From: Candidatus Deferrimicrobiaceae bacterium
GTDB lineage: Bacteria; Desulfobacterota; Deferrimicrobia; Deferrimicrobiales; Deferrimicrobiaceae
Assembly (NCBI GenBank): GCA_963792415.1
Contig: CAWBVY010000009.1
Span: 1-64,000, forward strand
Reading direction: 5' to 3'
Length of the DNA stretch: 64,000 nt
The position numbers and the translations under genes were made by a program. Positions 1 through 64,000 of the stretch are shown piece by piece (position 1 is the stretch's first letter; the number at the start of each line of letters is the position of its first letter). Under the pieces are notes generated by a model. That model saw nothing but the letters and a program-made list of their open reading frames with translations, did no database searches and was not told where the DNA came from.

Positions 1-28
1 CTGCTCTGCCGGGTTGAGCTAGTGGCCC
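1..28 (-). tRNA. 5' part of a tRNA running off the window edge (possibly tRNA-Lys)
   Basis: Reverse complement GGGCCACTAGCTCAACCCGGCAGAGCAG is an acceptor 5' strand plus D-arm; the anticodon lies outside the window. Confidence 0.6.
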
Positions 29-91
29 ACAGTTTTTAAAGAACGAAGACGGGAACGCCCGATTTCTATAGGAACGTCCCTGTTTTCAGTT

Positions 92-166
92 TGGCGCGCC
101 TGGGAGGAATCGAACCTCCGCACCCGGCTCCGGAGGCCGGTGCTCTATCCCCTGAGCTACAGGCGC
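92..166 (-). tRNA. tRNA-Arg(CCG)
   Basis: GCGCCTGTAGCTCAGGGGATAGAGC, anticodon arm CCGGC-CTCCGGA-GCCGG, GGTTCGATTCC T-arm, CCA end. Confidence 0.95.
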
Positions 167-188
167 CCTTTCCTGATTTAAAAAAAAA

Positions 189-265
189 TGGGGTGAGTGA
201 CGGGGATTGAACCCGCGACCCCCAGGGCCACATCCTGGTGCTCTGCCAACTGAGCTACACTCACC
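189..265 (-). tRNA. tRNA-His(GTG)
   Basis: GGTGAGTGTAGCTCAGTTGGCAGAGC, anticodon arm CCAGG-ATGTGGC-CCTGG, GGTTCAATCC, CCA end, G-1 present. Confidence 0.95.
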
Positions 266-287
266 ACATGGCAAACGGCGAAAGAAG

Positions 288-316
288 ATTATACAAACCG
301 GGGTGTGGGGGGTCAA
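288..316 (-). promoter_or_regulatory. sigma70 promoter of the tRNA cluster
   Basis: Minus strand TTGACC-17 bp-TATAAT just upstream of tRNA-His. Confidence 0.8.
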
Positions 317-334
317 CGGGAATCGGGATCCCAG

Positions 335-395
335 AAAAGGGACGTTCCTAAGAACTTTCATCAACTCACGGAACGTTCAGGAACGTCCCCGTTTT
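335..395. repeat. REP-like inverted repeat (GGGACGTTCCT...AGGAACGTCCC) with a further half copy at 70-86
   Basis: AAAAGGGACGTTCCT at 335-349, AGGAACGTCCCCGTTTT at 379-395 and AGGAACGTCCCTGTTTT at 70-86. Confidence 0.55.
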
Positions 396-396
396 G

Positions 397-2983
397 CTAC
401 GGCCGGAAACGGCGCAGGCGGAGCGCGTTCGAGACGACGGTGACGGACGATAGCCCCATCGCCGCAGCGGCGAGAACGGGGGAAAGCAGAACCCGGAAAT
501 GCGGAAAGAGGACCCCCGCGGCCACCGGTATGAGCACCACGTTGTAGGCGAACGCCCAGAACAGGTTCTGGCGGATGTTCCGGAGGGTGGCACGGCTTAA
601 ACGAATGGCCGCCGCCACCCCCATCAGGTCCCCGCTCATCAGGACGATGTCGCCGGATTCGATCGCGATGTCCGTGCCCGTGCCGATCGCCATCCCGACG
701 TCTGCCTGGGCCAAGGCCGGGGCGTCGTTGATCCCGTCCCCCACCATCGCGACGACCTTCCCCTCGGCCTGGATCTTCCTCACTTCCTGCGCCTTCTGGT
801 CCGGCAGGACTTCCGCGCGCACCCGCTCGATCCCTGCCTGGGAGGCCACCGCCATCGCCGTCCCCGGGTTGTCCCCGGTCAGCATCACGACGTCGAGCCC
901 CATCCCGCGCAGGACCCCGATCGCCTCGGGAGCGCCCTCCTTCACCTTGTCGGCCACAGCCACCACCCCCGCGGCCTTTCCATCCACGGCGACGAAGATG
1001 ACCGTGGCTCCCGACTCCTGGAGCTCACGGGCAACGGATAGAAGCGTCGAACCGTCGATCCCCTCCTCCGTAAGCCACCTTGCGCTGCCCACGTGGACGC
1101 TCCGTCCCTCGACCGTGGCCCGGACCCCGTGGCCCGGCAGGGAGTGGAAATCCCCGGGAGACGAAAGGGCAAGTCCCTTCTCTTTCGCGCCACGGACCAC
1201 CGCGTCGGCCAGGGGGTGCTCCGACCCGGTCTCGGCGGAGGCTGCAAGCCGAAGCAGCTCCCGCCAGCCTTCCTCTTCCGGGAAGGGACCGCCCGGCGCG
1301 ACCCGGATACCGGTAACACTCGGGGCGTCCGAGGGTGATCGTCCCCGTCTTGTCGAGGACGACGGTGTCCACCTTGTGCGCCGTTTCCAGCGCGGCCCCG
1401 CTCCGGATCAGGATGCCAAGTTCCGCCCCCTTTCCCGTTCCCACCATGATCGACGTGGGCGTGGCAAGACCAAGCGCGCAGGGGCAGGCGATGATGAGAA
1501 CCGAGATTGCACTCAGCATGGCGTAGGTAAGCCGCGGCTCGGGTCCGAACGCAAACCAGGCGGCGAAGGTAGAAAGGGCCACGCCGATCACCGCGGGGAC
1601 GAACCAGGAAGCGATGACGTCCGCCAGGCGTCCGATCGGCGGTTTGCTCCCCTGCGCCTCCTGCACCATCCGGACGATCCGGGACAGGACCGTGTCCTTC
1701 CCCACGTGGGTGGCGCGCACGACGAGCCGGCCGTTGACGTTCATCGTCCCGCCCGTCACGACGTCGCCTTCTCCCTTGTCCTTGGGGATCGGCTCTCCCG
1801 TCATCATCGACTCGTCGACGGAGCTTGCCCCTTCCTCCACGGTCCCGTCCACCGGAACCTTCTCCCCCGGCCGGACGACGACCCGCTCCCCGGCCATCAC
1901 CTCCTCGAGGGGGATGTCAACCTCTCCACCGTCGCGGATTACCCGCGCCGACTTCGGCACAAGGCCGATCAGTTTTTTCACGGCTTCGGACGTCTTCCCC
2001 TTGGCCCGGGTCTCGAAATACCGCCCGAGGAGGACGAGGACGATGATGGCTGCGGACGTTTCGTAGTACACATGCGGAGCGGCCCCCGGAACGGCGAACA
2101 GCCCGGGGAAAAAGGTGGCGATGGCGCTGTAGCCGTAAGCAACCGTCGTTCCCAGCGCTACCAGCGTGTTCATGTCGGTCGTCCCGTGCTTCGCGGTGGC
2201 ATAGGCGCCGCGGTAGAACCGGGACCCGACGTAGAACTGGATCGGGGTCACCAGGACAAGTTGGAGAAGAGCGTTCGTAAACAAGGATAAGGGCATCCGC
2301 CCGGGACCGGCGACCATCTCCCAATGCGCGAGAAGAAACAGAGGGACCCCGAGGAACAATCCCACGCGAAGCCGGGAGAGCAGTGACCGCTCCTCCTCGC
2401 GCTGCATCCGCTCCTGCCGCGCAACCGGATCTTCCTCCGGCCTGATCTCCGGGATGGAATACCCCACTCCCTCGATCGCAACGCGCAACGCCCCCATGTC
2501 CGCCACCCCGGGAAGAAACTCCGCCGTCCCGGTCTGCGTTGCGAGGTTGACGCTCGCGGAGAGGACCCCGGGCACCGAGAGGAGTGCTTTTCCCACCCGG
2601 GCGACGCACGATGCGCACGTCATCCCCTCCACCGGAAACTCCGTCTTCTGCACGGGAACCTCGTATCCGGAGTCACGGATCGTGGAGACAAGGCTCGCCA
2701 TCCTGGTCTTTTCCGGATCCACCGTAACGGTCGCGGTCTTTGCGGCCAGGTTGACGGATGCGCCGGAAACACCTTCCACGCGGGAGAGGGCCTTTTCTAC
2801 CCGGGCGACGCAGGAGGCGCAACTCATTCCCTCCACCGGGAAGGTCCACCTCGCCTCTTTCCCGGGCATCCCTCCGGAAGGCGAAACGGACGTTTCCGGC
2901 GGCACGTGAAGAGCCGCGCAGTTGATCACCTTGTTATCGGTCATCACACCATAAGGATGAGGAAAATGCCTCGCCCGACTCAA
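397..2983 (-). CDS. copA: Cu+-translocating P1B-type ATPase, one frameshift near 1320; start codon uncertain (2983/2944/2869)
   Basis: Two GMxCASC metal-binding domains, TGEP, CPCALGL and DKTGT in ORF 1025..2983; TGDN, GDGIND, YN and MxxSS in ORF 397..1200. Confidence 0.92.
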
Positions 2984-3011
2984 TTTGGCCGGATTGGCCG
3001 CCGGGGTTTGC

Positions 3012-3020
3012 TGCTATAAT
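3012..3020 (+). promoter_or_regulatory. extended -10 promoter of tRNA-Arg(TCT)
   Basis: TGCTATAAT 13 bp upstream of the tRNA. Confidence 0.65.
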
Positions 3021-3033
3021 CCTATCACCTTGC

Positions 3034-3110
3034 GCGCCTGTAGCTCAGGTGGATAGAGCAGCTGCCTTCTAAGCAGCGGGTCCGAGGTTCGAGTCCTCGC
3101 AGGCGCGCCA
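3034..3110 (+). tRNA. tRNA-Arg(TCT)
   Basis: GCGCCTGTAGCTCAGGTGGATAGAGCA, anticodon arm GCTGC-CTTCTAA-GCAGC, GGTTCGAGTCC, CCA end. Confidence 0.96.
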
Positions 3111-3119
3111 GTTTCCTCT

Positions 3120-3420
3120 TTCGATTCAGCTTCTTGCAAATCGTTGCGTTCGGGCTCCCTCCCGGATTCAGCCTCTGTTTGCATATAGTTTGCATTCCGT
3201 CCGTCCGGATCGCCGAATACGTACCGCTCCAGAATGTTCGGTATCTCCCTCGTCGCTCCCGGAACGAGGTCGGCGTAGTACTTCGCCGTAGTCGCCACGT
3301 CCGGGTATCCGAACGCCTTCGAGACGTGGTAGATAGGGGCGCCCGCCGAGGCGAGGAGAGCTGCGAAGGTCCCCCGCAGGTCGTGTATACGGATCCGGCA
3401 AAGCCCTGCGGATTTCAGGG
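3120..3420 (-). pseudogene. C-terminal remnant of a tyrosine recombinase/integrase
   Basis: The frame of ORF 3014..3298 extends upstream as LKSAGLCRIRIHDLRGTFAALLASAGAPIYHVSKAFGYPDVATTAKYY (HxLR box II, LGH degraded to FGY, catalytic Tyr); no N-terminal part; abuts the tRNA 3' end. Confidence 0.8.
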
Positions 3421-3547
3421 AAGGTCGTGAGCCTTCCGGACTTTCGACTCGTCCACGGGACTCCCCGCTTCGTTAACGGAAACTGTCGCCGAAGAGATTC
3501 AAGAACTTTTGGAAAGATTGATCCGCACCCAACCGTATTGATAGGCA

Positions 3548-3698
3548 CTTAATTCGTAGTCAAGTGCTCTATCCGGCTGAGCTAAGGGCGCGTCCGTGAG
3601 GAAAGTCATTCTACGGCAAGGGGTTTCCCCCGTCAACCGCGTCCGGGAGAAACTCCCTTTCCACCCCGAAAATGGCGGTTGTTTGCGCGGGGTTTGCG
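3548..3698 (-). mobile_element. att-like module copy 1: 5' half tRNA-Arg(ACG) (3553-3591), promoter (3608-3636) and GTTTGCG pair (3681, 3692)
   Basis: Reverse complement GCGCCCTTAGCTCAGCCGGATAGAGCACTTGACTACGAATTAAG with no T-arm after it; TTGACG-17-TAGAAT upstream. Confidence 0.8.
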
Positions 3699-3808
3699 GT
3701 CCGTGCGGTCAGATGAGTCCGCACGACTTCGAACAGGCGTCGCTAACACCGGCCTAACGGATGTCTACGAAATAGGGGGAAGTCCACGGTCCTCCTCGCT
3801 GGTCTCTC

Positions 3809-5350
3809 TCATTTCACCAGTTCAAAATCACCGGGCATCCAGGTCTTGTCGAACCAGGCCTGCAGCGGACCGTAGAGGCGCAGCAGCACACTGTAGCTCT
3901 TCCCCGGCATGGTCTGGATCCAGTTGCCTTCATGTCCCTTGGGCGCTTTCGGACCAAACCACATGGTGTAGGAACCATCCGCATTCGCTTTCACCGAAGG
4001 GTTATTGCTGTCGAGCCCGCCCGTTTTCTGATCGGTTTCAAGTGCCGAACGAGTCTGCCCGTCATACACCATGAATGACCAGAAATCCTTGGCCGGGACC
4101 GGAGCGGGCAATGTGCATTTGTAGGTCTTGCCGCCGTCGAGATAACGGCCTTCCGAATCATGCACGCTCATTTCGTAGGCGGAACCCGTTCCAACCTTGG
4201 GCTTGGCCATGGCGGGGGTGATGGCGGTCGCGTAGTAGTGGAACATGATGCGGTCATCCAGCACCAGCTCGCCATTGTTCATGAATTCGTGGCTTCCCCC
4301 GGCAAAGGAGGAATACCACTGGCGTTTGCCCGGGTAGAAATAGGCTCTCTCATATCGAGGGCGGAACGTGATCGTGCGCGCCGTCGCATTGCCGATGGCC
4401 ACTCCCTCGGTGAGGATCTTTTTCATGCGGGCGTCTGGCGCAAAGGGCTTGCCCTTCTTGATGCCGATCGAGGCAAATTGGCCGACCAGTTCCGGATTGA
4501 AAGCGTTGGCGGGCTCATACTGCACCACCGCGTTCAATTCTTCATAGAAGGAGTAGTCGTTCGCATGGATGGTATTGATCTTCGCACCCGAAGCGTTGAC
4601 AACTTTCCCTTTTGGAGGATTCTTCATTTTCGAGAGCGGATAGATGCGGAATTGCGTTCTCAGGCCTTTGGTAGACGCTTCGATGTTGCCGTCCTTGACC
4701 AGCGCGCGCAAGAACATCCAGTTGCGGTAGGTAGGCGTCTTGACGACGCGATAACCGTCAGGAAGCTTTCCCTTATAGTCCGGACCGACAAAGACATACT
4801 TGCCGCCCTTGCCTTTATTCGGACCCGTCGCGCCTAAGTCGGTGACCCAGCGGAAGAACGCATCATCAACGGCCCCGAGGAGAGCCCCGGCGGGAACTTC
4901 CACGATGGCCGGCTCCGCCTTGACGTTGATCTCGGCAAACGCGTAGGGCGTGGTCGTTTGCGGGGTCAACAGCAAACTTCTGGCGTCATACAGATTCTCC
5001 CAAAGAACCAGGTCGCCCGGCTTTGCTCCCGCCTGCTTCAGCCCTTCCAGCATCGCATAGATGGACGCGGCGGGGATTCCGTTGAGGAAGGCATCAACGG
5101 CTCTGGACAGATCAATGAAGTCGCGGGTCTTCTTCACCGTTGCTTCACTGGGCATGCCGTCAAAGAAATCAAGTTCACCGAGCATTTCCGTCTGCACCTT
5201 GTCGGGTGTCATCAGGCCGGGGGGGACGTCGGCTTTGTATTTCGGCTCTGCAGCCGAGGCTGAACAATTGACTCCAAACAGCAGCGTGGCGGAGGCAAGC
5301 AACGCCATTGAAAAGGCGAGGACGTTCGTACATTTCTTCTTTGTGTTCAT
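3809..5350 (-). CDS. secreted DUF1254/DUF1214 domain protein
   Basis: 513 aa, signal peptide, TPDKVQT..G.L.FFDG.P, GKGGKY, FWSFMVYD, NWIQT.PG, LRLYGP motifs. Confidence 0.88.
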   Translation of the reverse strand: MNTKKKCTNVLAFSMALLASATLLFGVNCSASAAEPKYKADVPPGLMTPDKVQTEMLGELDFFDGMPSEATVKKTRDFIDLSRAVDAFLNGIPAASIYAMLEGLKQAGAKPGDLVLWENLYDARSLLLTPQTTTPYAFAEINVKAEPAIVEVPAGALLGAVDDAFFRWVTDLGATGPNKGKGGKYVFVGPDYKGKLPDGYRVVKTPTYRNWMFLRALVKDGNIEASTKGLRTQFRIYPLSKMKNPPKGKVVNASGAKINTIHANDYSFYEELNAVVQYEPANAFNPELVGQFASIGIKKGKPFAPDARMKKILTEGVAIGNATARTITFRPRYERAYFYPGKRQWYSSFAGGSHEFMNNGELVLDDRIMFHYYATAITPAMAKPKVGTGSAYEMSVHDSEGRYLDGGKTYKCTLPAPVPAKDFWSFMVYDGQTRSALETDQKTGGLDSNNPSVKANADGSYTMWFGPKAPKGHEGNWIQTMPGKSYSVLLRLYGPLQAWFDKTWMPGDFELVK

Positions 5351-5421
5351 ATTTGATTTCTCCTATATAAGCCAGGAAGTGAGGGAACGCGCTAAAGCGC
5401 TTTCGGTCACTGTGTTTACGT

Positions 5422-6939
5422 TTATTGAACCAGCTCGACGTCACCCGGCTTCCAGGTTTTGTCAAACCACGCCTGTTCTGGACCATACAGGCGCAGTATT
5501 ACGTTCCAACTCTTGCCGGGAACGGTCTGCACCCAGTTGGCTTCGTGACCCTTCGGCGCGGTCGGACCAAACCAGACATCCACCGATGTGTCGGCGTTGA
5601 TGACAACGCCTTTTTTCAGGCTGCTGATGCTCGGGAATTGCTGATCGGTTTGCAGCATCGAACGGGTCTGGCTGTCATACGCCACAAACGACCAGAAGTT
5701 CTTGGCCGGGATATTGGGCGGCAGGTGGATCTTGTAGGTCTTTCTTCCGTCAAGAGGCTTACCCTCGGAATCGGTGGTCGCCGCGGCGTATTGTGAGCCG
5801 ATCCCCACCATCTTCATCGCCATCGCCGGCGTGATTCCGGTAGCGTAGTAATGGAACAGGACACGGCCATCCAGGTTGCGAACCCCGGGTTGCGTCAGGA
5901 ACTCGTAGCTGCCTCCGGGGAAACTGGTGAACCATTTTCGATCCGGATAGTAATAGACCCCTTCCATGCGGGGCCGGAAGGTGATGGCTCGTGCAGTCGC
6001 ATTGCCCACCGCCACGGCCTCGGTGAGGATCTTCTTCATCCGGGCATCGGGAGCAAATTTCTTGCCCTTCTCGATACCGATGGCAGCTAGCAAACCGAGC
6101 GTTTCCGGGTTCAGCGCCTCATTCGGTTCATACTGGACGATCGCGTTCAATTCTTCATAGAAATGAAAGTCATTGGCGTGGATCGTATTGAGCTCCTTGC
6201 CGGAGACATTAATGAACTTCATCGGCGGCGGGTTCTTGGCCTCGGACAGCAGGTATACCTTGTGGAATTTCTTGGTGTTTTCCACGGCGGTTTTCGTGCC
6301 GCCGTTGTCCAGGAAGCCGCGCCAGAAGGACAGGTTGCCGTAGGTCGATGATCGCAGGACGATGTAGCCCTCCGGCACCTCGCCGCTGTAGCCGGGAGGC
6401 AGCAGCAGGTACTTGCCGCCCTTGCCCTTGTCCGGACCTGCGTTTCCAAAGTCTGCCACATACCTGAACCAGTGGTCATCGATGACGCCCAGAACGTTCG
6501 GCGCCGTTTCGATCACGAGCGGACCTTTGCTGGTGTCCAGCCACATCATGCTGTAGATGCTTTCGGTATTCGGCGTGAGATAGAGCGACTTCGAGTCCAT
6601 CAGGTTTTCCATGATGAGCACAGTCCGGTTGTTGTCCGCCCCCTGACTACCCCAACCGGTGCGGAGCGCTTCAGCCGAGGCGCCAGGCATGGCATTGAGA
6701 AAGGCCGCCACTCCGCGCATGAAGTCGAGATTTTCGTAAACCTTCTGCGTGGTGGAATCATCCGGGAACCCGTCGAAGAACTTCAATGTGCCGAGACGCG
6801 TCTCGACGCTGTCCGGCGTGGTGATGGCTTCGGGAATGTCCGTCGTCATCTTCATCTTCGGCGGTTCTGCGGCCCAAGCTGACGCGGTCAACCATGTAGC
6901 TATGCATACGGCCAATGTCGCCCTTATTGAGTTTTTCAT
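5422..6939 (-). CDS. secreted DUF1254/DUF1214 domain protein (paralog)
   Basis: 505 aa, signal peptide, TPDSVETRLGTLKFFDG, GPDKGKGGKY, FWSFVAYD, NWVQTVPG, LRLYGP. Confidence 0.88.
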   Translation of the reverse strand: MKNSIRATLAVCIATWLTASAWAAEPPKMKMTTDIPEAITTPDSVETRLGTLKFFDGFPDDSTTQKVYENLDFMRGVAAFLNAMPGASAEALRTGWGSQGADNNRTVLIMENLMDSKSLYLTPNTESIYSMMWLDTSKGPLVIETAPNVLGVIDDHWFRYVADFGNAGPDKGKGGKYLLLPPGYSGEVPEGYIVLRSSTYGNLSFWRGFLDNGGTKTAVENTKKFHKVYLLSEAKNPPPMKFINVSGKELNTIHANDFHFYEELNAIVQYEPNEALNPETLGLLAAIGIEKGKKFAPDARMKKILTEAVAVGNATARAITFRPRMEGVYYYPDRKWFTSFPGGSYEFLTQPGVRNLDGRVLFHYYATGITPAMAMKMVGIGSQYAAATTDSEGKPLDGRKTYKIHLPPNIPAKNFWSFVAYDSQTRSMLQTDQQFPSISSLKKGVVINADTSVDVWFGPTAPKGHEANWVQTVPGKSWNVILRLYGPEQAWFDKTWKPGDVELVQ

Positions 6940-7110
6940 TCCCGTCTCCTTTCAGGGATGTGTTCTTCTCATTTTTCAGCGGATATGCAAACCATATCTT
7001 CTGCCTCCCCCTTTCAGGAACAGGGGGCGCAAAAAACTTTGGGATGATTTTGGTGGCAATTGGATGGATAGGACGCCTAAAGGATTCAACTTGATCAATA
7101 ACCTGATCCC

Positions 7111-7418
7111 GCGAAACCCCCTTTTCACCCCGAAAACGGCCGCTGTTTGCGCCGGGTTTGCGTCCTGCTGTCACTTCCAGTCATCAACCGGCACTTCCTG
7201 TCCACTTGGAGGAGGGCCTAACCGGCTGAAAACGCTGGAACGACGCGGGGATACACGGACAACGCAAAGCAGTTCGTAGTCAAGTGCTCTATCCAGCTGA
7301 GCTAAGGGCGCGTCCGTGAGGAAAGGTATTCTACGGCAAGGGGTTTCCCGCGTCAACCGCGACCGGGAGAAACCCCCCTTTCACCCCGAAAATGCGAGTT
7401 GTCTGCACGCGGTTTGCA
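7111..7418 (-). mobile_element. att-like module copy 2: GTTTGCG pair (7145, 7156), 5' half tRNA-Arg(ACG) (7273-7311), promoter (7328-7356), GT(C/T)TGCA pair (7401, 7412)
   Basis: Near-identical to copies 1 and 3; tRNA similarity stops exactly after the anticodon loop CTACGAA. Confidence 0.82.
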
Positions 7419-7569
7419 ATTCAAGTCAACTGAATTTCCTTCTCTTTCAGGAACGCGGCGAATACCTGATCCACAACCCGGATGTGGTCTTTCAACCAGT
7501 TGCCCAAAAAAGTGCCGAAGGATTCGCTGTTTTTATTTTTTCGGTAATTCCATCTTCCTTGAAATCCTC

Positions 7570-7690
7570 GACCTCACCGGGTACGGGGCGGAGAAGTCGC
7601 TCAGCGTCGACAACATCTTCGTGATCGCGATGATCTTCGGCTTCTTCGCCGTGCCTGCGGTCTACCAGCACCGGGTTCTGTTCTGGATGA
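7570..7690 (+). pseudogene. internal fragment of a TerC/Alx-family gene
   Basis: LTGYGAEKSLSVDNIFVIAMIFGFFAVPAVYQHRVLFW matches the SLSVDN..QHRVLFWG segment of the intact TerC at 22380. Confidence 0.75.
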
Positions 7691-7746
7691 TTGCCATGTT
7701 CCGCTACCTGTTCCGTACCTCTTGAAGCGATGTCCGTGAAAAGACG

Positions 7747-9561
7747 TTACAGCTCTTCCACCCAGGTGTGGCGGCCCTTCAGCACGTCCATGGCGACTTC
7801 GTACATCTTCCGGTCGTCGTTGATCCAGAGCTCGCGCAGGTATCCATCGACCCGGCGGCGGGACCGGCGGCAGAACAGGTCGGCGAGCACGACCGCTTCC
7901 CGATGGTTGGTATGGGCGTCATACACCATGCGATGGGCGCGTGCGACCACCGCGGTGATGGCGAAGAGCTCCAGTCCCGCCTTGACGATACGGCGCAGAA
8001 ACGCCTGCTTCTTGGCGAGTTTCGCCTGGTGGAGGAGCATCCCGTGGAATATGGCCCGGGCCAGGCGCCGCGACGTCCGGTCGGCGTACCGCAGGTGGGT
8101 GGCCAGTTCCTTGAACTCCGCGTACTTCGGCCAGCGCCCCCACCCGATGTACCGGGAGGGGTACCAGGCCGCGTAAAACGAGACGATCTTCGGCAGCGCC
8201 TTTATCTTGCCGCGCGCGGAAACCTTTGGATCGATGAGGTCCCTTGCCACCTGGAAATGCCGGTCCACGGCCTCCCGGGCGATGAACAGGTGCATGATCT
8301 CGGTGGACCCTTCGAAGATCCGGTTGATCCGGCTGTCCCGAAAGGCCCGCTCGACGCCGATGGGTTTCTCCCCGCGGGCCGCCAGGGAGATTTCGGTCTC
8401 ATACCCCCGGCCGCCCCGGATCTGCATGGCGTCGTCCACCAGGTCCCATCCTCCTTCGGAGCCGAACTCCTTGGCCGCCGCGGCCTCCAGCCGGATATCG
8501 TAATCTTGACGGGTCGACAACCGGCTGGCGAGGTCGGTGACGGCTTCCATGGCAAAGGTCATGCTCGCCATCTGCGCCAGCTTCTGGGCGATCGCTTCGT
8601 GCTTCCCGACGGGGTGCCCCCACTGCACCCGCTCGCCGGACCAGACCCTGCAGATTTCCAGCAGCCGTTTGGACGCGCCGACGACGCCCGCAGGCAGGGC
8701 GAGCCGCCCGGTGTTGAGCGTCACCAATGCGATCTTCAGCCCCTCGCCCTCTTTTCCGATGAGGTTCTCCTTCGGGACCTTCACGTCCCGGAAACCCAGT
8801 ACGGCGTTTCCGATGGCGCGCAGTCCCATGAACCGGCACCGGTGGTCTACGTGCACCCCGGGCGAATCCATTTCCACGATGACGGCACTGATATCGTCAT
8901 TGACCGGATTCCGGGCCATGACGACGATGATCTCTGCCAGGGTGCCGTTCGTGCACCACAACTTCGTACCGTTCAGCAGATAATGGTCCCCCTTGTCCTC
9001 GAGCGTTGCGCTCAGGCGGCCCGGGTCCGATCCGACGTCCGATTCGGTCAGGGCGAAGGCGCTGATGGCCCCCGCCGCAAGGCGCGGGAGGTACTTTTTC
9101 CGCTGCGCTTCCGTACCGAAGACCTTGAGGGGCTGGGGGACTCCGATCGACTGATGGGCGCTCAGCAGCGCGGTGATGTTCCCGCAGGTCGAGGCCAGCA
9201 GTTTCATCACATTATCGTACTCGGACTGGCTGAGGCCGAGACCGCCGTACTCGATCGGTATCTTCATGCCGAACGCGCCCAGCTTCCGCAATCCTTCGAT
9301 AACGCGTTCCGGATACTCCCCGGTGGCATCGATCGCGACGGGATCGACTTCGCGCAGGAGGAACTCCTTCATCTTGTTATAAAACTCGGTATACTCTTCC
9401 CGTTCTTTAAGCTCTGGATACGGATGGACCAGGTCGAGCCGGTAGTTCCCCAGGAACAGTTCCTTTAGAAAACCTGGGGCCCGGACATCTTTCTGCCGGG
9501 AAGCCTCGGCGATTTCCATGGCCTTTTCTTCACTTATGTCGCGATGCGTATGTTCCCCCAT
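7747..9561 (-). CDS. acyl-CoA dehydrogenase (long, ACAD9/VLCAD-like)
   Basis: 604 aa; SAHQSIG, FALTE..GSD, NGTKLWCTNG, QIRGGRGY, RINRIFEGSTEI. Confidence 0.92.
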   Translation of the reverse strand: MGEHTHRDISEEKAMEIAEASRQKDVRAPGFLKELFLGNYRLDLVHPYPELKEREEYTEFYNKMKEFLLREVDPVAIDATGEYPERVIEGLRKLGAFGMKIPIEYGGLGLSQSEYDNVMKLLASTCGNITALLSAHQSIGVPQPLKVFGTEAQRKKYLPRLAAGAISAFALTESDVGSDPGRLSATLEDKGDHYLLNGTKLWCTNGTLAEIIVVMARNPVNDDISAVIVEMDSPGVHVDHRCRFMGLRAIGNAVLGFRDVKVPKENLIGKEGEGLKIALVTLNTGRLALPAGVVGASKRLLEICRVWSGERVQWGHPVGKHEAIAQKLAQMASMTFAMEAVTDLASRLSTRQDYDIRLEAAAAKEFGSEGGWDLVDDAMQIRGGRGYETEISLAARGEKPIGVERAFRDSRINRIFEGSTEIMHLFIAREAVDRHFQVARDLIDPKVSARGKIKALPKIVSFYAAWYPSRYIGWGRWPKYAEFKELATHLRYADRTSRRLARAIFHGMLLHQAKLAKKQAFLRRIVKAGLELFAITAVVARAHRMVYDAHTNHREAVVLADLFCRRSRRRVDGYLRELWINDDRKMYEVAMDVLKGRHTWVEEL

Positions 9562-9703
9562 GCGTAAGCACCTCCATAAATGAATAGTTATTCATTTTAC
9601 CACGACAGTCATCGGGCCGATCCAACCGCATTGGATGGCTGGATTGGGGGGCCTCCGCGCGGAAACGGGGCATCCTTAGCGGCATTGCGAGCATCCTTTA
9701 TTT

Positions 9704-10282
9704 ATGTGGAAACGGACGGCATTCCTGGCGCTTGTCCTGCCAATGATTGGAACGCCACCGGCGGCGGATGAGGCTTTGTGGAACCTTCTCAAGGCGGGCG
9801 GGCAGGTGGTGGTCATCCGCCACGCGTCGACTGAACCCGGGACCGGAGACCCGCCCGGGTTCCACCTGGACGATTGCGCCACACAACGGAACCTGTCCGC
9901 GGAGGGCCGGGAGGAGGCGAAGCGAATCGGCGCGGCGTTTCGCGAGCGCGGCGTGCCGGTCGGAAGGGTCCTTTCCAGCCAATGGTGCCGGTGCCTGGAA
10001 ACGGCGCGGCGGGCGTTCGGAACCGCGGAGGCCTGGGCTCCGCTGAATTCATTCTTCGACGACCGCGCCCGGGGGCCGGATCAGACGCGGCAGGTCCGGC
10101 TTCTCGCCGGCGGGCGGCCACCCTCGGGAAATCTCATCCTCGTGACCCATCAGGTGAACATTACGGCCCTGACCGGGATCTTTCCCGGTCAGGGGGAGAT
10201 GGTCATCCTGACGCCTTCGGACAACGGGGAATTGGTTGTCGCCGGCCGCCTTCGGCCGGCCGTGTCCCGTACCTCCCGGTAG
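9704..10282 (+). CDS. histidine phosphatase family protein (secreted)
   Basis: VIRHAS catalytic motif, QRNLS.EG, SSQWCRCLETA, LVTH. Confidence 0.85.
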   Translation: MWKRTAFLALVLPMIGTPPAADEALWNLLKAGGQVVVIRHASTEPGTGDPPGFHLDDCATQRNLSAEGREEAKRIGAAFRERGVPVGRVLSSQWCRCLETARRAFGTAEAWAPLNSFFDDRARGPDQTRQVRLLAGGRPPSGNLILVTHQVNITALTGIFPGQGEMVILTPSDNGELVVAGRLRPAVSRTSR

Positions 10283-10334
10283 GCAGGCGGCGGTCGGCAA
10301 TCGCCCTGGCAACCGGAAACCGTTTCCTCTCCGA

Positions 10335-10420
10335 ATCCGGACCGGGTGTCTCAGCACCCGGGACATCTCCTCCACGACCTGCCCCATCGTCAGCCGGTCC
10401 CCGGCGGTCCAACGGCAAGG
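10335..10420 (-). pseudogene. possible NmrA-family gene fragment
   Basis: AGDRLTMGQVVEEMSRVLRHPVR resembles the NmrA C-terminal AGDELT...SRVLGRPVRY segment. Confidence 0.35.
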
Positions 10421-10567
10421 AGAGTGAGTAGGATCCCGTGCCTGCTCGCGCAGGAAGATTTACGCGCCGAGAACGCCCGCAATTCCCGGATTCCCGAGAC
10501 CCGGTCGGGGCGGAAACCCGTCGGAATATATGGAATCCAAGGGAATGAGAATATCTTCGTCAGGGAA

Positions 10568-11182
10568 ATGGGGGTGAGTCCTATCGTGCGACACGGGACG
10601 GCGCGGGTATTTCTGGCATCCCTGGCCTTGGGCTTGGCAGTGTACTTTTTTCCGGCCGTCGCCGGAAATGCCTCCGGCGGCGCGAGGGTCGTGGAAGGGG
10701 TGGCCTTCCCGGAGATTTATGAAGGGATGGGCGTCTCCCTTCACCTCCGGAACGCTGCCCTTCTTCGGTACAAGATCTTCTTCCGCGGGTACGTCGTCGG
10801 GCTCTATCTCCCCGAGGGCGCGAACTCCGACTCCGCGCTCGGGGAGGTTCCCAAGCGGCTGGAATTTCAATATTTCTGGGATATCCCCGGTCAGGCGTTC
10901 GGCAAGACAGGTGAAGAGATCCTCGCCCGAAATGTCGATGCGGGGACCCTTTCCTCGCTTCGGGACCGCCTCGAACGGATCCGGCGGGCCTACCGGGACG
11001 TAAAGGCCGGCGACCGGTATGCCCTCACGTATCGCCCCGGATCGGGAACCGAGCTCTCCTTCAACGGCACGCCCCTGGTGGTCGTCGAGGGTGACGATTT
11101 CGCCGCCGCCTATTTCTCCATCTGGCTGGGGCGGCATCCGATCGACGAGAAACTGAAAGAGGATCTCCTTCGGAAAGGGTAG
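10568..11182 (+). CDS. chalcone-isomerase-like periplasmic protein
   Basis: VEGVAFPE, LRYKIFFRGYVVGLY, VKAGDRYALTY.PG.GT, FAAAYFSIWLG..P. Confidence 0.8.
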   Translation: MGVSPIVRHGTARVFLASLALGLAVYFFPAVAGNASGGARVVEGVAFPEIYEGMGVSLHLRNAALLRYKIFFRGYVVGLYLPEGANSDSALGEVPKRLEFQYFWDIPGQAFGKTGEEILARNVDAGTLSSLRDRLERIRRAYRDVKAGDRYALTYRPGSGTELSFNGTPLVVVEGDDFAAAYFSIWLGRHPIDEKLKEDLLRKG

Positions 11183-11775
11183 TGAACCGCGTGAAACCGT
11201 TGATTGCCGCCGCGGCAGGGTGGACCCTGGGGATGCTGGTCACGGCTTGCGGGCCGTCATTGCCGCCCCTGGAGACCGTTCCGCGAGTCGATATCCCCCG
11301 CTTCATGGGGGACTGGTACGTGATCGCCAACATCCCGACGTGGATCGAGGAGGGGGCGCACAACGCCGTCGAGTCGTACCGACTGGACGCGGACGGGACG
11401 ATCGTGACGACGTTCACCTTCCGCAAGGGAGGGTTTGACGGCCCCGTGAAAACGTACAACCCCAGGGGCTTCGTCCTCGATCCCGCTTCCAATGCCACGT
11501 GGGGAATGCAATTCCTGTGGCCGTTCAAGGCCGAGTACCTGATCATCTACCTCAACGAGGATTACACCCAGACCGTCATCGGGCGGAGCAAGCGCGACTA
11601 CGTCTGGATCATGGCCCGGACCCCCGATATGGGGGAGGTGGACTACCGGCGGATCACGGACTGGCTGGGCACCCTTGGCTACGACACCGGCCGGCTCCGC
11701 CGGATCCCGCAGCGCTGGCCGGATTCACCGAAAGACCCGGCCTCGGGGCCGTTGGAAAGGGCGCCAGGAAACTGA
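11182..11775 (+). CDS. blc: outer-membrane lipocalin (Blc family lipoprotein)
   Basis: Lipobox VTAC; VDIPRFMGDWYVIA, QFLWPFKAEY, YVWIMARTP. Confidence 0.85.
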   Translation: MNRVKPLIAAAAGWTLGMLVTACGPSLPPLETVPRVDIPRFMGDWYVIANIPTWIEEGAHNAVESYRLDADGTIVTTFTFRKGGFDGPVKTYNPRGFVLDPASNATWGMQFLWPFKAEYLIIYLNEDYTQTVIGRSKRDYVWIMARTPDMGEVDYRRITDWLGTLGYDTGRLRRIPQRWPDSPKDPASGPLERAPGN

Positions 11776-11849
11776 CCGCCGGCGCAAGCGAGAAGGGCCC
11801 GGAGCGGGTGGAGAACGGTCGAATGCAATTTCATCATGCCCGCGGGGGG

Positions 11850-11990
11850 ATCGGGAAAACCGGAGAGCTTCGATCCATGCTTTCCCGGGATCGGCGAATT
11901 CCGGTCCCGCCGTTCCTTTCCGCCCAGTACAACCCTCCGTGGACGATCCCGCCGTTCCGACGCAATGAAATCATCGTCCGGATCCGATGA
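11850..11990 (+). pseudogene. C-terminal fragment of a SOUL haem-binding protein
   Basis: AQYNPPWTIPPFRRNEIIVRIR-stop is the typical SOUL C-terminal motif; no N-terminal part. Confidence 0.65.
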
Positions 11991-12094
11991 GAGCCTCCGG
12001 TGGAGAAATGATTCGAAGCGCATTCGGGGAAGTCTAGAATTCCCTCGTCTTGCAGTCATCGTATGGAGTAATGGTGAGGGGGCTACGGAAAGTT

Positions 12095-12368
12095 GTTTGC
12101 GCCGGGTTTGCGTTCTGCTGTCATCTCCTGCCCTAATCTGTCACTTCCTGTCCACTTTGAGGAAGGCCTAACCGGCTGAAAACGCTGGAATGACGGGGAA
12201 ATAGACGAGCAGCGCAAAGCAGTTCGTAGTCAAGTGCTCTATCCAGCCGAGCTAAGGGCGCGTCCGTGAGAAAAGTCATTCTACGGCAAGGGGTTTCCCG
12301 CGTCAACCGACTCAGCGGGAAACCCCCCTTTCACACCCAGAATGGCGGCAGTTTGCGCGGGGGTTGCG
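12095..12368 (-). mobile_element. att-like module copy 3: GTTTGCG pair (12095, 12106), 5' half tRNA-Arg(ACG) (12223-12261), promoter (12278-12306), pair (12351, 12362)
   Basis: Colinear with copy 2 over about 270 bp. Confidence 0.82.
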
Positions 12369-12391
12369 TTTCGTTCGAACTTTCCCCCGAT

Positions 12392-13096
12392 CTATTTCGC
12401 TTTCCTGAGCTCTTCTCTCAAACGGTCCGCCCCCTTGTTGCCGACCGATTGCTTTACGACGATGTCCACGGGAGTGACTTCCTTGCCGTAATATTCCTTG
12501 TTGAGGCTCTCCCGCACGTCAATGTACGATCCCTCGAGATTCATCCCGGCGTAGAGCCCCTTCGACTTGGAAAACGAAAGAAAATCGGTGGTGACATCCG
12601 ACTTCGCCCCGCCGCCCACAGGCCCGAGGGCGACCGAGGCGTCTCCGCCCAGTTTGATTTTCGAGGTGAGCAGCGAGTCCACCCCCTTCTGGCTCATCAC
12701 CAGCAGGACGACTTCCGCCGATTCCCCGCCGATCTGCAACCCGAAGGTCACCGAGCCCATCGTGTAGAAAGCGGGGTTGCTCCACTCTCCGGTCTTGCCG
12801 TCCCTCAACAGGAGGACACCGGTCCCGCCAGACCCCCCCCAGATGAATCCCGCCTTGAGCACCTGCGGATAGATCAACACGCCCTTCGCGTCCTTGATGT
12901 GATCGCGCATCCATTTGTAATTATCATCCCGCAGGAATCCGCCGAAGGTGACGCGCGCATTGTCGACGATCCCCTGCGCGTCCTCCTTGTTCGCCGCCAT
13001 CCCTCCTGTCGCCGAGGCAACGAGGAACATTGACGCCACGATGGTTACGAACGCGAATCCCCGAATTCTACCTTTACCTGTCCGTCTCTCTTCCAT
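12392..13096 (-). CDS. Ysc84/SYLF lipid-binding domain protein
   Basis: AKGVLIYPQVLKAGFIWGGSGGTGVL, WSNPAF, GLQIG, SKSKGLYAG. Confidence 0.85.
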   Translation of the reverse strand: MEERRTGKGRIRGFAFVTIVASMFLVASATGGMAANKEDAQGIVDNARVTFGGFLRDDNYKWMRDHIKDAKGVLIYPQVLKAGFIWGGSGGTGVLLLRDGKTGEWSNPAFYTMGSVTFGLQIGGESAEVVLLVMSQKGVDSLLTSKIKLGGDASVALGPVGGGAKSDVTTDFLSFSKSKGLYAGMNLEGSYIDVRESLNKEYYGKEVTPVDIVVKQSVGNKGADRLREELRKAK

Positions 13097-13318
13097 CTCC
13101 TGTTCCTCCCTGGTTTGAATAATCTGCACCTGCCGTGCGGTCGCAAAAAGACGTCGGGCTCTCTTGCAGGAGCGCTCACCCGGGACTCGACGTAACCGTC
13201 CCGCCTGGTATCGAATCATCAGATTCTTTATCCTTCGGATATGATGAATATTGATGATCCGGAATCATAATCGGTTTCACGGATCCCCCTTTTTCTCCGA
13301 AAAGGAAGGAGTTCGATC

Positions 13319-14053
13319 ATGAGAGTCTTGATCGCAAGCGTAGTCTGCATGCTTGTTTCTATCGGCGTTGCGGGTGCTGCCGCGGACATCCGAAAGGAAG
13401 AGGTTCATTTCAAGAAGGGGGAATCCGGCACCACGATCACGGGCACGATAAAGGGGCGCCAGACGACGGACTATCAGTTGCGCGCCGGAGCGGGACAGAC
13501 ATTGGCCGTTACCTTCAAACCGCGCAGTCTGTCGGCATATTTCAACGTTCTCCCGCCAGGGTCGAAGGATGTGGCCATCTTTGTGGGTTCCACCTCCGGC
13601 GATCACTTCAAGAATGTGCTTGCGACCGACGGCGTGTATACGATCCGCGTGTATTTGATGCGCAGTGCAGCACGGCGCAACGAAACCAGCGACTATGCGT
13701 TGACCATCCGCATAGAAGGAAAGGGGCTAGAGCCCATCCCGGCATCCACCGACGCAACATTGCCTGGAACGCCGTTCCATGCCTCGGCAAGCGTCACTTG
13801 TGTCCCCATCTACGAGTCCAGGGTGCAGGCGTGCGAGGCGTTCGTCATTCGCCGCGGCTTCGACGGCACGGCCACTGTCGAGATCCATACGGTCAGCGGT
13901 CTCAAGCGGAGCATCCTCTTCGTGGGGGGGAATCCTGTCGCTTCGGATTCGCAGAATCCGATAACGTTCACACGCAAAGACGACCTGACGATCGTCACCT
14001 TCGATCACGAGGAGAGGTACGAAATCCCGGATGCCCTGATCACCGGGGGCTGA
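13319..14053 (+). CDS. secreted protein with a PliG-like/PPC N-terminal domain
   Basis: Signal peptide; VHFKKG.SGTTITG.IKG..T.DY.LRAGAGQ, YFNVLPPG, G.Y.IRVYLMRSAARR. Confidence 0.65.
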   Translation: MRVLIASVVCMLVSIGVAGAAADIRKEEVHFKKGESGTTITGTIKGRQTTDYQLRAGAGQTLAVTFKPRSLSAYFNVLPPGSKDVAIFVGSTSGDHFKNVLATDGVYTIRVYLMRSAARRNETSDYALTIRIEGKGLEPIPASTDATLPGTPFHASASVTCVPIYESRVQACEAFVIRRGFDGTATVEIHTVSGLKRSILFVGGNPVASDSQNPITFTRKDDLTIVTFDHEERYEIPDALITGG

Positions 14054-14064
14054 GAGAAAAAGGA

Positions 14065-15654
14065 TCAGAGGAAGTCCTCGAGAAGTATCCCCAACTCTTT
14101 CTCCAACGTGTAGATCGCATCCGTTGCGTCGGGAAACGCCCTGGACTCTTCAAAGGTTATCTGCCTGCTGAAATCGAGATCATTTTTGTAAAACATTTCC
14201 GCCAACTGCCGGGACAAGGCTTCGCTTTCGAACACGATTGCCGTTTCGTTGTTGAGCGTCCTGCTGCGGGGATCCAGATTGTACGATCCGACGAGCGAGA
14301 CGCGGCGATCGAAAACGGCATATTTCGCATGTATCGTACCGTCGGTCACTTTCCCCGCACCTGTTCGACGTCCCTGCCATTCCCAGATCTGCACGCCCCC
14401 TCCATCGCACGACTGGACAACTTGTTCCTGATTCACTGCCAGAATGTCCTCGTAGTACCTGCGCCCCACGATATTCAGCATCGGCAGATCGTTTGTCTCG
14501 GGACTGTTGGTTACTATGATTGCTTTCACGCACCTGCGAGCGGCATCCTTTACCGCATCGATGAACGTTTTTGAAGCAACGAAATACGCATTGGCGATCA
14601 AAATCTCGTTTTGCGATTCCCTGATCGACTGATGATAGACCTGTTCAATATACGTTTCACCAAACCTCGGCCGGTTCTGGAAAAAGCGACACTTCGCTCC
14701 TTCATATTTGAGGTCAAGTTCTTTAGCGGAAAAACCAAGGACATTCCTGTTCAAGCGCTCATCGGTGACAACATCAACGGGCACTTGTCCGGTTTTGCCC
14801 AATACATATCGGGTCGCTTCCCAGTATCTATCCGTGTTGAAAATGCCCCTGCTTTCCTTTATTTCCTTGAAATACTCGAAATTGCGTTCGAAGGTTGCCA
14901 CCATGTCCTTGACGGCATCGCCCTTCACGATCACGTCCTGGTCCCGCCAGTAACGGCCGGGATCTTCGGGGTCGATGCGGAAATATTCGTTGGCGATATT
15001 CAGGCCCCCGACGACGGCAACTCCGTGATCGGTTTCGCCATCGATGATCCACATCTTTTCGTGATACCGCCGGTTCGGATCCGTCGTGCTGGCCGCAGCG
15101 TCACGGCTTGCCACGGGCACCTCGTTTATCCATTCGAGATAGAGGGCATCGTAGCCCTCCACTTCGATACCGTTCTGCTTCAGGTCGAAATACATCCACT
15201 GTGTCTGAAGGCCCGGGTTGGATACGGCATCGACAATGACCCTGACATCCAGCCCCTGGGCTTTTTTCTCCTTTAACAACCCGGCGACATACAGCCCGGA
15301 CTCATCCCCGGCGAAGATCAGGGCCTGGATGCGCACGGAGGTATCCGCTTTCTTGAGGGCCTGGATGCGGGCGGCAAAGGAAGCATCCCCATTCTGCAAC
15401 ACGGCGATGCGGCAGGCTTCCGGCGGATGCACATCAAACAAACCGCGGATACCGATTTCCTCGTATGGGCTGCCGATAAATTCCCCGGCGGGGCCAAATG
15501 GCGTGCCCCGGACAGCCGTTGCTTCCATACCGCTTCGGGGAGCCGTACCTACCTCTGCACGTTCGTCTCCACCCGAACGGGTGGCCGCGCAGGAGGGCAG
15601 ATACAGCAGGGTGATTGCAACCAGAAATCGAAATATATTCTTTTTCATGATCAT
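14065..15654 (-). CDS. phospholipase D family lipoprotein (cardiolipin-synthase-like)
   Basis: Two HKD motifs (YHEKMWIID, IHAKYAVFD), GGLNI, GSYNLDPRS; N-terminal lipobox-like LPSC. Confidence 0.88.
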   Translation of the reverse strand: MIMKKNIFRFLVAITLLYLPSCAATRSGGDERAEVGTAPRSGMEATAVRGTPFGPAGEFIGSPYEEIGIRGLFDVHPPEACRIAVLQNGDASFAARIQALKKADTSVRIQALIFAGDESGLYVAGLLKEKKAQGLDVRVIVDAVSNPGLQTQWMYFDLKQNGIEVEGYDALYLEWINEVPVASRDAAASTTDPNRRYHEKMWIIDGETDHGVAVVGGLNIANEYFRIDPEDPGRYWRDQDVIVKGDAVKDMVATFERNFEYFKEIKESRGIFNTDRYWEATRYVLGKTGQVPVDVVTDERLNRNVLGFSAKELDLKYEGAKCRFFQNRPRFGETYIEQVYHQSIRESQNEILIANAYFVASKTFIDAVKDAARRCVKAIIVTNSPETNDLPMLNIVGRRYYEDILAVNQEQVVQSCDGGGVQIWEWQGRRTGAGKVTDGTIHAKYAVFDRRVSLVGSYNLDPRSRTLNNETAIVFESEALSRQLAEMFYKNDLDFSRQITFEESRAFPDATDAIYTLEKELGILLEDFL

Positions 15655-15727
15655 GCCCTTACGGTGCACCTGGAAATAATTTCCAAAACCCTGAAAATCG
15701 CATCGGTTCGAGCGACGGTCGCGCAAT

Positions 15728-16024
15728 CTATCTCTTGTTCAAATCCTCCTCGATAAACCTGACGATGGCCTCCCACAAGACTTCCCGGGGGAAGGCGTTT
15801 TTATCGACAAAGGTTGAAGCGATGAAAGGCTCGTTTCTGTTGAGGGGAATGGCCACGGCCCAGTGGTCCGCGTTCAGGTATCCCGGCAAAACGCCGCCTG
15901 GAATCCGTTGATCGTAAAAAATTTGCCGGTCGTTGCGGGAATCGACTTGACGCAACGGGTCGTAACCCGATTTCCATATGGAAGAGATCTTATCCGGTTC
16001 GGGAAAGGGGAAGCGGAAGCGCAT
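15728..16024 (-). CDS. hypothetical protein (98 aa)
   Basis: Fills the gap between co-oriented TAXI and PLD genes; GGAG RBS upstream. Confidence 0.45.
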   Translation of the reverse strand: MRFRFPFPEPDKISSIWKSGYDPLRQVDSRNDRQIFYDQRIPGGVLPGYLNADHWAVAIPLNRNEPFIASTFVDKNAFPREVLWEAIVRFIEEDLNKR

Positions 16025-16037
16025 CGGAACTCCCTTT

Positions 16038-17060
16038 CTATTGCATCAGGCCGGATTCTTTGAAATATTTCACGGCGCCCGGGTGAAGCGGCGCGGTGAG
16101 GCCTTCGAGCATGCTTTCCCTGGTCAAACCCGCATGTGCCGGGTGCTGTCTCCGGAGATCATCTAGGTTTTCAAACAGTGCCCTCGTGATCACGTAAACG
16201 ACATGGTCCGGCACGCGTGACGAGGTACATAATGTGGCCATAACACCGAACGTATCCACGTTGCCGGTGTTTTCCGAACCTCGATAGAATTGCGCCACCG
16301 GCAGGCTGATCTTCGTGTAATACTTTCTTTCAGCAATCAACTGGTCGATGCCGGGGCCGGCGACCGGGATGAAACGGACTTTCCGCGAACCGGAAACGGC
16401 CTCCTTGAGTGTCTCGCTCGGGTGTCCCACCGTGCAAAAAAAGGCGTCGATCCGATTGTCCTGCAGCAGCAGCGGGGCTTCGGCGGCATTTACTTTTTCG
16501 GGGATAATATCCCGGTCCGGGTCGAGACCTGCGGCCCGCAGGGCGTCGATGGCGTTCCGGTATTGTCCGGACCCCGGGTTGCCCAGGTTGACACGCTTCC
16601 CCTTCAGGTCGCCGATGGTTTTGATCCCGGTATCAACCGCGGCCACCAGACAGACCGACTCCCGGTGAAGGCTTAAAACGGAGCGCAGTTCCTTCTGGGG
16701 ACCTTTCTGCTCCCACTCGGCAAGTCCCTTGACCGCCTGATACTGCTTGTCGGATTGCGCCAGGCCGAATTCCATGTATCCCGCCATGATGGCATTCACG
16801 TTGAAAACAGATCCTCGGGTGGATTCCACCGTTGCCCGGATTCCGTATTCCGCGCGCTTGTCATTGATCATCTTCGCGATGATCAGCCCGGTGGGATAAT
16901 AAACGCCGGTGATGTCGCCGGAACCGATCGTCACGAATGCCGTTTCGGCTTGAAGATCCGGAGGCATCGTGCCGAACAGGATGCCCGTCCACAAAGCCGT
17001 GAAAACCAGATATCTTGTGATCCTCTTCATGCCCTTCCTCGAATCTTCCGGGTTTGGCAT
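16038..17060 (-). CDS. TAXI-family TRAP transporter solute-binding protein
   Basis: IGSG..TGVYYP.G, STRGSVFN, DLKGKRVNLGNPGSG, PLHPGAVKYFKE. Confidence 0.9.
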   Translation of the reverse strand: MPNPEDSRKGMKRITRYLVFTALWTGILFGTMPPDLQAETAFVTIGSGDITGVYYPTGLIIAKMINDKRAEYGIRATVESTRGSVFNVNAIMAGYMEFGLAQSDKQYQAVKGLAEWEQKGPQKELRSVLSLHRESVCLVAAVDTGIKTIGDLKGKRVNLGNPGSGQYRNAIDALRAAGLDPDRDIIPEKVNAAEAPLLLQDNRIDAFFCTVGHPSETLKEAVSGSRKVRFIPVAGPGIDQLIAERKYYTKISLPVAQFYRGSENTGNVDTFGVMATLCTSSRVPDHVVYVITRALFENLDDLRRQHPAHAGLTRESMLEGLTAPLHPGAVKYFKESGLMQ

Positions 17061-18421
17061 CAGTTGGCTGAATTCGAATCTTCGTCCAGATCACTGAAAC
17101 GAAATGTGTTGGGACTTTCCCAATGGAGAGCCCTGATCTGATCCACGGAAGTGGGGCCCGTTTCAAGAATGATCACTGCGCGAAGGCCATCCGTAAAATA
17201 CGGATCTCCTGTAAGATTATCTCTTGGTTTGGAGGGTGTCGCGCGACCAACCCCTTTTACGAAGCCAATCTCGGAAATTGTATTGGAGAAGAGCAGATCC
17301 TCGATAACGGACTGCCGCGCTTCGTCCACATCCGGGTCTATTTTGTGGGTGACGGGTGGCCAGGTTTTCGTCGTAAATCGGACGCCGATATCTCGACTGA
17401 CCTGTCCGACAAACACAGGTTTCCCTTCATACCGCATCGGGCTGTACCACAAGCGCAGATGGTTCCGTTCGTGGATATCGTGACGAGGTTTCTGGCGGGC
17501 GAAATCCTGGTGGCGCATGTCGAAATACAGGGAACTTATCGGAGAATATCTGTATCGGGAACCGAAAAGATACGACTTTATCGTTTTCCACACGGCCGAT
17601 GAGTAGGTCTCTTCCGCGGGAAGCCAGCCACGCCGGGCGAAGGCGGCAGCCACGTCGTGAAAATTCCCGACAATCACGAGGTTGAGTGGATCCCCGTATT
17701 TCGTGCCCCCCTCGTTAGTGGTGCAGCAAGTTAATTTCTCGAGAGCGTACCTCAATTCGTCCCGATCCAATTCGACGATGTCATCAACCGTATAAAGGCT
17801 GTCAAAATCCACCATTCGGTAGTCGACCCGCATGCCGGGGATTTGAACGAAGAAGGTAAAAAACTTGCTCTGCTGGTGCGCAATGGTATCGATTTGAACT
17901 ACTTTTTCTCCTTCATCAAGATTTGTAAAGATAAAGCCCGAAACGGTCGCGTTGGGCGGAATGGGATTTTTGAATGTCATCGAGCGGAAATGGTACTCCA
18001 TCTCTTTTTTCCCCGTATCATCGAGGCCACCATGAACGGCGAAGGAAGCCTCGTTGGGGGAAAAATGGTTCGGATCGACTACGGAGGAAACGAGGAGATA
18101 TGTCTTATCGCTGTGGTTTTCCACTTTCAACCATACCGGTTGTATATCTTTTCCGGCCAGATTTGCCCCGAAGATAGCTTCGGTTTCCTCGGCGGTCGGC
18201 ACAGCCGTCGTTACGCGAACGTCATTGTCATATTTTGATTGTGAACGATCACGGAATCTGACCTCGTTGATCGACTTTGGGCGGAAAGGAGAGGATGTGT
18301 AAGTCGTAGCACAGCCGGAGAACATTATCAGAAACAGGAATACCAGGATTGTCCATGATGGATCCCAAGTGCCGAAGATACGACCATCGCGAATATATCG
18401 TGTGAATATAAATCGCTTCAT
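17060..18421 (-). CDS. LssY C-terminal domain lipoprotein
   Basis: GDPLNLVIVG, ERNHLRLW, VGQVSRDIGV, THKIDPDVDEAR, NLTGDPYFTDG. Confidence 0.8.
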   Translation of the reverse strand: MKRFIFTRYIRDGRIFGTWDPSWTILVFLFLIMFSGCATTYTSSPFRPKSINEVRFRDRSQSKYDNDVRVTTAVPTAEETEAIFGANLAGKDIQPVWLKVENHSDKTYLLVSSVVDPNHFSPNEASFAVHGGLDDTGKKEMEYHFRSMTFKNPIPPNATVSGFIFTNLDEGEKVVQIDTIAHQQSKFFTFFVQIPGMRVDYRMVDFDSLYTVDDIVELDRDELRYALEKLTCCTTNEGGTKYGDPLNLVIVGNFHDVAAAFARRGWLPAEETYSSAVWKTIKSYLFGSRYRYSPISSLYFDMRHQDFARQKPRHDIHERNHLRLWYSPMRYEGKPVFVGQVSRDIGVRFTTKTWPPVTHKIDPDVDEARQSVIEDLLFSNTISEIGFVKGVGRATPSKPRDNLTGDPYFTDGLRAVIILETGPTSVDQIRALHWESPNTFRFSDLDEDSNSAN

Positions 18422-18684
18422 TAGTTGACAGTATTCTATAGGATGTTTATTTTATGACCGAATATTGAGCATGCGATTTAATTTCCCGTTGGCTCCATTC
18501 GGAAGCGCCGCCCCCTGAAAACGACTGGTTCCATGGCGAAATCCCGGGTGTTATTCAGATGCAGGACGACGGGGAACGGATGCGTACTCTCGTAGGATAT
18601 GTGGAAAGATTCGATTAAGATGGTTCCTGTCCGACATTACCTGGCCGCGGCAATCGTCGAATCGCACCGCGACAAGGAGAGTCC

Positions 18685-19644
18685 ATGAAGATCGTGATCC
18701 TCGACGGATACACCGAAAATCCCGGCGACCTCAGCTGGAGCGGATTCGAGGCGCTTGGCTCGCTCACCGTCCATGACCGGACGCCCGTCGACAAGGTCGT
18801 GGAGCGCATCGGCTCGGCCGAGGCGGTGATCATCAACAAGACGCCGCTGGGCCGGGCCGCCATCGAGGCCTGCCCCTCCATCCGCTACATCGGCGTGCTC
18901 GCGACCGGTTACAACGTCGTCGACATCGCCGCCTGCCTGGAACGGGGCATCGTGGTCTCCAACATCCCCACCTACGGCACGGCCGCCGTGGCTCAGATGT
19001 CCATCGCCCTTCTCCTGGAACTCTGTCACCACGTCGGGGCGCACTCCGATTCGGTGTTCGCAGGCGAGTGGCAGAACAGCCCGGACTGGTGCTACTGGAA
19101 ATTCCCCCTTGTCGAACTCGCGGGCAAGACCATGGGCATCATCGGATTCGGCCGCATCGGCCAGGCGACCGCCAGGATCGCCCAGGCCCTGGGCATGAGA
19201 ATCCTCGCGCATGACGAGAACAAGGTCCCGGGAATCGAGAGCGAGACCTGCCGCTACGTCGACCTGGACACCCTGCTCTCCTCCTCGGACGTGATCTCGC
19301 TGCACTGCCCTCTCTTCCCCTCCACCCAGGGGATCATCAACAAGGCGAACATCGCCAAGATGCGGGACGGCGTGTTCATCATCAACACCTCTCGCGGCCC
19401 TCTCATCGTGGAGCAGGATCTCTACGAAGGGCTCGAGAGCGGCAAGATCGGCGGGGCGGGGCTCGATGTCGTGTCGAGCGAGCCCATCAAGGCGGACAAT
19501 CCCTTGCTCAAGGCGAAGCGCTGCATCATCACCCCGCACATCGCCTGGGCGCCCAGGGAATCGCGCCAAAGACTGATGGACATCGCGGTGGAAAATCTCG
19601 CCCGCTTCATCGCGGGGACGCCGGTCAACGTCGTCAAGGGCTGA
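18685..19644 (+). CDS. D-2-hydroxyacid dehydrogenase (glycerate dehydrogenase-like)
   Basis: MKIVILDGYTENPGDLSW, GIIGFGRIG, INTSRG, ITPHIAW; AAGGAG RBS. Confidence 0.92.
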   Translation: MKIVILDGYTENPGDLSWSGFEALGSLTVHDRTPVDKVVERIGSAEAVIINKTPLGRAAIEACPSIRYIGVLATGYNVVDIAACLERGIVVSNIPTYGTAAVAQMSIALLLELCHHVGAHSDSVFAGEWQNSPDWCYWKFPLVELAGKTMGIIGFGRIGQATARIAQALGMRILAHDENKVPGIESETCRYVDLDTLLSSSDVISLHCPLFPSTQGIINKANIAKMRDGVFIINTSRGPLIVEQDLYEGLESGKIGGAGLDVVSSEPIKADNPLLKAKRCIITPHIAWAPRESRQRLMDIAVENLARFIAGTPVNVVKG

Positions 19645-19941
19645 TCGTACTCGCCCCCGGCGTCACGACCAGCGACTCGAAGGAACCGATCGGACCGAAC
19701 GGGGGACAAGTTCAAGGCGTTCCGACGCCTGCACATGTGCTTGGGTCCGCGTCGTCAACCAATATCGGAGTGCCCCGCCAATTTCCGAACCGCTAAAGGA
19801 CTACTCCTCCCCTGAACCCTCTCCAACCGCACATGGGGTTTCCAGCTCGCACCTGGGCGCACTCGCCCAAATCGGACAAAGACGTACGGAGGCGTTCTGC
19901 CCTAAAATACGGGGATACCGATGCGTGGAGGGAGGGAAGGC

Positions 19942-21401
19942 ATGAAAAGGATTCCCTTGTTCGCAGCCATGAGCCTCCTGCTGGGAGCGCTGGTCGCACT
20001 GTCCGCCGGTGCGGCGCAACCCGCGGAACGGGCGAAAGCCCCTTCGGGATCCGTGCCGCTCAAGGCAAGGGAGTGGAAAGGCGATCTGGACGGGATGGTC
20101 AAGCGTCGCGTCATCCGGGCGCTGGTCGTGAACTCCAAGACCTTCTATTTTCTCGACAAGGGCCGGCAATACGGCGCGTCCTACGAGGCGCTGAAGGCGT
20201 TCGAAAAGGAACTGAACAAGACGATCAAGGCGAAGGACCGGAAGATCCAGGTATTCTTCATCCCCGTGTCGCGCGACAAGATCATCCCGGCGCTTCTGGC
20301 CGGACACGGCGACATCGCCGCCGCCAACCTCACCATCACGCCCGAGCGTCGGAAGCAGGTGGACTTCTCCGTGCCGATCTACAGCAACGTGAGCGAGATC
20401 GTCGTGACGGGGCCGTCCTCGCCGAAGATCGCCAGCGTCGAGGATCTCTCCGGCAAGGAAGTCTTCGTGCGCAAATCCTCCAGCTATTACGAGCATCTCG
20501 AGCAATGGAACGCCCGCTTCCGCAAGGAGGGCAAGTCCCCGGTGAAGCTTCGGCCGGCGCCGGAGAACCTCGAGGACGAGGACCTGCTCGAGATGCTGAG
20601 CGCCGGGCTGGTGAACCTCGTCGTCGTCGACAACCACAAGGCGCAGTTCTGGAAGAAGATCTTCAAGGACATCACCCTGCACCCGGAGGCGGCGGTCCAC
20701 ACCGGTGGCGAGATCGCCTGGATGTTCCGGAAGAACAGTCCCCGGCTGAAACGCGCCGTGGGCGCATTCGTGAAGACCCACAAGATCGGTACCAGCTTCG
20801 GCAACCAGGTCATCAAGCGCTACCTGAAGAGCACCCGGTTCGTGAAGAACTCGACCTCGGAGGCCGAACTCCGGAAGTTCCGGCAGATGGTCGCGCTGTT
20901 CCGGAAATACGGCGACCAGTACGATGTCGACTACCTGCTCTTGATGGCGCAGGGGTACCAGGAGTCCCGGCTCGACCACAGCGTGAGGAGCAGGGCGGGC
21001 GCGATCGGCGTCATGCAGGTGATGCCGGCGACCGGCAAGGAGCTCAGCGTGGGCGACGTCCGCAAACTCGAGCCGAACATCCACGCGGGAGTGAAGTACA
21101 TCCGCTTCATGATCGACCAGTATTACGCGAATGAGCCGATGGACCAGTTGAACAAGATGCTGTTCACCTTCGCCTCGTACAATGCGGGCCCGTCCCGGAT
21201 TCAGGGGTTGCGCAAGGAAGCGGAACGGGGGGACTCGACCCGAACGTCTGGTTCAACAACGTCGAGGTGGTGGCGGCGAACCGGATCGGGTCCGAGACGG
21301 TTACCTACGTGTCCAACATCTACAAGTATTTCATCGCCTACACGCTCGTGACCGAGCACGAGGCGGAACGGGAGCGGGCGCTCAAAGAATTGAAGAAATA
21401 G
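19942..21401 (+). CDS. MltF-family lytic transglycosylase (substrate-binding plus SLT domain), frameshift in G-run near 21230
   Basis: GDIAAANLTITPER, QGYQES, GAIGVMQVMP, ASYNAGP; alternative frame continues LDPNVWFNNVE...YVSNIYKY to TAG at 21401. Confidence 0.85.
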
Positions 21402-21463
21402 GCCCGCCGGACGGATCTCCGGGTCGGGCCGTCGAGTTCTGCGCGGGGTTCCCCACCACCCCC

Positions 21464-22081
21464 TCAAAGGGGCGATTTTACGGGCGGGTCTATTTTGTCC
21501 TTTTCCGCGTCGACCGGTTCCTCGACCCCTTCGCGTGCGTAAACCTTCCGGGAAAATTCCTTGAGAGTGAAGAGTTTTATGCTCTCGGCCATCTGGAAAT
21601 CCGCCTCCAAGCGGCCGTCCGCACCAAAGAAGTCCCGGGCTTGGACCTTTGCCATCTCCCGTTTAATCTTTTCCCGATCCGCCTCCATGTCCTCCAGTTC
21701 CGTGAAAGTGAACTTCTCCTTCCGGCTCTCGCGGTGGATTTCATCCTGGAACCGTTCCTCGTTCTCGGCGACCTCCGCGTAATCTTCGTTAACGGTTGCG
21801 TTGAAGCGGGCGATGATCCTGTCCTCCCATTCTTTGCTGGGCGAAGTGAAGGTCAGGACGTGCGCTTCCCCGCGGAACTCCTCGATCTTGGCGACAAGCC
21901 GCTGGATTTCCGATTCGTTCTCCGGGGTCTTGGGGAGGAGGCATACCATCTGCTGAAGGCTTAGGGCGCCAAGCGTTCTCATTTGACGCCAGAGGTAGGT
22001 GCGAAACCGCGTAGGATCTTGGGGAACCTTGTAGATCAACAACAACCAGTGGCGCGCGGTGTCGTCGCTCACCGGAGGCAC
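21464..22081 (-). CDS. ChrB-like (chromate resistance regulator N-terminal domain) protein
   Basis: WLLLIYKVPQDPTRFRTYLWRQMRTLGA..LQQ.VCLLP, KVQARDFFGA. Confidence 0.75.
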   Translation of the reverse strand: MPPVSDDTARHWLLLIYKVPQDPTRFRTYLWRQMRTLGALSLQQMVCLLPKTPENESEIQRLVAKIEEFRGEAHVLTFTSPSKEWEDRIIARFNATVNEDYAEVAENEERFQDEIHRESRKEKFTFTELEDMEADREKIKREMAKVQARDFFGADGRLEADFQMAESIKLFTLKEFSRKVYAREGVEEPVDAEKDKIDPPVKSPL

Positions 22082-22116
22082 CTCCCCATACTCTAATTGG
22101 CCTTATTGTGTTACTC

Positions 22117-22340
22117 GATACTTGTAACATAAGCCTCACTTGTTTTCCAAGTACCATTTTGCGGATGAAGGGGAATCTCGGTTTGGGCATGTGTCTTGGC
22201 ATTTGGAAGACCTTTTAGATGGGAGCCTCCGCTTCCATAAGATTATAATATAATTCATGAATTTCGTTATTATCGACGTATGGTTCTCCTGCGATCGAGT
22301 TGGCTTGACATAAATGCGACACATGTGATACATGTAACAT
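22117..22340. promoter_or_regulatory. two copies of candidate operator GATACWTGTAACAT in the divergent chrB-terC intergenic region
   Basis: GATACTTGTAACAT at 22117-22130 and GATACATGTAACAT at 22327-22340; TTGACA at 22305-22310. Confidence 0.55.
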
Positions 22341-22379
22341 ACAATACTTATGCCAAATATGATGCGGGGAGGTGGCATC

Positions 22380-23444
22380 ATGCAGATCCTGGCGTTGTGG
22401 GGATTCTTCGCGGGACTGGTGCTGGGGACGCTCTTCGTCGACCTCCTCAAGTTCAACAAGAACCCCCACGTGATGTCTCTTCGGGAAGCTTCCGTGTGGT
22501 GCGGCATCTGGGTCTCCCTGGCCGCGTCGTTCGGAGCCGCCATTTTCTACCTCGAGGGGTCGGTCAAGGGGCTGGAGTTCGTCACGGGCTACATCATCGA
22601 GTGGTCCCTGAGCGTGGACAACCTCTTCGTGTTCATCGTGATCTTCCGCTACTTCGCCGTCCCGCCGGCCTTTCAGCACCGGGTGCTCTTCTGGGGGATC
22701 ATGGGAGCCATCGTCCTGCGGGGCATCTTCATCGCCGCCGGCGTCGGCCTGCTGACGTATTTCCACTGGACGATCTACCTCTTCGGGGCCTTCCTGGTCT
22801 ACACGGGAGTAAAGCTCCTGCGCGCGGGAGAGGTGGAGGTCGAGCCGCAGAAAAACCCGGTTCTCCGATTTTTCAAACGCCTCATGCCGATCGAAACCGG
22901 TTATGACAAGCAGAGCTTCTTCGTGCGGCGGAATGATCGCCTGGTCGGGACCGCCCTCCTTCCGGTCCTGATCGTCATCGAGACGACCGACGTCATGTTC
23001 GCCGTGGACTCGGTGCCCGCCATCCTCGCCATCACCCGCGACCCCTTCATCGTGTACACGTCCAACATCTTCGCCATCCTCGGCCTCCGCGCCTTGTACT
23101 TCCTGCTCGCGGGGGTCATGGGAATGTTCCGGTACCTCAAGGTCGGGCTCTGCTTCGTCCTCACGTTCGTGGGGATCAAGATGCTGATCTCCGACTTCTA
23201 CAAGATCCCGATCACGGTGTCGCTCGGTGTCGTGGCGGGAATCCTGGCGGCCTCGATCGTGGTATCCCTGCTCCTACCCGCCAAGGAGGAAGTGGCGTCC
23301 GGTGACGCCGGCGAGGCGCCTGCGCAACCTCAACTTGCGGAAGAGTTCGCCCCTCAGGAAAACGACCTCGCCATCGCGGCCGGGAAACGTCAGCGTGGGC
23401 ACCAGGAAACCAAGGAAGAGGAGAAGGAATACGAACGGGTGTAG
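22380..23444 (+). CDS. TerC/Alx family membrane protein
   Basis: EWSLSVDNLFVF, QHRVLFWGI, ETTDVMFAVDSVPA, SNIFAILGLRALYF. Confidence 0.92.
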   Translation: MQILALWGFFAGLVLGTLFVDLLKFNKNPHVMSLREASVWCGIWVSLAASFGAAIFYLEGSVKGLEFVTGYIIEWSLSVDNLFVFIVIFRYFAVPPAFQHRVLFWGIMGAIVLRGIFIAAGVGLLTYFHWTIYLFGAFLVYTGVKLLRAGEVEVEPQKNPVLRFFKRLMPIETGYDKQSFFVRRNDRLVGTALLPVLIVIETTDVMFAVDSVPAILAITRDPFIVYTSNIFAILGLRALYFLLAGVMGMFRYLKVGLCFVLTFVGIKMLISDFYKIPITVSLGVVAGILAASIVVSLLLPAKEEVASGDAGEAPAQPQLAEEFAPQENDLAIAAGKRQRGHQETKEEEKEYERV

Positions 23445-23744
23445 CCGTTCCGCCGCGCATTCGGAGAGGCGAATGGGAATCCACGGATTCCCATTCGCCG
23501 TAATGGGGGCGGTGGCGGAGGGGCGGCAGGACTTCTCGGTCCCGGGGAACGGATCTTCTGCGGCGAGTTCGACGGCGGGCGGCCCCGACGATGGAACCGC
23601 CATGCCGGCTGCCTCCGTCCCTCTTGCCCCTCCCTTGGACGAAGCTATTGTGCAGGACTCTGCCGGGAACGTATGATCATTCGGAACAGGTCGCGTGCAG
23701 GCAGGAAAACCGCGGCATTCCGATCGTCGAAAAGGAGAACGGGG

Positions 23745-24041
23745 ATGACTTCCAGGAGAACCGGATTCGCCATCCTCGCGGCGGCGTTCCTTCTGGCGGG
23801 ATGCCTTTATTCAAACGTGGTGGCCCCCCTGAGCACCGACCTGAACAAAACCAGCCTGGGAAATAAGGAGGGCCGGGCCTCCACGCATTCGGTGCTCTGG
23901 CTCGTCTCCTGGGGAGACGCGGGGGTTGCCGCCGCAGCGAAGAACGGCGGCCTGACCACGGTCAACCACATGGACGTGGAAATCCGGAACATCCTTTTCG
24001 GTCTTTACACGAAAGAGACCACCATCGTTTACGGCGATTGA
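23745..24041 (+). CDS. TRL-like family lipoprotein
   Basis: Lipobox LAGC; K.G.AS..SVLWLVSWGDAGV.AAAKNGG.T.V.H.D, T.VYG. Confidence 0.8.
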   Translation: MTSRRTGFAILAAAFLLAGCLYSNVVAPLSTDLNKTSLGNKEGRASTHSVLWLVSWGDAGVAAAAKNGGLTTVNHMDVEIRNILFGLYTKETTIVYGD

Positions 24042-24054
24042 CCGGGGATCCGCG

Positions 24055-24456
24055 GTGAAAAGAAAACGCCTCGCCGCCCTTGCCCTTGCGCCCGTCCTGC
24101 TCCTCTCCGGCTGCGGGAGCCTGGGGACTCTTTACACCTATCGAAGCTTCGGCCTCCTGTACACCCACACGGTACGACCCCTGTCCCGCCATCGGGGCCC
24201 CGTGGACGTTGCCCAAACGGGGGCCGCGAGCGGCAACATGAAACAGATCCAGTTCCAATATGTCTCGATCCTGTGGGACGACAACGCCATCGGCGAGATC
24301 GCCAAAAAAGGGGGGATCGAAACGATCCATTACGCCGACCTGGAGACGAGAAGCTACATCCTGGGTCTCTGGACGCGCCACACGGTTCACGTCTACGGAA
24401 CGGCGGAGAACCCCCCGGCGGCATCGCCACCGACAGGCGCCGACGTGGGAATGTGA
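24055..24456 (+). CDS. TRL-like family lipoprotein
   Basis: Lipobox LSGC; WDDNAIGEIAKKGGIETIHYAD...ILGLW....V.VYG. Confidence 0.7.
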   Translation: MKRKRLAALALAPVLLLSGCGSLGTLYTYRSFGLLYTHTVRPLSRHRGPVDVAQTGAASGNMKQIQFQYVSILWDDNAIGEIAKKGGIETIHYADLETRSYILGLWTRHTVHVYGTAENPPAASPPTGADVGM

Positions 24457-24470
24457 TCCCGAGGAGCTCC

Positions 24471-24773
24471 ATGAACAGGGGAAGATCGATCGTGGCGATA
24501 CTCGTCTTGGCGCTCCTTTCAGCGGGTTGCATGAAGCTGTATGCGGACTACAAGTCCCCCATGGATATCCACCTGGACAACACAATCCTCGGGAAAAAGG
24601 AGGGGCGGGCCTCGAGGCACACGGTGCTCTGGCTCGTCTCCTGGGGAGACGCGGGGGTTGCCGCCGCGGCAAAGAATGGCGGTCTCACCACGATGAACCA
24701 CATGGACTCGGAAAGATTCCAGGTCCTCTACGGCCTCTACACGCAGGAGACCGTCGTCGTTTACGGGGACTGA
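24471..24773 (+). CDS. TRL-like family lipoprotein (close paralog of 23745..24041)
   Basis: Lipobox SAGC; identical VLWLVSWGDAGVAAAAKNGGLTT segment. Confidence 0.8.
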   Translation: MNRGRSIVAILVLALLSAGCMKLYADYKSPMDIHLDNTILGKKEGRASRHTVLWLVSWGDAGVAAAAKNGGLTTMNHMDSERFQVLYGLYTQETVVVYGD

Positions 24774-24796
24774 CGGCGGGAGTCGCCCGAACGTGA

Positions 24797-24855
24797 CCTG
24801 CCCCCCGGTTTCAGACCCGTCGCACGAGGGAATTTTCGAAGGATTTCACCTTGCC
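24797..24855. repeat. dispersed intergenic repeat family B, copy 1
   Basis: CCTGCCCCCCGGTTTCAGACCCGT is identical to 62778-62801 and similarity continues ungapped to GGATTTC.CCTTGCC. Confidence 0.7.
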
Positions 24856-24949
24856 GGTAATCAGGCCTCTGCAGGTTCCTAAGGGACCGATCGGAGTTCC
24901 TGGAAGGGTTTCGATTCCATTAGCCGCGGCGGCGGAAAACGATCTACCC

Positions 24950-26386
24950 TCACGGCGGTTCCTCCCCGACGATATCGCCCCGGGTCGGGCGCCTGCCGCC
25001 CCCTCTTCCCGGCGGTTCCATGTCGATGCCGAATTTCCTCATCTTCGCGAGAAGACCGACCCGTGAGATGCCCAGGATGGCCGCCGTCGCCGTCCGATTC
25101 CCGCCCGCGTGTTCCAGGACGATCCGGATGTGTTCCGCCTCGAGCTCGTCCAGGGTCTTCCGGACATCCCGCGGTACGGACGGCCCGGCACGGGTGACCG
25201 CCTTGACAAGGTACGCCGGCAGGCTGCCCCGGCCCAGCGTTCGTCCGTTCTCCAGGACCACCGAACTGGCGACGATATTTTCCAGTTCCCGGACATTGCC
25301 CGGATAGTCGTACGCCTCCAGCAGGCTCATCACGTCGTCGGAAATCCCGGCGATCGACTTGTCGTTCAACTTGCCGTGCTTCTCGAGGAAATGGTGGGCG
25401 AGCAGCTCCACGTCCCCCCTCCGCTCCCGCAGCGGCGACAGGAAGATCGAGCTGATGTTGAGCCGATGATACAGGTCCCTGCGGAACCGTCCGCCCTCGA
25501 TTTCCGCCTCCAGGTCCTTGTTCGTCGAGGCGATGATCCGGACGTCGGCCCCCCGTTCCCGGGTGGAGCCCAGCCGGAAGTATTCGCCGCTCTGCAGGAC
25601 CCTCAGGAGCTTCGACTGGACCGGCAGCTCGAGCTCGCCGATCTCGTCGAGAAACAGGATTCCGCCGTCCGCCTCCTCGATCAATCCCGCCTTTGCCTGA
25701 GCCGCCCCGGTGAACGCCCCCTTGTCGTGGCCGAAGAATTCCGAGGAGAACAGTGCGGAGGCGAATGTCCCGGCGTTCACGGCGACGAAGGGTTTGTCGC
25801 GGCGCCTGCCGATGCGGTGGACGGCCCTCGCCACCAGTTCCTTCCCGGTGCCGCTTTCCCCCCAGATCAGCACGTTGTTGTCGCTCTCCGCGATCTGCTC
25901 GACCTTCCGGAGCGTTCGAAGGAACTTCCGGTCCTGGGTCAGGATCCCCCGGAACTCCTCCTTGTGCCGGAGTCCCTCCAGGCTGATCCGGTCCTGCAGC
26001 TTGTCGATCTCCCCCCGCAGGCGGGACCGTTCCAGCGCGCGGTCCAGCGTGGTAAGCAGACGGTTGTCGTCCACCGGCTTGCAGAGGTAGTCGTAGGCCC
26101 CCATCTTCATCGACTCGACGGCAAGCTCCACGTCCTCCACCCCGGTGATGATCACCACTTCCATCCCGGGGTGGTTTCGTTGCACGTGCTGCAGCACCTC
26201 TTTTCCCGTCACCCCGGGCATGTCCATGTCCAGGAGCAACAGGTCGAACCCCCCCGAATCGATCGTGTCGAACGCTTTCGTGCTGTCGGCGAGCGCCTCG
26301 ACCTCGAAGCGCCCCGTCTGAAGCAGCAGCACCAGGAAATAGTTCAGGACGCCCTTGTCGTCGTCGATGACCAGGATGCGGTTCAC
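24950..26386 (-). CDS. sigma54-dependent response regulator (NtrC family)
   Basis: GTG start, RILVIDDD receiver, GESGTGKE, GAFTGA, LFLDEIG, YPGNVREL, C-terminal HTH; the longer ORF call upstream is shadow. Confidence 0.92.
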   Translation of the reverse strand: MNRILVIDDDKGVLNYFLVLLLQTGRFEVEALADSTKAFDTIDSGGFDLLLLDMDMPGVTGKEVLQHVQRNHPGMEVVIITGVEDVELAVESMKMGAYDYLCKPVDDNRLLTTLDRALERSRLRGEIDKLQDRISLEGLRHKEEFRGILTQDRKFLRTLRKVEQIAESDNNVLIWGESGTGKELVARAVHRIGRRRDKPFVAVNAGTFASALFSSEFFGHDKGAFTGAAQAKAGLIEEADGGILFLDEIGELELPVQSKLLRVLQSGEYFRLGSTRERGADVRIIASTNKDLEAEIEGGRFRRDLYHRLNISSIFLSPLRERRGDVELLAHHFLEKHGKLNDKSIAGISDDVMSLLEAYDYPGNVRELENIVASSVVLENGRTLGRGSLPAYLVKAVTRAGPSVPRDVRKTLDELEAEHIRIVLEHAGGNRTATAAILGISRVGLLAKMRKFGIDMEPPGRGGGRRPTRGDIVGEEPP

Positions 26387-27849
26387 GAGGCGCTCCGGGC
26401 CACCGGCAGGATGTAATGGAACGTCGTCCCCTGTCCGGGGAGGGTATCGACTTCGATCGACCCCCCGTGCTCCTTGATGATCCCGTAGGTGATCGACATG
26501 CCGAGCCCGGTGCCGCCGATGCGCTGCTTGGTGGTGAAGAACGGGTCGAACAGCCGTTCCTTGACCTCGTCGGTCATCCCCGGGCCGTTGTCGGAGATGG
26601 ACAAACACACCTGCCGGCCGTCGTTCTCCAGCCGGGTGGCGATCCGGATGCAGGCGTCCGGACGATCCTCCACCGCCTCGGCCGCGTTGATCAGCGTATT
26701 GACCACCACCTGCTCCAGCTGGATCAGGCTCCCCTTGAGCGCGGGCAGCCCTTCCGCCAGGCTTTGCTCCACCCGGTAGCGCTTGATCTTGTTGTGCACC
26801 AGCCGGGCAGCGGCTTCGACGACCCGGTTCACGTCCACCTTCTCGTCGAGCCTGCCCTCGTCCCGGCGGGCGAACGTCTTGAGGTCCCGGACGATGTTCC
26901 CGATGCGCCCCGCGCCGTCCGCCATGTCCTTGAGGAGAACCGGGACCTGTTCCCGGAAGAACGGGTACGGGAGCCGGGCGATCTTCATGCCGGGGTCCTT
27001 CCCCTCCTTCTCTTCCAGGACGGGCAGGATGTCCCGGATCGCCTCCCGGAGAATCTGCATGTTCCCCTGGATGAACTGGATGGGATTGTTGATCTCGTGC
27101 GCGATGCCCGAAACAAGCTGCCCCATCGAGGCAAGCTTCTCGGCCTGGACGAGCTGCTTCTGCCGTTCGAACAGCTTCGCGTTCGCCTCCGCCAATTCTC
27201 CCGACTTCTTCTCCAGCATGTTCTGCGTCAGCAACAGCCTCTTCTCGCGGAGCCTCAGGCTGTTGACGATCGTACAGGACAGATAGATCGTGGTTACCAA
27301 CGTAACCAACAGGCCCAGGCTCACCACCGACAGGAACAGGAGGTTCCCGTGACGGGAGTGGACGAACAGTCCCTCCAGCGGATAGTGGGGGACGATCTCC
27401 AGGTATTCCAGGGCGACGACCGAGAGGAACATGCAGTAGGAGACCAACCCCAGGAGCCACACCTCCGCGCGCGGGAGGAGCATGCTGGCCAGGATCGCGT
27501 GAAACAGGTAGAAGTAGAGGAACGGGTTTTCGCCTCCCCCCGTAAAATGGATGAGGAAGGTCAGGGCCAGAAGATCCAGCCCGATCTGCAGGTAGGTCTC
27601 GATCCGGCTGACGGTGAGATCCGGTACCGACGCGCCCTTCCGGGACCGGTAATACAGACCGAAGCCCACGTTGTACAGGAGGATGACGGCCCAGACGAGC
27701 AGGACCTTGCCGACGGGGAACCGGATTTCGAAGGCGTAGCGGCCGGCCACGATGGTGACGGCGAGGACCGCCAGAAACAGCCACCGGACCTTGACGATCC
27801 ACCCGACGCGAACGAGAAGCTCTTCTTCCCGCAGCGATCGATCCGGCAA
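26383..27849 (-). CDS. membrane sensor histidine kinase
   Basis: Several TM helices, EKLASMGQLVSGIAHEINNP, DNGPG, FFTTK, GTGLG; TTG start after AAGGAG. Confidence 0.9.
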   Translation of the reverse strand: MPDRSLREEELLVRVGWIVKVRWLFLAVLAVTIVAGRYAFEIRFPVGKVLLVWAVILLYNVGFGLYYRSRKGASVPDLTVSRIETYLQIGLDLLALTFLIHFTGGGENPFLYFYLFHAILASMLLPRAEVWLLGLVSYCMFLSVVALEYLEIVPHYPLEGLFVHSRHGNLLFLSVVSLGLLVTLVTTIYLSCTIVNSLRLREKRLLLTQNMLEKKSGELAEANAKLFERQKQLVQAEKLASMGQLVSGIAHEINNPIQFIQGNMQILREAIRDILPVLEEKEGKDPGMKIARLPYPFFREQVPVLLKDMADGAGRIGNIVRDLKTFARRDEGRLDEKVDVNRVVEAAARLVHNKIKRYRVEQSLAEGLPALKGSLIQLEQVVVNTLINAAEAVEDRPDACIRIATRLENDGRQVCLSISDNGPGMTDEVKERLFDPFFTTKQRIGGTGLGMSITYGIIKEHGGSIEVDTLPGQGTTFHYILPVARSAS

Positions 27850-27866
27850 CCGGACAGCTCCTTTCC

Positions 27867-30800
27867 CTAGAAAGCCCCCCGTATCTCCCGGCCCGCCATG
27901 CTGCTGCGGACAGCCTCGTCCATCGTGGCATAGGAACGTCGAACCGGCAACCCGGCTTTTCCGGACAGGCGGATCTTCCGGATGTCGAGCGCTCGCGGCA
28001 CGAGGACCCTCCCCGCGTCGGCGGGCGGAACCGCCGGCGTCCGGAAAAGTTCCGCCCGGGGCGCGTCGGGGCGCGTCGACGGGATCCCGCAGCCGACCGC
28101 TTCCCCGAGATCGCGGATCATCTCGGCCGTCGTGCGGCCGCCGGGCGGGCGGCACGCCTTCTCCACGGGACAAAGTGCACCGTCGAAGCGCACCAGGGTC
28201 CCGCCCGTTTCGGCGAGGGTCGATGCCGGGAACACGACCTGCGCCGCTCTCGCCGTGCGCGTCCAGCAAGAGTCGGCAACGACGAGCGTCTCCAGGTCCG
28301 CCAGCAGATCTCCCCCCCCGGGGTCGGAAAGCGGGTCCTCGAGCAGGATCACGGCTCCCCGGATCCGCCCCGCGGACAAGGCGTCCGGAAAGTCCGTCTC
28401 CTCCCCGGCCACCGGCCCGGCCGTAACCGCCTTGCCGTCGCTTCGAAGCAGCAGGAGGCCGCCGGCGGGCGGGACCAGGTGCCCGGTCGCCGCCTGGATG
28501 CGTGCCAGGAGGGCCAGATCGCCCGACGAGCGTTCGGCCGTCTCCTCCAGGTCGTACACGGCGACCACCTTTTTCCCGCCGATCACGGCGTGCGCCAGCG
28601 CCTCCAGCTTCCCGGAGTCGACGCCGCACGCCCTGTCCACACCGCCCTTCGCCGCGCCTTCCAGGAGATCCCGGAGCGCCTCCAGCTCGCCTTCGACGGT
28701 GCCCGTCCACCGTTTGTCGACCGAACCGGCGGCAAGGATCCTTCGCAGGACGTCCGCGAGCAGGATCCCCGACGTTCCCCTGCGGGGATTCAGCCACAGG
28801 GTCGACGGGCGGACCAGGTCGATCTCGTTCGAATGCACCACCACGATGGCGGCGCCCTTCCGGGCCGCCCGCCGAAGCTTCATGCCGAGCACCGGATGGG
28901 TCGCCCAGGGATCGGCCCCGACCAGCAGGACCACGTCCGCGTCGTCCAGGTCTTCAAGGAGGCAGGTGGAAGCGGTCCGGCCGAGGAAATCGTCCAGGTC
29001 GCGCCGGGGACCGCCGCGACGCATCGCGCCGAAGCTGCCGACGTGATCGGTGCCCAGGCTCTCGCGGGCGAACCGCCCGACGAGGTGGCTCTCCTCGCAT
29101 GTCATCCGTTCGGAGGCCAGGACGGCGACGGATCCTTCGCCGTGCAGGCGGCGGCACTCCGTTAGGAGGCGGCCCGCTTCCCGCAGGGCCTCCTCCCAGC
29201 CGACCTGCGCCAGTCCGCCGTTTTTCCGGACCAGGGGAGTGCGGATCCGGTCCCCGGACTGAAGAAGGCCGATTCCGAACCTCCCCTTTGCGCACAGGTC
29301 CCCCTTCCTGCCGAGAGCATCCACGGGGGATGCCGCCCACAGGAGGCCGTCCGTCACCACGTGCAGGTCCAGCGGGCACGCCAGGGAGCAGAAGCCGCAC
29401 GCCGAAGGGACCCGGGTCGTCCGCCACGGCCCCTGTCGCCCGTAGGGAAGCCTGGCCGTGAGGGCCCCCGTGGGACAGGACTCGACGCATGTGCCGCAGC
29501 CGTTGCAGGCGCTCTCGGCGAGCGGCCGTCCCATGGCCGGCTGGACCGTCGTGTCGAAACCCCTCCCCACGAAGCCGAGCACCGGCAGGTCGAGGACATC
29601 CTCGCAGGCGCGGATGCACCGGCCGCACAGGATGCACTTGTTGGCGTCATAGGCGATCAGCGGATGGCTGTCGTCCACCTTGTGACGCCGGACATGGCCG
29701 GCCACGCTCCCGACATCCACCCCGTATTCGACCGCATACCTTCGAAGGTCGCACGTGTACAGGGCCTTGCAGCCGCACTCCATGCACCGGGCGGCCTCCC
29801 CCCTCATCTCCTCCTCGGAAAGGCCCTCCTCCACCTCAAGGAAGTCGTTCCTCCGTTCCCCGGCCGGGCGCTGCGGCATCGCGTGGTGCGGAATTCTTTC
29901 CACGTTCTCGTACAGCGTTTCCGGGACGGGGCCGAAGTCGTCGCGCCGGCAGACGAACGCGGGGTCGGGGCGCTTCACCTCCCCGGTCCGCAGGTACCCG
30001 TCGATCGCCTCGGCGGCCAGCCGCCCCTGGGCAACCGCGTCGATCACCGCGGCGGGGCCGTTTACCGCATCGCCGCCGGCGAACACGCCGGGAAGACGGC
30101 ACGCCATCGTGGCCGCGTCCGCCTCGATGGTTCCCGGGGGGCCGACGGCGGGACGGCCGTCTTCCGGTTCCCGGGAGAACAGATCCGGATCGGTCTCCTG
30201 GCCGATCGCGGAAAAGGCGAAGGAGCACGGAACCTCGAACTCGGAACCCTTGACGGGCAGGGGCCTTCGCCGCCCGCTTCGATCGGGCTCGCCGAGCTCC
30301 ATGCGGACGCACCGGATGCCCGCCAACCGGCCGGTCGCCGCGTCCCGGAGCACCTCCACCGGCGCGGCGAGCATCGTAAGGCACACTCCCTCCTGCTCCG
30401 CCGCATCCACTTCCTCGTGGAAGGCCGGCATCTCCTTGCGGGACCGGCGGTACAGGATGCAGACCTCCTCCGCGCCGCAGCGGACGGCGGTCCGTGCGGC
30501 GTCCACGGCGGAGTTCCCTCCCCCCACCACCACGACCCTTCCCTGCAGACGCCTTGGCCCGCGCAGTTCGGTGTCCCTCAGGAAATCCAGGGCCGATTCG
30601 ATCCCTCCGGCATCCTCGCCCGGCACGCCCAGCTTCTTGCCAAGGGGCGCGCCCGGAGCCAGGAAGATCGCGTGGAACCCCTCCTCCCGAAGTCCCTGCA
30701 ACGTGAACTCCCTGCCGAGCCTGCGGTTGCAGGCGACTTCCACTCCGAGGCCCAGGATCACGTCGATGTCCGCGTCGAGCTCCTCCCGGGGAAGACGGTA

Positions 30801-31532
30801 CGCCGGAATCCCGTACCTGAGCATCCCGCCCAGGCGGGGCATCGCCTCGCAGATCGTGACCGAGTGGCCCCGCAGGGACAGGTAGTACGCGCAGGTCAGG
30901 CCCGCCGGACCGCCCCCCACGACGGCGACCCGCTTCCCCGTGGGAGGCAGCCGCTCCGGGTGGACGCTCGCGTGCCCGGACACGAAACGCTTCACCTGGT
31001 TGATCCCTACGGACCCGTCCACCAGGTTGCGGCGGCACGCCGCTTCGCACTTTCGCACGCACACCCTCCCGCAGACGACGGGCAGGGGGTTGCGCTCCCG
31101 GATCAGGCGCAGGGCCTCCCGGTAGTGGCCCAGTCTCGCAAGGCCCAGATATCCCTGGACGTCGACGCCGGCCGGACATGCCAGCTGGCCGGGACACGCG
31201 CAGTCGGCGTAGTGATCGGAAAGGAGCAGCGCAAGCGCGGTCTTCCGGGCGCGCGTGATCCTTTCATTGCGGGTCACGACCTCCATTCCGTCCCGGACCC
31301 GCGTCGTGCAGGAGGGCAGGAGACCGCGCGCATCCTTGACCTCGACCACGCACAGGAAGCAGGAGCCGAACGGCGGAAGCCCGGGCTCGTCGCAGAGGGT
31401 CGGGATCGTGTCCAGGCGCTGTTCGCGGACCAGTTCGAGGATGGTCTGGCCGGGGCGCGCCGCGACCGCCCGTCCGTTGATCGTGAGTTCCACCGGCAGG
31501 TACGATGGGCACTCATCGGTTTTCCTTGGCAT
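27867..31532 (-). CDS. BfuA/NfnA-like fusion: [2Fe-2S], GltD/NfnB-like FAD-NADPH domain, [4Fe-4S] clusters and NuoG/molybdopterin-fold domain
   Basis: GSCFLCVVE, CGRVC...C, VVGGGPAGL, VVGGGNSAVD, CILCGRC, CNGCGTC, CGFCSLAC...CAKGRFG. Confidence 0.85.
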   Translation of the reverse strand: MPRKTDECPSYLPVELTINGRAVAARPGQTILELVREQRLDTIPTLCDEPGLPPFGSCFLCVVEVKDARGLLPSCTTRVRDGMEVVTRNERITRARKTALALLLSDHYADCACPGQLACPAGVDVQGYLGLARLGHYREALRLIRERNPLPVVCGRVCVRKCEAACRRNLVDGSVGINQVKRFVSGHASVHPERLPPTGKRVAVVGGGPAGLTCAYYLSLRGHSVTICEAMPRLGGMLRYGIPAYRLPREELDADIDVILGLGVEVACNRRLGREFTLQGLREEGFHAIFLAPGAPLGKKLGVPGEDAGGIESALDFLRDTELRGPRRLQGRVVVVGGGNSAVDAARTAVRCGAEEVCILYRRSRKEMPAFHEEVDAAEQEGVCLTMLAAPVEVLRDAATGRLAGIRCVRMELGEPDRSGRRRPLPVKGSEFEVPCSFAFSAIGQETDPDLFSREPEDGRPAVGPPGTIEADAATMACRLPGVFAGGDAVNGPAAVIDAVAQGRLAAEAIDGYLRTGEVKRPDPAFVCRRDDFGPVPETLYENVERIPHHAMPQRPAGERRNDFLEVEEGLSEEEMRGEAARCMECGCKALYTCDLRRYAVEYGVDVGSVAGHVRRHKVDDSHPLIAYDANKCILCGRCIRACEDVLDLPVLGFVGRGFDTTVQPAMGRPLAESACNGCGTCVESCPTGALTARLPYGRQGPWRTTRVPSACGFCSLACPLDLHVVTDGLLWAASPVDALGRKGDLCAKGRFGIGLLQSGDRIRTPLVRKNGGLAQVGWEEALREAGRLLTECRRLHGEGSVAVLASERMTCEESHLVGRFARESLGTDHVGSFGAMRRGGPRRDLDDFLGRTASTCLLEDLDDADVVLLVGADPWATHPVLGMKLRRAARKGAAIVVVHSNEIDLVRPSTLWLNPRRGTSGILLADVLRRILAAGSVDKRWTGTVEGELEALRDLLEGAAKGGVDRACGVDSGKLEALAHAVIGGKKVVAVYDLEETAERSSGDLALLARIQAATGHLVPPAGGLLLLRSDGKAVTAGPVAGEETDFPDALSAGRIRGAVILLEDPLSDPGGGDLLADLETLVVADSCWTRTARAAQVVFPASTLAETGGTLVRFDGALCPVEKACRPPGGRTTAEMIRDLGEAVGCGIPSTRPDAPRAELFRTPAVPPADAGRVLVPRALDIRKIRLSGKAGLPVRRSYATMDEAVRSSMAGREIRGAF

Positions 31533-31536
31533 TCCG

Positions 31537-33285
31537 CTATCCTTTCCGCACCGCGTCGGAACGGCAGACCGTGAGGCATTTTCCGCATCGGACGCATCGG
31601 CTCACGTCGATCCGGTGAACCTCCCTGCTCCGGCCGCTGATCGCCCCGGCGTCGCAGGCCGGGACGCACAGACCGCAGCCCGTGCACTTGTCCGGATCGA
31701 TCCCGAATTCCACCAGGGCCAGGCAGACCTTCGCCGGGCACTTCCCGTCGCGGATGTGCGCTTCGTACTCGTCGTGGAAGTACCGCAGGGTCGTCAGCAC
31801 CGGGTTGGGAGCGGTCTGCCCGAGTCCGCAAAGAGAGCTCGCGCGGATCTGCTCGCCCAGCTCCGCAAGCGTATTCACGTCGTCCGGCTTCCCGTCTCCC
31901 GCGCAGATCCTCTCCAGGATCTCGAGCATCCGCTTCGTGCCGATCCGGCAGAAGGTGCACTTCCCGCACGACTCGCTCTGGGTGAAGTGCAGGAAAAACC
32001 GCGCGACGTCGACCATGCAGGTGGAATCGTCCATGACCACCATCCCGCCCGAGCCCATGATCGCGCCGGTGCTGGTGATCTGTTCGTAGTCGATGGGCGT
32101 GCCTCCCAGGGAGGCGGGGATGCATCCGCCCGATGGCCCCCCCATCTGGACCGCCTTGAAAGGCCTCCCCGAGACGGTGCCGCCGCCGATCCCGTAGACG
32201 ATCTCGTCGATGGTGGTGCCCATGGGAACCTCCACGAGCCCCCCCCTCCGGATCTTTCCCGCCAGGGCGAATACCTTGGTCCCCTTGGAGTTGCCGGTCC
32301 CGCAGGACCGGAAGGCCCCGGCCCCGTGGGTCAGGATCCAGGGCACGTTGGCGAACGTCTCCACGTTGTTGATGCAGGTGGGAAAGCCCCACAGGCCGGC
32401 TTCCGTGGGAAACGGGGGGCGCACGCGCGGCATCCCCCTTCTGCCCTCGATGGAAGCGATCAGCGCGGTCTCCTCCCCGCAGACGAACGCCCCGGCCCCT
32501 TCCTTCAGGCGGACGGAAAAGGAAAAACCGCTGCCGAACAGGTTGGGGCCCAGGAGTCCCCTTTCCCGGGCGCTCGCGACGGCCTCGCGCAGCCGGCGGA
32601 TCGCGAGGGGGTACTCCGCGCGGACGTAGACGATTCCTTCCCCGGCGCCGATGGCGTACCCGGCGATCGCCATCCCTTCCAGCACGGAGTGGGGATCTCC
32701 CTCGAGCACGCTGCGATCCATGAAGGCGCCCGGGTCTCCTTCGTCGGCGTTGCAGACGACGAACTTGCGCCCTGCCTGCGCAGCCCTGGCGAGTCTCCAC
32801 TTGGTCCCGGTGGGAAAACCGGCCCCGCCTCTTCCGCGCAGGCCGGAATCGGCGACCGTTTCGATGACTTCCCCGGGGGTCATCGCCGTGACGGCGTGCG
32901 AAAGGGCCAGGTACCCTCCCCGGGCGCGATACTCCTCGATGGAGGATGGGGCGATCTCGCCGCAGTTGCGCAGCACGATCCGCTTCTGCCCTGCGAGCAG
33001 CCCCTCCCGGTCCACGACCCAATCCTCGACCGCCCTGCCCCCGCGCAGGTGGTCCGCGACGATGCGCTCCACCCGGTCGGGGGTCACCTCGCCGTAGAGG
33101 GTCCGCCGCCGGCCGTCTTCGACGATCTCCACCAGCACCTCGCGATGACACAGCCCGATGCACCCGGTCTCCTTGAGCGTCACCCCCTCGTCTTCGGGTC
33201 CCAGCAACTCCCGGAACCGCTGTTGTACGGCCAGTCCCCCCGTGGCGATTCCGCACGATCCCAGTCCGACCATCACCGCCTGCAT
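31537..33285 (-). CDS. NuoF/HydB (BfuB)-like FMN-NADH subunit with extra Fe-S domains
   Basis: SGLRGRGGAGFPTG, CNADEGDPGAFMDR, GEETAL, GGPSGG, CGKCTFC, HIRDGKCPAKVC, two C-terminal CxxCxxCxxxC. Confidence 0.92.
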   Translation of the reverse strand: MQAVMVGLGSCGIATGGLAVQQRFRELLGPEDEGVTLKETGCIGLCHREVLVEIVEDGRRRTLYGEVTPDRVERIVADHLRGGRAVEDWVVDREGLLAGQKRIVLRNCGEIAPSSIEEYRARGGYLALSHAVTAMTPGEVIETVADSGLRGRGGAGFPTGTKWRLARAAQAGRKFVVCNADEGDPGAFMDRSVLEGDPHSVLEGMAIAGYAIGAGEGIVYVRAEYPLAIRRLREAVASARERGLLGPNLFGSGFSFSVRLKEGAGAFVCGEETALIASIEGRRGMPRVRPPFPTEAGLWGFPTCINNVETFANVPWILTHGAGAFRSCGTGNSKGTKVFALAGKIRRGGLVEVPMGTTIDEIVYGIGGGTVSGRPFKAVQMGGPSGGCIPASLGGTPIDYEQITSTGAIMGSGGMVVMDDSTCMVDVARFFLHFTQSESCGKCTFCRIGTKRMLEILERICAGDGKPDDVNTLAELGEQIRASSLCGLGQTAPNPVLTTLRYFHDEYEAHIRDGKCPAKVCLALVEFGIDPDKCTGCGLCVPACDAGAISGRSREVHRIDVSRCVRCGKCLTVCRSDAVRKG

Positions 33286-33313
33286 CGGGTCCCCCTCGAC
33301 GCCGGAAGAAACG

Positions 33314-33817
33314 TCATGCGCTCCGGCCCGGTTTCCGTCGAAACCTGCGGAGAACGGATCGGAGCCCCTGGGGGGTGAGCCGGCCGTATGCCTGTTCGCC
33401 GATCATCACCACGGGAGCGAGACTGCAGCATCCGAGGCATGCCACCTCCAGATAGGTGAACAGGCCGTCCTCGCTGGTCTCCCCCTGGCGGATTCCGAGC
33501 TCCTCCTCCAGGGTCCGGCCGATCATTTCCGCCCCCTGGACGTGGCAGGCGGTCCCCTTGCAGACGCGAATGACGTATCTGCCGAGCGGCCGCAAGCGAA
33601 ACTGCCTGTAGAAGGTGATGACCCCGTAGACTTCGCTGGCCGGAATGCCGGTCGCCATGGCGATCTGCTCGATCGCCAGCGGCGGGATGTAGCCGTAGGA
33701 ATCCTGGGCCGCCTGGAGCAGCGGGATCAGCATGCCCGGCTCGCCGCCGTGGCGCCACAGCATCCGGCCGAACGCCGGCATCACGGCGCCCTTCGCGTGT
33801 TCCGCATTCGTCGACAT
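33314..33817 (-). CDS. NuoE/HydC (BfuC)-like [2Fe-2S] subunit
   Basis: VYGVITFY, VCKGTACH, VACLGCCSLAPV. Confidence 0.92.
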   Translation of the reverse strand: MSTNAEHAKGAVMPAFGRMLWRHGGEPGMLIPLLQAAQDSYGYIPPLAIEQIAMATGIPASEVYGVITFYRQFRLRPLGRYVIRVCKGTACHVQGAEMIGRTLEEELGIRQGETSEDGLFTYLEVACLGCCSLAPVVMIGEQAYGRLTPQGLRSVLRRFRRKPGRSA

Positions 33818-33832
33818 CTTCCCCCCGCTACG

Positions 33833-34840
33833 TTAAATGCCCTGACACTTCACGATGTTCATGGTCTTGGCCCGGAGCACTCCCGGCCTGGACCGAAGCC
33901 GGGAGACGGCCTGCCGGATCGCGTCGCACGTGCGGCCCTGAACAAGCAGGATGGCCATCGTGCCGTGGTCGGTCACGTCGCAGTAGACTACGTCCTCGTC
34001 GAAGTAGTACGTGGTGTACAGGGAGGGGACGCAGGAGCTGTCGATCTCCAGCAGGAAATAGGCCGAGAGGAGCTGCCGGCTCCGCCGGTCACCCTCCTTC
34101 TCGCCCATGCCCTCGGCCACCTGCATCAACTCGTGATGGTGGAGGAACGACTCGATGTCCTTCCCCAGCCGCGGGCGCTCCGAATGGTGGATCTCGTACT
34201 GCTTGATCTCCCGCAGGGGCTGCACGGTCCGCGCGACCCATTCCCAGATCCCGCGCCGATCCGGCGCCTGGACAAGAAGGACGATGTCCCAGTCGCCCAT
34301 CACGGCGTCGCAGTAACAGACGCCGTCGGCGAAGGAGAGCGCGGAGAAGCACCCGGACAGGTCGGCGCCCGGCTTGCCCCGGAGGAAGACGTACGCGCTC
34401 TGGCTGCGCAGCGCCTCGGTCCGGACCTCCGGCCGGGGAACGTGCTTCTCCTCCTCCTCCGGCGGGCCGATTCTCCGGATCTCGGCTTCCAGCGCCCCGA
34501 TCTCGAACGGCTTGTCCAGGTAGGCGCTGCCGCGGCCCTCCTTCACCCGCTCCCCGGTATGCTCGTCGCCGTAGCCGGACATCACCACCACGGGCAGGTC
34601 CGGATACACGTCCTTGATCATGTGCAGGAGCTGGAGCCCGTCGATATCCGGCAGCCGGATGTCGAGGATCACGACGTTGTGGGGAACCCCGGACCGTCTC
34701 GCCGCCTCGATCTTTTCCAGGGCGGACAGCCCCATTTCGCAGGCGTCGACCTGGTACCCGTACTGGGCCATGCCGACCGCCAGATTGCGACGGATCGAGG
34801 CCTCGTCGTCCACTACCAGCATTCTCGGATTCTCATTCAT
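33833..34840 (-). CDS. response regulator receiver fused to Lrp/AsnC-like ACT repeats, no HTH recognised
   Basis: LVVDDE, LDIRLPDIDG, YLDKPF; C-terminal repeats AYVFL...CDAVMGDWDIVLLVQA and AYFLL...CDVTD...ILLVQG. Confidence 0.7.
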   Translation of the reverse strand: MNENPRMLVVDDEASIRRNLAVGMAQYGYQVDACEMGLSALEKIEAARRSGVPHNVVILDIRLPDIDGLQLLHMIKDVYPDLPVVVMSGYGDEHTGERVKEGRGSAYLDKPFEIGALEAEIRRIGPPEEEEKHVPRPEVRTEALRSQSAYVFLRGKPGADLSGCFSALSFADGVCYCDAVMGDWDIVLLVQAPDRRGIWEWVARTVQPLREIKQYEIHHSERPRLGKDIESFLHHHELMQVAEGMGEKEGDRRSRQLLSAYFLLEIDSSCVPSLYTTYYFDEDVVYCDVTDHGTMAILLVQGRTCDAIRQAVSRLRSRPGVLRAKTMNIVKCQGI

Positions 34841-34908
34841 GGCGACCTCCCGCACCCGAAGTTCGGTCGTTGCCGTTGGCCATGTTCGTTACCCATGTCT
34901 TTCCTACC

Positions 34909-35075
34909 GCATACACCATGCCGCCTCCGTTTCCAGTCATAACCACATGTTTAATAAAGAAAAACCGAATTGCCGATGGGATCGTTCCGGAACCCGCAAC
35001 TGTAAAGAAACCTTACAACTCTTGCCCAACGAGCAAAAGTAAAAGGGGAATCGGCCACTGTAAATAAATCTTGCA
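34909..35075 (-). promoter_or_regulatory. sigma54 promoter (34909-34923) with two upstream enhancer-like palindromes
   Basis: Minus strand CGGCATGGTGTATGC (GG-N10-GC); TGTAAagaaaccTTACA at 35001-35017 and TGTAAataaatcTTGCA at 35059-35075. Confidence 0.65.
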
Positions 35076-35301
35076 CCACTCCGTCCGTCTGACCTTTCTC
35101 CCTTGAACCGATCCGGGAGCCGTCGATGCTTTTCAGGCCGAGTTCGAGGAGGAGGGGGGGTAGCCCATGTCGTCCCGCGGGGTGCTCTTCAACCGTGCAA
35201 AGGAACATCATCGTCACGTGTTGCCACGCCAATACCACGGATTGGGGAGTTTCCACCTCCCCTGCCCGACCCGTCAGGGCCCTTCGGGTTCCTGCCGGTC
35301 G

Positions 35302-36996
35302 TTACTCAATACCCAGCCTCTCCAGCTTGCGATATATCGTCCGGCGGCTCATCCCCAGCAGGCGGGCGGCCTCGGTCCTGTTGCCGCCGGCCTGTTCGAG
35401 CGCCTTGCGAATGGCGCGGGCCTCGTCTTCGGGATTTACGTCGCTGGAAATTGCGCGGGACTCGAAATACCGGAGGAAGTCGGGGGGCAGGTATTCGGCG
35501 GTGATCACGCTCTGTCGGCAGCGCACGAAGGAGTGCTCCAGAAGGTTTTCCAGCTCCCGCACGTTGCCGTGCCACGGATAGTCGAGAAACATCCGTTCGA
35601 CTTCCGAGGAGATCCCCTTGATCTCTTTGCCGAACTTGCGGTTGAAATTGCGCCGGAAGTGCTCTGCCAGAAGCACGATGTCGTCCCGGCGCTCCCGCAA
35701 CGGCGGCACGGGGATCTCCACGACTTTCAGCCGGTAGTACAGATCCTCCCGGAACTCGCCGCTGGCGACCCGTTCCCCCAAATCGCGGTTGGTCGCGGCC
35801 ACGACGCGCACGTCGACCTTGATCGGGGTGGCGTCGCCTACCCGCTCGAATTCCATGGACTCGATCACCCGCAGCAGCCGCAGCTGCATGCGCTGGGATA
35901 TTTCGCCGATCTCGTCCAGAAAGATGGTGCCGCCGTCCGCCCGCTGGAAGCGGCCGACGTTTTCCTTCACCGCGCCGGTGAAGGCTCCGGCAACGTGACC
36001 GAAGAGCTCGCTTTCCAGCAGGTTTTCCGAAAGCGCCGCGCAGTTGACCTTGACCAGCGGGCCCTGTCGCCGGGGACCGGAGTGGTGCAGGGCGTTCACC
36101 ACCAGTTCCTTGCCGGTGCCGCTCTCGCCGGAGATCAGCACCGTGGTCTGTACGTCCGCCAGATCACGGATCATCGCCCGCACCTTCTCGATGGGTTCGC
36201 TGCGGCCCACGATGCTGTCGATCCTCTGGCGTTCCTGCAGGCGGCGCTCCAGGCTCACCAGCCGGGTTTCGTCGCGCACCACCATCACCGCACCGGTGGA
36301 CCGGCCTTTCACCCCCAGGAGCGGCGAGGCGGTCACGCTGACCACCTGCTGCTTCCCCTGGGTGGAGCGGCATTCGACGAAACGCAGCTTCACCGGCTGC
36401 CGGGTCTTCAGGGTCTCGCCCAGCGCACCGACACAGTTGCCGTCGCAACGGTCCGCGAGCTCCCTCAGCGGCTTGCCGATCAACGCATCCCTGTGGAATT
36501 CGCAGATCTGCAGGGCGGCATCGTTGATCTCCACGACCGCCATGTTCCCGTCCACCATGATGATTCCGTCATTGACGCTGCGGAAGATGGCCTCGAAGTT
36601 GAACCGGCACTGTTCCCTCTCGTCCTTCAGGACCTTGTGTTTCAGGGCGATGTTGACCGTCCTCAGCAGGGTGTCCTGACGGATGGGTTTGACGATGTAG
36701 TCGAAGGCGCCGATGCGCAGGCTTTCGGCGGCGCTGTCGACGCTGGGAGCGCCGGTGATCATGACCACCAGCACGTTGGGAAGAATCTCCTTGGCCTCCT
36801 TCAGCAGGTCGATGCCGCTTCGACCGGGCAGGATGATGTCGGCAAAGATCAGATCGACGTCCTTTTCCCGCAGCAGCGCGATCGCCTCGTCGCAGTCGGC
36901 GGCTCCGGAGACCGTGTAGCCTTCGTCGGACAAAAAGTGGTTGAAGGTGTAACGGATGCTTTCCTCATCGTCGACGACCAGAATATGCGGCGGCAT
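35302..36996 (-). CDS. sigma54-dependent response regulator with PAS domain
   Basis: Receiver ILVVDDE, PAS, GESGTGKE, GAFTGA, WHGNVREL, HTH. Confidence 0.92.
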   Translation of the reverse strand: MPPHILVVDDEESIRYTFNHFLSDEGYTVSGAADCDEAIALLREKDVDLIFADIILPGRSGIDLLKEAKEILPNVLVVMITGAPSVDSAAESLRIGAFDYIVKPIRQDTLLRTVNIALKHKVLKDEREQCRFNFEAIFRSVNDGIIMVDGNMAVVEINDAALQICEFHRDALIGKPLRELADRCDGNCVGALGETLKTRQPVKLRFVECRSTQGKQQVVSVTASPLLGVKGRSTGAVMVVRDETRLVSLERRLQERQRIDSIVGRSEPIEKVRAMIRDLADVQTTVLISGESGTGKELVVNALHHSGPRRQGPLVKVNCAALSENLLESELFGHVAGAFTGAVKENVGRFQRADGGTIFLDEIGEISQRMQLRLLRVIESMEFERVGDATPIKVDVRVVAATNRDLGERVASGEFREDLYYRLKVVEIPVPPLRERRDDIVLLAEHFRRNFNRKFGKEIKGISSEVERMFLDYPWHGNVRELENLLEHSFVRCRQSVITAEYLPPDFLRYFESRAISSDVNPEDEARAIRKALEQAGGNRTEAARLLGMSRRTIYRKLERLGIE

Positions 36997-37006
36997 GTCG
37001 ATACCC

Positions 37007-39081
37007 CTACCGGTTCGATTCGACGGCGGCCGGAAGGTCGATCACGACTTTCGTGTACCGCCCCTCTTCGCTTTCCAGGCGCAGGCGCCCCCCGTGCTCC
37101 TCGACGATGCCGTGGCTGATGCTCAGCCCCAGACCGGTGCTCCTTCGTTCGGTTTTCGTGGAGAAAAAGGGATTCATCACCTTGTGGAGGATCTCCGCCG
37201 GGATTCCGCAGCCGTGATCCTTGAAGCTGATCCGCACCCGACGACCGCTTTCGCCGGCAATCGGTTCCGCGGTGATCTCCAGGATCTTGTCCTCGTGGGG
37301 TTCGCGGTATTTCTGGTTCAGGGCATGGCGGGCGTTGCTGATGACGTTGACGAAGACCTGCGAGATTTCCTGGGGCTGCGCCCAGACGTCCGGCAGTTCG
37401 TCCGAAAGGCACGTTTTCACCGTGATGTTGTCCCTGCGAAGCTGCGCCGCGTTGAGCGTCATGGTGTCCGACAGCACATCCGGAATGGAAACAACGCTCT
37501 TGTCATTCTGGCGGCGGCGGGCGAACGACAGCAGTCCTGCGACGATACGGTCGATGCGGTCCCCTTCCTTGAGCACGCGCCCGGCAAGATCACGCTCCAT
37601 GCTGCCCTCCTCGGACCGGTCGAGCAGGATCTGCGCGTAATTGATGATGCCGTTGACCGGGTTGTTGATCTCATGGGCCACGCCGGCCGCCAGTTCGCCC
37701 AATGCCGACAGCTGCTGGGAGCGCATGATGGCGGCCGCAGCGGCCTCCTTTTCGGTCACATCCCGCCACAGCGCCACCACCTTCTGCTGCCTGTCGACGT
37801 CCGTCACCGGCGTGTAGCTTTTTTCGAAGCTTCTGCCGTCGGGGGCCTTGTACTCTGCCTGCTGGATCCGGCGGGTATCAATCGCCACCTGCATGAGACA
37901 CGGCTCGCAGGGACGCTGCGCCCCGTAAACGACCTCGTGACAGGCCTTGCCGGCGGAATCGCCGAAATACTCCCCGAAGATTTCGTTGTGATATTCCACC
38001 GTTCGCCCGGCGTTGATGATGCTCACCCCTTCGTGGAGGTGGGAAAGAACCTGTTTCAGCTTGTCGCGCTCGGACGCGACGGCATTCCGGGCATTGATCA
38101 GTTCGGTGATATCGCGAAAGGACTCCACCACGCCGATGACATCGCCCTCCGGGCCGACGAACGGCGTGGCGTTGAGAATGCAGGGGATCATCCTTCCGTC
38201 CAGCCGCTCTTTTTCCACGTGACTCTCCACCGCTTCCTCGCCGTTCGCTATTCTGTGGATGGGGCATCGCCCGGTAAAGCAGTCCGGTCCGGAGAAGGTC
38301 TCGTGGCATTTTTTCCCGACGGCATCCGCCTCTCCCACGCCGGTCAGGGATTCGAGGGTCCTGTTGATTTTCAGCACGTTGAAGTCGGTGTCCACCAGGC
38401 GCATGCCCACCGAGGCGGTCTGGAAGATCTGGTCCAGCTCGGCGTGTGCCTTCTGCAGGTCCCGCTCCATTTTCTTGCGGTCCGAGAGGTCGAAAAAGGT
38501 TTCCAGGAGGTGTTCCCTCCCGCTGTAATTCACGCGGGTGACACTCTTCAAGATCGGCAAAGGCTCCCCTGCGGCCGTCAGCAGGACGCGTTCGGACAGG
38601 TCGATCTCTTGCCCTTTGTCCAGAACAGGGCAGTTGCCTGTATCGGCCGGGCAGAGGTGTTTGTGGCAGACCTCGTCCCTCCACGATTTCCTTGGGCGCT
38701 CCGATCAGTTTGAGGGCGATGGAGTTGACCCAGCTGACCTTGCGGCTTTCCGCATCCACCAGCATGATTCCGGCCGGGTTGTTCTCGAGAATGCGGGACA
38801 GCTCCTTTTCCCGGTCCGCCAGCGCGGCTTCCGTGCGCCGCCGGATATTGATGCTTCGCTGGACGTACACGCTGAAAAGAATGATGAGGACGGATACAAG
38901 CATCCGTTTCCAGATTTCGTGCACATCGGGCGTCCACAGGTGCTCCAGAAAACGGCCGCCGCCGAAAACGGTGACGTGCATCAGCAGATTCCAGGAACCA
39001 GTACGAGAAGGCCAGCCCGACGCCGATCCATACGAAATTCTGGGACGATATCGCCGACTTTGCGTGACGCAACATCCTCAT
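37007..39081 (-). CDS. multi-PAS sensor histidine kinase, frameshifts near 38980 and 38680
   Basis: TM N-terminus split across ORFs 38578..39081 and 37878..38981; PAS domains with GKKCHE and GKACHE; AGVAHEINNP, DHGCGI, TGLGL. Confidence 0.82.
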
Positions 39082-39320
39082 GGCCGCTCCTCCCTCAAAC
39101 GACGGGTTCGGGTTTGGCGGCGAACCGGCAAAAACCCCTGCGCCACACTCAGAATACAGTCTGTTCGATGGTCATGGGAGTAAAAAAAACCGGACCCTGG
39201 CCAGGTCGAGGAAACCGGACCCGATCCGGGTCTTTGCAGCTGATGGGCGCGCCCCTTATTGCCGTCCGGGATCTCCCCGGCCATAACGCGCTTTGTCCGC
39301 CGGATCCGCTCCCTTGATAC

Positions 39321-39492
39321 TGTGCCGTGGCACACACCGTGCCTTTGTTCCATGTGTCATGACACACATTCCTTCCGCTCCCCGCAGTTTCCCAACAGCA
39401 CCCTACCACACTTTAACTTTCCGAAATAATTCCTTTTTTTCTGACGCCGCCTTCTCGCCGGTGACCGGTCAGGCCATGGCACGATAATTGGT
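39321..39492 (+). promoter_or_regulatory. two palindromic enhancer-like sites and a near-consensus sigma54 promoter
   Basis: TGTGCCGTGGCACA at 39321-39334, TGTGTCATGACACA at 39353-39366, TGGCACGATAATTGG at 39477-39491. Confidence 0.65.
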
Positions 39493-39856
39493 ACTGTTTG
39501 TAGATAAACAAGGAGCGTCATTACCGACTATGGCGGCTCAAACCGTATCGACGGCGGACGGGGGGGGCAAGGACGTGTCCGGTCCTGGACGACCCCGAGC
39601 CGGACTGCTACTGCCTGGACCTGACGAGCCTGCAGATTCAGATGGCCATTCAATATTGCCTGGGCAATTTCAGACAGTGCCCCATCTACATGCGGATCAT
39701 GGGGGTTACCGAAAATTGAAATCCGGGTCGGATGGCAGTTGAAGCCGATGAACAGAAAGGGGTCATTAACAGAGGGAAACAGCGGCGCGTGTCCCGGTTC
39801 GCAGGAATCTGCCGGGACCAAGGGATATTCACCGCAGGAGTGAAAGGAGGTGCCAA

Positions 39857-41360
39857 ATGAAAAGGAAGGCGATGATCACACTGCTGGTCAGTGTCGCGAT
39901 GATCTTGGCAACCCCGATGCCAACCATGGGAAAAGGGAAACCGACGACCCGGGTGGCGGCGGTGGTAAACCGGCCCCGGATTACGGGGACCTCTTCGTAC
40001 TCTATCGCGACGCGCGCGGTGTCCCCTACCTCACCCAGGAGGTAAGTGGTACAGGCTCGTGTCAACAGCCCCTCCCGTCCGATACGTGCGTTTCTGTTCC
40101 ACCGGCTGGATGCGTGTTGGTAGCTGGAGAAAAAGATGGAATTTTGGACCCAAACGTACTTGTTATTCCGGTCAACCCGGCCACCTGTGCTGTCTTGGTT
40201 GAATGTGCGACCTGCACGCAGGAGGTCGACTTCGGCCGCATCAGCGATGTGCGCTCGCCGGATTCGGTGTTTGAGGCCCAGCTGGAGGACGCCGTCTTCA
40301 AACTGGCCACTGCCGACTGCATCTCCATGGACCCCGCCGGACGGCTGGTCACCAGCACAGTAGCAGGAGATGTTGTCTCTACGGCCACCATCGACTCGCC
40401 GCTGCAGAACCTGGCGATCTACAGGAACTCATGTTGCATGGCCCCTCGGGGATTTCAACCTGCTGGAACCTCTGGAACCTTATGACCTCAACACCGTGGC
40501 CAGGGCCTTGGGCGCCGCCTCCGACAAGACCGGCAAGGTCACCGTGGACATGGTGGTCTACGTCAACCAGATCATGGGCCTGACCGCGCAGGGAGTGTCT
40601 GCGCTTGGGATCCGATATGCCAGGAAAACCGGGAAGAGGTGAAAGGCCAGGTGAAGTTGGTGGAAAAGTGCGACCTGGACTACGGAATCTATGTCTATGA
40701 CCGCACAACGAACTTCGGGGCGCTGCCCAATCCGTGCGTCATCCCTGAGAAGAATCCCCAGCTTGGCATGTTCGAGTACCTGCGGAAGGGGATCATCTAC
40801 GTTCGAGATCAAGCAGGACTCAATCCTAGACCGTGTTCGGTACTGAGGTCGGTTTCGAGGACGGCAACATCGGGGGCTTCGCCCAGGCGGCCGACGACGC
40901 CCGGCGGTCATCGACTTCATGCACACCTGGCCGGTGCCAGGCGACGCCGCGACCCCGGTGGTCTGCACAGCCTCCTCTCCTATCGTCACCTATGACGTTC
41001 GATCAGCGATGTGTCCGGACTGGAGGTGCCCAGGAAGATTGTGGACGGCTCGGAGGGCAGGGATCATCGTGACCGTCGCGAACGCGGGTCCGGACCCGGC
41101 GACGGGAACGGTCACGGTGACGGCCGACGCCGGCAATGGAGTCCTCATCGCCGGCTCCCCGTGGACCGATGAATTCGCCGATCTCGCTCAGGGCGCGAGC
41201 GAGTCGAACATCGAGTTCTTCAGCATCAACCTTGCCGAACGAAACAATCGTTCGGACGGCGATCGTCGATGCCCTGGATGATGTGAACCTTGGCAACAAC
41301 ATCGTCACCGTGACCAGCACCGTCAAGGTGACAGGAAGTGGAGGTGGCGGCCGCCCATAA
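39857..41360 (+). CDS. secreted hypothetical protein, multiply frameshifted
   Basis: AGGAGG RBS and signal peptide MKRKAMITLL; continuous protein-like segments (DYGDLFVLYRD, IDSPLQNLAIY, ALGAASDKTG, FAQAADDAR, VTSTVKVTG) across frames. Confidence 0.6.
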
Positions 41361-41512
41361 CCGGCCAGCGCTATCCGGCAGCAGCAGGCGCGAAAGCCCC
41401 GGCCGCAAAGGCCCGGGGCCTGCCATAACCATGACCGCTCGGGGGGCGGGCGACCGTCCCCCGCGTTCCATGCAGGCTGATCCTGCGCAATCCCGCGCGG
41501 AGGAGGGAAACG

Positions 41513-43252
41513 ATGATCACCCGATACCTGCAGTCGCTGTTTCTGGCAGTCGCGGCGGCAACGATGGCGGCAACCGTCGCGCCCGCCGCGGGCCCGCCCC
41601 CGCTTGCGCTCGACTGGGCCACGGTGGTGAACAACACCGATGAGATGCCGGGCGCGTGTGTAAAAGGAATACGAACCTTCAACAGCTACAACCAGCCCTC
41701 GGTGAACGCGGCCGGGTTGGTCGTCATCCGGGCTCGCAGCACGGGCGGCCCGCCATGTGGGCCGGCCACCCACGGGATCTACACGCGCGACATGTCCGTG
41801 GACGGCAGCCCCATCGTCAGGATCCTGGACCGGACCACCCCGGTTCCGCATCCCAACAACTTATGCCACCAAATTCGTCGAGACCCCGTCCTTCCCGCGC
41901 ATCGACATCGGGTCGGACACCATCGCCACCCGCGGGAACCATCCGCCGGTGTGGAGATATGCTCCGGTACGAAGACGACTGAGACCCGGGCGGGGACCAC
42001 GGGCATCTACGCCAACCCGTTCGGCGATCTCATCACCGGCGCCTCCAAGCTCGGTGCCGTCCCCGAATTCGGCGACTTCTTCGAGGTCCCCGGCGCCGCC
42101 CCCTGGACCATGTTCGACGTGTTCCCCGGGTCGCCCTCGGTGACCAACGGCACGACCATCGTGTTCAAGGGGAACTACACGGTGGATGGCGTGGGCAAGA
42201 CCGGGGTGTTCTACCGCGACCTCGAAGATGGGGACCATGGCGGGTTCTCCCCCGTGAAGCTGATCGCCAACAACACGGACACCCTCATCCCCGGCACCAA
42301 GCACGCGTCTTCGGCTCCACCTCCCCGCCCAGCGCCGCCGGCGAGAAGGCCGTGTTCGCCGGCTTCGACAACGAGGAAAACCCCACCCTGGGCGGCCTCT
42401 ACCTGGCCGACCTCAAAAATCCGAAGAAACTCAAGACGCTCGTCAAGCATCGGCGAGAGGGTCCCCGGGGAGCCCGGCTACGATACCTTCAACCGCCTCG
42501 GGGAAGGCGTCGCGTTCGACGGTCGCTACGTGGGATTCTGGGGCGCCTGGGGGACGGAGACCAAGACCGTGCGCCTCTACTGCCCGACGGAAGGAAACAA
42601 GGACCGCATCGCTTATTGCAATCAAAAACTGATCTGCGACACGGGAATACGAGGAGACCGGGCCGCGTGGTCGAAAAAGACCCGAACAGAAATCTGCGAT
42701 GGCACGGCTGCTATCAGGAGAAGCAGGTCCCGGTGCGCCAGGGCATCTTCGTCCACGACACCGATAGAAAAGGGAATACGCGGATGGTGGCGAAGACCGG
42801 AGACGCCTTCGATGATTTCGTCTTCTGGAACTACTCCGGGCAAGCCCCCCTGCGTGGGCATACGGGGCCACGGACAGGAAGGCGCCGAGGACGACGGCGA
42901 GCCGGCGCGCTGGCGCTCCTCGTCGTTCGTCGCGGTTTCAACGGTTCTACACCGCCTTCAAGGCTTCTTCTGCAGGCCAGGTCGGGCAATCTACCTCAAA
43001 TCTGCAGCGATCCGGGACAGCATTCCTGGTCACCGTCCTGGACACGACCATGGACGGGACGACATCTCGACCCGGAGTATGCCGTCCGGAGGGATCCATA
43101 TCGAAAGATCACGGGAGGTGGGGCTCGAGCGCGAGGGGCTGCGCGGCGACTGGCTCGTCATCAACGCAAAGATGGGCATCGAAGGAGGCTCCGAGGAAGA
43201 AGGGATGGCCGGGATCTACGTGACCCGCGTGCCGATCACCCCGCCGCGCTAG
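41513..43252 (+). CDS. secreted hypothetical protein (possible beta-propeller), internal compensating frameshifts
   Basis: GGAGG RBS, signal peptide, FNSYNQPSVN, IVFKGNY...TGVFYR, GLEREGLRG.WL. Confidence 0.6.
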   Translation: MITRYLQSLFLAVAAATMAATVAPAAGPPPLALDWATVVNNTDEMPGACVKGIRTFNSYNQPSVNAAGLVVIRARSTGGPPCGPATHGIYTRDMSVDGSPIVRILDRTTPVPHPNNLCHQIRRDPVLPAHRHRVGHHRHPREPSAGVEICSGTKTTETRAGTTGIYANPFGDLITGASKLGAVPEFGDFFEVPGAAPWTMFDVFPGSPSVTNGTTIVFKGNYTVDGVGKTGVFYRDLEDGDHGGFSPVKLIANNTDTLIPGTKHASSAPPPRPAPPARRPCSPASTTRKTPPWAASTWPTSKIRRNSRRSSSIGERVPGEPGYDTFNRLGEGVAFDGRYVGFWGAWGTETKTVRLYCPTEGNKDRIAYCNQKLICDTGIRGDRAAWSKKTRTEICDGTAAIRRSRSRCARASSSTTPIEKGIRGWWRRPETPSMISSSGTTPGKPPCVGIRGHGQEGAEDDGEPARWRSSSFVAVSTVLHRLQGFFCRPGRAIYLKSAAIRDSIPGHRPGHDHGRDDISTRSMPSGGIHIERSREVGLEREGLRGDWLVINAKMGIEGGSEEEGMAGIYVTRVPITPPR

Positions 43253-43321
43253 TACTGACGGGTTGCGCCCGGGCGTGCGCGGCGCCACAAGATGACGCGA
43301 ACCTCCAAGCCAGGAGGAACC

Positions 43322-44590
43322 ATGAGAAGGGCCACTTTCTTCCCATTGCTTTCCTTGCTTCTTATATCCCTTCTGTCATCTTGTGGTGGTAGCGGAGGGG
43401 GAGGGGAATCGACCAGCAGCACCGGCGCAGCTCCCATCGCTACATCCGTTGCGGCCACGTCCATAACCGATAATAACGCCACCCTGAATGGCACCGTAAA
43501 TCCGAACGGCCTTGCCACCCAGGCATGGTTTGAATACGGCACGGATCCCGGTCTTCAGACATATTCAAGTTCTCCCAATCAGGATGCAGGAAATGGATTG
43601 ATTGCCCAATCGGTAAGTACGACCTTGAGCGTTTTGGCACCGGGAACGACTTACTACTTTCGGGTCTGTGCGGAAAACAGCGGGGGGTATTCAGAGGGGC
43701 AGGTCATGAGTTTTACAACTGCGTCTCCTGCCAGCCCTCCCGCGGTCACAACGATCGCAGCGACATCGGTCGGGGCGACGGGAGCAACGCTGAATGGGAG
43801 TGTAATCCCCAATGGTCTGGCAACCAATGCATGGTTCGAGTGGGGAACGGACTCGACTCTCGCCGGTTACAGTACAACGGTAACCCAAGCGGTGGGGTCG
43901 GGGACGACTTCTCAAACAATCCATCAGGCGCTGACCGGACTTGCCACCGGAACCATCTACTACTACCGTGTTGCAGCCAGCAACGGATCGGGGACCAGCA
44001 AAGGCGACATCCTGAGTTTTCCTCCCCCCCGGCGCAGCGCCGACGGTTACGACACTTGCGGCAACGTTGGTTGCGTCAACCAGTGCAACGCTTAACGGGA
44101 ATGTGAACCCGAACGGCCTGGCAACCGACGCATGGTTTGAGTGGGGAACCAACCCGAGCCTGGACACCTTCAGCACGACATATCCCAAGGCGCTGGAGGC
44201 CGGGACAAATATTCTGCCAGTGATGGCGACCCTGTCCGGATTGAGTTCCGTGACAACCTACTACTATCGTGTGGCCGCTTCCAACGCAACGGGATCAGCC
44301 GCCGGGTCGATTGCAAGTTTCACCACCGCATCTCTTCTCTCCTTTGGAGTTGTTTCCACAACTCCAACAAACAATGCAACGGAAGTCCCTTTAGGCAGTA
44401 CCATTACAGTTACCTTTAACCAGGATGTGGACGTTGCCACCCTTGTAGGCGCGATAACGGTTAGCAGTTTCCACCGGGGATCTTCCAGGAGTGATTTCGT
44501 ACAACTCCACGACGAAAACGGCGACGTTTACACCCGGCGCACCGTTTGCTCCTCTAACCGACTACACGGTGACGGTTGACGATAAAGTGA
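43322..44590 (+). CDS. lipoprotein with three FN3-like repeats and a truncated Ig-like (Big_5) domain; frameshift near 44030
   Basis: Lipobox LSSC-GGSGGG; three ATLNG.V.PNGLAT.AWFE(Y/W)GT...TYYYRV repeats; VVSTTP.NNATEVP...ITVTFN. Confidence 0.7.
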
Positions 44591-44717
44591 AATCCGACGA
44601 CGGTGTACGATTGCCCGCGCCGTATATATTTGGCTTTAAAACCGGTTCTGCTTTCTAGGGAAAGGATTCCAATTTGGATAATTCCTGGCCGAAGGCCCCG
44701 CCGCGCTAGTCGTTTCG

Positions 44718-44768
44718 GGTTGCGCCCGGGCGCGCTGCGCCGCGAAGGCGGCCTGCCCGGGCGCAACC
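44718..44768. repeat. 14-bp perfect inverted repeat (REP- or terminator-like)
   Basis: GGTTGCGCCCGGGC at 44718-44731 and GCCCGGGCGCAACC at 44755-44768; the left arm recurs at 43261-43274. Confidence 0.6.
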
Positions 44769-44790
44769 TCCGCCCCGTGCGACCGTCGGT

Positions 44791-44973
44791 TCAGGGATCG
44801 GTTTTCGATTCTCCGCTGCCGACCTGCTGCCGGTAGTGATCGACGAGCCGCTCCCACTCCAGGAACTCGATCGCGGATAGAGGAACATATCGCGGCTCGA
44901 AAATGAGGACGGCCCGAAGTCCGTCGGTGTGATACGTCCCGCCGCCCGAAGTCGTCCGCGGGCTCGACGCCAT
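44791..44973 (-). pseudogene. C-terminal fragment of a second LssY-like gene
   Basis: YHTDGLRAVLIFEP...IEFLEWE aligns with YFTDGLRAVIILET...IRALHWE of 17060..18421. Confidence 0.6.
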
Positions 44974-44982
44974 GGAATCCTG

Positions 44983-45666
44983 TCAGGTTTTCTCTATCCG
45001 GAAGACCAGAAAAGCCCCCCGGGAAGGGATGGAAGGACTGGCATATCTTTTCTATCAGCCTTCCGGTGAATATGCAGAACGCGTTGTCAAACGGCAAAGC
45101 AAAAACGGCCCCCTTTACAACGGTTTTGTATCCGAACTTTTCCGCCACGCGTTTCAGCTCCTTGAAGGAATAAAACCTTGCACCCCTGAACACGGGAGCC
45201 GGCATCTTTTCGCGCTGCCATGCTCCTCTTGAGTGCCCATAACGAACCCGAACCGAGCGTCCCTACCACGACCCTGCCCCCCTTTCTGCATACCCTCAGC
45301 ATTTCGGATATCGCCTTTTCGTATTCCTCTATGAACTCCAGCGCCGTTATGGATATGACGAGGTCGAAACTCTCATCCGGAAAGTCGAGGGATACGGCAT
45401 CACCGACAGAGACATTGGTCAATCCCTTCGATCTCGCGATATCGAGCATTTTTTCGGACACATCGATCCCGGTAATCTCCCGTCTTGTATTTCATCAGTT
45501 CCAAGGCGAAAATACCGGTCCCGATCCCTATGTCCAGGACCTTGTCTCCGGGCTTTGGCGCTGCAAGCTCCAGGACCAGTTCTTTTTCGTAATGAAGAAC
45601 GTACCTTCCCATCCCGGTGTTGAACCAGTTGTCGTAATGTTCGGCGAACCCGTCAAATGGTTGCAT
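44983..45666 (-). CDS. class I SAM-dependent methyltransferase, frameshifted
   Basis: VLDIGIGTG, D.SEKML, FPDESFDLVISITALEF, RVCRKGG across three frames. Confidence 0.75.
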
Positions 45667-45972
45667 GGTGACCTATCCCCCATCCTTATCACCATCCACT
45701 CGTTCCCGTTCGTGGGTGGCCATGGTCCCCTCCTCAAGGAACGCTGGATATCCGGCCCGCGTATCATGCGGTCGGATGGTGTGGTCTGCGTGGATGGACA
45801 CCCGACTGTCGCAATACGGATCTCTGCGTCCCTGGTACGGAGTACATCGCCATTTTATCAGGTTGAAGAGCGCGACACGACCACCCTCCTGTCACCCCGG
45901 AAGTATTCTCAATTTGATGCCGGGGGCGTAAAAATATCGTTAGCAAGCCGATGATTCCTCATTTATATAAAG

Positions 45973-47851
45973 GTGATGGCGCATGCGCGGATGGAAAGCT
46001 TAACTCCGGGCCTTGGCGAAGAGGGCATAAAGAGGGGTCTCGCGCGTCAGGTCGCCTGCTACGGTTTGCTTTTCCTCTTGTGTTGCATGCATGCGGCCTG
46101 CTCCGCCCGTGTCGCACAGGGGGGGGATTTTGCACCCATCGCCGCCGCCCATCTGTCTGCCGGAAGCACTGTCGATCCAGCGTCTGATCCTGTACCTGTC
46201 TCCCCTCTCCCGCAGGCGGGTCTGGACAACGTTCCCTCCGTTCCCGAACCGCACCTGTTACAGGGTTACGCCTGTCGAACGCACCGGAGGGACGGCTTCC
46301 GTCCGACAAGGAACTGGTGGCCAATGGCATCCGTCATCGGCGATATCGTCATCCGCAACGAGAATATCTTCGACACCACCGATCCCAGGGAAGACAACTG
46401 GCTCTTCCGCCTGGTGAACAAACTCCACATCAAGACTCACCCGTGGCTGATCCGGAATCAGCTCCTGTTCCGGACCGGGGACACGTACGACAGACGACTC
46501 CTCGATGAGTCGGGCCGAATCTTGCGGTCGAACGGGTATTTCTACGATGCCGGGATCCGGCCGATCGCTTTTCATGAAGGCCGGGTCGACGTCGAGGTCC
46601 TCACCCGCTATGTTTGGACCTTCTAGGCCCGGGATGCTTTTCCGGGTGACAGGGAGGGAGAACTCGACCAGCATGAACATCTCCGACTCGAATCTTTTCG
46701 GAACCGGCGCCGCGATCAGCTTCTCGCACGCGTCGACGCCTGACCGGGACATGGACAGCGTGTATCTCGCTTCGACGCACGTCGGTGGCACCTGGCTCCG
46801 GACCGAACTGCTCTATTCCCGCAACAGCGACGGGTGGACGCGGAGCGCTCTCCTCGAGCGGCCCTTTTACGCCCTCGACACCCGCTGGGCTGCCGGTGGA
46901 AATATCGTGGACGACTTGCGGGTAGATCCTCTTCTTCGGGCACGTGGGGGTTGCCAGCGAGTTCCAGACGCATGCGAAAAAAGCGAATGCCTGGGGAGGG
47001 TGGCTCGGGAGGTCTGAAAAGCGGCTGGGTCAAGCGCTTCACGATCGGGTTCACCCAGGACGAATCGCGGTTTGCGCCCACGCCGGGGAAACGTCCCCAG
47101 TGACCCCATCTCCTGCCTGATCGGATCCTGGCGTACCCCTGGGTCGGTTTTGAGCTCGTGGAAGATTTTTTCGAGAAGGAGAAAAACCGGGACCAGATCG
47201 AAGCGGACCGAGGATTTTTTCCTGGGGACACGCTTTCGCGCGTCGCTGGGTTACTCGAGCACCATTTTCGGCGCCGACCGCGAGGCGGCCATCTTCAGCG
47301 GCAAGTTCGGGAGAAGTTTCGAGGCGACGGACTTCTCGACCCTTCTCGTGGATACCTCCGCCAATGGTCGGGTCGAGAGCGGGTCGATGCGCGACACGAC
47401 CCTGACGGCCGACGGACGCCTGTACGTGAGCCTGTCGAAGAGGCTTCTTTTCTATTCCATGCTGTCCGGCAAAATGGGAATAAATCTCGATCCGGACCAC
47501 GAGTACGTGCTCGGCGGGGAAAACGGGTTGCGCGGATATCCGAGCAATTATCAGGTCGGGGACAGAAGCGTTCTATTCACAATGGAAGGGCGATACTTCT
47601 CGCCGCTATATCTCTTCCGGTTGGTCCGCGTCGGAGGGGCCGCCTTCTGCGACATTGGAAGGGCCTGGGGCGCGGACTTCGTGAATGCACAGGACGCCGG
47701 CACCCTGCGGGATGTCGGTTTCGGCCTCCGGTTGTCAATGACCCGGTCGGGGTTGGGAAACGTCATTCACATCGATTTTGCATTTCCCTTGGACGGCGAT
47801 CCGACGATCAGCCATGTGCAGTACCTCGTCACGACGAAAAAGAGCTTCTGA
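45973..47851 (+). CDS. BamA/TamA-like outer-membrane protein (POTRA plus barrel), multiply frameshifted
   Basis: IFD...LVNKLHIKT...QLLF..GD.YD...ESGRILR; LGGENGLRGYP, DIGRAW, DVGFGLR, terminal Phe. Confidence 0.72.
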
Positions 47852-47900
47852 CAGAGGGTCCCACCCTGGTGGCCTGCCCCCGTGCCCCCCCCGCACCGCG

Positions 47901-47955
47901 CGAGGGGCTTCCCCGCGTCGGCCGCGACTGGGACAAACCCCTATCTCACCCCGAA
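47901..47955 (-). mobile_element. decayed fragment of the att-like module (promoter-proximal part)
   Basis: CGAGGGGCTTCCCCGCGTCGGCCGCGACTGGGACAAACCCCTATCTCACCCCGAA aligns with 7337-7390 CAAGGGGTTTCCCGCGTCAACCGCGACCGGGAGAAACCCCCCTTTCACCCCGAA. Confidence 0.65.
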
Positions 47956-48024
47956 CTCGTAGATCTTCTTGCCCCTCGATCGAGGCCCTCCTGTGCTGCC
48001 CAGGTTGGCCGCCATCGCTTGCGT

Positions 48025-48125
48025 TTCGGTCCGTCTCTCCAGGCAATCGCCTCGAGTTCGACGCGGGCGGCGTCCTCGACCGGAATCACGGGTCGCACCT
48101 GGAACTCGAATGCAGGAGAGGAGTT
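48025..48125 (-). pseudogene. DUF3303-family C-terminal remnant
   Basis: PAFEFQVRPVIPVEDAARVELEAIAWRDG. Confidence 0.5.
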
Positions 48126-48176
48126 TCCGCTCCTTGCAAGGGGCACGGACGATCACTTTCGATCGAAAACTCGAGG

Positions 48177-49172
48177 CTATGGCGCAACGGGGTGTGGCAC
48201 GTACGGCGCCTCCAGTGCCGTGACTTCGTCGCCGGAGAGTGGAACGCCGAGCGCCCCCACCGCCGCCTCGAGGTGCTCCATCTTCGTCGCGCCGATTATG
48301 GGGGCTGTCACGGCGTCATTCCGGAGCAGCCAGGCCAGGGCGATCTGGGCGTGAGGCAGGTTGCGTGCCTTCGCCAGCTTGTCGACCCCGGCGAGCACCC
48401 GCTGGTCCGCCTCGGGCATCGACGAATACAGGATCTTGATAATGCGGTCCGTCCCCGACCGGCTCGTTCCCTTCGCCACCGGCGCGCGTGCCAGGGCACC
48501 TCGCGCGAGAGGGCTCCACGGGAGCAACCCGACTCCCTGGTCGCGGCAGAGGGGTATCATCTCGCGCTCCTCCTCGCGGTAGAGGAGGTTGTAGTGGTTC
48601 TGCATCGACACGAAGCGTGTCCATCCGTGTTTCTCGGCCACGTGCTGCGCCTTGGCGAATTGCCAGGCGCGCATGGACGACGCGCCCAGGTACCGCACCT
48701 TGCCCATGCGGACGACGTCGTGAAGCGCCTCCATCGTCTCCTCGATCGGCGTCGCGTCATCCCAGCGATGAATCTGGTAGAGGTCGACGTAGTCCGTCCC
48801 GAGCCGCTTCAGGCTCGCGTCGATTTCGTGGAGGATCACCTTGCGCGAGAGACCTCCGCCGTTTGGACCGGGGCGCATCACCCCCCAGACCTTGGTGGCG
48901 ATGACGACCTCTTCGCGGCGAGCGAACTCGCGCAGCGCGCGGCCGGTGATCTCCTCGCTTGCCCCGAAGCAGTAAATGTTGGCCGTGTCGAAGAAGTTGA
49001 CGCCGAGCTCGATGGCGCGCTTGAAGAACGGCCGCGATTCGTCCTCCCTCAGCGCCCACTCCCAGCGCAGATTCGATCCCGCCACTGTCGCGGCGGGATC
49101 TCCGTAGCTCATGCAACCGAGGCAGATTCGAGAGACGGTGAGACCGGTGTTGCCGAGTCGTCGGTATTCCAT
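48177..49172 (-). CDS. aldo/keto reductase (YajO-like)
   Basis: MEYRRLGNTGL.VSRICLGCMSYG, FFDTANIY, LGTDYVDLYQIHRWD, MQNHYNLLYREEERE, PWSPLARG. Confidence 0.92.
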   Translation of the reverse strand: MEYRRLGNTGLTVSRICLGCMSYGDPAATVAGSNLRWEWALREDESRPFFKRAIELGVNFFDTANIYCFGASEEITGRALREFARREEVVIATKVWGVMRPGPNGGGLSRKVILHEIDASLKRLGTDYVDLYQIHRWDDATPIEETMEALHDVVRMGKVRYLGASSMRAWQFAKAQHVAEKHGWTRFVSMQNHYNLLYREEEREMIPLCRDQGVGLLPWSPLARGALARAPVAKGTSRSGTDRIIKILYSSMPEADQRVLAGVDKLAKARNLPHAQIALAWLLRNDAVTAPIIGATKMEHLEAAVGALGVPLSGDEVTALEAPYVPHPVAP

Positions 49173-49299
49173 GGTGGCCTCCACGAGAAGCGTACGGGCC
49201 GCATGGCCCGAGTCCCCGATCCCCGCGGTCGCAAGGATTCCGGGACACAAGGCATTATACGCCCACTCCGCCACCCGGGAACTCCCCGCGGCCGACGGA

Positions 49300-49342
49300 C
49301 CTGCTCCCCGTTTTCAGACCGACCGGACAAGGGGATTTTCGC
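49300..49342. repeat. dispersed intergenic repeat family B, diverged copy
   Basis: CCTGCTCCCCGTTTTCAGACCGACCGGACAAGGGGATTTTCG resembles 24797-24838. Confidence 0.55.
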
Positions 49343-49431
49343 TTCCATGGAGTCTGCGGTGAGGATTTCTTCGGGTCCCGCTGGAGGCGGGCAGGCCCCC
49401 CATTTGCGGGAATACCCGGCTTCTTGCTCCG

Positions 49432-50790
49432 TTATGACCGTCCGCTGCCGAACGTGCGTTCCATTTCCTTGCGGAAGACGACGGCAGGATCGGCGGCATT
49501 GTATACGACGTCGTCCCATCTCAGCTGCGCATGCTCGGCGACCTCGCGTTTGAGTGTGACGCCGTGGGCAAGACCAAGCGGCAGTCCGCCCATGCGCATC
49601 GACTGCTCGGCCGGCAGCAGCTTGCCGTAGACCGTGTACCCTCCTTCGCCGTCGAGCGTTTCTCCGGCAACGAGCTTCCGTTTCGCGGTCGCGACGACAT
49701 CGCCGCGCCAGGCGACGGCAGCGCCGGTGGCTTCGTTCCGCAGGCCGACCGAGGCAACGCTGATGCCGAGTTCGAGGCCGATCGCATGGTAGGGCTTGTA
49801 CATTGCGGAGTAGCGGCCCGATGGGTCGGTGCTGAAGCCGTATTCACGGAAACAACGACGGACGTACTCCTCCCCCTGCGGGCTCCCCGGGCGGAACGTG
49901 ACATAGACGCCCCAGCGCAGGTCGCGGAACACCGGCCTGCCGTCCCTTTCCAGGCTCGAGATCACTTCCACCTGGCCGGCGTGATGCAGCCGGCCGCCAT
50001 CCTCCCGCCGGCACAGCAGTCGCGGAAGATCATCCACGCCGCACGGGGGAAAATGCAGACCGTCCGGGTCCGGAGCGAGCCCGGTGGCATTCGCGACCGC
50101 GGCCATTTCGATCGCGCTCTTCGTACCGTCGAGAAATGAATTGAACATCTGCGCGTTGAAATCGCCGGCGGCGACCGTTTCCGGCGAAAATCCGTAATAC
50201 GGCCAGACCGTATCCGGCGTAGACGCATGGTATTCCGGAAGGTACTTCGTGCCCTTGCCCGCGGCGACGACTTCGAAGCCGGCCGCAGGCACCAGTCGAC
50301 CATTTCGCAGATCAGGGCCGGCTGATCCCCGTAGGCGAGCGAGTAGACGGCACCGGCCTCCGCCGCTTTTCTCGACAGCAGCGGGCCGGCCACCGCATCG
50401 GCCTCGACATTGACCATCACCACGTGCTTGCGGTGCGCAAAAGCGCCGAGTGCGTGCCGGATGCCGGCGGCCGGGTCGCCGGTGGCCTCAATGACGATGT
50501 CGATCCCGGGAGCTGCGAGCAGGGCCTGCGCATCTTCGGTAACGAACGTCGTGCCGCTCCGAACGGCTGCCGGGAAGGACGTCGCGGATACCGATCCGCC
50601 GGCCACCCCGTCCGGGCGAGCGAGCTCCGGGCGCGGTCCGGCGACAGATCGGCAATGCCGGCGATATGAATGCCCGCCGTGTGTTTTCCTGGGCCAGGTA
50701 CATCGAACCGAACTTCCCTGCGCCGATCAAGCCGACGCGCAACGGCCGGTTTGCTGCGGCACGTTCGAGCAACATCCGATGCAGATTCAT
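49432..50790 (-). CDS. NAD(P)-dependent oxidoreductase with C-terminal SAF domain (COG4091-like), frameshifted
   Basis: VGLIGAGKFG, IEATGDP, MVNVEAD, GDQPALICE, FLDGTKSAIEM, LDGEGGYTVYG. Confidence 0.8.
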
Positions 50791-50922
50791 TGGATTCCCC
50801 CCGGGGAGCGTTCCCCCCGTATCTTAGCGTAAGAATCCTTATCCGCCCCCCTGAAATGCAGGTAGTTGCCGATGCGCAGACCTTTGCGCGATATAATTCA
50901 GCCAGGATCGGGGTCAAGAGAG

Positions 50923-51954
50923 ATGCGTGTGAGTCACAGCCCTGTGGACAGCCCGCAACCCGATGCGCGCGTGGTTGCCGCGCTGCGCGGCGCCGGCCTG
51001 ATCGCCTCCGCCGAAGAAACGCGCTTCGAGGCCCTCGCCGGCGGCGTGTCGTCGGACATCTGGAAAGTCGAAACCGACGGGCGGATCTTCTGCGTGAAGC
51101 GGGCGCGGGCCAGGCTCAAGGTCTCAGCCGACTGGCAGGCGCCCGTCGAACGCAACCGCTACGAGGTGGCCTGGTACCGCATCGCGCATGGCATTGTTCC
51201 CGGCGCGGTGCCCGAAATCCTGCATCACGACGAATCCGAGATGCTGTTTGCGATGAGTTTTCTGGATCCCGGGCAGTACCTTCTGTGGAAGACCGAGTTG
51301 CGCGAAGGACGCGCCGAGCCGGCCGACGCCGCCGAGGTGGGCCGCCGGCTGGTCCGCATCCACGCCGCGACGGCGGGCAACCCGGCCGTGACGGCGCAGT
51401 TCCCGCCCAACGGCATCTTCCACGCGATCCGCCTTGAGCCTTACCTTGAGGCTACCGCTGCGGCCCACCCCGATCTGAACGACACGCTGTTGGCGCTCAG
51501 CCGGCGCACGGGATCGCTCCGCATTGCCATGGTGCACGGCGACGTCAGCCCGAAGAACATCCTGCTCGGTCCGCAGGGGCCGGTATTCCTGGATGCCGAG
51601 TGCGCCTGCATGGGCGACCCGGCCTTCGACCTGGCCTTCTGCCTCAACCACCTGCTGCTCAAGTGCCTGTGGAAGCCGGCGGCGCGCGACGGCTTCGTGG
51701 CCTGCTTCGAGGCCCTCGCCGAAACCTACCTGGCCGCCGTCGGCTGGGAGCCGGTGGCCGCGCTCGAAGCGCGCGCGGCGAGCCTTTTGCCGGCGCTCCT
51801 TTTGGCGCGCGTGGACGGGAAGTCGCCCGCCGAATATATCAAGACCGAGGGGGAGCGCACAAAGATCCGCGGATGCGCCCGTCCTCTCGTCAAATCGCCG
51901 CCCGCACGCCTCGCCGACGTGCTGACCGCGTGGAAAAGGGAACTCGGGAAATGA
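50923..51954 (+). CDS. APH/choline-kinase-like phosphotransferase (methylthioribose-kinase-like)
   Basis: LAGGVSSD, CVKRA, HGDVSPKNIL, LDAECA..GDPAFD. Confidence 0.85.
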   Translation: MRVSHSPVDSPQPDARVVAALRGAGLIASAEETRFEALAGGVSSDIWKVETDGRIFCVKRARARLKVSADWQAPVERNRYEVAWYRIAHGIVPGAVPEILHHDESEMLFAMSFLDPGQYLLWKTELREGRAEPADAAEVGRRLVRIHAATAGNPAVTAQFPPNGIFHAIRLEPYLEATAAAHPDLNDTLLALSRRTGSLRIAMVHGDVSPKNILLGPQGPVFLDAECACMGDPAFDLAFCLNHLLLKCLWKPAARDGFVACFEALAETYLAAVGWEPVAALEARAASLLPALLLARVDGKSPAEYIKTEGERTKIRGCARPLVKSPPARLADVLTAWKRELGK

Positions 51955-53243
51955 CCACCCGCATCGCCTCGGTCACCGGGCGTCGCGTCTGGGATTCCCG
52001 CGGCCGGCCGACGGTCGAGGTCGAGGTCGGGCTCTCCGGCGGCACGTTGGGCCGTTCCATCGCACCGGCCGGGGCTTCCACCGGGAGCGGCGAGGCGGTG
52101 GACCTGCGCGACGGCGGCACCGCCTTCGGCGGCTACGACGTTCAGGCCGCCGTGGCCGCGGTCAACGGCGAGATTGCCGGCCTGCTCGCGGGGCGTGAGG
52201 CGATGGACCAGGCGGGTCTCGACGCGGCATTGATCGCACTCGATGGCACCGTCAACAAGGGACGCCTGGGCGGCAACGCCGTCGTTGCCACCTCGATGGC
52301 GATCGCGCACGCGGCCGCCGCAGCCCGCGGTCTGCCGCTGTGGCGGCACCTCGCGGAGGGGCGGGGCGAGTTTTTTCTGCCGCTGCCCGAGATCCAGATT
52401 TTCGGCGGGGGCGCGCATGCGGGACGCCGTGTGGACGTGCAGGACTTCATGGTCATCGCGGTAGGCGCTGCCGACTACGCCCAGTCGCTCGAATGGACCG
52501 CGGAGGTCTATCGCGCCGCCGGCGCGCTGATGAGCGAGGCCGGCCTCCTCGGAGGGGTCGCCGACGAAGGTGGCTACTGGCCGGCCTTCGACGGCAACGA
52601 GAAGGCGCTCGAATTCCTGTTGCGCGCGATAGAGCGGGCCGGGTACACCCCCGGCCAGGATGTGGCGATCTCGCTCGACATCGCGGCCTCGAACTTCGGC
52701 CGCGACGGGCAGTACACGCTCGCCCGCGATGCCCGTCGAATCGACTCCGATGGCCTCTCGGAGATCCTGCTCGGCTGGCTTGCGCGGTACCCCATCGTCT
52801 CGATCGAGGATCCGCTCGGCGAGGACGACCCCGAAGGGATGCGGCGGTTTACCCGCGCGGCCGGCGACCGCATCGAAGTGGTGGCGGACGATTTCATCTG
52901 TACCAACGCGGCACGCATCGCGCGCGCGCAGGAATTCGGGGCGTGCAACACGGCGCTGATCAAGCCGAATCAGGCCGGCACGCTGACCGAGACCCGCGCG
53001 GCGCTGGATGCCGCCCGCGCTGCCGGCTGGGAAAGCATCGTGTCGGCCCGTTCGGGCGAAACCGAGGACGTCACCATCGTTCATCTCGCCGTGGGCTGGG
53101 GGGCGAAGCAACTCAAGGTAGGTTCCTTCTCGCGCTCGGAGCGCATGGCCAAATGGAACGAGGGGTTGCGCATCGCCGAGGCCCTCCGGCAAACCGGTGG
53201 ACGACTCCCGCCGAGATCATCGTTCCCATGGGGGCGGGCGTAG
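51951..53243 (+). CDS. eno: enolase-family protein (divergent paralog)
   Basis: WDSRGRPTVEVE, PAGASTG, DEGG, DIAAS, IEDP, KPNQ, RSGETED, RSERMAKWN; ATG overlaps the kinase stop. Confidence 0.85.
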   Translation: MTTRIASVTGRRVWDSRGRPTVEVEVGLSGGTLGRSIAPAGASTGSGEAVDLRDGGTAFGGYDVQAAVAAVNGEIAGLLAGREAMDQAGLDAALIALDGTVNKGRLGGNAVVATSMAIAHAAAAARGLPLWRHLAEGRGEFFLPLPEIQIFGGGAHAGRRVDVQDFMVIAVGAADYAQSLEWTAEVYRAAGALMSEAGLLGGVADEGGYWPAFDGNEKALEFLLRAIERAGYTPGQDVAISLDIAASNFGRDGQYTLARDARRIDSDGLSEILLGWLARYPIVSIEDPLGEDDPEGMRRFTRAAGDRIEVVADDFICTNAARIARAQEFGACNTALIKPNQAGTLTETRAALDAARAAGWESIVSARSGETEDVTIVHLAVGWGAKQLKVGSFSRSERMAKWNEGLRIAEALRQTGGRLPPRSSFPWGRA

Positions 53244-53372
53244 CAGACCTGCCCCGCGCAAGCGTCTCCGACGGAATATGAATTCCGTTTTGCATACCGT
53301 CACACGGCCCCTATACTGGCAAGGGAATGCCGCCGGATGCGGCGGCAGGATCCTCCCGGAAGAGGGGGCACA

Positions 53373-54313
53373 ATGCGGCAGAGCTTGGCGCAACGGGGCG
53401 TGGTCGCACGCGCAGGTGCGATGCTGTGCGCGGTCGCACTTCTCTTTGCCGCCACACGAGCATGTGCGGCAGAACTCGAGCCGAGGGCTTATGCCAACAC
53501 GCCGGTCGGGCTCAATTTCCTGATCGCGGGCTACGCGTATTCGGAAGGGGGGTTGTCGACCAATGCATCGTCGCCGTTGAAGGACGCCCACCTCCGGATC
53601 CACACCGAAGTCCTCGCCTACGCCCGGGCTCTGGACGTGTGGGGCAAGTCCGGGAAGTTCGACGTCATCCTGCCGTATTCCCAGTTGTCGGGAACCGCGA
53701 TGGTCGACGGTCAACCGGCAGAACGCCAGATCTCCGGGCTGAACGACCCGCGCTTCCGGTTCTCGGTCAACTTCTACGGCGCTCCCGCGCTGTCGATGCG
53801 GGAGTTCGCCGGCTACCGGCAGGACATAATTATCGGCGCGAGCATTCAGGTGTCCGCCCCCGTCGGCCAGTACAACCCCGACAAATTGGTGAACCTCGGC
53901 ACCAACCGCTGGTTCATCAAGCCCGACATCGGAATCTCCAAAACGATCGGTCTGTTGACGCTGGAACTTACTGCCTGCGTTACTTTTTTTACCAGAAACG
54001 ACAATTACTTCGGCGGCAATACCCTCGAGCAGGACCCCGTGTACTCCGCACAGGCACACGTCGTCTACGACTTCGGCCGCGGCGTGTGGGGTGCACTGGA
54101 CGGGACCTACGATCACGGCGGGCGCACGACCGTCGGCGGCGTGCGAAACGATGATGTGCAGGGGAATTCGCGCGTGGGGGCGACCCTGGCGCTGCCGGTG
54201 AACCGGAACAACTCGATCAAGCTCTACGCCAGCACCGGCGTGTCCACCCGCACCGGCAGCGACTACAACCTCGGGGGGATCGCCTGGCAATATCGCTGGG
54301 GCGGTGGGCTTAA
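53373..54313 (+). CDS. outer-membrane transporter-like beta-barrel (MetA-pathway family); stop probably lost through a 1-bp indel
   Basis: ELEPRAYANTPVG.NF, DPRFRFSVNFYGAPA, GQY.PDKLVNLGTNRW, WQYRWGGGL. Confidence 0.7.
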
Positions 54314-54351
54314 CCCCCCGCGATTCCGGACACGTAAAGGAGGTTCATCCC

Positions 54352-55583
54352 ATGAATGGATTGTCCATCTCCCTGCTTGCGATCCTGACCGCCATTTCTC
54401 TTTCCGGACCGTTGCATGCCTCCGAAAAGACTTCCTTGAGCCCGAAGGAGCAGTTGGGCAAGCACCTCTTTTTCGACGCAAGACTATCGGTCCCCGAAGG
54501 CCAGTCCTGCGCCACCTGTCACGCGCCCGACGGCCGGTTTCACCGGCCCCCACGCAGAGACCAACATGGCAGGCACGGTCTACGAGGGGGCGGTAAAAGG
54601 CCGCTTCGGCAACCGGAAGCCGCCCACGTCGTCGTACGGCGGCGACAGCCCCGTCCTCCACTTCGACAACAAGGAGAAGGTCTGGGTAGGAGGCATGTTC
54701 TGGGACGGCAGGGCGACGGGAAAACCGCTGAAGGATCCCCTTGCCGAGCAGGCGCAGGGACCTTTTCTCAATCCGCTCGAGCAGAACATCCCCGACGCCA
54801 GAACCCTCTGCGGGAAGGTCAAGGACGCGACCTACGCTTCCCTCTTCGAACAGGTATGGGGAAAAGGATCGCTTGACTGCGACAAGAAGGTTTCCGCCAC
54901 GTATGACCGGATCGGAAAGAGCATCGCCGCTTACGAGCGCTCGAAGGAGGCGAACCCCTTCAGCTCAAAGTTCGATTTCTGGCTCGGGAAGAAGGTGAAG
55001 CTCTCGGACCAGGAAATGAAGGGGCTCGCGCTCTTCGAGGGGAAGGGGAAGTGCGGCGGAGTGCCACCCGAGCAAACGGGATCGGAAAGGGACGCCCCCG
55101 CTCTTCACCGATTTCACGAGACGATACCCGGCGTTCCGAAAAACCCGAGGAACCCCTTCTACGGCATGCCCGCGCAATGGAACCCGGACGGGGCTGCCTT
55201 CGTGGATACCGGCCTGGGCGGCTACCTGAAGGGGGCCGGATACAAGCCATCCCGGTACGAACCCGAGATGGGGGAAATTCAAGGTGCCCACGCTCAGAAA
55301 CGTCGACAGGTGGCCCTCCCCGGGTTTCGTCAAGGCGTATGGACACAACGGATACTTCAAGAGCCTGAAGGAGATCGTCCATTTCTACAATACCCGGGAC
55401 GTGCTCGGCGGATGCGGGAAGTCGAGCGATCCCAGGCCCGGCGAGAACTGCTGGCCGGAGCCCGAGGTCTCCTCCAACCTCAACAGGGAGGAGCTTGGCA
55501 ACCTCGGCCTCACCGGGGAGGAGGAAGAGGCCATCGTGGCCTTCATGAGAACCCTTTCCGACGGGTACTCCATGGAGAAATGA
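54352..55583 (+). CDS. di-haem cytochrome c peroxidase/MauG family, frameshifted
   Basis: LGKHLFFD.RLS, SCATCH, FWDGRA, QAQGPFLNPLE, PTLRNV, YGHNG.F.SL.EIVHFYN. Confidence 0.82.
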
Positions 55584-55637
55584 CGCGGGGGGCCGGTTTG
55601 CTGAACGGAGGACGGAAAGGGACGGCACGCCGTATTT

Positions 55638-56528
55638 TCAAGGCTCCGTGCGCGCGAACGTGTCGCAGTCGGACAGCTGCCTGCTTTCCATGCCGGCCCG
55701 GAACCAGCGCAGCCGCTGCGCGGAGGTGCCGTGGGTGAAGGCGTCGGGCACGATATGTCCCTGCTCGCGCTTCATGATGCGGTCGTCGCCCACGGCGGCG
55801 GCGGCGTTCATCGCTTCCTCAATATCGCCCGTTTCCAGGATATTTTTCAGGCGCTGGGCGTGGTGAGCCCAGATCCCGGCCAGGAAGTCGGCCTGCAGTT
55901 CCAGCCGCACCAGGTAGCGGTTGTAATCCTGGCGGCTCAGGCTGCGCTGCTTTTCCTGCATCTGGTCCATGATGCCGAGCAGGTTCTGCACGTGGTGGCC
56001 GACCTCGTGGGCAATGACGTAGGCCCAGGCGAAATCGCCGCGCGCGCCCAGGCGCCGCTGCATATCCTGGAAAAAATTCAGGTCGATGTAGACTTTTTCA
56101 TCGCCGGGGCAGTAAAAAGGACCGCTGGCCGACTGGGCGAAACCGCAGGCCGAATCGGTGGCGCCGCTGAACAGGACCAGCTTGGGCGGCCGGTACCTGG
56201 AGCCCCCCTGGCGGAAGACCTCGGTCCAGGCGTCCTCGGTGCTGGCGAGCACGGTCGACACCGAAGCGCCCGCCCGGATCGGCGGGCGGTACACCCCGCT
56301 GGCCGGGAGCCGACTGCGCGGGGGCCTGCACCGCCGGCCCTCGTCCATGCCGCCGATCAGGCCGAGGATCTCCAGCGGGTTGACGCCGAGCAGCCAGCCG
56401 CCCACCAGCGCCACCAGGATCGCCCCGATTCCGATGCCGCCCCGGCGCGCCGACATGCCGCCGAACCCCCCGCCCTGCCCACGACGGTCCTCGACGTTGT
56501 CGCTCTGCCGTTCGTCCTCCCAGCGCAT
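55638..56528 (-). CDS. ypfJ: neutral zinc metallopeptidase (YpfJ family)
   Basis: R.SDNVEDRRG, SACG...GPFYCP.D, AYVIAHEVGHHVQ, ELQADFLAG, FTHGTS.QR..WF. Confidence 0.88.
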   Translation of the reverse strand: MRWEDERQSDNVEDRRGQGGGFGGMSARRGGIGIGAILVALVGGWLLGVNPLEILGLIGGMDEGRRCRPPRSRLPASGVYRPPIRAGASVSTVLASTEDAWTEVFRQGGSRYRPPKLVLFSGATDSACGFAQSASGPFYCPGDEKVYIDLNFFQDMQRRLGARGDFAWAYVIAHEVGHHVQNLLGIMDQMQEKQRSLSRQDYNRYLVRLELQADFLAGIWAHHAQRLKNILETGDIEEAMNAAAAVGDDRIMKREQGHIVPDAFTHGTSAQRLRWFRAGMESRQLSDCDTFARTEP

Positions 56529-56600
56529 CCCCCCGCTCCTTGTCGATCAGGGAAATGCTTTATTATATTCGGTATCGGGAATCGCATCCAACGGCAGAAA

Positions 56601-56676
56601 AGTTTCCCATACCCAAGGACTCCATCCAACGGAGCCAAGGGCGTACCTGTCAGGAAAGTCATCCTGCGGCAAGGGG
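56601..56676 (-). mobile_element. decayed att-like module (half-tRNA and -10 region)
   Basis: CAAGGACTCCATCCAACGGAGCCAAGGGCGTACCTGTCAGGAAAGTCATCCTGCGGCAAGGGG aligns with CAAGTGCTCTATCCAGCTGAGCTAAGGGCGCGTCCGTGAGGAAAGTCATTCTACGGCAAGGGG. Confidence 0.7.
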
Positions 56677-56759
56677 GCAGTTTTTCGGCTGCCCCCTTTG
56701 TCTACGGGAAGAAACCGGTTTCCAGTGACGACCCATCATCTACGCGTCAGTTCTAAACC

Positions 56760-57745
56760 TCCGTAGTAGATGTAGAGATCACCTGTGGGGGTGTGATTCG
56801 GGAAAGCCTACCTTGAGGATCGTGTAGGACGTGGCGGTGCTCTGGGTGGTTGCCCGCGCATAATGCAGGGCGTGTATCCTGTTGACTGTGGGGCATCCTC
56901 AACAACACCGGAATCGACCGACCAGGTAAAGGTGGTTCCTCCGAAGCCGGAAATAGACCCGGTTCCGTCGGCGTTGAATACCCACGTATAGTCATCCACC
57001 GATTGCACATAGGTCCCAGGGATTTTTGCAGGGTCAATCGGAACGATTTTCTCCACAGTCAAGGCGGATGGAGTTCCGGTCCCATCGTCTAATAGCACCT
57101 GCATCTCCGTGGAAGAATCGGAAATGAGCATCATCGTAGCCGTCCCCACGCCGGTGACAGTTACTATCGCGTTCCCGGAGGCATCGATGCTCCAGGATCC
57201 GGTTCCGGTATGGTACGAATCACGGTTGTTGTTAGCGTACTGCTCGAACGAGGAATCAGCATTAAAGAATGGAAAGGTGGGAATCGTAAACCCCTCCCGG
57301 GTACCAGTTTCCTCGAAGAATACTTGCCCTGACAGCATCTGGGCGGTGAAGGGAATGGTCACGATGTTGGTGAGGGCCACGACCCATAATGTCCCGTTTC
57401 GGTGACCCCTCCGGACGGATAGGTCGCCGTAACCGTCGCCGTCTGGTCGGTGTCGATCTCCCGACAGGAAAGCACCCCGCCGGCGGTTATAGATGCGATC
57501 TGGGGATGACGTTCCAGGTCGGGGTCACCGTAGTCGTTGAATTGTCGCTCCAGCTCGCCGTCGCCGTGTACGTGCCGGTGCCGTACTCGCTAACGGATGA
57601 CGGGCCGTCAACGGAAAGGCCGGTCAAGGTGGCCGCCGGAGTTGAACTTCCACCACCACCTCCCTCCTCCACACGTGGAAAGCCCCATCGCCAGAAACGC
57701 CAGGAGCAAAGAAGCGGGGAGAAATGTGACAAATAATTTTCTCAT
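56760..57745 (-). pseudogene. secreted Ser/Thr-rich surface or lipoprotein, fragmented
   Basis: MRKLFVTF start after GGAGG; GGGGSSTPAATLTGLSVDGPSSV Ig-like segment; beta-rich repeats in ORF 56808..57380; several frameshifts. Confidence 0.5.
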
Positions 57746-57860
57746 CTTTTTCCCTCCCGGTTGCCTGTTTTTATGGATGAGAACAGGGCATCCCTATTGG
57801 TTATCCCGGTAGATCCCCTTGGTCATGCCCCCCCCCGAACCGGAAATCGATCGCCATCGG

Positions 57861-58340
57861 TCACATGGCATGGTGAAACAGCACCGGGATCTTCGACTTC
57901 CCGAGTTTCTTTGCATCCATGGCGTCGCTCAGGAGGTCTTTCAGCCCGCGCGGATGGGTCGAGGTGACGATCATGTCGCAACGTTTCTCCTCCGCGAACT
58001 TCAGCACCCCGTGCAGCGGGGATCCACACGACAAGAGAACCGCCTCACACGGGATCCCCCTGTCGGCGCACATCCTCCCCGTCGATTCCAGCGCCTCCTT
58101 CGCCAGACCGGCTTTCCTCCCCTCGGCGATCGCCATGGCATCCTTACCGACCCTGGCCACCCCGGCCCACTTCAACTCGTCCAGGCCGTAGAACCTCCGG
58201 AGTTCCCGCCAGGTGAAGTCTCCCGTGACGTAGGCCGCCGTCACCTTGGCGTGGAGGGATTCGGCAAGCAGCACCCCGAGGCAGGTCTTCATCGGGCACC
58301 CCTCGCACCCGTTCCTCATCAACAGGATGTTCTTGTACAT
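57861..58340 (-). CDS. universal stress protein
   Basis: MYKNIL, FAEEKRCDMIV..TH, SKIPVL; AAGGAGG RBS. Confidence 0.75.
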   Translation of the reverse strand: MYKNILLMRNGCEGCPMKTCLGVLLAESLHAKVTAAYVTGDFTWRELRRFYGLDELKWAGVARVGKDAMAIAEGRKAGLAKEALESTGRMCADRGIPCEAVLLSCGSPLHGVLKFAEEKRCDMIVTSTHPRGLKDLLSDAMDAKKLGKSKIPVLFHHAM

Positions 58341-58393
58341 TTTCTACGCCTCCTTCCTGCAATCCCGTCGGTATTGGGGATTGCTCCCCGGGA

Positions 58394-58606
58394 TTATTTA
58401 CTTTCCCCTGAGCAGGTGCCCGTCGAGTCGGCATGAGCAGGCCCCGACCCGGATCCTGATTCCTGCGGGTCCCCGCGGAGGAGCCGCAAGAGTTCCCCCA
58501 TGCTCCGGAATGCCTTCTTTTCCTCGACGCCGACCTGCTCCACCACGCCGAAGAGTCCCCCGTTTTCTTCCTTCCGTCTGTAGATCCGTACGATGTAGTC
58601 CTCCAT
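58394..58606 (-). CDS. small hypothetical protein (YIVRIYRR type)
   Basis: MEDYIVRIYRR...GVVEQV....KAF..MGEL; GGAGG RBS. Confidence 0.6.
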   Translation of the reverse strand: MEDYIVRIYRRKEENGGLFGVVEQVGVEEKKAFRSMGELLRLLRGDPQESGSGSGPAHADSTGTCSGESK

Positions 58607-58719
58607 GCCCGCCTCCCGGACGGATGAGGGTACGGCCACTTTGGGAACAGGTTACCGGGAGACGATTACGGATCAGGGACGGATTCGAACCCTTGTCGCG
58701 GGATGGAACGGGGAGTTTT

Positions 58720-61700
58720 CTATGAGGAGCGGAGCGAGTTCAGGAGATTCCGGGTCTTCGGGGACGGTTCCACCCCCAGGGAAGATAAGATTTTACGAAG
58801 GCGATCGTACGCCGCAAGCGCCTCCGCCTTTCGGTCCTCGGCCAGATAGCAGCGCATCAGGGACTGGTAGAACTCCTCCGCCAGGTCGTCCACGTCGATC
58901 CCTCCCCGGTAGCACACGCGGGCCTTTTCCCACTCCCCCGCCCGCATCCAGTGGGCTCCCAGCCGGCCCACGGTCGACAGGTACCTGCTCCGCAGACGCT
59001 CGCGCATGGAAACCGGCCAGGATCGCCCCGCCTCTTCCGTCAGAAAGGGTCCACGGTACAGCGGCAGCGCCTTTTCCTCCAGTTTCGCGGCGCCCTCCTT
59101 CCCCCCGGTTTCTCCCAGGGATGCCGCCTTTCCCAGGAGGCGCTCGAAGGCGAAGGCGTCCACCCAGCAATACCGCGGATCCAGGCTGATAACCCCTTCC
59201 TGGCGCCGCACGGCCTCCTCGTGACCGAGCAGCTGGCGCAGGCGACGCAGCGCGACGGACATCGACTGGATCGCCATGTCCCCTTCCGCCTCGGGCCAGA
59301 CCGCATCGGTGATCTGCTCTTCCCGGACGGCTCTGCCGCCGAAGGCGATCAGCGCCTTAAGCAGGTCCAACGGCCGCTTCTGCGCCTTCCGGGAATAGGT
59401 GAGCGGCCTGCCGTCCTTGAGGATCCCGAACCGCCCGAGGGTGTAGACCGCGACCGGCCAGGGCCAGGTTTCGACTTCGAGGGGCGGGGAGGCCGGGACC
59501 AGGTTCCTCTTCCGGATGAGCTCCTGGACGTACGATGCCTCGATTCCCTCCTCCAGGGCTTTCATGCATTGGCGGGTCATGAACGAGGGGATCCAGCTGT
59601 CGTAGTGGAAATACCTGTTCTCCCTCCCGATGGAAAGCGCCTTTCCGAGGGAGGCGAGACCCGATCCCTTATCGCCCCGGAGAACGCGATGTCGGCTTTC
59701 ACCAGGAGGCACTGGAACTCGAGGATGGGGCTTCTCATCCCCAGGGCGATCCGTTCGGCTTTCTCCAGATGGTTCGCCGCATCCTCCGTCTTTCCGATTT
59801 CGTTATCGAGTCTTGCCATGTACACGTTCCCCAGCGCAATTCCGCAAGGTGCGCCGCAGTCGGTTACCAGCGCATCGGCCGTCTCCTCGAGGGACAACGC
59901 AAGAGGGATGTCCCCTTTGAGCGCGGCGTGCCACGAGGAGAGATGGTGAAAAAAGGCCTGGTGTATGTCTGACCTGTCCCGAGGAACGGCGCCATCCGTC
60001 GGAGGCATTCCGATGCGGAATCGAGATCCCCCTTCCCAAGGAATGCAGAGGTTTCTTCGCCCAGCAAGAGGAAATCCCAGAGGTGGATCCCGCTCGTCGC
60101 CGCGATTTCCATCCCCCTGTCGGCGGACCGGATCGAATCGTCGAACTGCGCGACCCCGCAGTACAGTCTTGCCTCGAACAGATGGAATAGAATCCTTCGT
60201 TGAGGCTGGGAGGTCGAAGAGGATATCCATTCACGAGTCGACTCGACGATACCGCGCGCCCTTGCGAAATCCCCGATCCAGATGAAATACAGGAACAGGT
60301 ACAAGGTTGCCTGAAGCCGTACCAGGTCGTCCTTGCATACCCGGATCATGGATGACGCCTTCTTCACCCATGCCTCGATATCCGGGTGATCCACCCGCCT
60401 CATATACAACCCGCCCAGCAGGCTCGCCACCACACGGGCTTCGATCTCCGGGGAGGGGAAGGATGGGAACCTTTTCGTAATCTCGTCGAATCTGTCGATC
60501 CACGCATCCAGCGCCTTGAAATCGTTCAGATACATGCACAGGTTGTCGATGATCAGCGACCAGGTGAGAAACGTTCCAACCGGGTCCTTCCGGTCCCAGA
60601 ACCGTTCGAAGGACCGCTCCGCATGGCTCCTGCTCTCGACGGGGTCGAATGGCATCCGGCATGCTCCGAGCCAGTACAAATGCCAGGGGGATTCCTGAAC
60701 GGTGTTCTCCGGCAGACGTCCCAGCCACCCTTGCAGAATCCGGGTCCTCCCCTGCGCGACAAGGGACGCGGCGTGGGCTAGGACCAATCTTGAAATGGAT
60801 GCATGGTCCCCGATGTCGGAAAACAGGGCTACAGCGTCTTCGACCTGGCCCATCCCCTCGAGAAGCTCGGCAGCCCTCCGCTTGACGGCACGCATATCCT
60901 GTTCCCCCAGGATATCCGGGGCTCGGGAGAGCAGAAATTCCCGGAACAGGGGATGGTATCGGTACAGGGGCTCCAGGTGCCTATGTTCCATCAGGAAGAG
61001 GTTGTTCCCGCAGAGGTACGAGAGCAGTTCCGGCGCCCTCCTCTCGCCTGTCAGCGCTTCCGCCGCGGTTGCCGTCATGTCGGGCAGAAAAGCGGTCTTC
61101 AGGAGAAACGCCCTGACGGATTTCCCCAACCTCCCGAAGATCTCGCTCCCGAAATAGTCGAACAACCCCCGGGGGGTGCGGTGCGTGAGGGGCGGGGGTT
61201 CAACACTTCGTGACCGGCTGCCTTCCAGCATGAGGACCAAACCCGCCACCCAGCCGTCCGTCGTGTCGTGGAGATCGCGAATCCCCTTGTCGGAATGCCT
61301 CTTCTCTCCGCGGCGCCGGGCGATTTTCCCGCACTCGCCAAGCGTCAGTCGAAGGTCCTCCCAGCCGATGGTCTCCAACCGGTTGTTGACACGGAACCGG
61401 GCAAAGGCGGGGGGAGGGTCGCCGCGGCTGACAAGAAAAACGGTCGTTCCTTCGGGGACCCGGGAGAGGCCGGTTACGATCACATCGTGAAGGGAGGATT
61501 TTGCGGGGATCTCCTGGTAATCGTCGAAGACCAGCGCCCGGGCGGGAGAAAGCCGGGCAAAGAGGTTTTCAAAAAAAAGCCGGTTAAACTCCTGAATCCC
61601 CGTCAGGTATTCCGGGGTCAGCAGGGGAAGGGGCTTGCGCATCCGGGGGGCCGCCCGTTTTGCCGCGACCCCGAGGTAGTAGAAGAAGCTGGCAAGATCG

Positions 61701-61921
61701 TCGTCCCCTGCGTCGACCCGATACCAGAGGGCGGGAATGTTCCGGGCCTCGAGGTAGGAACTGACCAGGGTTGTTTTCCCGCACCCCGGAGGACCGCATA
61801 CCCACACCAGCGAACCCTTCCTGCAACTCCGGTCGACGAGGCGGAAGAGCCTCGTTCTGGGCAGGCACCCGCTTGGGACGGGCCGGGTGATCTTGGCAAG
61901 CGGGGGCGGCAGGATGGCCAT
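58720..61921 (-). CDS. MalT-like STAND ATPase-TPR-BTAD (SARP-type) transcriptional regulator, frameshifted
   Basis: GPPGCGKTT, LVFDDY, GWVAGL, YRYHPLFREFL; C-terminal YTLGRF, WPEAEG, WVDA.AFE, LYRGPFL, EE.YQ.LM. Confidence 0.82.
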
Positions 61922-62142
61922 GGCTCCCCTCGGAGGGTACGATACAATAACCAGCTCACGGCAACCTTATACAAGTCATTGTACTGCGAATAGTGTCAAG
62001 AAAAGAGTCTTGACCCCGGACGGGCGGCACGGGGGGTCGCCGGCCAACCCGCAAGAAAGATACGTGGTGCCCTTCCTGGGAACCGCAAGTTTCCCGGGAA
62101 TGATACCTTTCGCATGTCCGGGAATCGGGGGTGGGTCACCCG

Positions 62143-62763
62143 TCAGCGCCGCTGAAACCAGTACCACGCGGAAGGGTTGCCGTTCTCTTCCCCGGTCGCC
62201 ATCCGGACGTTGTAGAACTCCGCCCGCAGCAAGGAGTCGACCTCTTCGGCGGCGATGCCGACAACCTCGCCTTCCCGTGTTCTCGGCAGCCAGGCGTAGA
62301 GCATGTACCAGGCTTGCGGCCGCAGCAATCGGGACAGGCTCGTGACGTATCGCGCCCGATCTTCCGCCTTCAGGGAATGCAGGCAGCCGATGTCCAGAAC
62401 GTAGTCGAAAGGACCGGACAGGGCGGAAAGGTCGGTGACGCTCGCAACAAGAAATTCGATCGCCACTCCGCTCCGGGCCGCCTTGGCGCGGGCGGCGAGG
62501 ATGGCTTTCGGTATGAAATCGACGCCCGTGACCCGCCATCCGTACCGGGCCAGGGTGACGGCATTGGTTCCCGTGCCGCAGCCCAGATCCAGCGCTTTTC
62601 CGGGCGGGGTCCGGGCGAGGAATTCCATCACCTCGGGCGGGGTGACTTGCGTGTCCCAGGGGGTCTTCCTGCGCCAGTAGCGCCATTGGAATTTCCAGCG
62701 GTTGGGCAGGATGGACCCGATCCGTTCGTGCCACAAGCCCGGAAACCCCCTTCCCTTCTCCAT
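62143..62763 (-). CDS. class I SAM-dependent methyltransferase
   Basis: TPWDT, ALDLGCGTG, VTGVDF, FDYVLDIGCLH. Confidence 0.85.
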   Translation of the reverse strand: MEKGRGFPGLWHERIGSILPNRWKFQWRYWRRKTPWDTQVTPPEVMEFLARTPPGKALDLGCGTGTNAVTLARYGWRVTGVDFIPKAILAARAKAARSGVAIEFLVASVTDLSALSGPFDYVLDIGCLHSLKAEDRARYVTSLSRLLRPQAWYMLYAWLPRTREGEVVGIAAEEVDSLLRAEFYNVRMATGEENGNPSAWYWFQRR

Positions 62764-62777
62764 CGGTCGGACAGCGG

Positions 62778-62836
62778 CCTGCCCCCCGGTTTCAGACCCG
62801 TTCCACGCGGGGAGCTGCGAGGGATTTCCCCTTGCC
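62778..62836. repeat. dispersed intergenic repeat family B, copy 3
   Basis: 24-bp identity and ungapped ~59-bp similarity to 24797-24855. Confidence 0.7.
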
Positions 62837-62849
62837 CGTTTCCACCGGA

Positions 62850-63656
62850 TTACGCTTGATACAGGTGGACGTCCCGCTGCGGGAACGGGATGGAAATCCC
62901 CTCTGCGTCGAACCGCTTCTTGATCTTCTCGGTCGTTTCGAAGTAGACATCCCAGTAATCTTCCGTTTTGACCCAGGGACGAACGGCGAAGTTGACGCTG
63001 CTGTCCCCCAGCTCCAGAACGGCGATCGTCGGGGCCGGGTCCTTCAGGACGCGTTCATCACCGTTCAGAACGTCCGCGACAACGCCCTTCACTTTCCCGA
63101 TCTCGTCCCGATAGCTCACTCCGATGACGAGATCCACGCGACGTTTGTCTTTCCTCGTGTAATTGGTGACGTTGTCGCCGGTGATCTTCGCATTCGGAAT
63201 GATGATGGTCTTGTTGTCGGGCGTGCGCAGTTGCGTCGTGAAGATCTGCATCTCCTCCACGATGCCCGAGACGCCTGCGCCCTCGATGAAATCGCCGACC
63301 TGGAACGGACGGAATATGACCATCAGGACGCCGGCGGCGAAGTTCGCCAGCGACCCTTGCAGCGCCAATCCAATGGCCAGACCGGCCGCGCCGATCACGG
63401 CGATGAACGATGTCGTTTGAATCCCCAGTTGCGCGAGTGCCGCCAGAATCACGAACGTGAGGAGGGAAAAGTAGATCAGATGCCCGACGAAGGTCACGAG
63501 TGTCGCGTCGACCTTGCTGCTGGCCATCAATTTCCCGGTGGTGTTCCGGAGGAACCTCGCCACCCAACGTCCGACGACAACGATCAGGATCGCGGTGAGC
63601 ATATTGATGCCGAATGCCGCCACCCATGCCTGCATCTTCGCGACGATTTCTTCCAT
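62850..63656 (-). CDS. mscS: small-conductance mechanosensitive channel
   Basis: LGIQTTSFIAVIGAAGLAIGLALQGSLANFAAG, RPF.VGD, IPN, IPFPQRDVH. Confidence 0.93.
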   Translation of the reverse strand: MEEIVAKMQAWVAAFGINMLTAILIVVVGRWVARFLRNTTGKLMASSKVDATLVTFVGHLIYFSLLTFVILAALAQLGIQTTSFIAVIGAAGLAIGLALQGSLANFAAGVLMVIFRPFQVGDFIEGAGVSGIVEEMQIFTTQLRTPDNKTIIIPNAKITGDNVTNYTRKDKRRVDLVIGVSYRDEIGKVKGVVADVLNGDERVLKDPAPTIAVLELGDSSVNFAVRPWVKTEDYWDVYFETTEKIKKRFDAEGISIPFPQRDVHLYQA

Positions 63657-63792
63657 TCCTCGACTCCTTTCTTTGGGGGAAAAGCCGAAAACGAGCACTT
63701 CTTCAACCGGCACCAGGGTCAGGGGGATCGCTGCATATTTCCCACTCCCTGCAACCACCCCCTGCACGGAACAGACCGTCGCCTGCTCCGTC

Positions 63793-64000
63793 TTATTCGC
63801 TCAACCATTCCTGCGCCGCTGCCAGTTCGCTGTTGCTGAAAATCCTGACATGTCCGGGCATGACGAAACCGAACGTCTTCATTGCCGTGCGGATCCACCC
63901 CACATCGGTGACCACGGCAACCCGTTCCCAGGCAGCGAGATGCTGCAAACCCACCTTGGCATCGTCCCACATGGCTTTCGCGTCGAACCCCGCGAACTCG
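63793..64000 (-). CDS. STAS/SEC14 (SpoIIAA-like) domain protein, 3' part
   Basis: GFDAKAMWDDAKVGLQHLAAWERVAVVTDVGWI...AQEWLSE-stop, my own translation; runs off the window. Confidence 0.75.
   Translation of the reverse strand, partial: EFAGFDAKAMWDDAKVGLQHLAAWERVAVVTDVGWIRTAMKTFGFVMPGHVRIFSNSELAAAQEWLSE

Follow-up and report, generated by a model that had tools for sequence, protein, structure and literature searches.

A 64,000-nucleotide stretch of the genome of a Candidatus Deferrimicrobiaceae bacterium (hereafter, the window) contains, between positions 3544 and 12383, an array that we read as the probable product of tandem accretion of two integrase-less, CIME-like islands by site-specific recombination at tRNA-Arg(ACG). 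The array has a defined anatomy with an invariant junction, holds variable cargo without an integrase, and is of a type spread across the bacterial family. One island would comprise a block of acyl-CoA dehydrogenase (ACAD), phosphatase, chalcone-isomerase (CHI)-like, and lipocalin genes, and the other a block containing a pair of DUF1254 genes. G000 denotes the genome of the window; C1, C7, and C9 are other contigs of G000.

Anatomy of the array

The window contains three half-tRNA modules on the minus strand, located at 3553-3710 (copy 1), 7144-7428 (copy 2), and 12094-12383 (copy 3). Each holds the initial 39 nt of tRNA-Arg(ACG) preceded by a TTGACG-17-TAGAAT promoter. TAGAAT is followed, 16 nt on, by GCGCCCTTAGCTC(A/G)GC(C/T)GGATAGAGCACTTGACTACGAA, which corresponds to positions 1-39 of the intact tRNA-Arg(ACG) identified by ARAGORN at G000:C7:4750-4826. 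A repeat search recovered the modules as a 155-nt family (3553-3707, 7273-7427, and 12223-12377; 86% identity to the reference) and a 279-nt pair (7144-7422 and 12094-12372; 84% identity). The three promoters, each with 10 of 12 consensus matches, are the best sites between 3000 and 13000, an interval in which the promoter scan found 4 sites in all, compared with 2.9 +/- 1.8 in shuffled sequences. Matches to the promoter hexamers are by themselves within chance expectation; the 155-279-nt repeats exceed it. The three direct repeats of promoter and half-tRNA described in the initial annotation are real.

That annotation had also raised misassembly as a possible source of the copies. G000 contigs do break at such repeats, and C7 starts inside a D arm (see below). 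However, the three copies differ by 10-16% and therefore do not represent one repeat assembled three times. Their flanks differ, arrays built in this way are present in many independent assemblies, one of which is a closed genome, and the metagenome-assembled genome has a completeness rating of 100%, with contamination rated at 0.32%. It is extremely improbable that one promoter-tRNA locus was mis-joined three times.

Copy 3 begins with an upstream part matching positions 4-125 of a conserved U element (12262-12383; nhmmer). This part contains the R motif (12351-12367; motif search), which lies in U, and the promoter (12278-12306), and is followed by the tRNA half (12223-12261), which ends with the anticodon loop CTACGAA. 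Beyond the loop lies the D arm (12094-12222; repeat search and nhmmer), which contains TTCCAGCGTTTTCAGCCGGTTAGGCC and two GACAGGAAGTGAC-like direct repeats and terminates in another R motif (12095-12111). Copy 2 is organized similarly, with U at 7312-7428 (R, 7401-7417), the promoter at 7328-7356, the tRNA half at 7273-7311, and D at 7144-7272 (R, 7145-7161); a second, partial U element, U[14-74], follows at 7107-7167, extending this downstream region to 7107-7272. In both copies, tRNA similarity ends directly after CTACGAA, as had been noted initially. Copy 1 has U at 3592-3710 (R, 3681-3697) and the promoter at 3608-3636. Comparison with the intact gene revealed that its tRNA similarity (3544-3591) continues through the 3' anticodon-stem strand, TTAAGTG(CC), a feature absent from the initial annotation. 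The T arm and the 3' strand of the acceptor are missing, and neither ARAGORN nor Rfam calls this gene; we read copy 1 as the disabled, truncated end-gene of the array.

A tyrosine integrase C-terminal remnant, which had not been noted previously, is fused to copy 1 on the minus strand (3260-3440 by frame translation). This remnant (…IHDLRGTFA…YYADL…) lacks the N-terminal two thirds of the protein, and its PF00589 match (3272-3415; 28 bits) is the only one on the window's contig. It faces the 3' end of an intact tRNA-Arg(TCT) (3034-3110, plus strand; ARAGORN and Rfam), which is convergent with the array and forms its low-coordinate boundary. The other tRNAs found in the window by these programs are tRNA-Arg(CCG) and tRNA-His. 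The window therefore contains neither an intact tRNA-Arg(ACG) nor an intact integrase, in agreement with the initial annotation. Relatives of the remnant are distant (49% identity or less) and mostly broken, which counts against accretion.

The blocks between modules are 3.4-4.7 kb in size and integrase-less. Pfam agrees with the cargo names assigned initially. The lower block contains two DUF1254/DUF1214 genes (3809-5350 and 5422-6939, minus strand), with a 71% identical paralogue located after the intact tRNA-Arg(ACG) on C7. The upper block encodes an ACAD9-type acyl-CoA dehydrogenase (7747-9561, minus strand) and, on the plus strand, a histidine phosphatase (9704-10282), a chalcone-isomerase-like protein (10346-11182), and a lipocalin (11182-11775). 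Among species-representative genomes, the closest relatives of the dehydrogenase are approximately 50% identical and belong to other phyla. Self-BLAST revealed a 95% identical copy of the lipocalin region at G000:C9:116035-116725. It also revealed, in the spacer before copy 2, a 116-nt TerC-gene fragment (7571-7686, plus strand) that is 95% identical to part of the TerC gene at C9:134902-135017, inside an array at tRNA-Arg(TCG); this fragment is a relic left by an earlier rearrangement. At the DNA level, 27 genus genomes lack most of the window's cargo (10 candidates scored per genome).

An invariant junction between the tRNA half and the D arm

The 129-nt D arm, which the initial annotation did not describe, lies downstream in copies 2 and 3. 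Forty conserved copies of it were collected: 31 from metagenome loci, 3 from species genomes, and the remainder from G000 and relatives. Of the 27 distinct complete D sequences listed, 24 come from the scanned loci and 3 from G000. One of the 40 copies is cut by a contig end; in all 39 that could be assessed, D joins a tRNA-Arg half directly after the anticodon loop, the loop ends 31-33 nt before the D motif, and D is never found without an Arg half in front. The halves are of two types, with 25 TCG halves and 14 of the ACG type (10 exact, 1 variant, and 3 with a degraded 5' part), and a variant D start (CTGCTTTGCG…) occurs behind both. None of 32 predicted base pairs covaries and fold z-scores range from -0.4 to -1.0; D is conserved as DNA rather than as an RNA structure. 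The proposal that the modules act as att-type junctions is strengthened by this conservation and the invariant point of joining.

It is possible to construct a history in which no site-specific recombination occurred. The promoter region would have been duplicated by unequal crossing-over or segmental duplication, and RecA would then have used the copies as portable homology to exchange blocks, for example with DNA taken up from relatives. Consistent with such a history, the repeats span 50-280 nt at 77-90% identity, no recombinase was found, G002:C6 carries a tRNA-Arg unit that has been duplicated, with an internal deletion, along with genes downstream of it, and a DUF1254 gene follows both the intact tRNA on C7 and copy 2. 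We nevertheless regard it as very improbable because it leaves unaccounted for the fixed-base junction shared by two different left partners, the sharp left edge of U approximately 20 nt before R, and the unrelated, compact gene blocks between repeats.

In the favored model of tandem accretion, one end of each element would carry a copy of the tRNA upstream element, promoter, and 5' half, and the other end the D arm. On integration, the resident 3' half would acquire the promoter and 5' half of the element, which would keep the tRNA expressed, while the resident promoter and 5' half would be pushed upstream and fused to D. Repeated rounds would generate 284-nt, attP-like junctions (U-promoter-half tRNA-D) between blocks and leave one whole tRNA at the downstream end. 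In the window, this end-gene (copy 1) would later have been cut short by a deletion reaching into the integrase gene, and the working tRNA-Arg(ACG) would be the one at a second such locus on C7. The junctions would have been made by a tyrosine recombinase acting in trans.

The anticodon loop, at the boundary between half-tRNA and D, is one candidate for the crossover. It is established that mismatched overlap regions hinder recombination by tyrosine recombinases; 2 of the 7 loop positions differ between ACG and TCG, so that a single integrase would be hindered in acting on both types if the overlap region were the loop. Gene conversion with resident tRNA genes could be an alternative source of the mixing of ACG and TCG halves.

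A second candidate for the crossover lies a few bases past R (GCAAAC-N5-GCAAAC), which ends D and begins U and is present at both ends of each module, a feature not recognized in the initial annotation. R is positioned approximately 150 nt upstream and 112 nt downstream of the anticodon loop, a spacing that presumably corresponds in its dimensions to a lambda-type attP. Upstream of three intact tRNA-Arg(ACG) genes in relatives (L006, L010, and L014), R is absent, and it is thus not an obligatory part of the tRNA promoter. It also adjoins genuine 3' halves of tRNA-Leu(GAG). If crossover follows R, the promoter, Arg half, and D would be inherited parts of a long P arm, the separators would be att sites belonging to elements that target the tRNA-Leu(GAG) anticodon loop, and the boundary between half-tRNA and D would be one old fossil event copied by descent. 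In support of this idea, R and its left flank are constant in all U repeats while the right side varies, and R precedes a tRNA-Leu(GAG) 3' half in 8 places. At L229, L236, and L242, it is the R of a D arm that precedes the Leu half; the T arm and acceptor equal those of the true gene, and the sequence beyond is 82% identical to the true gene's downstream flank. By eye, the U stretch after R (CGCCATTTTCGGGGTGAAAAGGGG) resembles CGCCATCTTGAGGGGGTGGTGGGG of tRNA-Leu(GAG), and four Leu 3' fragments follow tRNA-Leu(GAG) on G000:C1. However, R is found on only one of these four fragments, no array examined starts at a tRNA-Leu gene, and the constant position of D behind Arg halves of both anticodons has the look of attL at two target genes. 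We consider the tRNA-Leu(GAG) interpretation unlikely.

Related arrays and the search for a recombinase

Relatives within Candidatus Deferrimicrobiaceae carry same-strand arrays of up to 15 such repeats with diverse cargo, and G000 itself has a second array at tRNA-Arg(TCG) (C9, 130-140 kb). Of 11 other arrays or array pieces, 7 are closed on their downstream side by an intact tRNA-Arg with the same U-promoter (G000:C7, where the tRNA-Arg(ACG) ends a similar unit; G000:C9; G002:C6; G002:C1; G021:C4; G012:C3; and G008:C5). These closing genes lend support to the initial interpretation. Another array runs off its contig, and the remaining three (G066:C135, G053, and G075:C1) lack an intact terminal tRNA-Arg, contrary to expectation from accretion. 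Cargo content and order are not conserved. G012 and G021 share a locus (sigma-54 activator flank, 91% identical) at which array contents mostly differ; cassettes common to G002, G012, and G021 (88-97% identity) occur in different orders; and, as a change at strain level, locus L229 is 99.5% identical to C9:138157-138777 with different neighbors. Two further observations weigh against accretion: we saw no circles, empty sites, or strain pairs differing by exactly one block, and half-tRNA-D modules are a minority among the separators of relatives, the others being U repeats that vary in extent. Some of these U repeats are joined to tRNA-Leu(GAG) 3' halves, and the mixture of separator types indicates that more than one kind of event built the arrays.

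Pfam and PF00589 searches support the description of the blocks as integrase-less. All PF00589 matches in G002, G021, G012, G008, and G031 lie outside arrays, and none was found in 83 array ORFs of G002 and G021 or in 73 ORFs within 2 kb of D-type modules. A conserved integrase beside tRNA-Met is present in 14 of 20 genus genomes with the query used; in G021, a genome with a large array, it is broken, and in 6 other genomes its surroundings contain neither U nor D elements. The closed genome G053 contains arrays and only two PF00589 genes, probably the Xer pair. This result and the failure to link any recombinase to the arrays by presence pattern or position count against accretion, and the initial claim that the cassettes are mobilized in trans did not gain support, since none of the recombinases could be assigned to the arrays as their cognate enzyme.

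The arrays might instead be a living, integron-like platform in which a chromosomal recombinase inserts and excises single cassettes at U/R sites and displaced tRNA promoters express the cargo. This possibility is suggested by arrays of 12-15 same-strand repeats separated by 1-4 tightly packed genes, by toxin-antitoxin pairs and very mixed accessory genes reminiscent of chromosomal integron cargo, and by cassettes common to species at 94-97% identity. The repeat is confined to one family, where it occurs in 37 of 53 genomes (reversed control, 0 matches), and the window modules bear the three promoters described above. The absence of a linked recombinase argues against a platform of this kind. 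IntI exceeds the cut-off only in G008 (best score in G000, 83 bits; cut-off, 265), no resolvase was found in G000, G002, G021, or G012, the repeats lack an attC-like fold, and 57 of 92 cargo ORFs are on the same strand as the repeats, with 35 opposite. Moreover, many repeats are truncated or decayed, as expected of relics. We find the living platform doubtful, and the earlier term "integron-like" overstated.

Comparison with known systems

Clusters of attC sites that lack an integrase are known as CALINs. The arrays resemble integrons, chromosomal super-integrons among them, and CALINs in their short, same-orientation repeats and in their compact, unrelated accessory genes, including toxin-antitoxin pairs, whose content differs among relatives. 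However, the repeats derive from a tRNA gene and its promoter, G000 lacks IntI, folded attC-like palindromes are absent, and co-orientation is limited; the window array is not an integron. Xer-dependent modules, such as IMEX elements and the pdif modules of Acinetobacter plasmids, carry cargo without a recombinase of their own and are thought to be moved by host recombinases at short conserved sites. The blocks described here likewise lack their own recombinase. In contrast, the 28-bp dif-like inverted pair was not seen by eye in U or D, and pdif modules alternate in orientation whereas the present repeats are all direct.

CIMEs are described as retaining attL and attR after loss of integration and transfer genes and as forming tandem stacks at an end of the target gene through successive site-specific integrations (PMC5704250). 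The window array shares with such ICE-IME remnants a tandem stack of att-flanked elements without integration genes. Those that have been described occupy the 3' end of the target, beside a functional ICE or IME able to move them. Here, the blocks are far smaller, the duplicated part is the 5' side with its promoter, and no functional partner element or integrase was found in G000.

Islands that displace a 5' tDNA fragment are rare and already catalogued in Islander, where they account for 159 of 3919 islands; an anticodon-centered site is given for 2083 islands, and tandem arrays at one tDNA occur, with only 4 arrays of 3 or more listed (PMC4383910). Our modules are similar in that the displaced tDNA fragment lies upstream of the whole gene in the same orientation, with a candidate crossover centered on the anticodon loop and tandem arrays at one tDNA. 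Islander islands are defined by their own integrase, unlike the small blocks of the window. Relatives of the window's genome have 12-15 separators. Compared with the islands in that catalogue, the displaced piece here takes in approximately 115 nt of upstream element and promoter, and conservation of the junction module as a whole extends across a bacterial family.

Repeat modules, cargo, and the putative truncated end-gene of the window array

A repeat search recovered three direct repeats on the minus strand (3553–3707, 7273–7427, and 12223–12377; 86% identity to the reference copy), which agrees with the three modules described in the initial annotation. Copies 2 and 3 are longer and share 279 nt (7144–7422 and 12094–12372) at 84% identity. 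In the 5' to 3' direction of that strand, the modules consist of an upstream element (U), a promoter in which TTGACG and TAGAAT are separated by 17 nt, and, after a further 16 nt, a half-tRNA. In each module, the half-tRNA comprises the first 39 nt of tRNA-Arg(ACG) through the anticodon loop CTACGAA. The three promoters (those of copies 2 and 3 at 7328–7356 and 12278–12306) each match 10 of 12 consensus positions and are the best-scoring sites between 3000 and 13000 in a promoter scan; overall, this interval contains 4 promoter-like sites, which is about equal to the 2.9 ± 1.8 found in shuffled sequences. Copies 2 and 3 also have in common a 129-nt arm that follows the half-tRNA (D), a feature missed by the initial annotation. 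As first reported, similarity to the tRNA stops after the anticodon loop in copies 2 and 3; in copy 1 it continues through the 3' strand of the anticodon stem, which was also missed.

Pfam bore out the cargo named earlier, which consists of two DUF1254/DUF1214 genes in the lower block and acyl-CoA dehydrogenase (ACAD), histidine phosphatase, chalcone-isomerase-like, and lipocalin genes in the upper block. Both blocks are bordered by modules on either side, and the Pfam matches within them indicate metabolic or unknown genes only. The spacer before copy 2 contains a 116-nt TerC fragment that shares 95% identity with the TerC gene in an array associated with tRNA-Arg(TCG) elsewhere in the genome. 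As first reported, the window lacks an intact tRNA-Arg(ACG), with ARAGORN and Rfam identifying only tRNA-Arg(CCG), tRNA-His, and tRNA-Arg(TCT), and it lacks an intact integrase, the PF00589 search returning only the C-terminal remnant of a tyrosine recombinase (3272–3415, minus strand, 28 bits). The remnant corresponds to the last ~60–70 residues (…IHDLRGTFA…YYADL…). It lies outside both blocks, directly downstream of copy 1 on the same strand but in a different frame, and opposes the 3' end of tRNA-Arg(TCT) (3034–3110). This anatomy suggests that copy 1 was once the whole end-gene of the array and was truncated by a deletion, which would also have removed most of the adjoining integrase gene. 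As a pointer to the cognate integrase the remnant was rejected; its relatives are distant and mostly broken.

We consider it probable that the array was generated by tandem accretion of integrase-less islands through site-specific recombination at tRNA-Arg(ACG), and that its end-gene was truncated later. This reading retains from the initial annotation accretion at att-type separators and abandons the likeness to integrons.

Related arrays in the same genome and in relatives

The genome that contains the window (G000; the window is C9:1–64000) is assembled in 11 contigs and is rated 100% complete and 0.32% contaminated. A search for the gene missing from the window located a single intact tRNA-Arg(ACG) on contig C7 (4750–4826), where it is preceded by a U element as in the window and by a similar promoter. 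The start of C7 falls within a D arm (C7:5–122), which gives the order D, a 4.5-kb block, and then U, promoter, and whole tRNA. The block contains genes for TetR, O-methyltransferase, and adenylate cyclase, and the tRNA is followed by a DUF1254/DUF1214 gene with 71% identity to that of the window. A second array, for tRNA-Arg(TCG), occupies the far end of C9, the window's own contig. It comprises a partial U (C9:139963–140029), a module made of U, promoter, TCG half-tRNA, and D (C9:136078–136368), a half-tRNA joined to a foreign tRNA 3' end (C9:132213–132251), and the intact tRNA-Arg(TCG) (C9:130598–130674). The joined sequence is a chimeric tRNA scar in which the promoter and first 33–34 nt of tRNA-Arg(TCG) are followed ~30 nt later by a tRNA-Leu-like T arm and acceptor end (…GGTTCGAGTCCTCCCTTCGACACCA). 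The whole tRNA is downstream-terminal at both C7 and C9, as expected if incoming elements supply the promoter and 5' half. A whole tRNA gene with a 5' fragment upstream in the same orientation is found on G000:C7, at 130–140 kb of G000:C9, and in four relatives (G002, G021, G012, and G008).

Several other repeated stretches were observed in G000. The lipocalin region (window 11161–12000) is repeated at 95% identity 104 kb further along the contig, and an 87% identical stretch of 147 nt follows the second copy (C9:116035–117333); this repetition is a recent duplication or the capture of a resident gene. An 891-nt stretch (window 22379–23269) is 98% identical to C6:615568–616458 and shows partial similarity (72–75%) to the TerC gene found in the tRNA-Arg(TCG) array. 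A copper-type P-type ATPase (window 397–2983, minus strand) is split over two overlapping frames, one with two HMA domains and an E1-E2 ATPase domain (ORF 1025–2983) and the other with the hydrolase domain (ORF 397–1200), which indicates a frameshift or a pseudogene; its paralogue at C7:217833–220088 is 72.5% identical. The tRNA set that encloses the ATPase, Arg(CCG)-His … Arg(TCT), occurs twice in G000 (window 92–3110 and C7:217640–224884; 72–88%), and in view of the contamination rating the doubled set looks truly paralogous.

To search relatives for U, we used a pattern from the constant left part of U, in which the motif GCAAAC-N5-GCAAAC (R) comes after CCGCACGGAC, allowing at most two mismatches. 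The pattern was present in 39 of the 61 genomes of the class, including 37/53 in the window's family and 1/7 in the sister family, on small contigs; the reversed control pattern had no match anywhere in the same search. Copies of U are grouped in same-strand arrays with a spacing of 1–5 kb. There are 15 copies on G002:C6, 12 before the tRNA on G021:C4, and 12 on G012:C3, and more arrays are found on G075:C1, on G066:C135, and in the closed genome G053. Among 11 other arrays or pieces of arrays, an intact tRNA-Arg stands at the end in seven and is absent in three (G066:C135, G053, and G075:C1), while one leaves its contig. Between repeats lie compact genes of highly diverse kinds, encoding GGDEF and cyclase proteins, proteases, rubrerythrin, cytochromes c, dehydrogenases, lipocalins, RelB/YafQ and HigB pairs, and a methylase with Vsr; redox enzymes, toxin-antitoxin pairs, restriction-modification genes, and transporters are all seen among these accessory blocks. 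In arrays of genus g17 (L251–L253), the U repeats end in another conserved tail (…TGCAGTTGGAGAGGTTTCAGGGGGGCAGGTCA) that replaces the -10 box and tRNA leader, and the family therefore contains at least two repeat types. A 2.2-kb unit with three ORFs that lack a Pfam match and a tRNA-Val(TAC) 3' fragment at its end was observed in four places at 87–92% identity (G002:C1:264844–267011, G002:C6:305195–307374, G002:C3:7335–9512, and G021:C3:32223–33989), one copy being located at the true tRNA-Val and another within a tRNA-Arg array.

The cargo varies between relatives. Arrays in G012 and G021 share the same left flank (a sigma-54 activator gene, 91%), and their contents are mostly different. Cassettes common to G002, G012, and G021 (88–97% identity) differ in order, and one is doubled within G002. 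The window cargo is mostly absent at the DNA level from 27 genomes of the genus, with only 10 candidates scored per genome, and the closest relatives of the ACAD are ~50% identical and belong to other phyla. Locus L229 is 99.5% identical to C9:138157–138777 and has different neighbors; it contains a full-length ACAD gene that is truncated at the matching place in G000. Neither circles nor empty sites nor indels of a single block were seen. A DNA search for synteny of the right flank matched the Ysc84 gene alone, the species being too diverged for this approach.

Candidate crossover sites and the search for a recombinase

A 26-nt pattern from D matched three species genomes and 31 metagenome loci. 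Together with the copies in G000 and its relatives, these make 40 D arms, including 27 distinct complete sequences (24 from scanned loci and 3 from G000). The 5' half of tRNA-Arg lies ahead of D in 39 of 39 copies, the remaining one of the 40 ending at a contig edge, and the distance between the end of the anticodon loop and the D pattern is 31–33 nt in all 39. The loop that precedes D is TCG in 25 of these copies and ACG-type in 14, and one variant of the D start was found behind halves of both types. The fixed boundary with its two left partners is as expected of attL sites made at two target genes. Alternatively, the ACG and TCG halves before D could have been mixed by gene conversion with resident tRNA genes. 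The arm itself has two GACAGGAAGTGAC-like direct repeats and terminates in R, which places R ~150 nt before and ~112 nt after the loop, proportions that would match those of a lambda-type attP and its arm sites. A structured RNA made up of the half-tRNA and D (tRNA-like leader, split tRNA, or intron) was considered and rejected: in a consensus fold of 22 copies, 0/32 pairs covary (covariation term, +0.09), and single folds of U and D are no better than those of shuffled sequences on both strands (z of -0.4 to -1.0). The conservation of D is at the level of DNA, not RNA.

A second crossover candidate lies next to R. U has a sharp left edge ~20 nt ahead of R and a variable right extent, and a 3' half of tRNA-Leu(GAG) is found behind R in eight places. 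At L229, L236, and L242, the D-terminal R is followed by this Leu 3' half and then by the downstream flank of the true gene at 82% identity. The tRNA-Leu(GAG) gene on contig C1 of G000 (L041, 300400–304996) is followed downstream by its own 3' half four times, on the same strand and at intervals of 0.7–1.6 kb, and R is present in one of the four; this locus represents the classical 3'-side arrangement, with tiny islands in tandem. The succession of R and tRNA-Leu(GAG) 3' halves suggests R as a possible mark of the P arm in elements whose crossover is in the anticodon loop of tRNA-Leu(GAG), and U before tRNA-Arg genes may be an old tRNA-Leu(GAG)-type site. The window modules are att-type separators under either crossover; the two candidates, at the boundary between loop and D and next to R, would put the block borders 129 nt apart. 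Inspection by eye of window 7369–7417 against G000:C1:304912–304996 showed that the stretch after R resembles the anticodon arm, T arm, and acceptor end of tRNA-Leu(GAG). By eye, the -35/-10 region of the tRNA-Arg promoter is perhaps also tRNA-Leu(GAG)-like, and it might have descended from a decayed tRNA-Leu fragment. A short fragment at window 21440–21463 (minus strand; CTTTGAGGGGGTGGTGGGGAA) matches tRNA-Leu(GAG) in the region of its anticodon loop and variable arm and may be a further att scar.

No match to PF00589 lies within the arrays of G002, G021, G012, G008, and G031, every match in these genomes being outside the arrays. The domain was found in 0/83 array ORFs of G002 and G021 and in 0/73 ORFs lying no more than 2 kb from D-type modules (95 predicted ORFs minus 22 from six near-duplicate loci), and the search in G000 found no functional partner element. 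Clustering of 216 array ORFs identified no recurrent family common to the arrays that might be a hidden recombinase. Serine recombinases (resolvase, PF00239) were not found in G000, G002, G021, and G012. A free phage or plasmid form was sought with the U and D patterns, which had 0 matches in the viral_contigs collection. Three chromosomal tyrosine recombinases are common to the genus, and G053 has two PF00589 genes only. Tyrosine recombinases of G000 are located in the C6:365801 region (519 aa), in the C1:167786 region (348 aa), at C6:355753–356775 (340 aa), and in the C6:568239 region. The 340-aa tyrosine integrase (L044) is encoded just upstream of tRNA-Met, with ORF6N and ribbon-helix-helix neighbors and ~10 kb from a 519-aa recombinase. 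Many members of the genus share this arrangement in synteny, and it looks like a fixed, perhaps domesticated, element. The query used did not find the integrase in 6 of 20 genus genomes, G021 has a broken copy, and six other genomes showed no U or D near it; a role for it as the trans-acting enzyme of the arrays found no support.

An undescribed, active, integron-like capture system, in which a host-encoded recombinase acting in trans adds compact cassettes serially before tRNA-Arg genes, seems to us unlikely. In such a system, the upstream element, promoter, and 5' half of the tRNA would together make up the recombination sites. Each insertion would put a strong tRNA promoter before the next cassette while the tRNA is kept alive, and the system would represent an integron analogue of independent origin, derived from tRNA att sites.

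If tandem accretion of integrase-less islands, the reading we favor, is correct, a little-studied soil and groundwater family has hot spots that stack small integrase-less accessory blocks, and rare 5'-side tRNA integration reaches arrays of at least a dozen units. A tRNA half with its promoter could then act as a portable, conserved junction, and the 284-nt module (7144–7427) would be a concrete substrate for tests of in-trans movement of cassettes by host recombinases. For genome annotation, half-tRNA pseudogenes that keep perfect promoters may cause adjoining cargo to be transcribed.

Comparison with integrons, genomic islands, and CIMEs

A classical integron was rejected on tests of IntI, attC folding, and gene orientation, and the description of the array as "functionally integron-like" is not borne out on any of these three counts. 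The best match of G000 to integron IntI (TIGR02249) scores 83 bits (cut-off, 265) and is located on a contig other than that of the array; only G008 exceeds the cut-off (G008:C112:3261–4192, 346 bits, in two adjacent matches). Integron attC sites are imperfect inverted repeats with a single-stranded fold, whereas U and D lack such a fold and Rfam matches in the window are tRNAs only. Integron cassettes are co-oriented behind a common promoter; in five arrays studied here, crude GC3-based ORF picks gave 57 ORFs in the same direction and 35 in the opposite one, and the window ORFs are divided 3 to 4 (same to opposite) relative to the repeats.

Literature matches listed for Deferrimicrobi* included, by title and start of abstract, no work on mobile elements, and those listed for tDNA genomic islands, tandems, and anticodon-loop integration, within the text displayed for each, described no such arrays. 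Islands defined by Islander have a whole tDNA and a displaced fragment on the correct side, which fits the loci on G000:C7 and G000:C9 (130–140 kb) and in G002, G021, G012, and G008; the end-gene of the window is truncated. Islander islands carry their own integrase, whereas the window blocks are without one. With respect to the fixed tRNA sublocation of such islands, the boundary between half-tRNA and D follows the anticodon loop in 39/39 copies, with the R-adjacent crossover as a second candidate. Displacement of the 5' part of the tDNA is known but rare, at 159 of 3919 islands, and tandems of at least three are rarer still, at 4 (PMC4383910). CIMEs have att-type flanks and lack integration or transfer genes, which is true of the window blocks; for streptococcal ICEs, att-flanked, integrase-less CIMEs and tandem accretion are described (PMC5704250). 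The window fits a combination of 5'-fragment islands and CIME tandem accretion. What is new is this combination: promoter-bearing restoration at the 5' side together with very small integrase-less blocks, and a conserved 284-nt composite junction together with dozen-unit arrays across a bacterial family.
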